From Thermoflexales bacterium (GTDB lineage Bacteria > Chloroflexota > Anaerolineae > B4-G1), in assembly GCA_007118795.1 (NCBI GenBank), contig SKQX01000195.1:1-38403 (forward strand): a stretch of DNA of 38,403 nucleotides, written 5' to 3'. Below, piece by piece: positions 1-38,403 of the stretch. A model generated the notes under the pieces. That model did no database searches. It saw only the letters and a program-made list of their open reading frames with translations, and was not told where the DNA came from. Position 1 is the first letter of the stretch. Every line of letters starts with the position of its first letter. Made by a program: the position numbers and the translations under genes.

Positions 1-1299
1 GATGAGTTCGGTTCCCGGCGCATACGACGGCGCCGACCACATGCCGGCCTCCCGGCTGAGTTTCGCGCTGATGGATCCGTCGACGGCAAGCACCCAGAGG
101 TCGAAGACCGGACTATCCTCAGCAGGCTCTCCTGACAGAGCAGGTCCGTGGAGCGTGGTGACTATGAACTCCCCCTGGGGCGACCAATCGACGCTCGGAG
201 TCCAGACCCAGGGTCCATAGGTCCGGTAGGGGGCAAAACGGGCCAAGAACAGGTCTTGCCCGCTGTCAGCGCGGACTACTCCCACTCCATCCGGCCGCCC
301 GTAGGCCAGGCTCTGCCCATCGGGAGACCAGGCGTAGGTGGTGGGCCACCACCCATAGGATCCGCCGCCGGAAGGTTCCAGAATCCGCCGCTTAGCGACC
401 AACTCCCCCGTCTTGGGGCGCAGTCGGGCGATCCAGAGATCATTATTGGCCTGCCAACCAGGGTTGCCAGGAGCCTTCGAACCGGTGCTGAAGGCGATCC
501 GGCACCCGCTGCCCGCCGGTTCGACAGTGCAGTTGGGTTCCCATCCCGCCCAAAGGACACTACCAACTTCCAGCCTGACGGGCTCGGCGGCAGCCAGAGC
601 GGTGTTGACGACCCAAATCGTGTTGAGCGCGCGGTCGTGCTCAGTCTCCGTCGGGGCCCGAGTGAATAGAAGATGAGACCCATCGGCAGAAAGAGCGAAG
701 ACACGTCCGTCCAGATCCCCTTCGTTGGTCAGTCGTCGCTGGTTGACACTCGCGGCACGTATCACCCAAGCATTTCCACTGGCAACGTAAGCCACGGTGC
801 CGGTGATAGCAACCGGCTTCTCATCCCGCCAAGCTCCAGTCAGGATGATCTCCGTACGCGGCTCCTCCACTGTGACCTGCCGCACCAATCGTCGATCCAC
901 CTCAACACCATCCTTGGACGTTGTCTGGTAGGTCAGCTCCTCCCAGCCGATTCGACCGGGTTCCAGAAGGTGGGCGTCGCCGCGGGGGATCGATGGATCG
1001 CGAACCATCCGCCGGTCAAAGGGGAGCTGACGTCTCTCCACCTTGGTGCGGGTTTCGACCCGGGTGACGCGGATGACCATGCCTTCTCCAACGACTGTTG
1101 GCTCCGGCGGTGCGACCCAGTCCTCAGCCCCAAGGGTGATATCAGCCTCCAGGAGTAAGTCCCGGACGGTGGCAGCCTCCGTGGTGATCTCACGGGTCTC
1201 GCCATCGGCAACCAGGGTAACGGTGTGGCCAGCAGTGTCGAGGGCACAGGCCACCAGACAGCAGAGGAGCAAGAGGAGGCAAACCCAGCGCGTCGTCAT
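1..1299 (-). CDS. Secreted lipoprotein with DUF348-like and G5-like domains followed by TolB/PD40-type beta-propeller repeats; the 3' end runs off the window (partial)
   Basis: My own translation of the minus strand from the ATG at 1299-1297 stays open to base 1 (433 codons, no stop). That explains its absence from the supplied track. The N-terminus MTTRWVCLLLLLCCLVAC is a signal peptide with a lipobox. VTLVADGETREITTEAATVRDLLLEADITLG resembles DUF348. VERRQLPFDRRMVRDPSIPRGDAHLLEPGRIGWEELTY resembles G5. Later LSADGSHLLF, YAWSPDGQSLAY and VDWSPQGEF look like PD40 blades. It replaces the short overlapping track ORFs between 2 and 1459. Confidence 0.7.
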   Translation of the reverse strand, partial: MTTRWVCLLLLLCCLVACALDTAGHTVTLVADGETREITTEAATVRDLLLEADITLGAEDWVAPPEPTVVGEGMVIRVTRVETRTKVERRQLPFDRRMVRDPSIPRGDAHLLEPGRIGWEELTYQTTSKDGVEVDRRLVRQVTVEEPRTEIILTGAWRDEKPVAITGTVAYVASGNAWVIRAASVNQRRLTNEGDLDGRVFALSADGSHLLFTRAPTETEHDRALNTIWVVNTALAAAEPVRLEVGSVLWAGWEPNCTVEPAGSGCRIAFSTGSKAPGNPGWQANNDLWIARLRPKTGELVAKRRILEPSGGGSYGWWPTTYAWSPDGQSLAYGRPDGVGVVRADSGQDLFLARFAPYRTYGPWVWTPSVDWSPQGEFIVTTLHGPALSGEPAEDSPVFDLWVLAVDGSISAKLSREAGMWSAPSYAPGTELI

Positions 1300-1460
1300 G
1301 GGGGCGATTATACCATCGGCGAGTGCGCGGGGCAACGGGGATCGGACGAGGGAAGATAGGCCAGCCGTGGAGATCGAGAGAACGACAGTGACTGCGCGGG
1401 CGGTTTGGTCTCCGCGCTTGCCCTGAACCCCATCCGGGACTAACATGGGTTGGCGACACA

Positions 1461-1494
1461 AGGTGTGGAATCTACCAGGTGTGGAATCTACCAG
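1461..1494. repeat. Tandem direct repeat, 2.1 copies of the 16-mer AGGTGTGGAATCTACC
   Basis: Read directly: 1461-1476 and 1477-1492 are identical, followed by a partial AG. It lies in the divergent intergenic region between the lipoprotein start (1299) and the peptidase start (1512). Confidence 0.95.
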
Positions 1495-1511
1495 ACAGGC
1501 GGGAGGACGTC

Positions 1512-2609
1512 ATGAATCTAGATCGCTGTCAACGACTTGTTGAGCATATGAGGGCTCAGAACCTGGACGCTGTGGCACTCGTCCCGGGACCCAACCTGGT
1601 CTACATTACGGGGCTATCGTTCCATCTGAGTGAACGTCCCATCGTCGCGTTGTTTACGGCCGACGGACGGCCTGCGATCATCCTGCCTAAACTGGAAGCC
1701 GTGAGAGTCGTAGACAAGAGAATCGAGCTGTTTTCCTACAGCGATGAGGCGGGTCCAGGATCCGCGTTTCGCAACGCGGTGGATGCAATGGATCTGCGCG
1801 GAGCGAGGATCGGAGCGGAGAGCCTGCGAATGCGCTTGATGGAGCTCCAGCTCCTGGATCAACACGCACCTGGCTCCGAGTTGGTGTCGGCAGGGGAGGC
1901 CCTGGTTGACCTGCGATTGCGAAAGGACGGGAACGAGCTGGACCACATGCGGTCTGCGGCTGCAATCACAGATGAAGCGTTGAGGACGACGATGGAGCAT
2001 GTCGAGGCGGAGATGAGTGAGCGCGAGATCGCGTCGCTGCTCAAGATTGAACTCCTGCGCGCTGGCGCCCACGGCATGGCATTCTCTCCAATCGTGCTGA
2101 CAGGTCCCCACTCCGCCCTACCTCACAACACGCCCAGCGATCGTCGGATACGAGCAGGTGACCCGTTCATCGTAGACTTTGGCGCCAGCGTCGAGGGCTA
2201 CGCGGCGGACCTGACCCGCACCTTCTTCGTCGAGGAGCCCAGCAGCGAATGGTCTCGTATCTACGAGGTGGTACGAGCTGCGAACGCGGCCGGTCAGGCG
2301 GCGGTGCGCAGGGGCGTGACCGCCGAGGCCGTCGACCGGGCTGCCCGCGACATCATAGAAGAAGCCGGGTATGGGGAGTACTTCATTCACCGGACGGGGC
2401 ACGGCCTGGGGTTGGAGACGCACGAGCCCCCCTATGTGATCGCCGGGAATCGACAACGCCTGGAGCCTGGCATGGTCTTCACTGTTGAGCCGGGCATCTA
2501 TCTGCCCGGGCAGGGTGGAGTACGCATTGAGGACGATATCCTGGTGACCGCCGATGGCCCGGAGGTCTTGACCAGTTTTCCCCGGGACCTAACAGCGATC
2601 CGGCTGTAA
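1512..2609 (+). CDS. M24 family Xaa-Pro aminopeptidase/dipeptidase
   Basis: Track ORF 1479..2609. It has the creatinase-like N-domain and the M24B metal-ligand context (DFGASVEGYAADLTRTF, HRTGHGLGLETHEPPY, VFTVEPGIY, IRIEDDILVT). I prefer the ATG at 1512 because GGGAGGA (1501-1507) sits 4 nt upstream, whereas the GTG at 1479 lies inside the tandem repeat. Confidence 0.9.
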   Translation: MNLDRCQRLVEHMRAQNLDAVALVPGPNLVYITGLSFHLSERPIVALFTADGRPAIILPKLEAVRVVDKRIELFSYSDEAGPGSAFRNAVDAMDLRGARIGAESLRMRLMELQLLDQHAPGSELVSAGEALVDLRLRKDGNELDHMRSAAAITDEALRTTMEHVEAEMSEREIASLLKIELLRAGAHGMAFSPIVLTGPHSALPHNTPSDRRIRAGDPFIVDFGASVEGYAADLTRTFFVEEPSSEWSRIYEVVRAANAAGQAAVRRGVTAEAVDRAARDIIEEAGYGEYFIHRTGHGLGLETHEPPYVIAGNRQRLEPGMVFTVEPGIYLPGQGGVRIEDDILVTADGPEVLTSFPRDLTAIRL

Positions 2610-2763
2610 GGTCTTGAGTCCTAAATGCCACCGCCTGGTGTCCCGCGTTATCTAGAGGCACCTGGTGGAGTCAATGGTACGATTTAGCAGTCGGCCTACG
2701 CCGGGCGCAGTGGGGCAAGAGAGAACCTTTCCCCTCATACCACAAAGTCTGCCTCACGTTAGA

Positions 2764-2791
2764 TTGTCAACAGCCGAGGATGTGCTAGAAT
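2764..2791 (+). promoter_or_regulatory. Sigma70-type promoter TTGTCA-N16-TAGAAT
   Basis: TTGTCA is at 2764-2769 and TAGAAT at 2786-2791. The SD GGGAGG is at 2799-2804 and the ATG at 2810. Sequence match only. Confidence 0.4.
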
Positions 2792-2809
2792 TGCTTTCGG
2801 GAGGTTACT

Positions 2810-3187
2810 ATGGGGACGACTGAAGAGAGAATGGAAATCCTGAAGATGATCCAGAAGGGTCAGATAAGTGCGGAAGAAGGAGCGACCCTTCTGGGAGCGC
2901 TGGTCAGGGAGAAAGAACCCAGCCCCCGACCCACATCTCCGACACCCAGGCCACAGCCGCGCCGATTGCGCATACGCGTCTCGGACTTGGAGACGGGCCG
3001 GCACAAGGTGAACATCAACTTACCCTGGAACCTGATCAACGTCGGGATGCACATGGGCGCACGGTTTGCCCCAGAGGAGATAGACCTGGAAGAGGTCATG
3101 CAGGCGCTTCAGGCCGGCACCGAAGGTAAGATCGTCGACGTTGAAGACACTGAAGACAAGGAGAGGGTGGAGATCTTCGTCGAGTGA
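2810..3187 (+). CDS. Small protein with a SHOCT-like / LiaX-YvlB N-terminal helix, a Pro-rich linker and a conserved acidic C-terminal domain
   Basis: The N-terminus EERMEILKMIQKGQISAEEGATLLGAL matches the LiaX/YvlB-type SHOCT-like motif. The C-terminus is RIRVSDLETGRHKVNINLPWNLINVG...GKIVDVEDTEDKERVEIFVE. It has a good SD and promoter. Confidence 0.7.
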   Translation: MGTTEERMEILKMIQKGQISAEEGATLLGALVREKEPSPRPTSPTPRPQPRRLRIRVSDLETGRHKVNINLPWNLINVGMHMGARFAPEEIDLEEVMQALQAGTEGKIVDVEDTEDKERVEIFVE

Positions 3188-3193
3188 TGCCGT

Positions 3194-3230
3194 GCTGCCG
3201 GCTACTGTGAGATCACGCCGGCGCGGCAGC
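3194..3230. terminator. GC-rich hairpin between convergent genes (possible bidirectional terminator)
   Basis: GCTGCCGGC (3194-3202) pairs with GCCGGCGCGGCAGC (3217-3230). GCCGGC/GCCGGC and GCTGCCG/CGGCAGC are complementary. There is no clear U-tract. Confidence 0.3.
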
Positions 3231-3232
3231 CT

Positions 3233-6200
3233 TCACGGTTCTTGTCGGGCGACTACCATCAACGTGACGTCGTCGGACGCAGGATTGTCGCCGACAAAGG
3301 CATCGAGGCTATGGAGAACAGCCCTTAGGCTCTCGCTGGCGGATGCATCGCGATCCAGCGTTTGAATGACATCTCGAAGTCGATCCTCCCCGTAGAAGGT
3401 CCCCGCGGGAGATAGGGCCTCTGTAACACCGTCGGTGTAGAGGATCATGCTGTCCCCCGGCTCTAGCACAGTCTCGTGCGCTCCGTACCGCACGTTCTCC
3501 AGAACACCGAGGGCTATCTGGCCCTTCGGGAGTTCCTCGAGCTTCTGCGTCCCGTCTCGCCGAATGAGCGGCGGATGATGTCCCGCGCTGGCATACTCCA
3601 GCTGGCCGGTTTCCAGCGACAAGATTCCATAGAGGGCCGTGACGAACATGCCGTGTCGGGCATCGGGCACGAGTAGTTCATTAACACGCGTCAGAACATC
3701 TGCCGGCGAGCGCCCCTCCGCTGCAGCAGCCCGCATCAAGGTTCGGGTGAGCGCCATGAACAAGGCGGCTCCGATGCCCTTGTCGGCTACGTCGGCGATG
3801 ACCAGGCCGAGCCGGTCCTGGGGAAGCTCAAAGACGTCATAGAAATCACCAGCCACCTCCCGCGCTGCTCGCCAAGTTGACGCCAGCCCCCAGCCCGGAG
3901 GATCCGGCAGGTGCTCTGGCATGAAGGCCTCTTGAATACCCCGAGCCAGCTGCAGTTCTCGCTCCAAGCGTTCTCTTTGGGCCATCTCTTGTTGTAGGAG
4001 GTCGTTCTGAACAGCGAGGGCGGCTTGCTGGGCGATACCGGTGATGATCTCACGCCTCCGCTCATCGAGGCCGACAGGCCGGTCCATTTCTCCGATGAGC
4101 ATCACGCCGAGCACATTGCCCTTCACCGAGAGCGGAGCACCCACGAGCACGCCCACTCCATCCATCCTCTGCTCTGACAGTTCTGCCAACCATTGCTCGG
4201 GAACAAGCAGCTGTATCTCCTCAAGCCCGTGGAGGACGATCAGCTGGTTGCCATCCCGCACGCCGTCAAGGAGCGGAAATTCGCCGAGTGCAAAGATGTG
4301 TCCGGACGGGGGGCCCCCGTACGCCTGCATGGTTTCGAACACTTGTTCCTCGTCGCTCCAGAGAAGAATGGTACACCATTCGACTCCGACCAGCATGGGA
4401 GTAATGCGGACTATGGCTCCCAGTATGGCGTCCAGCTCATTGAGACTGACGACCGCCTGGGCAACCTGAAGCAGTGCGGCGGAGACGTACGCCTCCTCCT
4501 GGCGGGCCTCCAGGAGCCGAGCGTTCTCGGCGGCCGCCGCAGCCTGGTATGCCACGCCGCGCATGATGGCTAGCCGTTCCTGGTGCATGGCCTCGGGCTC
4601 GCGGATGTACTCCTCGCTCTGTTGGTCGACAAGCATTGCCCCCAACACGTCGCCGTGGGCCATAAGGGGCAAGAGCAGTGGGGAATCAAAGGAGCGCAAA
4701 GGGGCTGGCAGCGAGTCCGAGTCCGGACCCGTCCGAATCTCGAGCAACACGGCGTCATCGAGGACGAGGAGTTCGTCGAACTGAGCTATCTCGCCCGGTC
4801 TGATCTCGATCTGATCGAAGATCTGTCGCTCATCGTGGTCGAGTCCGCAGGCAGCCGCGGGTAAGAAAGCGTCACTCGGCTCGTCCCAGAGGAATAGCGC
4901 ACAGCGCTGGACCCCGACCAGCATGGGCATCAGGTGGACCACCGTGTCGAGCACCTCCTCCAGGGTCCCCAACGATTGCGTCGCCTCGGCCACCTGGAGC
5001 AGCACAGTGGATACATATGCCTGCTCTTGAGCCGCCTGCAAGAGACGTGTGTTCTCAATAGCGACCGCGGCGTAACTGGCGAAGGTGGCGGTCATGGCCC
5101 TGGATTCTCGCCCGTACTGATCGGGCATCCTGTGAGCGAGCATCAGTAGACCCAGTGGACGATCTCCTGCACGCAAAGGAGCCGCGATAGCCGAGTACTC
5201 AGGCTCAAAACCGAGGGCTTCCCCGAGGGGCTCAACAAGACCCGCTGACTCCCGCACAACAGGTCCCTCAGCGTACAGAGCTTGACGCAGCCAGGCATCG
5301 GCATCGAGCAGCGACGGATCTACACACATCCACTCCGTGGTGCCGTGGACCGCAGAGAGGCAAAGCACGTCTTCTTGCATCAGCCAGATGGCCGAGGCAT
5401 CGCAAGGCACGAGCTTCTCCAGCGCCGATAGAATCTCGTCGAGGACCTCATCGAGCTCAATGCCAGCCGAGAGGAGCAAGGCCACGTCGCGCATGCGGTC
5501 AGCGACTTGTCGGCGCCATCGCTCCGATTGGTAAAGATTTGCGTTGCGGATGGCAATGGCGATGCTGTCCGCCAGTGCCTCGAACACAAAACGATCCTCC
5601 TGAGTGAAAGCGTTCGGCTGGTCGCTCTGGACATCAAGTACACCCAACACATCCCCGCCAAAGACGAGGGGTACCGCAAGTTGGGCACGGGCATCGGCGA
5701 CGGGAGCTGCTAGAGGCCGATAGCGGGGATCCGACTGAACGTCATTGGAGAGCAGTGTCTCGCCGTGGCATGCCACCCAGGCCACAACACCTTCCGTGTC
5801 GGACAGGTCACAGACTGGCTCGACGACATCAAACTCGGCTGGATCGCGGGGAGGCCATCCTGTGCGGTACAACACCTTTTGCTCCACGGGATCCAGGGTA
5901 TGAAGATGGACGTAGGGGTAACCGAACTGCTGATGGATAAGAGCGGCAACCCTGCGCAATAACTCGTCCAGATCGAGGACAGAAGCCACGGCGCGACCAA
6001 CCTCGGCGACGGCAGAGAGCTGATCAGCACGACGGCGCAGATCGGTGTACAGGCGAGCGCCCTCGACAGCGATGGCAATTTGGTCCGCCAGGGCGCGGAG
6101 GACCAGCAGATCTGTCTCATCGAAACGCTCCGACTGATCACTCTGCACATCGAGGACACCCAGGACTCGTTCCTTGATCTTGAGCGGCAGTGCTGCCTCG

Positions 6201-6988
6201 GATTTGGTCTCGGGAAGCACGTCGACGTGGCGGTAGTGAGGCTCGTGGCTCACGTTGCCCGCGATGATCTCCTCCCCCGTCTCCGCTACCTGCCCGACGA
6301 TTCCCTGACCTAGCCGGACTGACGGCCTCGGAGCCTGGCTGTCGCCGCCCTCCTGGACGAAGAGGGACGGTCCAGCACTTCCTCGACACACCAAGTTCTC
6401 CTGGTCGGGCTCCAGAGTGAACAGAGCAGCATAGTAATATCGGAAGGTTCGAAGGACAAGGCGTGTAACCCGTAGGGCGAGCTCGTCCAGATCGAGCAAG
6501 GTCGCCACCTCGGCGCTGACCGAGCGGACCAGAGAGAGCTGGTCCACCCGCCAGCGTTCAACGGCCACCTTCCGACCAGCCTCCAGAGCCGTTCCAGCCT
6601 GGGCCGCGAGACCCAGCAGCAGCGCTTGTTCATCTTCAGTGAAAGGGGGACCCTGGGTACGTCTCGCTTCCAGGACGCCGAGAGAGAGAGCGGGAGTTCG
6701 AAGAGGCAGTGCGATGACCGTCGGCTCAATGAAGGCGCCGTCCTGCTCCAGGGCACGATGCATGGCCGCCGAGAGAGGCGCAGAGGGGATTCCCACTCTC
6801 TCTGGTTCGGACACGCCCAGCGCCGCTGCATTAAGCCAGAGCGTGGCTTCGGCTTCAACCAGATCTGTAGTGGCCTCCAGAATCAGATCTTGCTGAGACG
6901 ATAGCCCAGGTTGGGCCATCAGCTCGTGACCTAGCTCGATAAGGCGGCGCCAATCGTTTCGTACAGAGGACTTAACCGTAGGGTTCAT
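3233..6988 (-). CDS. Six-GAF-domain sensor fused to a C-terminal PP2C/SpoIIE serine phosphatase (RsbU/RsbP-like)
   Basis: The protein is 1251 aa. Six GAF-like modules each end in a characteristic helix: AAQAGTALEAGRKV, ADQIAIAVEGARLY, ADSIAIAIRNANLY, ASYAAVAIENTRLL, AYQAAAAAENARLL, AQQAALAVQNDLLQ. The C-terminus has PP2C motifs: GDFYDVF, LVIADVADKGIGAALFM, ASAGHHPP, LYTDGVTEA, DDVTLMVV. Confidence 0.9.
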   Translation of the reverse strand: MNPTVKSSVRNDWRRLIELGHELMAQPGLSSQQDLILEATTDLVEAEATLWLNAAALGVSEPERVGIPSAPLSAAMHRALEQDGAFIEPTVIALPLRTPALSLGVLEARRTQGPPFTEDEQALLLGLAAQAGTALEAGRKVAVERWRVDQLSLVRSVSAEVATLLDLDELALRVTRLVLRTFRYYYAALFTLEPDQENLVCRGSAGPSLFVQEGGDSQAPRPSVRLGQGIVGQVAETGEEIIAGNVSHEPHYRHVDVLPETKSEAALPLKIKERVLGVLDVQSDQSERFDETDLLVLRALADQIAIAVEGARLYTDLRRRADQLSAVAEVGRAVASVLDLDELLRRVAALIHQQFGYPYVHLHTLDPVEQKVLYRTGWPPRDPAEFDVVEPVCDLSDTEGVVAWVACHGETLLSNDVQSDPRYRPLAAPVADARAQLAVPLVFGGDVLGVLDVQSDQPNAFTQEDRFVFEALADSIAIAIRNANLYQSERWRRQVADRMRDVALLLSAGIELDEVLDEILSALEKLVPCDASAIWLMQEDVLCLSAVHGTTEWMCVDPSLLDADAWLRQALYAEGPVVRESAGLVEPLGEALGFEPEYSAIAAPLRAGDRPLGLLMLAHRMPDQYGRESRAMTATFASYAAVAIENTRLLQAAQEQAYVSTVLLQVAEATQSLGTLEEVLDTVVHLMPMLVGVQRCALFLWDEPSDAFLPAAACGLDHDERQIFDQIEIRPGEIAQFDELLVLDDAVLLEIRTGPDSDSLPAPLRSFDSPLLLPLMAHGDVLGAMLVDQQSEEYIREPEAMHQERLAIMRGVAYQAAAAAENARLLEARQEEAYVSAALLQVAQAVVSLNELDAILGAIVRITPMLVGVEWCTILLWSDEEQVFETMQAYGGPPSGHIFALGEFPLLDGVRDGNQLIVLHGLEEIQLLVPEQWLAELSEQRMDGVGVLVGAPLSVKGNVLGVMLIGEMDRPVGLDERRREIITGIAQQAALAVQNDLLQQEMAQRERLERELQLARGIQEAFMPEHLPDPPGWGLASTWRAAREVAGDFYDVFELPQDRLGLVIADVADKGIGAALFMALTRTLMRAAAAEGRSPADVLTRVNELLVPDARHGMFVTALYGILSLETGQLEYASAGHHPPLIRRDGTQKLEELPKGQIALGVLENVRYGAHETVLEPGDSMILYTDGVTEALSPAGTFYGEDRLRDVIQTLDRDASASESLRAVLHSLDAFVGDNPASDDVTLMVVARQEP

Positions 6989-7074
6989 GCGCGATCGTCG
7001 CAGCGGTTCTAGTTCTGAGTCATCGATCGCTATTGGAGTTGCTCGTGTGGCGACCGATTAGTGAGGGAGGGGTA

Positions 7075-7530
7075 TCAACTGCCGGTCTCCTTGTGCTTCA
7101 CCAGGGTCAACACATTACCGCCCCCCGGCTCGAAGTCGAATTGGACCTCATCCATAATCTTCCGGATAAGATGGAGGCCCAATCCCCCCCCGTTTCTGTC
7201 TCGGAGATCGGCACTAAGGTTTGGCTCGGGCACCGACTGCGGATCGAACCGGTCACCATGATCCCGGAGAACGACAGTCATGAGGTCGTCCTGGACGTGA
7301 TACGTACATTCGATGGTACCGGACCCTTCACCGCCGTAGGCGTGCTCGATGATATTGGAGCAAGCCTCGTCTACGGCCAATCGCACCTGATAGGCAGTGC
7401 AATCATCAAAGCTCGCCTGGTCAGCTGCCCCAGCCACGAACTCATCGATGGCGGCCAGGCTCTCGTACTGAGCAACGAAAACCCGTGTCTCTGTCCTGTC
7501 CATCTGAACGACCGGAGTGTCTGAAATCAA
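7075..7530 (-). CDS. Partner-switching serine kinase / anti-sigma-type HATPase_c protein (RsbW/SpoIIAB-like)
   Basis: It has the N-box VDEACSNIIEHAY and the G-box GGGLGLHLIRKIMDEV. The start is uncertain: TTG at 7530 or ATG at 7503. Neither has a clear SD. Confidence 0.85.
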   Translation of the reverse strand: MISDTPVVQMDRTETRVFVAQYESLAAIDEFVAGAADQASFDDCTAYQVRLAVDEACSNIIEHAYGGEGSGTIECTYHVQDDLMTVVLRDHGDRFDPQSVPEPNLSADLRDRNGGGLGLHLIRKIMDEVQFDFEPGGGNVLTLVKHKETGS

Positions 7531-7580
7531 GTCTGAACCGATCTTAGTCTATCTAGCCGGCGCCACGGCGGGCCGCGACG

Positions 7581-7916
7581 CTAGAAGCTCCCCACGGCCT
7601 CCATTGTGTCATCGTAGAAGCTAAAAAGAGGCACAAAACCAGCCAGATCGAAGGATTTCCAGATGGGCTCGGGAACGTTCGCCAAGGCCAACTCCCCACG
7701 GTTCAAGCGCTGGCAAGTCTTCTGAGTGTCGATCAAGACCCTTAAGCCCGCACTGGATATGAAGTCAGTGTCACTCAAATCTAAGACGATGTTATATTGC
7801 CCTTGCTCCATGAGATCGTCTAGGACTGCTGCCAACTGTGGTGCCGTAGCGCTGTCGACGCGTCCTGAGACCTCGACGACGGTACTCCGCTTGAACTCCC
7901 TCGTGGCAATCTCCAT
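7581..7916 (-). CDS. STAS-domain anti-anti-sigma factor (RsbV/SpoIIAA-like)
   Basis: The sequence VVEVSGRVDSATAPQL...IVLDLSDTDFISSAGLRVL carries the conserved phosphorylatable Ser context DFISSAGL. The SD GGAGG (complement of 7922-7926) is 5 nt from the ATG. Confidence 0.9.
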   Translation of the reverse strand: MEIATREFKRSTVVEVSGRVDSATAPQLAAVLDDLMEQGQYNIVLDLSDTDFISSAGLRVLIDTQKTCQRLNRGELALANVPEPIWKSFDLAGFVPLFSFYDDTMEAVGSF

Positions 7917-7957
7917 GTCAACCTCCTTATCACGCCGAATGAGCTCGAGGAACGGAG

Positions 7958-7986
7958 ATTATACCACGATGCCAGATGCGGAACAA
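7958..7986 (-). promoter_or_regulatory. Promoter of the STAS-kinase-phosphatase operon, TTGTTC-N17-TATAAT on the minus strand
   Basis: Plus-strand ATTATA at 7958-7963 is minus-strand TATAAT. Plus-strand GAACAA at 7981-7986 is minus-strand TTGTTC. The spacer is 17 nt. Confidence 0.4.
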
Positions 7987-8003
7987 GAAGACCTCCGACT
8001 GGG

Positions 8004-8032
8004 TTGAAGAATCATGGGGTCTCCAGTAGAAT
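8004..8032 (+). promoter_or_regulatory. Sigma70-type promoter TTGAAG-N17-TAGAAT, back to back with the STAS operon promoter
   Basis: TTGAAG is at 8004-8009 and TAGAAT at 8027-8032. The predicted transcription start is near A8039. The first usable start codon with an SD is 520 nt downstream, at 8563. Confidence 0.45.
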
Positions 8033-8038
8033 GGACGT

Positions 8039-8530
8039 AGTATGAGGTTGCAGGTACAGAGAACATGGGCAGCCTGGGTAACCCCAGCTAGAGCGGTATG
8101 CGAATGACACTCCCTGGGTGAAGTAGTCTGCGCGATTGGCATGGGGATGAGGTCGGACCTGACCGCCTGCTGCTGATGGAGCTGAAAGCAAGTATCATTG
8201 CGAACCAGGGGAGGGAGCCGGTGCTAAGAGCGCTACTGCCGGTCGCTACCAAGGAAGTGGTGGTCTTGCGCAACCGCAGGAGGTCGAGTTTGCAAGCAGA
8301 TGCCACAGGCGGCTTAGGGCTCGTTGAAGCGGTAGAGACACGGTGGACGAGGCGTGCTTAGCCAAGGACGCTGGACATGAGCGAGACACCGGAAGGTGTT
8401 GGCCTGACGCCACTCGGTTGAGCTGCGTGGCTAACCGCAAGCGGGGCCCTCGTGGGAAGCTTCTTCCATTGAGAGGTACGCACGCACAACAGTTCGCTCA
8501 GACAGACGGGGACCTGCTACCTCATCCCGT
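8039..8530 (+). ncRNA. Candidate large structured RNA or very long structured 5' leader of the VOC gene (unclassified)
   Basis: All three plus frames carry frequent stops. The region starts right after the 8004-8032 promoter. ATGAGGTTGCAGGT (8042-8055) pairs 13/14 with ACCTGCTACCTCAT (8512-8525). Internal hairpins are CTGGG-TAAC-CCCAG (8074-8087) and ACACC-GGAA-GGTGT (8386-8399, a GNRA loop). I found no match to RNase P, tmRNA, SRP, 6S or any riboswitch core I know. Confidence 0.3.
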
Positions 8531-8562
8531 TTACCGCTGGGCCAAAGTGTAGGAGGTTTGAG

Positions 8563-8910
8563 ATGGAGACTCGACTTACGCACGTCAGGGCGAATGTGCG
8601 GAAGCTCCAGGAAGCGGTCGCCTGGTACTCGGAGATGCTGGGCTTCGAAGTACAGAATGTGTGGCCGCCCGATGGACCCAACTACGTCGATTTCGTGTCT
8701 GCAGAGGGTGCCGCTTTTTCGCTTATGGTCGCGGACCCGGTGCCTTCTGGCGGTCGATTCAACTTCTCGGTCAGAAACGTCGACACCCTATGGCGCGCCT
8801 TGAGGGAAAGGGTGGAGGTGGTCGAACCGCTGTTCGAGACGGCGTATGGGAGTCGCAAGTTCACCATCCGAGACCTGGATGGCAACGAATTGGGTTTCGT
8901 AGAAGGGTAA
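8563..8910 (+). CDS. VOC/glyoxalase-bleomycin resistance family protein
   Basis: The 115-aa protein reads THVRANVRKLQEAVAWYSEMLGFEV...FTIRDLDGNELGFVEG, a typical single VOC module. The SD AGGAGG (8551-8556) is 6 nt upstream of the ATG. Confidence 0.85.
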   Translation: METRLTHVRANVRKLQEAVAWYSEMLGFEVQNVWPPDGPNYVDFVSAEGAAFSLMVADPVPSGGRFNFSVRNVDTLWRALRERVEVVEPLFETAYGSRKFTIRDLDGNELGFVEG

Positions 8911-8933
8911 GCACTTCGGACGCGGAGCCTCGG

Positions 8934-8964
8934 AGCAGCGTCTCGCGGGAAGAGACACGCTGCT
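8934..8964 (+). terminator. Hairpin downstream of the VOC gene
   Basis: AGCAGCGTCTC, loop GCGGGAA, then GAGACACGCTGCT, with one bulged A. It has only a weak T-tract. Confidence 0.3.
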
Positions 8965-9090
8965 GGAATTGTGCGGATGGGGAACTGAGTTGAACCGCTC
9001 AACCGTGGGCTGTCCGAAGGGAAGGCGGCAACTCAGAGAGCTAGTAGAGACCACGGCGTCAGGTAGGGCTGGGGCAGTGGTTCCCCAGCA

Positions 9091-9125
9091 ATCGAAGAAG
9101 CCCCGAGACTGACAAATCTCGGGGC
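9091..9125 (-). terminator. Rho-independent-type terminator of kbl
   Basis: On the minus strand GCCCCGAGA-TTTGTCAG-TCTCGGGGC forms a perfect 9-bp stem (9100-9125). It is followed by TTCTTCGAT, 33 nt after the kbl stop. Confidence 0.55.
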
Positions 9126-9157
9126 TCCATCCCTGCTTGCCTACAGCCAGAGAAGAT

Positions 9158-10360
9158 CTAGATGAGAGCCAGTTGCTCCCCGCCCTTCCTGAAGGCTTGT
9201 ACGGCGGTGTCCAGCTGATCCGTGGTGTGTTCGGAGCAGAGTTGGACCCGAATCCTGGCCTTGTCCCGGGCGACCATCGGGTAGACGATGGGCAGCACGT
9301 ATATGCCCTCTTGCCAGACGAAATCCGCCAGTTCTTTAGCCGTCTTACTGTCGCCGCACATGATGGGCACGATGGGCGTCTCACTGTGGCCGGTGTCGAA
9401 ACCGAGCTCCTTCATCTTGTCCAAGAAGTAAGCCCGATTATCCCATACCCGTTCGACGCGCTCTGGGTTCTCCGTCATAACGTCTATGGCCGCGACTGTC
9501 GCCGCCGCAACTCCGGGCGGCAGGGCTCCGCTCAGCAACCAGGTGCGAGCCTTGTTCATGGAGAAGTTGATTAGCTCCTCGCTTCCGCTAATATGACCAC
9601 CCACGATGCCGAAGGCCTTGGAGAAGGTGCCCATCTCGGCGTGGACCTGATCACGAGTGAGTCCGAAATGGTTGACAATGCCCCGTCCCCCCTCTCCGAG
9701 TACCCCCTCGCCGTGCGCGTCGTCGACGTAGACACCAGCCCCGTGTTCCGCGGCGATCTCGGCGATCTGGGGCAACGGAGCCAGATCACCATCCATGCTG
9801 AAAACTCCATCCGTGACGATCCATATGTGCTCGTATGTGGGCTGATGAGTCTCAGCTTCCTCCATGATGCGAGCCAGATCGTCGACGTCTTTGTGCCTGT
9901 AGATGGCCTTGTCGGCCTTGGTCAGGCGGATGCCGTCAATGATGGAGCCGTGGTTCAGCTCATCGGAGACATAGAGATCACCGGCTCCGGCGAGCTGCGA
10001 GACAATACCCTGGTTGGTCATGTAACCGGTCTGGAAGGTGAGGGACGCCGGGGCCCCTTTGAACTCCGCGAGGCGCCGATCGAGGGCGCGGTGGAGGGAC
10101 ATGTCTCCCGCGATGGAGCGATCGCTCCCCGCCCCTGCGCCATATTTTTCGGTGGCAGCGATCATAGCGTCGACGACACGAGGGTGGGTCGATAGGTTCA
10201 GGTAGTTGTTGGAACAGAGCACAATCACCTGTCTGCCCTCAACCAGCGAGGTGGGCTCGCTAGGTCCCTGGAGCTCGCGGGGTTCCCAGGTCAGTCCCTC
10301 CTCCTTCAAGCGTTCATACTCATCACCCAGGTACTCAATTGGTTCTCGTCCGATTGTCAT
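9158..10360 (-). CDS. kbl: Glycine C-acetyltransferase (2-amino-3-ketobutyrate CoA ligase)
   Basis: This is an alpha-oxoamine synthase fold: NNYLNLSTHPRV, DELNHGSIIDGIRL, YVDDAHGEG, and the PLP-lysine context GTFSKAFG. It is adjacent to tdh. I prefer the ATG at 10360, where GGGAGG sits 8 nt upstream, over the track TTG at 10390. Confidence 0.9.
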   Translation of the reverse strand: MTIGREPIEYLGDEYERLKEEGLTWEPRELQGPSEPTSLVEGRQVIVLCSNNYLNLSTHPRVVDAMIAATEKYGAGAGSDRSIAGDMSLHRALDRRLAEFKGAPASLTFQTGYMTNQGIVSQLAGAGDLYVSDELNHGSIIDGIRLTKADKAIYRHKDVDDLARIMEEAETHQPTYEHIWIVTDGVFSMDGDLAPLPQIAEIAAEHGAGVYVDDAHGEGVLGEGGRGIVNHFGLTRDQVHAEMGTFSKAFGIVGGHISGSEELINFSMNKARTWLLSGALPPGVAAATVAAIDVMTENPERVERVWDNRAYFLDKMKELGFDTGHSETPIVPIMCGDSKTAKELADFVWQEGIYVLPIVYPMVARDKARIRVQLCSEHTTDQLDTAVQAFRKGGEQLALI

Positions 10361-10457
10361 CTGTGTGACCTCCCGTTTCGCTATGGTCAAGTCGTGTATC
10401 GCAGCAGGTAGAGGCTGATCCGAAATGCCAGGGAGTGGAACTCCGGTCTGCTCCCTC

Positions 10458-11432
10458 TTAGTCCCCCATCCGCTGCTCCAGTTTCTCCAGCATGTCCTCT
10501 ACCATCGTGGAGAGGTCATAGGCTGGCTTCCAGCCCCACTCCTCCCGTGCTGCCGAGTCATCGATCGTGCAGGGCCAAGACTCCGCGATCTGCTGGCGGT
10601 AGTCAGGCTCGTACTCGATCTCAAATGCCGGCATGTGCTTCCTGATCTCTGCAGCTAGCTCCTCCGGCGAGAAGCTAAAGCCGGTCAAGTTGAAGTCGGC
10701 ATGATGCTCGAGTTGCTCGAAGTCAGCATCCATCAACATAAGTGTTGCCCGAATGCAGTCAGGCATATACATCATCGGCAGGACGGTATCCCTCTCCAGA
10801 AAACAGGTGTAACGCTGATTCTTGAGCGCCTCGTAGAAGATCTCCACGGCGTAGTCGGTGGTGCCCCCTCCAGGCAACGTCTGGCTGCTGATAATACCCG
10901 GATAGCGCACGCCACGCACGTCCAAGCCGAACCGATCTACGTAGTAGTCGCAGAGTAGCTCTCCGGAAACCTTCGTGACCCCGTACATCGTGGTCGGCCG
11001 CAAGATAGTCTCCTGCGGCGTGTCATGCTTCGGCGTGTCCGGTCCGAAGACGGCCATAGAGCTGGGCCAGAAAACCTGCGACATCTCTCGTTCCCGGGCC
11101 ATTTCGAGAACGTTGACCAAGCCATCGAGGTTCACTTGCCAAGTAAGCTGAGGTTTTTCTTCACCGACCGCAGATAAGATGGCCGCCAGGTGGTAGATGG
11201 TGTTGATCCGATACTCATCGATCACCTCGCGTATCATGTCTCTTCGTGTGACGTCGAGATATACGAAGGGACCAGAATCGCGCAGCTCCGCCTCGGGCTC
11301 GGTCTTATGTCCTGCGGCGACCACGTTCTGTCCCCCATATCGCGCGCGCAGCGCCATAGCCAACTCCGAGCCGATCTGTCCAACGGCGCCAGTCAGCAGT
11401 ATCCTCGACTTTTCAGATTTGGCTCCCATCAT
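10458..11432 (-). CDS. tdh: L-threonine 3-dehydrogenase of the NAD-dependent epimerase/dehydratase (extended SDR) type
   Basis: It has the Rossmann motif LLTGAVGQIGSEL and the YGVTK catalytic Tyr-x3-Lys. The operon partner is kbl. The start is either of the tandem ATGs at 11432 and 11429, with GGAGGA immediately upstream. Confidence 0.8.
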   Translation of the reverse strand: MMGAKSEKSRILLTGAVGQIGSELAMALRARYGGQNVVAAGHKTEPEAELRDSGPFVYLDVTRRDMIREVIDEYRINTIYHLAAILSAVGEEKPQLTWQVNLDGLVNVLEMAREREMSQVFWPSSMAVFGPDTPKHDTPQETILRPTTMYGVTKVSGELLCDYYVDRFGLDVRGVRYPGIISSQTLPGGGTTDYAVEIFYEALKNQRYTCFLERDTVLPMMYMPDCIRATLMLMDADFEQLEHHADFNLTGFSFSPEELAAEIRKHMPAFEIEYEPDYRQQIAESWPCTIDDSAAREEWGWKPAYDLSTMVEDMLEKLEQRMGD

Positions 11433-11604
11433 TCCTCCGGTTGGTCCTCTGGGGACCAGTGCACGTGACCTACTCAGTTTGGCTTAGCTGGTTCAAAAGG
11501 GGTAAGACCATAGTCTCCGTGGCCTAGGGCGGCTCTCCGATTCCCCCAGGGTCCTATGCGAGAGACTCCTACAGACCACCGATAGCGACCTTACCCCGCG
11601 AGAG

Positions 11605-11653
11605 AGTATAGCACACTGCGTCTCTTTTTCCAATGGGCTCGCTGTGCTATAAT
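11605..11653. promoter_or_regulatory. Pair of mirrored extended -10 elements for divergent transcription (tdh-kbl leftward, GH36 rightward)
   Basis: Minus-strand TGCTATACT is the complement of 11605-11613, with TTGGAA 17 nt upstream. Plus-strand TGCTATAAT is at 11645-11653. Both share TGTGCTATA, which creates a 9-bp inverted repeat separated by 27 nt. Confidence 0.35.
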
Positions 11654-11687
11654 GAAGAGCAGGATCTGCCTGGATACAGAGGGGGAG

Positions 11688-13928
11688 ATGATGAGGAACG
11701 CCGTCGGTGGGGGAACACCGGTCTGGACGGAACCAGGCCGCGCCGCTATTATTCGTTACCGCCTGGGCGATGAGAGTCGGGTGATGCGGCTTGACGAACC
11801 GAATCACACCCGCCATCTTGAGGGACTGCGTTTCATCTGGCGGTGGCAGCCAGAGGACGGTGACTTCGGTGTCGAGATTCCCGGGTACCGGATGTGGGTG
11901 CGGGTGACCCACCGAGGCAACGTCCCTGCTTATATCGACGAAGTCGATGTGCTCGCGGCCCCGATGCCCCACCTCGGTGCGACACCGCGGAAGTGGAGTG
12001 TCTACCAGAATGGCTGGCAGTCTTGGTCGCCCGCTTTCGCCCGCCATCTGGGGAACGGCCTCCACACAACCCCGGGTACCGACAGTTACCAACGGCAGCA
12101 CCAGCCCCATTGGCAGCCCGGAGAAGACGGCTCGATCGGATCGGAGTGGCTGACAGTGGTCTCCACTTCGACGGCTCAAGGACGGGCAGCGCTGCTGGTG
12201 GGCTTCGTCACCACTGAGCGTCAGTTGGCCGAAGTTCGTCTCAAGGAGGATGGATCGGAGCTGATCGCCCGATGCTACTTCGATGGCATTCGGCTAGATC
12301 CCGGTGATTCAGCCCGTTCCGAGCTGTTGGTGATCCAAGTCGGGCCGGATCCCCTGGAGCTACTGGAGTGGTGGAGTGAGGAAACGGGGCGTCAGATGGG
12401 AGCCCGCATCCCCAAGAATCCCCCGACTGGATGGTGTTCGTGGTATACGTTTTACGGAGAGAACACGGCTGAGGACATAGCGAATAACGTGGCGGCCATC
12501 GATAGGCACGATCTACCTCTGGATGTGATCCTCATTGACGATGGCTACCAAACCGCGATCGGAGACTGGTTCTCAGTGGATAAGACCAAGTTCCCGGGCG
12601 GAATGGAGCCGGTGGCGGATAAGATCCGCCAGGCAGGGCGTCAGGTCGGAATCTGGACCGCCCCCTTCGGTGCTGCGGCTGATTCACAGCTATTTGCCAC
12701 TCATCCCGACTGGGTTCTCCGGGATGAAAATGACGAGCCGGTCGTGGGATGGGAGCATTGGGGGAAGACTTGCTATGCACTTGACGCCACCCATCCCGAG
12801 GTCCTGGAGTGGCTGGCAGCGACGTTCCAGCGGATGCAGCGCGAGTGGGAAGTCTCCTTTTTCAAGATTGATTTCCTGTTTGCGGCGGCGCACCGGGGAG
12901 AGCATCGTGACAGCTTTGCTACCCGCGCTCAGGCTCTGCGGCGCGGGGTGGAGGCCATTCGGAAGGCTATCGGGCCGAAAGCCTTTCTCCTCGGCTGTGG
13001 TGCACCACTCGGCTCGTGCGTGGGTCTGGTGGACGGTATGCGCATTGGGCCAGATGTGGATCCAAACTGGCATCCGGTCTGGCGACACGACCTCAGCTCT
13101 GTATCCACCCAAAACGCGCTGCGTAACGTCATCACGCGCGCTCCGTTTCATGGGCGTCTCTGGGGAAACGACCCTGACTGCTTACTGGTTCGCGGCCGGG
13201 GTGATGACATGGATCTGGCGTTAAATGAAGTGCGGACGCTGGTGACACTGGTGGCGTTATCGGGTGGGCTGACCCTGGATTCCGACGATCTATCCGAAAT
13301 CGAGCCTGGACGCCTGAAGTACCTGCGGCAAGCACTGCCGCCGACGGGCATCTCGGCTCGTCCCCTCGATCTGTTCGAACGCGAGATGCCGCGTCTGTTT
13401 CTACTGTCTGTAGAGCGGGACTGGGGACGGTGGTGGGTTGCCGGGGTGATGAACTGGGAGAGGCAGACCACCGAGACGGTCATCCAGCTGGGCGACTTAG
13501 GGCTGCCACCGGGACGTTATCACGTCTTCCACTACTGGCGCCGCCGTTATCTGGGGATCGTCGATGACACGGTGGCGCTTCGCCGGCATGAGCCCCACGA
13601 GACGGTGGCTCTGCTCTTCCGGCCCGTCTCCGACCGACCCGATTTGTTGACCACAACGTTTCACGTGTGCCAGGGCACAACCGAGATCGCGAACTATGAG
13701 TTCGAGATCGTCGACGGGCGGGCGAAGATCCGGATCGTTCTGAGGAAGCGCGGTCGCCAGTTCGGGCGAGTGCTCTTCACTGTGCCCGGACGGTGGCGTG
13801 TGATAGAGGGGCGAGTGGACGGGCGTCGCCAAGCTCCGGTCGTGGATGCTCCTCACGTCATCAGCTTGGGACTCACCCTGGAGGAGCGAGCGGAAGTCGA
13901 GGTCAGCTTTGAGAGAACAAGGGCCTGA
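11688..13928 (+). CDS. GH36-family alpha-galactosidase
   Basis: Motifs seen are GWCSWYTFYGENTAEDI, VILIDDGYQTAIGDW, FFKIDFLFAAA and GCGAPLG...GMRIGPDV. The track start at 11652 lies inside the putative -10 element, so I prefer the ATG ATG at 11688/11691 after GAGGGGGAG. The exact start is uncertain. Confidence 0.85.
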   Translation: MMRNAVGGGTPVWTEPGRAAIIRYRLGDESRVMRLDEPNHTRHLEGLRFIWRWQPEDGDFGVEIPGYRMWVRVTHRGNVPAYIDEVDVLAAPMPHLGATPRKWSVYQNGWQSWSPAFARHLGNGLHTTPGTDSYQRQHQPHWQPGEDGSIGSEWLTVVSTSTAQGRAALLVGFVTTERQLAEVRLKEDGSELIARCYFDGIRLDPGDSARSELLVIQVGPDPLELLEWWSEETGRQMGARIPKNPPTGWCSWYTFYGENTAEDIANNVAAIDRHDLPLDVILIDDGYQTAIGDWFSVDKTKFPGGMEPVADKIRQAGRQVGIWTAPFGAAADSQLFATHPDWVLRDENDEPVVGWEHWGKTCYALDATHPEVLEWLAATFQRMQREWEVSFFKIDFLFAAAHRGEHRDSFATRAQALRRGVEAIRKAIGPKAFLLGCGAPLGSCVGLVDGMRIGPDVDPNWHPVWRHDLSSVSTQNALRNVITRAPFHGRLWGNDPDCLLVRGRGDDMDLALNEVRTLVTLVALSGGLTLDSDDLSEIEPGRLKYLRQALPPTGISARPLDLFEREMPRLFLLSVERDWGRWWVAGVMNWERQTTETVIQLGDLGLPPGRYHVFHYWRRRYLGIVDDTVALRRHEPHETVALLFRPVSDRPDLLTTTFHVCQGTTEIANYEFEIVDGRAKIRIVLRKRGRQFGRVLFTVPGRWRVIEGRVDGRRQAPVVDAPHVISLGLTLEERAEVEVSFERTRA

Positions 13929-14004
13929 AGCCGTATCGACCGCGCTTCGGGGGTCGACCGGGGACGGCGATCGAGGGGGCGGCCAACCAGAGCTGAAACC
14001 CACT

Positions 14005-16074
14005 ATGAGGGCCCTCGGGTCCTGGCTGTGTCGCGTGGTCGGTCCGCATCATCCCAACGTCGGTGATATGCGGGACCAGTACACAGAGAGCACCAGCTCG
14101 CCAGCGCGTGTTGTTACCCACCTCTACGCTGTGCCCATTGCGGTGCTCGGGCTGGTTTGGTTGATCGCGGTCACCGACGTGTCGCGCCTGGTAGAGCACT
14201 GGCAGATGGTGCTGATATTCGTGGCAATCGCTGTTCTGCTACGGCGCTGGGGCATCGTGCTATCCATCGGAGCCGATTCCGGAGACGAAGGGGAGATTCG
14301 CGGTTCACTGGAAGAAATCGTGTCCTGGTCAGCTGCCCTAGTACTCGGGCCCACGGGGGTATGGGTGGGGGCCGCGGGTACGCTGATTGACTGGGTCTCC
14401 CGTTCTCGGCCGCTATCGGGGCCGGCTCGGTGGCGGAACGCTGGCGAACTGAGTGTCGAGCTCAGCGGGATCACCGCTGCACTGCTCGCTCTGGCGGTCC
14501 ATCGACAGGTTGGCGGGGCTATTCCCATCAGTGGTGCGACCCTGGCCACATTGACCCCACCTCTCGTGGCCACGACGACACGGTTTCTCGTAGGCCAGCT
14601 GTTCGCGCTGCCAGCGCTCCTCCTCTGGAAGGATTCGCCGCGTCAGTGGCGAAAGACACCAAGCTTCGGCCGATCTCTCGCTTCTGCGACCGCCCTCCCG
14701 CTGCTAGCCAACTGCTTTGCCATCCTAGCCGCGTTGCTCTACACTGAGTTTGGGTTAGGTATCAGTCTATTCTTCGCTGGCGGAGTGGCCTTGACCAGTC
14801 TGCTGACCAACAGGCTGAGCAGCACGGCGATGGACAGCCGTCAGCGTCTGCGCAAACTCGAAAGACTGGAACGGCTAGGTCGGGACATCATCCAGACCCC
14901 GGTCGATCCGACCACGTTGTCGCAAATCCTGTCAAAGCACGTGCCGGGGATGTTCGCCCAGTCACAGATCGAGGTGCGACTGTTCCCCGATCAGATCATC
15001 TATCGTCATCCTGACGGCTGCTCGCCGCTGCCGGAGGCCGCCTGGGACTGGTTGCGAAAAAGATCCGGCGCGCACTGCCTGCTTCCGGATGAGCAGGTTC
15101 CCTGGAGAGAACAGGATAGGGAGGTTGGGCGGCCGGGCGCTAGGGTGCTGATCACGGCGCCGATCCTCAGATCGGAGGGCACCATCCCTATCGGTGGGGT
15201 CGTGCTGGCCAGAGGGACGACAGCTGCCGTGGGCCGTCGAGAGGTCGCCAGCGCTCTGCCTGCAGTCCAGACGTTGGCTTCACAGATCGGGTCAGCCCTT
15301 CAAGGCGCCGAGCTCTACCGGGTGGAACAAGAACTATCGCTGGCGGGGCAGATCCAGAGCAGTTTCCTTCCTGGGTCCTTGCCCGAGATCCCGGGCTGGC
15401 AGTTGGAGGCCGTCTTGAGACCCGCACATGAGACGGCGGGTGATTTCTACGACGTTATCCCCCTACCCAACGGACGGTTCGGCCTGGTAGTCGCAGACGT
15501 AGCCGGCAAAGGCATGGGAGCAGCGCTGTACATGGCCCTGGCCCGGACACTGCTCCGCACCTACGCCCTGGAGTACCATAATCGACCAGACTTCGCCATG
15601 AAAGTCACCAACCGGCGTATCCTGCTGGATACGGACGTGACTATGTTCGTCACCGTCTTCTACGGCGTCCTGGATCCGACAACGGGCACACTTACTTACT
15701 GCAATGCAGGTCACAGCCCCCCTTACCTTCGACGTACTGGGCGCGAAGGTAAGACCGAAAGACTCACCAGAACTGGGATGGCGCTGGGTGCGGTTCGCGG
15801 CGCCTCCTGGGAAGCGCGTTCCGTTCCGATGGGCGTCGGCGACACCCTGGTAATCCACTCAGACGGCATCATAGACGCCCAGAACGAACAAGGGGCATTC
15901 TTCGGGGAGGAAAGGTTGCGCCGAATTGTGACGGAGTCTGCAGGAGAATCAGCGCTTGCGCTTCAGACCGCGATGCTGCAGGCCAGTGAGGACTTCAGCG
16001 GTATGACTGGTCAGTTTGACGACATTACCCTCATGACACTGCTTCGGGCCAACGACCCCACGCTCACGGTATGA
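14005..16074 (+). CDS. Integral-membrane sensor with a GAF-like linker and a C-terminal PP2C/SpoIIE phosphatase
   Basis: About 300 aa of hydrophobic helices are followed by PP2C motifs: GDFYDVIPL, LVVADVAGKGMGAALYM, NAGHSPP, IHSDGIIDA, DDITLMTL. The track start at 13846 overlaps the GH36 3' end, so I use the ATG at 14005. The ATG at 14068 is also possible. Confidence 0.85.
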   Translation: MRALGSWLCRVVGPHHPNVGDMRDQYTESTSSPARVVTHLYAVPIAVLGLVWLIAVTDVSRLVEHWQMVLIFVAIAVLLRRWGIVLSIGADSGDEGEIRGSLEEIVSWSAALVLGPTGVWVGAAGTLIDWVSRSRPLSGPARWRNAGELSVELSGITAALLALAVHRQVGGAIPISGATLATLTPPLVATTTRFLVGQLFALPALLLWKDSPRQWRKTPSFGRSLASATALPLLANCFAILAALLYTEFGLGISLFFAGGVALTSLLTNRLSSTAMDSRQRLRKLERLERLGRDIIQTPVDPTTLSQILSKHVPGMFAQSQIEVRLFPDQIIYRHPDGCSPLPEAAWDWLRKRSGAHCLLPDEQVPWREQDREVGRPGARVLITAPILRSEGTIPIGGVVLARGTTAAVGRREVASALPAVQTLASQIGSALQGAELYRVEQELSLAGQIQSSFLPGSLPEIPGWQLEAVLRPAHETAGDFYDVIPLPNGRFGLVVADVAGKGMGAALYMALARTLLRTYALEYHNRPDFAMKVTNRRILLDTDVTMFVTVFYGVLDPTTGTLTYCNAGHSPPYLRRTGREGKTERLTRTGMALGAVRGASWEARSVPMGVGDTLVIHSDGIIDAQNEQGAFFGEERLRRIVTESAGESALALQTAMLQASEDFSGMTGQFDDITLMTLLRANDPTLTV

Positions 16075-16751
16075 ACCCAAACACAGAAGATGCCCTGGTC
16101 GCTCACCGCGCACTGTTGACGGCATATGGTGAACACATGTGGCGCCCTCACGACCCAATCGCAACGCTGATATCTACCATCATCTCCCAAAACACAAACG
16201 ATACCAACCGAGACGTAGCCTTTGAACGGTTGCGGGAGCGGTTTCCCAGTTGGGAGCAGGTCCGCGATGCGCCCGAGGAAGCCATCGTCGAAGCGATCCG
16301 GCCGGCGGGACTGGGACCGACAAAGGCACCGCGTATCCAGTCTGCCCTGCGCCGCGTTACGGAGAGAGCCGGGAAGATAAGCCTAGATTTCCTACGCGAC
16401 TTGCCCACGGAGGAGGCCCGTAGGTGGCTCATCGACCTTCCGGGAGTGGGTCCGAAGACTGCGGCGATTGTGCTTTGCTTTGCCCTGGGGAAGGCAGCTT
16501 TTCCTGTTGACACGCACGTGCACCGAGTCAGCCAGCGCCTCGGTCTCATCCCGAAGGGTACCAGCCGGGAAAGAGCGCACGATCTCTTGGAGGAGATTCT
16601 GCCCGAGCGAATCTACTACTCCTTCCATCTCAACCTCATTTCCCACGGGCGGACCATCTGTCACTCGCGGAACCCTGAGTGTGGGGCATGCGTGCTGCGT
16701 GAGGTCTGCGATTACTACGGCTCCCTGGTGGAGGAGGATGAGGGTCTCTGA
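16071..16751 (+). CDS. nth: Endonuclease III (HhH-GPD DNA glycosylase with a 4Fe-4S cluster)
   Basis: It has the HhH-GPD motif LPGVGPKTAAIVL, the catalytic Asp context VDTHVHRV, and the cluster CHSRNPECGACVLREVC (C-x6-C-x2-C-x5-C). Its ATGA start/stop overlaps the preceding gene. Confidence 0.9.
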   Translation: MNPNTEDALVAHRALLTAYGEHMWRPHDPIATLISTIISQNTNDTNRDVAFERLRERFPSWEQVRDAPEEAIVEAIRPAGLGPTKAPRIQSALRRVTERAGKISLDFLRDLPTEEARRWLIDLPGVGPKTAAIVLCFALGKAAFPVDTHVHRVSQRLGLIPKGTSRERAHDLLEEILPERIYYSFHLNLISHGRTICHSRNPECGACVLREVCDYYGSLVEEDEGL

Positions 16752-16824
16752 GTGGGGTTCTCGGCCGAACTGGGCAGCCGCCGGCACATCTGAGTTTGGG
16801 TTATCTCCTTGATGCGGATGATCG

Positions 16825-17196
16825 ATGAGTAACAGTCGAGTGAGGCTGGGACGACTGGGCGAATCCGTGGCAGTCCAAGAGCTTACGCGGCGAGGTCACA
16901 GGGTCGTCAGTCGCAACTGGCGGTGTCGGATCGGCGAGGTAGACATCGTCGCTTGCTACGGCGAAAGGTGGACATTCTTTGAAGTGCGGACGAGGCGCGG
17001 CCGTGACTTCGGTGTCCCAGAAGAGTCGCTCACGGGAACCAAGATAGAACGAATGGTGGACGTGGCGTGCATGTACCTGGCCGAGCACGGCGAAAACGTT
17101 CACGAGGTCGATTGGGGTATTGGACTTGTGGCGGTAGAGATGGACAGAGCCGGTCGTTTGTTGCGGGTCGATGTCTACGAGAACATCCTACCATAA
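16825..17196 (+). CDS. yraN: YraN/UPF0102 family endonuclease-like protein
   Basis: GESVAVQELTRRGHRVVSRNWRCRIGEVDIVA...FFEVRTRRG is the typical UPF0102 signature. Confidence 0.85.
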   Translation: MSNSRVRLGRLGESVAVQELTRRGHRVVSRNWRCRIGEVDIVACYGERWTFFEVRTRRGRDFGVPEESLTGTKIERMVDVACMYLAEHGENVHEVDWGIGLVAVEMDRAGRLLRVDVYENILP

Positions 17197-17226
17197 GCTT
17201 CTAGCGGGCAGTCGCGGCGGCTAACC

Positions 17227-18183
17227 GTGTCTCGATCCTGGAAGCTGGATCCTCCTCTGCTAGCTGTCGTCGGGCCCACCGGGGTGGGTAAGACATCGCT
17301 ATCGCTTCATCTCGCGGAATCGTTCGAAGGCGAGATTGTCTGCGCCGATTCGCGCTCATTCTACCGGGGGATGGATATCGGCACGGCCAAGCCCACACCG
17401 GAGGAGCGCGCCCGGGTTCGGCATCATCTTATTGACATCGCTGATCCAGACGAGACCGTAGGACTGGCTGAGTATCAAGATCTAGCTTATGCTGCTATCG
17501 ACGATATCCGCCGGCGGTTGAGGCTACCACTGCTCGTGGGAGGGACCGGCCAGTACGTGTCGGCTGTCGTCGAGGGTTGGCGGATTCCCCGGGTACCTCC
17601 GCAGCCGGAACTCCGAGATGCGCTGGAGACGATGGCTGAGGAGGAGAGTTCATATGCTCTCCATGCGTGGCTGGAGCAACTGGATCCGGATGCAGCGGAG
17701 GAGATCCATCCCCACAACGTCCGACGGGTCGTGCGCGCACTGGAGGTTTGCCTGATCAGCGGGCGGCCTATCTCCAAGCAAAGGGGGAAAGAACCACCGC
17801 CGTACACTGTCCAGCAAGTGGGACTGACTATGGATCGCGACAGACTTTACGAGCGTGTGGATAGGCGACTCCAGTTGATGCTCGATGCAGGGCTGTTGAA
17901 GGAGGTCGGTGGTCTGGTGGCTCGAGGATACGACTGGACCCTGCCGGCCATGTCGGCAGTGGGCTACGCAGAGTTTGAGCCCTACTTCGCGGGTGAGGCA
18001 TCGCTCGATGAGGTGATCAAACAGATCCAGGCCGATCTTCGTCGTATCATCCGTCATCAGTACAACTGGTTCAGTCTGGACGATCCGGAGATCTGGTGGT
18101 TTGACGTGGGACGCATGTCCCACGAGGAGATCGAGTCTGAGGTTGGGACGTGGCTGGAGCGGCTCGGGGGTAACGGTGGATGA
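17227..18183 (+). CDS. miaA: tRNA dimethylallyltransferase
   Basis: It has the P-loop VVGPTGVGKTSLS and the motifs DSRSFYRGMDIGTAKP and HHLID. It uses a GTG start. Confidence 0.9.
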   Translation: MSRSWKLDPPLLAVVGPTGVGKTSLSLHLAESFEGEIVCADSRSFYRGMDIGTAKPTPEERARVRHHLIDIADPDETVGLAEYQDLAYAAIDDIRRRLRLPLLVGGTGQYVSAVVEGWRIPRVPPQPELRDALETMAEEESSYALHAWLEQLDPDAAEEIHPHNVRRVVRALEVCLISGRPISKQRGKEPPPYTVQQVGLTMDRDRLYERVDRRLQLMLDAGLLKEVGGLVARGYDWTLPAMSAVGYAEFEPYFAGEASLDEVIKQIQADLRRIIRHQYNWFSLDDPEIWWFDVGRMSHEEIESEVGTWLERLGGNGG

Positions 18184-18233
18184 AGTTCGGTGGGTTCGTG
18201 CCAGCCGCCTACGGTATACAGGTTCCCTGACGC

Positions 18234-18262
18234 TTGCATCGCGTATATGCTGATGGTAGAAT
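18234..18262 (+). promoter_or_regulatory. Sigma70-type promoter TTGCAT-N17-TAGAAT with an extended -10 TG
   Basis: TTGCAT is at 18234-18239 and TGGTAGAAT at 18254-18262, upstream of the GNAT gene. Confidence 0.45.
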
Positions 18263-18306
18263 GCCCAACGTGAGGTGTGCTGTGACTCAACAGCAGGAGC
18301 TGGTTG

Positions 18307-18837
18307 ATGCTGATCCGTCCCGCTGAACCCGAAGACTTAGCGCCCTGCAGGGCGCTTGATCACTCAGGCACAACCGACCGTGTCTGGCAGATGGAGAACT
18401 GGCCCGATAGTGCGATGCCAGCGGTATCGTTTCGCACGGTGCGTCTGCCCAGGGAGATCAAGGTGGAGTACCCGCGGCAAGGCAAAGCCTTGCTCACCGG
18501 TTGGAAGGATCGAGACGGATTTCTCGTGCTGGAGACAGACGGTGGGGTCTCAGGGTACGTAGCGCTGACAGCACGGCCCGAGAACGGACTGGTCTGGGTG
18601 GGAGATCTTGTGGTAGATCCTTCCGAACGGCGCCGCGGCATTGGAACGACGTTGCTGAGAGCTGCCGCACACTGGGGACAGAAACGTGACCTAGGCAGGT
18701 TGATGGTCGAGGTTCATACGAAGAACTATCCAGCCATCGCCTTCTGCTACGCTTGCGGGCTGACCCTTTCTGGCTACAATGAACACTACTGGCCTAACGA
18801 CGACATCGCGCTCTTTTTTACCGGAAAACTACGATAG
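18307..18837 (+). CDS. GNAT family N-acetyltransferase
   Basis: The acetyl-CoA motif is VGDLVVDPSERRRGIGTTLLRAAAHWG. The ATG at 18307 follows the TTG used by the track, and GGAG lies 8 nt upstream. Confidence 0.85.
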   Translation: MLIRPAEPEDLAPCRALDHSGTTDRVWQMENWPDSAMPAVSFRTVRLPREIKVEYPRQGKALLTGWKDRDGFLVLETDGGVSGYVALTARPENGLVWVGDLVVDPSERRRGIGTTLLRAAAHWGQKRDLGRLMVEVHTKNYPAIAFCYACGLTLSGYNEHYWPNDDIALFFTGKLR

Positions 18838-18909
18838 CTCGTCTGTTGGTCACGTCTAGTCGGCGGGTGTAGGCTATCGGCGACAGGCGTCCGAAGTGGG
18901 TGCGCTGGG

Positions 18910-20934
18910 ATGTTCGTCGGATACAGGTTTAGTGGGCTGATGGATCTCTTACTGGCGATAGATGTAATTAGGCTGTTCGAGTGGCTCAACGTGGTGTTGA
19001 CCTCGGGCATCGTCATCTTCTCGTTTGCCCTGCTGCTTTACCTGCTCATCTACAGTCGTCGGAACAGCGTGGCTCGTACCTTTGCTTTCCTGCTAGGATG
19101 CGTGCTCCTGACGTACTTCACTGACCTAGCCTTGTTCGATGTCAAGGACTGGCAAGTGGCCCGGCCCTGGCTGGGGATCCAATGGATTGGCATCGCCTTC
19201 ACACCGGCAGCGTACTTGAATTTCTCCTACGCACTGCTGACCACAACGGGAGAACGGAACAGGACACGGATGACCGCCGTGCGCGCCAGTTATGTCATGA
19301 GCGCGCTATTGCTGCTGGCGGTGGCATTCAGCGATCTGGTGGTTAAGGGTGGCGGGGTGACTCATCGAGGAGTGCACTTGCGGCCCGGTTCGTTCTTCCC
19401 CCTCTTCACTCTTTACTTCTTGGTGGCCGTCGGCTGGGGGGCAGCGAACGTCCTACGGGCACGCCGGCGATGCTTGACCTCGACATCGAGGCGTCGCATG
19501 ACGTATTTGGCGGTGACCTTCGCAGCGCCGGCGGCTGGTGCCTTCCCGTACCTGCTGCTGACCGGATGGCCAACCTCGACACCGGGGCTTGTCCTCTGGG
19601 TAGTTCTGGTGCTGGGGAACCTCGGGGTCGGATTCATGCTGGTCGTGCTATCGTACAGCGTCGTGTCTTTTGGTGCCCTGACCCCGGACCGCGTGGTGAA
19701 ACACCGCATCGTCCACTTCCTGCTCCGGGCGCCCTTCGTCGCCACGCTGGTGGTGATCATCATTGTGGTAACCGGTCAAGCGGAAGGCTGGTTAGGCCTC
19801 CCGAGCCATCGTATCATGCTATTCGGTGTGGTCGGCGTCATCCTACTCCTGCAGATCAGTGTGGAGCTGGCCAAGCCACTGATAGATCGGGCGCTCTACA
19901 TGGAGGACCGAGAGGAGATCGAGTGGATCCAGCAACTATCGAGTCGGCTGTTGACCTCTACTGACCTCCACCAGTTCCTGGAAAACGTGCTGACCGCTCT
20001 GTGCGAGTTACTGCGTGTGGACACCGCCTTTGTAGCTGTTCTAGACAACGGGAAGCCGCATCTGGAGGTCGTCTGTGGGGATCTGAGCCCAACTCGCCTG
20101 GGAGCACTCTCCTTCGAAGCCTGGCAAGCCTCGCTCGACCAGGTCTGCGGAGAAGCAAATCCGGCGGGGCCATCCGGGGACGATAATACCCCAGCACACG
20201 ATCCTCAGCTTGAGCGACATGGCGATCTGTTTGTCTGGAACGGCTATTGGCTCGCGCCGCTGCGCTCCACCCAGGATGAGGGAGTGATTCTGGGAGTACT
20301 CGGGATAGCAGCCCGCGGACCTGAGCCCGATCTGACGGCAGAAGAGAAGGTGGGGGTGGAGACCCTGCTGGCACAGGCGTCAGTGGCCCTTGAGGACCGA
20401 CGGCTCCAGCAAGGCATCTTCGGGGCTCTGGAACGGATTATGCCGGAGATTGAGGACATCCAGCGGCGGCGTGGCATGATCCACTATGTCGGCGATCAAG
20501 CACTCTCCGAGTTCAAGCTGGTGGAGTCCGGCGAACTACGGGAGTGGGTGCACGACGCGCTGAAGCACTACTGGGGCGGCCCCAAGTTGACGACGAACCC
20601 CTTGATGGCTCTCGAGGTTGTCGAACGGGCGACCCGCGAGCAAGACGGGAATGTCACCAAGGGCCTGCGGGCAGTGCTTCGCGAGGCCATTGAGAGACTG
20701 CGACCCGAAGGTGATCGGAAGATGACCGCGCCAGCGTGGGTTCTGTACAACATCCTAGACCTGAAGTTCCTCCAAGGACATAAGGTCCGGGATGTGGCGC
20801 ACCGTCTGGCTATGAGTGAGTCGAACCTGTATCGCAAGCAACGCGTAGCGATAAAGGCCGCCGCACAGATGGTGGCGGAGATGGAAAGGGAGGAGTTGCA
20901 GAATCAGCACGAGAGGGTTACCCGGAGTGGATGA
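18910..20934 (+). CDS. Membrane protein: N-terminal multi-TM (7TM sensor-like) domain, GAF-like middle domain and C-terminal sigma70-region-4-like HTH
   Basis: About 320 aa of hydrophobic helices come first. A GAF-like segment follows (TDLHQFLENVLTALCELLRVDTAFVAVLD...). The C-terminus reads ALKHYWGGPKLTTNPL...VLYNILDLKFLQGHKVRDVAHRLAMSESNLYRKQRVAIKAAA, which resembles sigma region 4 / LuxR-type HTH. I see no kinase or other output domain. Confidence 0.8.
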   Translation: MFVGYRFSGLMDLLLAIDVIRLFEWLNVVLTSGIVIFSFALLLYLLIYSRRNSVARTFAFLLGCVLLTYFTDLALFDVKDWQVARPWLGIQWIGIAFTPAAYLNFSYALLTTTGERNRTRMTAVRASYVMSALLLLAVAFSDLVVKGGGVTHRGVHLRPGSFFPLFTLYFLVAVGWGAANVLRARRRCLTSTSRRRMTYLAVTFAAPAAGAFPYLLLTGWPTSTPGLVLWVVLVLGNLGVGFMLVVLSYSVVSFGALTPDRVVKHRIVHFLLRAPFVATLVVIIIVVTGQAEGWLGLPSHRIMLFGVVGVILLLQISVELAKPLIDRALYMEDREEIEWIQQLSSRLLTSTDLHQFLENVLTALCELLRVDTAFVAVLDNGKPHLEVVCGDLSPTRLGALSFEAWQASLDQVCGEANPAGPSGDDNTPAHDPQLERHGDLFVWNGYWLAPLRSTQDEGVILGVLGIAARGPEPDLTAEEKVGVETLLAQASVALEDRRLQQGIFGALERIMPEIEDIQRRRGMIHYVGDQALSEFKLVESGELREWVHDALKHYWGGPKLTTNPLMALEVVERATREQDGNVTKGLRAVLREAIERLRPEGDRKMTAPAWVLYNILDLKFLQGHKVRDVAHRLAMSESNLYRKQRVAIKAAAQMVAEMEREELQNQHERVTRSG

Positions 20935-21057
20935 GCCCAGCTGACCATTGGGGACGTCTAACCGATGGTCGAGTTGGTAGCCTCACCAGCGACGAGGGCA
21001 CGGGGAAGTGAGAAAGCAGGTGAGGAGCGGTGGTGGACGGTAGGAGGCAACAGAGAT

Positions 21058-22080
21058 ATGGGACAGAGGGGCGAATGGATCCCACCCAACGCGCCACTTA
21101 GCGAGGAATACTGGCAGTCATTGTTGCGCGATGGGGCGAACAGGGGGGAGGCGTTGGCTGCCCGGGACCCGGGCCGCTGGGATGACGAGATCACAGAAGA
21201 ACCCACGACCCATGCAGGGCCTGGCGAGGGCAACCCCATTGACGATGCGTGGAGAGAAGCACGCACTCTTATGGACGAGGGCCAAGTAGTGGAGTTGCCC
21301 GTCGTCGGGTGCAACAGAGGCGGACTGCTCGTGGAGTGGAAAGGTCTGCAGGGTTTCGTTCCCGCTTCTCACCTGCAGAGTCTAACTCCTATGGGAGGGC
21401 AAGCGGAGCGACAGGAGGAGTTACGCCATCTGATCGGGACCAGATTACCATTGCGGGTCATCGAGTTGGATCCAACCAGCCATCGGTTCGTGCTCTCCGA
21501 GCGGACCGGTGACGCTGCTGACCCATCTGGCGAGCAGATATGGAGCACCCTGGAGCCCGGCGACGTCTGCGAAGGGCGCGTCACGAATCTCTGCTCCTTC
21601 GGTGCTTTCGTCGATTTGGGTGGCTTCGAGGGGTTGATCCATATTTCGGAATTGTCCTGGGGCCGGGTGGGGCATCCCGCTGACGTACTGGAGGTCGGGG
21701 AGACCTTGGAAGTCTACGTGTTGAACGTCGAACCAGAGCGAGAGCGAGTTGGATTGAGCATCAAGCGCCTCCAGCCCAACCCCTGGGAGTCCGTGGACGA
21801 GCGGTACGCAGTTGGTGAGCTTGTGGACGGAACCGTCACCCACGTTGTGGACTTCGGCGCCTTTGTTCAGGTGGAAGAAGGGCTAGAGGGCCTGGTCCAC
21901 GTCTCGGAGTTGCCCTCGGGGAGCGCAGACAATCCTCACGCCATCGTGCAAGAGGGTGACCGAGTCTCGGTTCAGGTGCTCGACGTCGACAGAGCGCGAC
22001 GGAGAATGGGACTGCGGCTCGAGCAAGTGCAAGTCGGCGCTGAGATCCGAGGATCCGATGACCGGGAGACCGAAGGGTAG
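21058..22080 (+). CDS. S1 RNA-binding domain protein (three S1 repeats, ribosomal protein S1-like)
   Basis: Repeated S1 cores are GLLVEWKGLQGFVPASH, GRVTNLCSFGAFVDLGGFEGLIHISEL and GTVTHVVDFGAFVQVEEGLEGLVHVSEL. I prefer the ATG at 21058, with AGGAGG 10 nt upstream, over the track start at 20965. Confidence 0.85.
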   Translation: MGQRGEWIPPNAPLSEEYWQSLLRDGANRGEALAARDPGRWDDEITEEPTTHAGPGEGNPIDDAWREARTLMDEGQVVELPVVGCNRGGLLVEWKGLQGFVPASHLQSLTPMGGQAERQEELRHLIGTRLPLRVIELDPTSHRFVLSERTGDAADPSGEQIWSTLEPGDVCEGRVTNLCSFGAFVDLGGFEGLIHISELSWGRVGHPADVLEVGETLEVYVLNVEPERERVGLSIKRLQPNPWESVDERYAVGELVDGTVTHVVDFGAFVQVEEGLEGLVHVSELPSGSADNPHAIVQEGDRVSVQVLDVDRARRRMGLRLEQVQVGAEIRGSDDRETEG

Positions 22081-22101
22081 AAATCTGCCGATTAGAGGAC
22101 T

Positions 22102-24279
22102 ATGAACAAGAGCCGGAGCCCGTGGCAGCCAGGATCGATCCTGGTTAGCCCGCTAGTCCCCCAGGTGACAGCGCTGCTGGTGATCGCGCTGGGAACGATC
22201 ACCCTGTTGGCGGTGTTCGGCGTCGCCGACGGTCACTGGGTGAACGCGTGGGTCGATCTTCTGCGCTATCTCGTGGGCTGGGGCGTTTATCCGGCGGGCG
22301 CTTCCATCGTGTTGGCGGGTCTTCTGTGGCTCCAGTATCTCTTGGATCAAGTGGTTCTCTGGCGATGGCGTCCCTTCGTCGGTGCCGAGCTGGTGTTCTT
22401 CAGTCTCCTGGGACTAACCCACGTCATACTAGGCGGTACCGATCCTTGGGCATTAGTAGAGCACGGTGGAGGCGGGGGGCTTCTCGGCTGGGGGATCTCG
22501 ATTTTCCTCCTGACCTATGTGGGATGGCTACCTGCGGTGGTTGTGCTGTCCGCCTTCTTCGTCATGGGTCTGGGACTTGCCTTTGACGTAACAGCGGACG
22601 ACCTAAGGCAGACACTGGAAGTGGTGCGGGGGGGCATCGCTTCCTATCGGGCGCAGCGTGCCCGCAGGCGATCGGTAGGGGAGTCGCCAGTATCCGCGGA
22701 GAGACGACCTGGGCCTGCCGCCGACCCCACGGAGACGAATCCTCCCCGGTCGCCGACCCGATCGTCTCAGTCCATATCGAAGCGCAGGACCATCGAGCAG
22801 GGACGCCAGTCTGCCCTGCCGCCTATCAGCCTCCTTGATGAGTCGGAGGGCCCTCCCTTGACGGATCAGCAGGTGCGTCGAAAGGCACAGATCATCAAGG
22901 AGACTCTGGCGCAGTTCGGGCTGCCGGTGGAGGTCGTCGAGGTACGGATGGGCCCCGCCGTGACCCAGTTTGGCGTCGAGCCGGGCTTCGTGGAGCGCGC
23001 CCGCTCCAGTGAGCGGAAGGTACGTGTCCGGCAGATAAGCCAGCGATCGGACGATCTTGCTCTGGCGCTGGCGACGCCTCGCCTGCGCGTTGAAGCTCCC
23101 GTACCCGGTAGACCTTTCGTGGGTATTGAGGTACCCAACGAGGAGATACAGGTGGTCAGCATCCGCGAGGTCTTGACCTCGGACCCGTTTCGAACGGTGG
23201 ATTCGTGTCTGGCGATCGCCTTGGGTCACGACGTGGCAGGCCAGTCAGTTGTGGCGGACCTCGCCGAGATGCCACATCTCCTGATTGGCGGAACCACCGG
23301 TTCCGGGAAGTCCGTGTGTATCAAGTCGATCACGGCCTGCCTGATCTGTAACAACACCCCTGACGAACTGCGCCTGGTGATGATCGACCCCAAGATGGTG
23401 GAATTGGTCCGGTTCAACGGGCTGCCCCACATCTACGGAGAGGTCGAGGTTGACCTAGACCGAGTCGTCAAGGTTCTCCGCTGGGTAGCTCTGGAGATGG
23501 ACGAGCGCTACAGGCGATTCGCGGATGCTTCGGCACGCCATCTTGATGACTACAACCGCAAGATGGCCGAGGAGGGCAAGCCAGTTCTGCCGCGAATTGT
23601 TGCATTGATCGACGAGTTGGCCGACTTGATGATGCTGGCGCCCGAGGCGGTGGAGCAGCTGCTATGTCGCATCGCGCAGATGGGCCGGGCTACGGGGATA
23701 CACCTCATCGTGGCAACCCAGCGGCCCAGCACCGACGTCATCACCGGGCTGATCAAGGCAAATTTCCCGGCGCGGATTTCCTTCGCCACCGCGAGCCAAG
23801 TGGACTCAAGGGTCATCCTAGATACCCAGGGCGCGGAGACGCTCCTCGGAGACGGCGATATGCTCTATCTGGCGGCGGATGCCAGCCATCCCGTCCGGGT
23901 GCAGGGGTGTTACGTCGGGTCAGAGGAACTGGATCGCATCATCGGTTTCTGGCGAAGAGAGACGGGACCAGTCGAGGAGACGACTCCGTGGGCGCAGATG
24001 GTGGGGCCCGACGTAGCCGTCGATGCCGAGGGCGAACCGTACGACCCTGACTACGTCGATGAGGAGATGCTTCAGCGGGCCATTTCTCTGGTGAGAGAAC
24101 GGGGAACTGCCTCAGCCTCACTCTTGCAACGGCGCCTGCACGTCGGCTATCCGCGGGCCGCGCGTCTGATGGAAGTTATGACAGAGATGAACATCATCGG
24201 CCCGCCTGTTGCTGGTGGCCGCAGACGAGACGTGCTGATTGAGGGCCATGATGAGAATCTCCCCGACGTTGCGTCCTGA
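22102..24279 (+). CDS. ftsK: DNA translocase FtsK/SpoIIIE
   Basis: It has N-terminal TM helices, a Pro/Arg-rich linker, the motor with Walker A GGTTGSGKS and Walker B ALIDELADLMM, and a gamma winged-helix domain (ASLLQRRLHVGYPRAARLMEVM). Confidence 0.95.
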   Translation: MNKSRSPWQPGSILVSPLVPQVTALLVIALGTITLLAVFGVADGHWVNAWVDLLRYLVGWGVYPAGASIVLAGLLWLQYLLDQVVLWRWRPFVGAELVFFSLLGLTHVILGGTDPWALVEHGGGGGLLGWGISIFLLTYVGWLPAVVVLSAFFVMGLGLAFDVTADDLRQTLEVVRGGIASYRAQRARRRSVGESPVSAERRPGPAADPTETNPPRSPTRSSQSISKRRTIEQGRQSALPPISLLDESEGPPLTDQQVRRKAQIIKETLAQFGLPVEVVEVRMGPAVTQFGVEPGFVERARSSERKVRVRQISQRSDDLALALATPRLRVEAPVPGRPFVGIEVPNEEIQVVSIREVLTSDPFRTVDSCLAIALGHDVAGQSVVADLAEMPHLLIGGTTGSGKSVCIKSITACLICNNTPDELRLVMIDPKMVELVRFNGLPHIYGEVEVDLDRVVKVLRWVALEMDERYRRFADASARHLDDYNRKMAEEGKPVLPRIVALIDELADLMMLAPEAVEQLLCRIAQMGRATGIHLIVATQRPSTDVITGLIKANFPARISFATASQVDSRVILDTQGAETLLGDGDMLYLAADASHPVRVQGCYVGSEELDRIIGFWRRETGPVEETTPWAQMVGPDVAVDAEGEPYDPDYVDEEMLQRAISLVRERGTASASLLQRRLHVGYPRAARLMEVMTEMNIIGPPVAGGRRRDVLIEGHDENLPDVAS

Positions 24280-24327
24280 GCCCTGACCCGGACGAGCGGT
24301 ACTGCAGAATGGAGCGCTCCCCTGGCA

Positions 24328-24474
24328 GTGGGCACGTGTCCTAAGTGCGGCGGCGATCTGGTCGAACGGACGGGGAAGATGGGCATCTTCTGGGGCTGCT
24401 CAAACTACCCTGATTGTGGCCATCGGCAGCGACCAACTGCCCCGGACGAAGGGGAGGAAGAGTCAGCCACGTGA
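24328..24474 (+). CDS. Small topoisomerase-type C4 zinc-ribbon protein (48 aa), not in the ORF track
   Basis: My own translation gives (V/M)[52 protein letters not shown]...WGCSNYPDC is the zf-C4_Topoisom pattern. The ORF is in the same frame as ftsK, 16 codons after its TGA. Its own TGA (24472-24474) overlaps the GTG at 24471. The start codon choice (GTG 24328) is uncertain. Confidence 0.5.
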
Positions 24475-25613
24475 ACGATGCCCCCAGACTGGGACTCGAC
24501 GTGGGGCGCCTCTCCGGACAGGAAGAGGGAGAGACACGCAGTCCACGGACCTCAGAACGTCATCGGATCATCGCCCACCTGGATCTGGACGCGTTCTATG
24601 CCGCCGTCGAGGTGCTCGAGAACCCGGACCTGGTGGGCAAGCCCATCCTGGTAGGTGGGAGACCGCAGAGCAGAGGAGTCGTTGCTGCGGCGTCCTACGC
24701 AGCTCGAGAATACGGGGTTCACTCGGCGATGCCCATGTACCAGGCAGTGCGGCTCTGCCCCCGAGCCATCGTCCTCTCCCCGCGTTTCCACCTTTACCGG
24801 GAGTACTCCCGCCGGGTCATGGAGATACTGCACCAGACGACCCCCGTGATTGAAGAGGTCAGCATCGATGAAGCCTACCTCGATTTGACGGATCAAGTGA
24901 ATCAGTGGGGTGATGCAGCAAGGATAGCGCGGCGGTTGCAGCAGCGCGTGCAGGACAAGGTGGGGCTTTCAGCGTCGTTGGGGCTGGCCTCCAACAAGCT
25001 GGTGGCCAAAGTGGCCTCCGACTACGACAAACCGGGGGGTCTGACAGTCGTTGGTCCAGGCGAAGAAGCGGCATTTCTGGAACCACTGCCGGTGCGGGTG
25101 CTCTGGGGGATCGGTCCGGTCACCGCCGAGAAGTTGATGGAGATGGGCGTGACGACGGTGGGCGAGTTGGCGCGCCTGTCCGAAGGAAAGCTGGTGGACT
25201 GTTTCGGAGAGCACGGGGCGGCGATGGTGCGGCGGGCTCGGGGGATAGACCGGCGCGCGGTGGTGACGGAGCACACGCGGAAGTCAGTCAGTCGGGAGAG
25301 GACGTTCGACCGAGACTTGGGGGAGATGGAGGCGCTGAAGAGACAGCTCTGGGGGCTGAGTCAGGGTGTCTCAGAGCGCCTGAACCGCGCTGGTGCCGTT
25401 GCGGGAACGGTAGCGATCAAGCTGCGCTACGAAGACTTCGAAACGCTGACCCGTCAGATGAGTCTGGATGTGCCAACGGCTGATACGGTGAGGATCTACA
25501 GCGCCGCACTGGTATTGCTGTCGCAGACCTGGGAGTCAGGGCGCCCGGTTCGTTTGCTGGGCATCGGGGGCACGGATCTGAGACCGCCGACAGGACAGAT
25601 GGCCCTTTTCTAA
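24471..25613 (+). CDS. dinB: DNA polymerase IV (Y-family)
   Basis: [16 protein letters not shown] carries the catalytic DxD context. Other motifs are [24 protein letters not shown] and [12 protein letters not shown]. The track TTG at 24414 would add about 40 non-conserved residues and overlap the zinc-ribbon ORF. I prefer the GTG at 24471 (GGAGG 13 nt upstream); the GTG at 24501 is also possible. Confidence 0.9.
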
Positions 25614-25635
25614 GCGCTTGCGACCATCGGGCGAG

Positions 25636-26094
25636 TCAGCTACTCTCCGACCTCCACGGCAGACGTCCCTCAATCTCGATCTCGAGGGCGAAGCTCAGGA
25701 AGGTACGAAGAGCGATTATCGCCGCCAAGATCCCTACGTTGGCAAACGTGCGGTCTACCGCAACGGTGCGGATGATGTCAGCCGCCACTAGGAACTCCAG
25801 GCCGAGAAGGATCGTTGTGCCGAGATGGTGGCGGCAGGTGCGGCACGTCTCTTGAACTACGAATCTGGCGAGGGAGTCTTGCACGAAGGCTATGGTGGCC
25901 GCCAGAGCGCCCTTGACAATGACCGCGATGCCTATGATTTCGATGGCGGTGGCCACGATCTGTGCTGCCGCAGTGAAGAGGGGGATTCCCTCTTGTCCAA
26001 GGATGAGATCGGAGGCCTCGCCAGGCCGAATCGTACATCCCACAACAAGCAATAGAAGGAACGCAATCAGGGGATAGGCTCTTTGGACGCTCAC
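25636..26094 (-). CDS. DUF1622-like small integral membrane protein
   Basis: The conserved C-terminal part is IEIIGIAVIVKGALAATIAF...LGLEFLVAADIIRTV...ALRTFLSFALEIE. I prefer the GTG at 26094, where AGGAGG sits 5 nt upstream. The 68 extra N-terminal residues in the track ORF look non-protein-like. Confidence 0.75.
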   Translation of the reverse strand: MSVQRAYPLIAFLLLLVVGCTIRPGEASDLILGQEGIPLFTAAAQIVATAIEIIGIAVIVKGALAATIAFVQDSLARFVVQETCRTCRHHLGTTILLGLEFLVAADIIRTVAVDRTFANVGILAAIIALRTFLSFALEIEIEGRLPWRSESS

Positions 26095-26305
26095 TGGGGC
26101 CTCCTGATGTATGTTGGATTCGAACACGCTGTTACGGGCAGCAGGTGACCGGAGCACACCATCCTGATGATTGTTGCGCCGGACGCTTGTCACCGGTACT
26201 TTACCACAATCCCGCAGGATTCCAACAAAATGACGGGTAGGAGACGGGAATTTCGTTAGTGTCGGGCCTACCCGATCAGCCACGCTCGATTGGCCCACTC
26301 CAGAA

Positions 26306-26333
26306 TTGACAATCTCTCATTCTGCTCTATAAT
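26306..26333 (+). promoter_or_regulatory. Consensus sigma70 promoter TTGACA-N16-TATAAT of imuB-dnaE2
   Basis: TTGACA is at 26306-26311 and TATAAT at 26328-26333. Both hexamers are perfect matches. Confidence 0.6.
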
Positions 26334-26347
26334 AGAACATATGTTCT
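26334..26347. promoter_or_regulatory. LexA operator (Gram-positive/Cheo-type SOS box), perfect palindrome AGAACATATGTTCT
   Basis: It has GAAC-N4-GTTC with symmetric flanks and abuts the -10 hexamer. The downstream genes imuB and dnaE2 are classic SOS regulon members. Confidence 0.7.
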
Positions 26348-26379
26348 ATAGGGGGCAGAATAAGGGGTAGATTACTGGA

Positions 26380-27786
26380 ATGCGAGTAGCCTGTCTGTCG
26401 ATTCTCCATCTTCCGGTGCAAGTGGAGCGACGGCGCAATCCAGCCCTCACCGATGCACCACTGGTGGTCGGAGGGCGACGCTGGGAGGAGGGCACAGTAC
26501 TCGATTGTTGCCCTCGAGCAGCAGTGGCAGGGGTGGAACCAGGGATGCGCCTTTCTCAAGCCGAAGCCCTCTGTCCTGAGGCTCGATTCGTCCCGGCCGA
26601 TAGAGAGACATACGATGCCGTTCATAAGATGCTGGTCGACGGTGCCAAGCGCTTTACGCCGATTGTAGAGACCGTCGATCTTGGGCTGGTACTCGTTGAG
26701 GTCTCCAGTCTTAAGCGCCGCTTTGACGATGACGCCGAGCTGGCGCATCATCTGACCCATGAGATGATCAACGCCTCCGGGTTGGATGTGCGAGTCGGAT
26801 TAGGCAGCGGCAGATTTGTGGCTGAGCAGGCAGCGCACGCTGCCCAGCCAGGGGAAGTGTATTTCGTCTCCTCTGAGGAAGAACGAGCTTTCCTTTCTCC
26901 CCTCGATATTTCCACCCTTCCCCTGGACCCAGAGATGGAGCGCCGTCTACGGCTGTTGGGCGTGCGCACCCTCGGTGCCCTTGCTAAGCTGCCCCGTCTG
27001 GCAGTGATCCGCCAGTTCGGCAGCCAGGCTGGTCCTCTGCATGACATGGCATGTGGGATAGATGCTCTTCCGGTGCATGCCGATGCTCCGCCGCTCCAGC
27101 TTTCGGGGGCACACGCTTTTGTCAACCCGGTGAGAGATCGGACGTCGCTTTTGACTCATGTGGGGCGGTTGACGGATGATTTCGCTGAGGAGCTCAATCG
27201 TCGGGGATACCAAGCCGAAGGGATACGGTTGGAAGTCGAGGAGGTGGGTGGCAAACGGCATACGATCGGCAGATCGGTCAAACCGCCATCATCCAGCGCT
27301 GACCAGCTTTCTCGTCTGAGTGCTCGCATGGTTGAAAGGTTGGACATCAACGGGCCATTGGCTGATCTCTCTATCACCATCTACCCGTTACGCCCCCTCC
27401 ATCTGGGCACTACCCAACTGACCCTTTTCAGCAGCGACCGGATCGAAGGTGTTTCCACATTCGATCGGAGATTGCGAGAGACACTAAGACAGTTGTGGGG
27501 GCGCTTCGGAAAGCTGTCCGTCGTCGTTGCCTCGCTGATTGTGCCCCCTCAACCTTGTCCCATCCAAGTCACGACCGCCCGGGATGGTCTACCCAGGGCT
27601 ATTGTGTGGCGCGAACGTCTTCGAGAGGTACAGCGTATCCACGAGCTCTGGCGAGAACGGAGGCAGTGGTGGGGACAATCCATTGAGCGAGACTATTTCC
27701 GCCTAGAGCTTGACGATGGGCAGATGCGGGTCGTGTTCCGCGAAGTGCGAGCCAACCAATGGTTATTGGAACGTCGCCACATCTAA
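26380..27786 (+). CDS. imuB: ImuB, catalytically inactive Y-family polymerase-like protein of the mutagenesis cassette
   Basis: The Y-family fold has the acidic catalytic motif replaced: the N-terminus is MRVACLSILHLPVQVERR rather than D-x-D-AFYA. There is a long non-conserved C-terminal extension. It lies directly upstream of, and overlaps, dnaE2, behind a LexA box. Confidence 0.85.
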   Translation: MRVACLSILHLPVQVERRRNPALTDAPLVVGGRRWEEGTVLDCCPRAAVAGVEPGMRLSQAEALCPEARFVPADRETYDAVHKMLVDGAKRFTPIVETVDLGLVLVEVSSLKRRFDDDAELAHHLTHEMINASGLDVRVGLGSGRFVAEQAAHAAQPGEVYFVSSEEERAFLSPLDISTLPLDPEMERRLRLLGVRTLGALAKLPRLAVIRQFGSQAGPLHDMACGIDALPVHADAPPLQLSGAHAFVNPVRDRTSLLTHVGRLTDDFAEELNRRGYQAEGIRLEVEEVGGKRHTIGRSVKPPSSSADQLSRLSARMVERLDINGPLADLSITIYPLRPLHLGTTQLTLFSSDRIEGVSTFDRRLRETLRQLWGRFGKLSVVVASLIVPPQPCPIQVTTARDGLPRAIVWRERLREVQRIHELWRERRQWWGQSIERDYFRLELDDGQMRVVFREVRANQWLLERRHI

Positions 27787-30700
27787 GTGGTCGACGACTC
27801 AGGCGGTATCCCGAGGGGGGTGGAGGGCGGAGATTTTCGATCCCCGTTTATGCCGAGCTCCATGCTCACTCAAGTCACAGCTTGCTTGATGGCGTCTCCA
27901 CGCCCGAGGCGCTGGCAACCCGGGCGGCCCATCTGGGGATGCCTGCCCTGGCCGTGACCGATCATAATGCGCTGTACGGCGCGGTACGCTTCGTGAGGGC
28001 AGCACAGGAGGCAGGAATCAAACCCCTACTGGGTGCCGAGGTAACTCTCGAAAATGATTCTCATCTGGTGCTTCTGGTGGAGACTGCGGAAGGGTACGCC
28101 AACCTCTGTCGCTTGATTACGTTGGCGCGGCAGGATCAGGCTAAGGACGTAGCCAAGCTGAAGAAAGGAGATCTGGCTGCTCACACTGAAGGCTTGATCG
28201 CGCTTTCGGGCTGTCGACGGGGAGAGCTACCGCAGCTGTTGTTGGCGGGGAGAGAGAGGCAAGCTGCAGACGTGGCCCGCAGCTATGCCCGGATCTTCGG
28301 GCCCGAGCGCTTCTTCATCGAACTGCAGCGCCACTATCGAAAGGGGGACAACCGACTTCTCGCTGGCCTGGTGGATCTGGCTAACCGGACTGGTCTGGAC
28401 GTGGTGGCTACCGGAAACGTCCACTACCTCCATCCCCGTCAGCGAGACGTCCACGACGTACTGCGCTGCATCCGTCACCACACCACTTTGGAAGACGCGG
28501 GTGATCTTCTGCGACCTAACGATGAATACTTCCTACGTTCTCCGTACGAGATGGAGGAGCTCTTCGATGACATTCCCATCGCCCTGGAGAACTCGCTGCG
28601 CATCGCTACTCGCTGCACGTCAGCACTCGAATATCTACCCTCAGGGCCGCAGGTGCTTCCCCAGGCCCCCGGCTATGGAGACCGTGCCCCCGACGTTTAC
28701 CTGCGAGAGCTATGCGAACGGGAGCTGCACCGTCGCTACTCGTGCCATCCACCCGGGGACGTCTTGGAGCACGAACTCTCGGTGATCCAAGGGATGGGAC
28801 TGGCCAATTACTTCCTCATTGTGGGGGATATTGTGCGCTTTGCCACGCAGGCCGGCATTCTCTGTCAGGGCCGGGGGAGCGCGGCCAACTCCTTAGTGGC
28901 CTATCTCCTAGATATCAGCCCGATCGATCCAGTCGCCTGTGATCTGGTCTTTGAACGTTTCCTGTCGCCCGAACGAGGTTCGCCGCCGGACATCGACATA
29001 GATATCGCCGCCGACCGGCGTGAGGAGGTGATTCAGTACGTCTATCAGCGGTATGGGCAGGAACACGCAGCGATGGCCTGTACGCTCGTCACCTTCCGCG
29101 CTCGATCGGCGGTGCGCGACATAGCGCGAGCCCTGGGCTTTCCTCCGCCCATGATAGAGAGGCTGACAGAGGTCTGTCCCGAGCTTCTCGATCTCATTCG
29201 AGGACGGCTTGCCGCGGGAACAGTCGATGGAACAGAGCCCCATAGCGTAGAGATACCGCCAGAGATCGTCGAGGCAGTGGATACTGAGCAACTCACTGAA
29301 TGGCGTCTCACTCCTCGATTGCTCCACCATCTTCTACAGCTGGCTCCTCAGTTGGTCGGCATCCCCCGCCATCTAGGCATCCATAATGGCGGTATGGTGA
29401 TCTCGGGGCCTCCGTTGTGCCAGATCGTCCCGTTGGAACCCGCTACTATGGAGGATCGGGTGGTTACCCAGTGGGACAAGGATGGGCTGGAAGGCGTCGG
29501 GATGATCAAGGTTGACCTCCTGGGGCTGCGAATGTTGTCGGCCATTGAGGACGCCGTGACCATTATCGAGGGTCAGACTGGAGAACGACCAGATCTGACT
29601 ACCTTGACTCGCGACGATCCTGAGGTCTACGATATGCTCTGCCGGAGTGAGGCTATCGGGGTCTTCCAGGTGGAATCGAGAGCTCAAGCTAGCTTGATTC
29701 CTCGCTTTCAACCCCGGTCGTTCGACGATCTAGTTATTCAGATATCCCTCATTCGTCCCGGGCCGCTTCAGGCTCAGATGGTCCATCCCTATCTACGCCG
29801 CCGCGAGAATCGTGAGCCAATCAGCTATTCCCATCCCCTCTTGCAGGATGCCCTCAAGGAGACGTTGGGTGTGATCATATTCCAGGAACAGGTGTTGAAA
29901 GTAGCCCGCGACCTGGCTGGGTTCACGCCGGGAGAGGCAGAGCTCCTCCGCCGCGCGTTGTCGCATAAGCGGGCGTCGCGAGAGATCACACGATTCCAAG
30001 ACCGGTTTGTGGAGGGAGCAGGGGAAAGAGGCGTTGATCGAGAGACGGCACAACGGGTCTTTGAGCAACTACAAGCATTCGGCGGGTACTCCTTCCCCAA
30101 GAGCCACGCTGCGGCTTTTGCTGTACTGACGTACCAATCTGCCTGGCTGAGACGATTTTACCCCTTGGCTTTCTTCACCGCCCTGTTGCGTCATCAGCCG
30201 ATGGGGTTCTATCCCCCGCACGTGATCGTTTCCGAGGCTCGCCGTTGTGGCGTGGAGATACGGCCGGTGGACATCAATGTGTCGGATTTGGAGCCCACTG
30301 TCGAAGGAGAAGCGCTGCGGTTAGGGCTGGCCATGGTCAATGGGCTAGGAGAGGGTAGCACCAGCCGCGGTCGAGTCGTGTTGGAGGCAAGGCAGTCCGG
30401 GCCGTTTCGTTCATTGACGGACTTCTGTCGACGCACCCGTCTCACAAGGAGAACGGTAGAGGGGTTGATATGGGCCGGTGCTTTCGACGGCTGGGAGGTG
30501 CCGCGACGGCAGTTGCTGTGGGAGTTGAAGATGGCTCTAGATACGGCCAAGGGGCCTTCCAGCCTGCTTACCTCATCTCACAGGGAACGTCCGCGATTTG
30601 CCTTTCTATCGGCACACGGGAGGTTGTGGACCGAAGTAGCCTATACGGGAGTCAGTGCCCGGGAGCATATGATCACCCTGGTGGAAGACACACTGGGTGC

Positions 30701-30995
30701 TATAGGCGTCACGTCGAGTGGAGAGCTGCGGCAATTGGCGGATGGAGAAACGGTAAGGGTCGGTGGGGTGATCGTCTCGCGCCAACATCCGCCGACGGCG
30801 AAGGGAGTGGCATTCCTGGCCCTGGAAGATGAAGGAGGGCTGATCAACATAGTGATCAGACCGGAAGTATATGAGAAGAATCGCAGGGCCCTCCAGTCCC
30901 CCTTTGTGGTGATCGAGGGCATTCTGCAGTGGCGAGGAGGAGCGATCAGCGTGCTGGCCCAGAAGGTCGCTGCGCTGAAGAGTGAGCCAGAGTGA
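27759..30995 (+). CDS. dnaE2: Error-prone DNA polymerase III alpha-type subunit DnaE2 (ImuC)
   Basis: The PHP domain reads YAELHAHSSHSLLDGVSTPE...LAVTDHNALYGAVRF, followed by the polymerase core and an OB fold. The length is 1078 aa. It overlaps imuB by 28 nt, and no alternative in-frame start exists downstream. Confidence 0.9.
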   Translation: MVIGTSPHLSGRRLRRYPEGGGGRRFSIPVYAELHAHSSHSLLDGVSTPEALATRAAHLGMPALAVTDHNALYGAVRFVRAAQEAGIKPLLGAEVTLENDSHLVLLVETAEGYANLCRLITLARQDQAKDVAKLKKGDLAAHTEGLIALSGCRRGELPQLLLAGRERQAADVARSYARIFGPERFFIELQRHYRKGDNRLLAGLVDLANRTGLDVVATGNVHYLHPRQRDVHDVLRCIRHHTTLEDAGDLLRPNDEYFLRSPYEMEELFDDIPIALENSLRIATRCTSALEYLPSGPQVLPQAPGYGDRAPDVYLRELCERELHRRYSCHPPGDVLEHELSVIQGMGLANYFLIVGDIVRFATQAGILCQGRGSAANSLVAYLLDISPIDPVACDLVFERFLSPERGSPPDIDIDIAADRREEVIQYVYQRYGQEHAAMACTLVTFRARSAVRDIARALGFPPPMIERLTEVCPELLDLIRGRLAAGTVDGTEPHSVEIPPEIVEAVDTEQLTEWRLTPRLLHHLLQLAPQLVGIPRHLGIHNGGMVISGPPLCQIVPLEPATMEDRVVTQWDKDGLEGVGMIKVDLLGLRMLSAIEDAVTIIEGQTGERPDLTTLTRDDPEVYDMLCRSEAIGVFQVESRAQASLIPRFQPRSFDDLVIQISLIRPGPLQAQMVHPYLRRRENREPISYSHPLLQDALKETLGVIIFQEQVLKVARDLAGFTPGEAELLRRALSHKRASREITRFQDRFVEGAGERGVDRETAQRVFEQLQAFGGYSFPKSHAAAFAVLTYQSAWLRRFYPLAFFTALLRHQPMGFYPPHVIVSEARRCGVEIRPVDINVSDLEPTVEGEALRLGLAMVNGLGEGSTSRGRVVLEARQSGPFRSLTDFCRRTRLTRRTVEGLIWAGAFDGWEVPRRQLLWELKMALDTAKGPSSLLTSSHRERPRFAFLSAHGRLWTEVAYTGVSAREHMITLVEDTLGAIGVTSSGELRQLADGETVRVGGVIVSRQHPPTAKGVAFLALEDEGGLINIVIRPEVYEKNRRALQSPFVVIEGILQWRGGAISVLAQKVAALKSEPE

Positions 30996-31025
30996 TCAAG
31001 AGACAGATTCTTCTGCCACCCACTC

Positions 31026-32045
31026 TCACCGGATCAAGTCCCGGAGCTTCCCCAAACCTCCGGCATCGAACCACTCTGCGAGAAGGAGGCGTGAGATGGA
31101 GATATCCGACGGGAGCTGCAGCTTGCCCTGTTCCACCTCGTTGATAATATCCTCTCGGGATAGCCACCGGGCATCTTCCAGCTCGCCATCGTGCAATCGA
31201 ATGGTCGTGCGCGTCGCCTGGGCGACGAAGCCCAACATCAGCGAACTGGGGAACGGCCACGGCTGCGACGAGTGGTATTGAATCCGTGTCACGCGAACGC
31301 CAGTCTCCTCTCGCAGCTCACGCACCACCGCGGCCTCCAAGCTCTCCCCAGGCTCGACGAAACCGGCGATGATCGAATAGAGCCCCTCGGGCCAGGTTGG
31401 CTGCCGCCCCAAGAGGCACCGGCTACCCCGGGTGACTCGCACGATTATGGCCGGATCGGTTCGAGGAAAATGTTGTCGACCACACTGACGGCTGGTGCAC
31501 GCGCGCAGGTGCCCTCCCTCTGCGCTGGCCGTAGGCGCACCGCATTCTCCACAGAAACGGTTCCGCCGATGCCAATAGGTCATTGCCTTGGCGTAAGCTA
31601 GCAGCCCGGCTTCCTGCCGTTCCAGTAACGCAGCGACTTCCCGCAGACTACGAAACTGTCCAGCTGCCACCGGGCGAGGGAGTGCGGTCTCACCGCCGCC
31701 CGCCAGGTCCACAGCGAAATAGACATGCCCTCCAGCCTCTCCCAGCAGGATGACTGATTCCGCCTGTCGGCGAACGCCCTCAGCCTCCTCCGGCCTCAAT
31801 AGGACCGGGCGAGGCCTGGACGCACCCGTGACGAGGACCGCGGAGCCAGATACAGACACGTAACGGGTTGTGGGATCAGTCAATCGTTCCCTGACCCAAG
31901 CCTCGTCCTGACTTCGACCAAAGGTTCGGTCGATGAGGAGCCCCGTGAAAGGGATCTGGGTGGCGTCGTCGCTGTGCTCTATGGTCAGCTCGCCTCCATC
32001 AGCATCTTCAACTGACGAGCAGCTTCCACGGCCTGGGCTCGCCAA
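31026..32045 (-). CDS. nudC: NAD-capped RNA hydrolase / NADH pyrophosphatase NudC (Nudix with zinc ribbon)
   Basis: The zinc ribbon is FCGECGAPT...CTSRQCGRQHFPRTDP. The Nudix box is GFVEPGESLEAAVVRELREETGV, followed by SQPWPFPSSLM. The TTG start at 32045 overlaps the DUF72 3' end by 61 nt, and the exact start is uncertain. Confidence 0.85.
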   Translation of the reverse strand: MASPGRGSCSSVEDADGGELTIEHSDDATQIPFTGLLIDRTFGRSQDEAWVRERLTDPTTRYVSVSGSAVLVTGASRPRPVLLRPEEAEGVRRQAESVILLGEAGGHVYFAVDLAGGGETALPRPVAAGQFRSLREVAALLERQEAGLLAYAKAMTYWHRRNRFCGECGAPTASAEGGHLRACTSRQCGRQHFPRTDPAIIVRVTRGSRCLLGRQPTWPEGLYSIIAGFVEPGESLEAAVVRELREETGVRVTRIQYHSSQPWPFPSSLMLGFVAQATRTTIRLHDGELEDARWLSREDIINEVEQGKLQLPSDISISRLLLAEWFDAGGLGKLRDLIR

Positions 32046-32761
32046 TGGTTGTTCATATAGACCAGGGTCAGGGGCGCCTCAGCATCCAACTCGCGGATCT
32101 TCGGCGCCCACTCCATGAGCTCGGTCTCGCTATACGTGTAGTCGTAGCGCTCCCAGGGCTCATCGTGTTGCCACCATTTCGCTCGATTTCTTCCGTGAAA
32201 GCGTACGTATGCAACGGGACCGGTGGCCGCGGCGACAGGGGGTACTAAGCTCCGGAACCGAGGTTGGTCTACCGCACAGAATCCGAGGTCGAGCGCTCGC
32301 AGTTGCTCGAAGGTCTCCTCATTGATCCACTCGCGGGAGCGAAACTCCACCACCACCGGGATCTCGGCCAAGCCCGCCCGCACACGCTCCAGATAATCCC
32401 GGTTGGCCCGAGTGGCATGGAAGGAGTGGGGGAACTGCGCCAAGACACAGGCGAATTTCCCCTGTTCGATGAGCGGATGGAGGGCCCCGGAGAGCTCAGC
32501 CATATGCGGCTCCGGGTCCTTGCGCGCGTGGGTGATGCCGCGATAGGCCTTGACTGAGAAGAGGAACCCCTCAGGAACTTTGGCGGCGATCTGCTCTAAG
32601 GTGCGCGCGTCCGGGATGCGGTAGTAGCTGAAGTTCAACTCGCAGGTAGAGAACTCCTGGGCGTAGTAGCTCAACCACTGGCGCTTCGACAGATCCGCCG
32701 GATAGAACGGCCCCACCCAGTCGTCGTAGCTAAAACCGCTGGTACCGATATGGACTGTCAT
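31985..32761 (-). CDS. DUF72 (YecE/UPF0759) family protein
   Basis: The typical DUF72 start is HIGTSGFSYDDWVGPFYP. I prefer the ATG at 32761 (MTVHIGTSGF, with GGGGGA upstream). A minus-strand extended -10, TGGTATAAT (complement of 32817-32825), would place the transcription start inside the longer track ORF. Confidence 0.85.
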   Translation of the reverse strand: MTVHIGTSGFSYDDWVGPFYPADLSKRQWLSYYAQEFSTCELNFSYYRIPDARTLEQIAAKVPEGFLFSVKAYRGITHARKDPEPHMAELSGALHPLIEQGKFACVLAQFPHSFHATRANRDYLERVRAGLAEIPVVVEFRSREWINEETFEQLRALDLGFCAVDQPRFRSLVPPVAAATGPVAYVRFHGRNRAKWWQHDEPWERYDYTYSETELMEWAPKIRELDAEAPLTLVYMNNHWRAQAVEAARQLKMLMEAS

Positions 32762-32862
32762 AGTTCCCCCGCTGCCCGCGAAGATCAAGAGCTTGTGCAT
32801 CGATGCTATCACTCATATTATACCAAACTCGCTTCTCCGCGCACACTTACCGATCTACACGT

Positions 32863-32891
32863 TTGTCAGTCGCGGACAGATGCCGTATAAT
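32863..32891 (+). promoter_or_regulatory. Sigma70-type promoter TTGTCA-N17-TATAAT driving the small islet that ends with brnT/brnA
   Basis: TTGTCA is at 32863-32868 and TATAAT at 32886-32891. Confidence 0.45.
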
Positions 32892-33466
32892 GCCTTAGAT
32901 CGAAGCACCTCCGCTATAAGACCGACAAGCGTCCGACGTCCATGAGCGCAGTGTACAAAGGGAGCAGTGCTCGAATTCCGGAGACTGTTCTAAGAGTACT
33001 GGGAGGACTGGGCCTGGTGAGTACAATGGTCCCGTGGGATGTGATCTCCCTCGTTGGATGGCTACTACTCGCTTCCTGCGGGGCAGCGGAAGCGCCGAGG
33101 CCCCGCGCGATCCAGCCAACCCCTCCACCGGTCGCCCAGGCTGGCAGGCACCAAGTGGCGAAGCTGCGCCTGCCCCCGTGCGTACGAAGAGCCGGTGCGT
33201 CAGACCGATCTGTGCGACGCATCAGACCATTGGCGGGTCATCGATAGCCCCCGCAGGTACGCGCCCACCGTGGAGATGGCGTTGGTGGCCGGTATTGAGG
33301 CATTGCTGGACTATGGCCCCGTCATCGAGCCGACCGGGGTGCGACAAGCTGTCACCGCCTATCAGAAAGCACACCCGTTCTGGCTTCCTCTCACTGTCAA
33401 TCGGATGAGTGATCTGGCCCACGCGCGGTCTGTGGAAGAGCCGCTGAGTGAGTGAGAGGGTGTTCT

Positions 33467-33750
33467 GTGGGCATATGGTTTGAGTGGGATTCCGAGAAAG
33501 CAGAGACGAACCTAAAGAAGCACCAAGTGGCATGCGGCGAAGCCGCAACAGTGTTCGGCGATCCGTTGTCTCTGACGTTTGATGATCCTGACCATTCAAT
33601 CGAAGAGCAGCGGTTCATCACCATGGGGATGTCTCGATCGGGGATCTGCTCATTGTCTCGCACGCAGATCGAGGTGACCGGATACGCATCATCAGTGCGC
33701 GAAGACCAACATGCCGAGAGAGGAAGCTCTATGAGGAATATGGGCAATAG
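33467..33750 (+). pseudogene. brnT: BrnT-family (DUF497) toxin gene interrupted by a frameshift at a G4 run
   Basis: Frame A reads (V)GIWFEWDSEKAETNLKKHQVACGEAATVFGDPLSLTFDDPDHSIEEQRFITMGMSRSG up to GGGG (33640-33643). The canonical continuation DLLIVSHADRGDRIRIISARRPTCRERKLYEEYGQ* is in the -1 frame (33643-33750). One extra G would restore a typical ~95-aa BrnT. Confidence 0.7.
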
Positions 33751-33958
33751 AGGGGTTAACGATGAGCTTCGCCCTGAGTACGATCTGTCCCAGCTCCGGG
33801 AAGCTGCCAGGGGGAAGTATGTGGAGCGCTACAACGAAGGCACGAATCTGGTGCCTCTGGACCCGGACTTGGCAAAGGCATTCTCCGACGATGAGGCAGT
33901 GAACGAGGCACTCCGACTGCTCATCAAGATTGCTAGCACTCACGTTGATGGCGAGTGA
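33731..33958 (+). CDS. brnA: BrnA-like antitoxin partner of BrnT (75 aa)
   Basis: MRNMGNRGVNDELRPEYDLSQLREAARGKYVERYNEGTNLVPLDPDLAKAFSDDEAVNEALRLLIKIA is the pattern I recognise from partners of DUF497 toxins. Its ATG overlaps the restored toxin 3' end by 20 nt, a typical TA arrangement. Confidence 0.65.
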   Translation: MRNMGNRGVNDELRPEYDLSQLREAARGKYVERYNEGTNLVPLDPDLAKAFSDDEAVNEALRLLIKIASTHVDGE

Positions 33959-34349
33959 GATCGACGCGACATCTCTTCGGTCGCCACAGGCAAAGGTGAG
34001 GTGCACCCCGTAGGACTCAGAGGTTGTGCCCGCAGCCTGTCGGGTATATGCGGCGCAGCCGATGCCTGTCGTGCGATTCGAGACGCCGCCAGAAGGGTAA
34101 GAGCAAGGGTGTACGCGCCTCCTCTGACGAAGGCTTCGTCAACATCCCGCAATGACTGAGGACGCCTCCCCTCTGGCGTGAGCACTAGACGAAACTCTAT
34201 AGCTGATCAGCCTGTGGGTCTTAGCGCGCCGGCGCGGGCGCTGGTAGTGCGCGCTCGATGGGAGCCCGTTGCCCTCTTGGGTCTCACCACCCCCCAGCAG
34301 ACCCAATGATTCCCGTGCATAGGACTTGAGAGCGAGAGGAGAACGACGA

Positions 34350-34769
34350 ATGGCAGCAAGGGCAAGCGTAACCTGGCTCAAACGGCGGCAGTTTGTCGGC
34401 ACGGACGGGACCGGACACTCCGTCGTCCTTTCCTCGCAGGACGAGGAGAACGGCGTCGGGATGAGTTCCTCTCAGCTCCTCCTGGTTTCCCTGGCCGGCT
34501 GCACCGCCTATGACGTGGTTAGCATTTTGGAGAAGAAGCGTCAGGCGCTCACCGGACTGGAGATCAAGGTGACGGGAGAGCAGGATGAGGACCCGCCCTG
34601 GACCTACCGTAAGATCCATATGGAGTACCTGGTCCGAGGGGACGGCCTGAGCGAGAAGGCAGTTCGGGACGCCATCGAGCTATCCGAGGAGAAGTACTGC
34701 TCCGTGGCAGCTACCCTGCGGGGCACGGTGGAGATCACTTACGACTACACCATTGTAGACGGCAAGTAG
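34350..34769 (+). CDS. osmC: OsmC family peroxiredoxin-like protein
   Basis: LLLVSLAGCTAYDVVSILEKKR and SEEKYCSVAATLRG carry the two conserved OsmC cysteines. The ATG at 34350 has GAGAGGA upstream. Confidence 0.85.
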   Translation: MAARASVTWLKRRQFVGTDGTGHSVVLSSQDEENGVGMSSSQLLLVSLAGCTAYDVVSILEKKRQALTGLEIKVTGEQDEDPPWTYRKIHMEYLVRGDGLSEKAVRDAIELSEEKYCSVAATLRGTVEITYDYTIVDGK

Positions 34770-34953
34770 CCCCCGCTAGCGGCATGCTAGGAGCACCATC
34801 GGACCACGGCTGCTGGCCCCAGGAGCACTCGGAAAGTGGAGGAAACCCCAGGGGAGAGGTATACGGGGTCCTTTCCCTCGAACCAATGGTCTGAGAGTGA
34901 CGACGAACAGCGATATCCAGCTACTGATCGTCGCCTATTGAGGAGTACTGCCG

Positions 34954-35958
34954 ATGAGAGCTATGATCCTGCGCAGACCATCCCCGGTGGAGGAGCGACC
35001 ACTGGAGCTGACTGAACTGCCGCTGCCGAACCCCGGGCCTGGCCAGGTCCGAATTGACATCGATGTCTGCGGCATTTGCCACACGGACCTCCACACGGTG
35101 GAGGGAGATCTGGATCTACCGAAGCTTCCCATCGTACCGGGCCATCAGGTGGTGGGCACGGTGACGAAACGAGGCGAGGGCGCTGACCGGCACCAGATTG
35201 GCGACCGGGTAGGCGTTGCCTGGCTTCACCACGTCTCGTGCGCTGATTGTGAGTATTGTGAGCGGGGACGGGAGAACCTCTGCTCCGGCGCAAGGTTCAC
35301 GGGGCTGCACGTCAACGGGGGCTACGCGGAGGCGATGTTGGCCTATGAGGACTTCGCCTACCCGATCCCAAGGGTCTTCTCTGACCTGGAGGCTGCGCCG
35401 CTGCTGTGCGGGGGGATCATCGGCTATCGTGCCCTGAAGCTCAGCGAAGTTCAGCCGGGCGAGCGGCTAGGCCTGTATGGATTCGGTAGCTCGGCCCACG
35501 TGACGATTCAGGTGGCCCTCCACTGGGGCTGCGAGGTCTATGTCTACACGCGCAGTGAAGGACATCGGCGTTTGGCGCGGGATCTGGGCGCCGTATGGGT
35601 CGGTGGCGCTGAGGACAGCCCCCCCGAGAAGATGCACTCGAGTATCATCTTCGCCCCAGCCGGCTGGATCGTCCCCGAGGCCTTGCGAGATCTTGATCGA
35701 GGCGGTACCCTGGCCCTGGCCGGCGTGACGATGACACCGATTCCCGAACTGGATTACGACGAACTGCTCTATTGGGAGCGCGGGATCCGAAGCGTCGCCA
35801 ACTTCACCCGCCAGGACGCCCAGGAACTGCTCGAGGTGGCCGCCGAAATCCCGATTCAGACCACCGTGGAGAGTTTCCGTCTGGGTCAGGCTAACCGAGC
35901 GCTGCTGGCCCTGAAGCGGAGCGAGATCGACGGGTCAGGCGTGTTGACCATGGACTAG
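34954..35958 (+). CDS. Zinc-dependent alcohol dehydrogenase (MDR family)
   Basis: It has the catalytic zinc motif CGICHTDLHTVEG, the structural zinc cysteines CADCEYCERGRENLC, and the Rossmann motif LYGFGSSAH. Confidence 0.9.
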   Translation: MRAMILRRPSPVEERPLELTELPLPNPGPGQVRIDIDVCGICHTDLHTVEGDLDLPKLPIVPGHQVVGTVTKRGEGADRHQIGDRVGVAWLHHVSCADCEYCERGRENLCSGARFTGLHVNGGYAEAMLAYEDFAYPIPRVFSDLEAAPLLCGGIIGYRALKLSEVQPGERLGLYGFGSSAHVTIQVALHWGCEVYVYTRSEGHRRLARDLGAVWVGGAEDSPPEKMHSSIIFAPAGWIVPEALRDLDRGGTLALAGVTMTPIPELDYDELLYWERGIRSVANFTRQDAQELLEVAAEIPIQTTVESFRLGQANRALLALKRSEIDGSGVLTMD

Positions 35959-36076
35959 CGAGCTGGTGGTACCGGTGCAGCCCGTCGCGGTGCAGACGAC
36001 CGGCGCTGCGGATGTCGCCAGGCGCACATCGATCCGGTTCCCGGATAGAAAGGAAGCGCCAGGGTCTAACAGGCGG

Positions 36077-37096
36077 TCACTCAGCCCAGAATGGGTCCCT
36101 CGTGTACTTGAGACCGCCATCGGGGAGCAGGGTCACCAGGAGCCCCCGAGTTAAGGTCCTACCGACCCGCAGAGCTGCTGCCACAGCTGCCCCGGACGAG
36201 ACACCCACAAAGAGTCCCTCGTTGCGCGCCAGTCGACGGGCCACATCGCGGGCCTCCTCGGTACTGATTGCCTGGATCAGATCCACCAGACTCGGGTCGT
36301 AAGTGCCGGGCAGATCCGCCGTCTTCAGGTGCTTCAGCCCGGAGATTCCGTGCCGGGGCCTGTCAGGCTGTACACCGACCAGTTGCACATCGTGGTTCCG
36401 CGCCCTGAGATAAGCACCCACTCCCGTCATCGTGCCGCCGGTACCCAGGCCAGCGACGAAGTGTGTGATCCGTCCGCCAGTTTGTGCCCAGATCTCCGGC
36501 CCCGTGGACGTGGCGTGGGCCAACGGATTGGCCGGATTGTTATACTGATCCGCGTGGAAGAAGCGGGCAGGCTGCCTGTGGGCCAACCGCTGTGCAGCCT
36601 GACGGGCCCCCTCGGTCCGATTCGCTGGGTCGGTGAAGACGAGCTGAGCTCCGTAGGCACGCAAGATCTGCACCCGCTCCAGACTGACGTCGGCCGGCAG
36701 CATTAGCTGGACGGGAAAACCTAAAGCCGCGCCCAGCATGGCGTAGGCGATACCGGTGTTTCCCGACGTGGCGTCGAGCAGGGTCCTGCCGCGGGCCAGA
36801 TTCCCACGGCAGAGGGCCCGGCGAACGATGAGAAGGGCAGGCCGATCCTTGACGCTTCCGCCCGGATTGAGGCCTTCGAGCTTGACGTGGAGGGCGACCT
36901 CAGGAGCCAGCGCGCCCGTCACTCGCTTGAGCGGGACCAACGGTGTGTTCCCAATGAGCGATACAACCGTGGGAGTGCTGGGCTCCTGCGGGGGCGAGGG
37001 TTGGAGGTGCTGGCCCCCTTCGGGGACAAATGGATGTTCGCTTTCGTGCAAAGCGGCAATAGTTTGCCGCAGTTCGAGCTGGTGCGCTCTGTGCAT
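36077..37096 (-). CDS. PLP-dependent cysteine synthase family protein (CysK/CysM/CBS-like) with a ~45-aa N-terminal extension
   Basis: Motifs are IGNTPLVPL, the PLP lysine in NPGGSVKDRPAL, SGNTGIAYA and GTGGTMTG. I prefer the ATG at 37096, preceded by GGGAGGAAACG, over the track GTG at 37219. Confidence 0.85.
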   Translation of the reverse strand: MHRAHQLELRQTIAALHESEHPFVPEGGQHLQPSPPQEPSTPTVVSLIGNTPLVPLKRVTGALAPEVALHVKLEGLNPGGSVKDRPALLIVRRALCRGNLARGRTLLDATSGNTGIAYAMLGAALGFPVQLMLPADVSLERVQILRAYGAQLVFTDPANRTEGARQAAQRLAHRQPARFFHADQYNNPANPLAHATSTGPEIWAQTGGRITHFVAGLGTGGTMTGVGAYLRARNHDVQLVGVQPDRPRHGISGLKHLKTADLPGTYDPSLVDLIQAISTEEARDVARRLARNEGLFVGVSSGAAVAAALRVGRTLTRGLLVTLLPDGGLKYTRDPFWAE

Positions 37097-37123
37097 CGTT
37101 TCCTCCCATCTCACCCAGGCCAG

Positions 37124-37207
37124 ACACAAAAGAAGCCAACCTCCACCGCTGGCGAAGGCCCTCACAGAAAGCTCGGCGAGGGCGCTAACGCCTTTGGCCC
37201 GGTTGGC
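37124..37207 (-). terminator. Terminator-like or attenuator-like structure inside the leader of the cysteine-synthase-like gene
   Basis: On the minus strand GCCAACC (37207-37201) pairs with GGTTGGC (37141-37135), followed by TTCTTTTGTGT (37134-37124). An overlapping alternative 9-bp pairing is CCCAGGCCA (37212-37204) with TGGCCTGGG (37122-37114). Confidence 0.35.
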
Positions 37208-37324
37208 CTGGGAAGACACGAGAAGCCCGGAGCCTAGGCCATCAACCCCCTCGCTCCGAACAGATGCAGATTATCGGTAGAACCATGTCGTACATATCCC
37301 TTGTATGTATCAAAGCTGAGGAGC

Positions 37325-37352
37325 ATTATACAGCTTTCTGCTCCAGAGTCAA
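37325..37352 (-). promoter_or_regulatory. Sigma70-type promoter TTGACT-N16-TATAAT (minus strand) immediately after the hypE stop
   Basis: Plus-strand AGTCAA at 37347-37352 and ATTATA at 37325-37330 are minus-strand TTGACT and TATAAT. The predicted transcription start is near 37318, about 220 nt upstream of the ATG at 37096. Confidence 0.5.
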
Positions 37353-37354
37353 AC

Positions 37355-38368
37355 TTAGCAGATGCGCGGGAGTAGCTCGCCGAGGGGCATATCCACCACG
37401 CGGCGACCGCCGATACCGGTCCGGGCGAGGACCAATCCCGGGTGCTCCTCGGTCACGAAACCAATGCGCGCTGCGTTCCGGCCCAGAGGGTGTGCGTGCA
37501 AGGCTGCCAGTGCCGCGCGCGATTCGTTGGGTGGGACAAGGACGACCATCTTCCCCTCGTTGGCGACGGTCAGCGGATCGAATCCCATCATCTCACAGGC
37601 AGCTGCCACGGCAGGGCGCACGGGCACCTGGCCCTCCTCAATCTCTATTCCGACCGCAGATGTTTGCGCCAGCTCGTTCAGTGCTGCGGCCAGTCCCCCG
37701 CGGGTAGGGTCGCGCAGGCAGTGTACATGGGGTGCCGCCACCAGCAGTGACTCAACCAAACCATTCAGCGCGGCACTGTCCGAAAGAAGATCCGTCTCGA
37801 AAGCCAATCCCTCGCGCTTGCTCAGCACCGCAATCCCGTGATCACCCATGGTGCCGCTGAGGAGTACGACATCGCCGGGCCGGGCGCGGTCCGGCCCGAT
37901 CATCACGCCGTCCGGCACCACCCCCACTCCGGCGGTGTTAATGTATATGCCGTCACCGTGGCCCCTCTCGACTACCTTCGTGTCTCCTGCCACGATCTGA
38001 ACCGAGGCCTCCCAGACGGCCTCCGCCATGGACTGAACCACTCGTTCCAGTGTCGCCATCGGCAGGCCTTCCTCCAAGATGAAGGCGGCAGTCAGCCAAA
38101 GAGGGCGAGCACCACTCATCGCGACATCGTTGACGGTACCGTGAACTGCCAAGGAGCCGATGTCGCCCCCAGGGAAGATGAGCGGGCGCACCGTGTAGGA
38201 GTCCGTCGAAACCGCCAATCGACACTTCCCGTGAGTTGGATCCATCACGGCGGAGTCGGCCATCTGACGCAGGTACGGATTGTCCAGGGGGATGGCGAAC
38301 ATCTCGCGGATCAGGTCGTTCATCATCTTGCCGCCGGCACCGTGGGCCAGCCGAATGACATCTTCCAT
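37355..38368 (-). CDS. hypE: [NiFe]-hydrogenase maturation protein HypE
   Basis: This is a PurM-like fold: LAHGAGGKMMNDLI, STDSYTV, PGGDIGSLAVHGTVNDVAMSGA, GDTKVV. The diagnostic C-terminus is PRIC. An upstream ORF on the same strand ends just before it (stop at 38380 or 38375) and runs off the window. HypD would be the usual neighbour, but the tail is too short to identify. Confidence 0.92.
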   Translation of the reverse strand: MEDVIRLAHGAGGKMMNDLIREMFAIPLDNPYLRQMADSAVMDPTHGKCRLAVSTDSYTVRPLIFPGGDIGSLAVHGTVNDVAMSGARPLWLTAAFILEEGLPMATLERVVQSMAEAVWEASVQIVAGDTKVVERGHGDGIYINTAGVGVVPDGVMIGPDRARPGDVVLLSGTMGDHGIAVLSKREGLAFETDLLSDSAALNGLVESLLVAAPHVHCLRDPTRGGLAAALNELAQTSAVGIEIEEGQVPVRPAVAAACEMMGFDPLTVANEGKMVVLVPPNESRAALAALHAHPLGRNAARIGFVTEEHPGLVLARTGIGGRRVVDMPLGELLPRIC

Positions 38369-38403
38369 GACCCGTTAGCTCATCCCTTCACGGGCGTCAC
38401 CAC

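Follow-up and report, generated by a model that had tools for sequence, protein, structure and literature searches.

A long spacer between divergent promoters in Thermoflexales: probable drifting leader of a VOC gene in place of a large structured RNA

Background

Can a long intergenic stretch that follows a promoter, holds no evident gene and has complementary ends be taken for a large structured RNA? The question is raised by a contig (SKQX01000195.1) of a Thermoflexales bacterium (assembly GCA_007118795.1), the analysed stretch of which, 38,403 nt in length, is termed the window here. An earlier interpretation made from the letters of this DNA (henceforth the sequence-only reading) had singled out a gap of about 645-646 bp (7917-8562) between a minus-strand STAS operon and a plus-strand VOC gene, and had offered two readings of it, namely a giant leader or a large structured RNA that a P1-like helix would close. 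If true, a conserved closed domain of ~500 nt would be a new large bacterial non-coding RNA from the Chloroflexota, a group from which, to our knowledge, few large non-coding RNAs have been described. A literature search on large non-coding RNAs in Chloroflexi yielded nothing relevant. Below, the layout, phyletic spread, folding, coding potential and repeat content of the gap are examined, and the explanations that they suggest are weighed.

Results and discussion

Layout of the spacer and its flanking genes

The genes of the operon to the left of the spacer specify an anti-sigma antagonist (STAS), an anti-sigma kinase and a GAF/SpoIIE phosphatase of 1251 aa. The spacer ties with a second gap (32813-33451) for the longest in the window and harbors no convincing gene, in agreement with the sequence-only reading. 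The accompanying statement that no run exceeds about 35 codons was mistaken, since two longer start-to-stop ORFs lie on the plus strand, one of 61 aa (8176-8361) and one of 69 aa (8343-8552). Conservation within the spacer is highest in the STAS 5' UTR, where 35 bases are invariant, in both promoters and at the ribosome-binding site of the VOC gene (Table 1). The 35-nt block of the STAS 5' UTR, which immediately precedes the start codon, is invariant in the window and in the related loci L007 and L004 and shows a single difference in L022. This suggests that the STAS-kinase-phosphatase operon has a leader or operator under constraint here. Further invariant blocks inside the stretch leading to the VOC gene are short, namely TGCTGATGGAG (8171-8181), GACGCCACT (8406-8414) and GACAGACGGGGACC (8501-8514). 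Conservation is lowest at 8037-8096 (45-60% identity), which holds the 5' arm of the proposed helix and one of the hairpins discussed below.

The second gap, ~640 nt in length and also ORF-poor, lies upstream of a 168-aa ORF (33452-33958). A BrnT toxin domain makes up the N-terminal half of this ORF (Pfam E = 2e-14), and its C-terminal half has, by eye only, the appearance of a fused antitoxin-like segment.

Table 1. Features of the STAS-VOC spacer and its surroundings, in window coordinates
Feature	Position	Strand	Basis or remark
STAS gene	7581-7916	minus	left border of spacer
STAS 5' UTR with ribosome-binding site	7917-7951	minus	35-nt block, three-way invariant run
STAS promoter-like site TTGTTC-17-TATAAT	7958-7986	minus	read from sequence
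Promoter-like site TTGAAG-17-TAGAAT	8004-8032	plus, toward VOC	consensus scan
Non-coding stretch, putative ~520-nt VOC 5' leader	8039-8562	plus	near-neutral rate; large indels in relatives
5' arm ATGAGGTTGCAGGT	8042-8055	plus	13/14 complement; not conserved
Segment with second, tandemly expanded copy in L004 6455-6805	8233-8474	plus	nhmmer E = 3e-9, 9e-8
3' arm ACCTGCTACCTCAT	8512-8525	plus	13/14 complement; also complements 8144-8153
VOC ribosome-binding site AGGAGG	8551-8556	plus	invariant across relatives
VOC/glyoxalase-family gene, 115 aa	8563-8910	plus	Pfam PF00903, E = 6e-13; 212 homologues
Other 13/14-or-better complements, in genes	3290-3787, 4983-5398, 6525-6809, 21016-21376, 22828-22905, 36355-36610		

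Phyletic spread, synteny and rate of divergence

The exact VOC protein recurs on a contig of the MAG GCA_007125335.1 as well as on two ENA contigs, with the spacer identical too. Beyond these, a homologous spacer was recovered only from L022 (96% identity), L004 (equivalent to L021, a Thermoflexales MAG) and L006/L007 (GCA_003566235.1). Where L004 and L021 overlap they are nearly identical, and both L004, over its aligning parts, and L006/L007 show 73% identity to the window. A pattern of 21 specified bases derived from the best-conserved block retrieved a single true relative from the genome collection, again the Chloroflexota MAG of L021, and one chance match (L020) from metagenomes. Orthologues of the VOC gene at 81% and 76% identity reside beside ClpB (L008) and an ABC permease (L009/L010), and the DNA upstream of them in all three loci is unrelated to the spacer. 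Orthologues of the STAS operon (76-81% identity), in turn, have a gene of 164 aa next to them, together with a radical SAM gene. Thus, the STAS-VOC adjacency is lost just outside the group, and the spacer lies at a synteny breakpoint specific to this lineage.

Within the group the spacer diverges at a near-neutral rate. Comparison with L022 shows differences at 22 of the 524 leader sites (95.8% identity), and the references from the same pair are 94.8% for 4-fold sites of the VOC gene, 96.6% for this gene overall and 90.6% for the downstream spacer. Against L004 and L007 the aligned spacer identity is 73%, versus about 59-67% at 4-fold sites of the flanking genes (75% for STAS). This amounts to at most a weak excess of identity over the 4-fold sites, a part of which is expected from alignment optimisation. 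The spacer does align better than two other intergenic regions that were compared. Superimposed on the substitutions are large indels: L004 lacks 90 nt that the window has (8284-8373), carries an internal duplication of 37 nt and contains an insertion of ~170 nt.

The surroundings of the VOC gene have also undergone repeated gene gain and loss. An aminotransferase gene (Aminotran_1_2, 9158-10390) that lies 3' of the VOC gene in the window is absent from L004 and L006, where an epimerase gene directly follows the VOC gene.

The long-range complement

The central observation behind the proposed closed domain, a complementarity in 13 of 14 positions between 8042-8055 and 8512-8525, is correct; no other such pair exists in 8039-8562, and the minimum-free-energy fold includes it. 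The sequence-only reading had further estimated that such a pair is expected well under once by chance, and this holds against dinucleotide shuffles (n=2000), among which any 13/14 helix arose in 2%, one spanning at least 300 nt in 0.35% and an end-to-end one in 0.05% (1 in 2000). In the genome itself, however, such helices are not rare: the 38-kb window contains seven distinct complements of 13/14 or better within 524-nt spans, six of them inside protein-coding genes. These seven set an empirical background of about one in every 5.5 kb, which for a region as long as this one comes to roughly 0.1, and the real genome is a fairer background for the rarity of the helix than are shuffles. The 3' arm, moreover, has a second candidate partner, as GGGATGAGGT (8144-8153) and ACCTCATCCC (8519-8528) form a perfect 10-nt complement, which renders the pairing partner ambiguous; neither L004 nor L007 has kept this second pairing.

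The closing helix decays in the relatives, from 13/14 in the window and L022 to 11/14 in L004 and 8/14 in L007. Across the alignment it displays one compensatory pair, seven of its pairs have been disrupted in one or more lineages, and 60 of 500 shuffles were equally good. To all appearances, the complementarity of the two ends arose by chance, is confined to this genome and to its 96%-identical sibling, and does not represent a conserved closing helix.

Folding and structural conservation

The sequence-only reading had failed to match the region to several known RNA classes. Searches with Rfam 15, the families of which include OLE, GOLLD, ROOL, HEARO, riboswitches, RNase P, 6S and tmRNA, at gathering thresholds returned no match in the window, L004, L007 or L011, and a search of 7900-9200 at E<=10 returned only noise with E>1, namely eukaryotic lncRNA and snoRNA models. 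ARAGORN found no tRNA or tmRNA genes. The predicted fold of 8039-8562 (-199.8 kcal/mol) is no more stable than those of its dinucleotide shuffles (-201.4 +/- 5.7; z = +0.29), and excess stability is equally lacking on the minus strand (z = +0.09). The corresponding values are +0.91 for L007 and -1.41 for L004 (20 shuffles only).

Comparison of the relatives likewise failed to recover a shared fold. The RNAalifold structure conservation index of 0.39-0.54 over six sub-windows equals the column-shuffle null in all of them. Pairs of the best window fold that remain standard (Watson-Crick or G-U) make up a fraction of 0.953 in L022, 0.675 in L007 and 0.556 in L004, versus 0.954, 0.698 and 0.575 under random placement, and of the pairs hit by a change 27-30% survive versus 35-37% expected. 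Double changes number 16 versus 8.6 in shuffles; since a slid control gives 14, nearly the same count, this excess is no evidence for structure. The best fold of L007 pairs the 5' end with position ~230 and not with the 3' end, and end-to-end folding is absent from the relatives. Both hairpins that the sequence-only reading had picked out, ACACC-GGAA-GGTGT (8386-8399) and CTGGG-TAAC-CCCAG (8074-8087), are present in the sequence; the stem of the former, which is GNRA-capped, changes from ACACC/GGTGT to ACACC/GGTAT in L004 and to AAACC/GGCAT in L007, with pairs broken. In the consensus fold of a repeated ~115-nt unit the covariation term is positive, i.e. a penalty. All these covariation tests draw upon four lineages only and have limited power.

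Thus stability, conservation index, helix decay and pair retention all speak against the large structured RNA with a P1-like closing helix. A novel RNA of this kind finds no support, given a neutral-like rate, large indels, confinement to one sub-lineage and the lack of structural conservation. Since the region drifts almost neutrally and its helix is not kept in relatives, it is better viewed as an ordinary long spacer or leader.

Promoters and the putative VOC leader

The promoter-like site facing the VOC gene, which the sequence-only reading had identified, is the sole match in 7500-9400 of a scan of the consensus type, which weak or non-sigma-70 promoters may escape. No other plus-strand promoter-like site was reported within the spacer, and this one occupies the same aligned place in three lineages. 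Its counterpart reads TTGAAA-17-TAGAAT in L007 and TTGGAA-17-TAGAAT in L004, with the TAGAAT hexamer invariant. The back-to-back site facing the STAS operon falls below the threshold of the scan; its -10 hexamer and the element ATTATACCAC (7958-7967) are invariant, and its -35 is weak. The plus-strand composition of the intervening stretch (GC skew +0.18, 57% purine) resembles that of the VOC sense strand. Near the VOC orthologues that occur elsewhere, weak promoter-like hexamers can be seen by eye close to the gene, which the scan did not report.

Given this conserved and sole plus-strand site and the sense-like composition, the VOC gene is most likely read from 8004-8032 via a leader of ~520 nt, the firing of the promoter and the read-through into the gene both being predictions. 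What would mark a long leader, a conserved upstream promoter with none closer to the gene, is what the consensus scan found. Hence, of the two readings originally offered, the structured RNA lacks support and the giant leader is retained as a plausible but unremarkable interpretation, to which the single plus-strand promoter conserved in three lineages points. Across the four lineages no constraint on sequence or structure is detectable in this leader, and some weak constraint beyond the promoters may still act on it.

L004 has, within the ~170-nt insertion in its leader, a terminator-like hairpin (3832-3846) comprising GCACCACAGAGGTGC followed by ATTTTT. If functional, this hairpin would argue against read-through into the VOC gene in that genome, where another promoter would then be needed.

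Repeat content and alternative explanations

The 8233-8474 segment of the leader has a second copy in L004, which sits between the divergent epimerase and GH31 genes and contains five tandem repeats of a 17-nt unit (GGCTTAGCTTCGCACGC) along with a duplicated unit of ~65 nt. The ~65-nt unit is also duplicated in the STAS-VOC spacer of L004 (3597-3745), as is the 3' part of the segment (~8420-8472), and the epimerase-GH31 spacer of L006 contains pieces of these modules. These observations, together with the large indel turnover of the spacer, raise the possibility that a core at ~8170-8474 represents one copy of a dispersed repeat or non-autonomous mobile element, a MITE- or REP-like mosaic inserted between the promoter and the VOC gene. 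Two copies lie within 8 kb in L004 and one in the 38-kb window, and further copies were found neither there, where three repeat modules were sought, nor in ~350 kb of related loci. Comparison of the L004 junctions, blurred by other indels, with L006 and the window revealed neither terminal inverted repeats nor target-site duplications; plasmid and phage collections gave no match; and no look-alike ORF family emerged from 1.8 billion representative proteins, the one extra match being an unrelated repetitive protein. We regard insertion of such an element as unlikely; the repeats fit indel-prone, occasionally duplicated intergenic DNA and are insufficient for a mobile-element call. Conceivably, the transcript starting at 8039 folds via the 8042/8512 helix as a functional RNA or regulatory leader of recent, lineage-restricted origin that controls VOC translation or stability, an idea consistent with the conserved plus-strand promoter, the rarity of the end-to-end helix in shuffles, its presence in the best fold and the identity slightly above that of 4-fold sites. 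It also has a potential mechanism, in that the ACCTC of the 3' arm complements both GAGGT (8045-8049) and the ribosome-binding site (GGAGGT). This ACCTC is lost in the relatives, being ACTGC in L004 and CCCTA in L007, where the helix itself has decayed; the folding results equal their nulls; and upstream of the VOC orthologues found elsewhere the DNA is unrelated, with weak promoter-like hexamers read close to the gene. Such control appears quite improbable. A riboswitch or cis-regulatory element proper to the VOC gene finds no support, as none recurs upstream of the orthologues in L008, L009 and L010, and neither does a conserved expression platform, given the lack of a terminator-like site in the window leader and the loss of the candidate anti-ribosome-binding-site element in L004 and L007. 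A variant that combines both ideas, with the core at ~8170-8474 as a copy-and-paste cis-element of Thermoflexales divergent promoter regions within a young lineage-specific regulatory RNA or leader whose helix evolved recently in this genome, is very improbable.

A different line of reasoning concerns the possibility that the spacer hides a small protein gene, for instance the 61-aa ORF from the ATG at 8176, or a decayed pseudogene. The 61- and 69-aa ORFs have been called as genes in two public assemblies, the ATG lies in the invariant TGCTGATGGAG and the ORF begins there in all lineages; furthermore, relatives possess a real gene in the equivalent place, as a conserved 164-aa ORF divergent from STAS lies upstream of it in L011 (2344-2838), L015 and L018 and is missing from the lineage of the window. 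That this ORF, which has no Pfam match and an odd, Leu/Ser/Arg-rich composition, is a genuine gene follows from its mismatches by codon position (59:29:92). The spacer, in contrast, is flat in codon phase over the whole leader and every segment (54:50:51 versus L007 and 46:43:43 versus L004; p = 0.92 and 0.93). L007 has a 1-nt deletion within the 61-aa ORF, and no ribosome-binding site precedes 8176. Among 5.8 billion proteins the 61-aa ORF has no homologue besides itself, a search of 1.8 billion representatives with the 69-aa ORF returned, besides itself, a single unrelated repetitive protein of 656 aa, and none of seven ORFs tested from both strands matches Pfam. Descent of the spacer from the 164-aa gene as a pseudogene was rejected, since tblastn, a profile of the protein run against six-frame translations and a nucleotide profile of the upstream region of the relatives all failed to find a match in the spacers. 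A hidden gene or pseudogene is thus exceedingly unlikely. The explanation that we favor, to which we assign a probability of about 0.72, is that of a weakly constrained, non-coding spacer between divergent promoters, which would be transcribed as a long VOC leader.

Comparison with known systems

The favored explanation places the locus close to the long 5' leaders and divergent-promoter spacers of bacteria, with which it shares back-to-back sigma-70-type promoters, an ORF-free stretch that extends up to a strong ribosome-binding site and a plus-strand composition that matches the sense strand of the downstream gene. It differs from typical long leaders in that its ~520 nt lie at the long end and no attenuator, riboswitch or protein-binding motif is recognised in it. 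The resemblance to large bacterial RNAs such as OLE, GOLLD, ROOL, HEARO and raiA lies in a size of ~500 nt, the ORF-free character, proximity to a promoter and a long-range helix that could in principle close a domain. Unlike them, the spacer has no covariance-model match, excess stability or conserved or covarying structure, differs by large indels among close relatives and is missing from relatives just beyond one sub-lineage. The tandemly duplicated modules, their copying to another intergenic region of a relative and the rapid indel turnover are reminiscent of REP/BIME-type elements and MITEs; however, unlike these, the modules total two copies among the loci examined, with no terminal inverted repeats or target-site duplications seen.

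Conclusions

A lone long-range complement combined with an ORF-free gap is insufficient to call a structured RNA in a genome of 58% G+C, the sequence of which yields about one such complement in 5.5 kb, mostly in genes. Four relatives at 4-27% divergence are enough to decide the structured-RNA question here, though their power for covariation is limited, and the comparative evidence speaks against a new large non-coding RNA of the Chloroflexota. The spacer would have arisen at a genome rearrangement in one Thermoflexales sub-lineage, and it carries two conserved back-to-back sigma-70-type promoters. From the plus-strand one of these, transcription of the VOC gene would proceed through a ~520-nt leader whose sequence is probably free to drift, and part of which (8233-8474) may consist of indel-prone modules that were also copied to another intergenic region in a relative.
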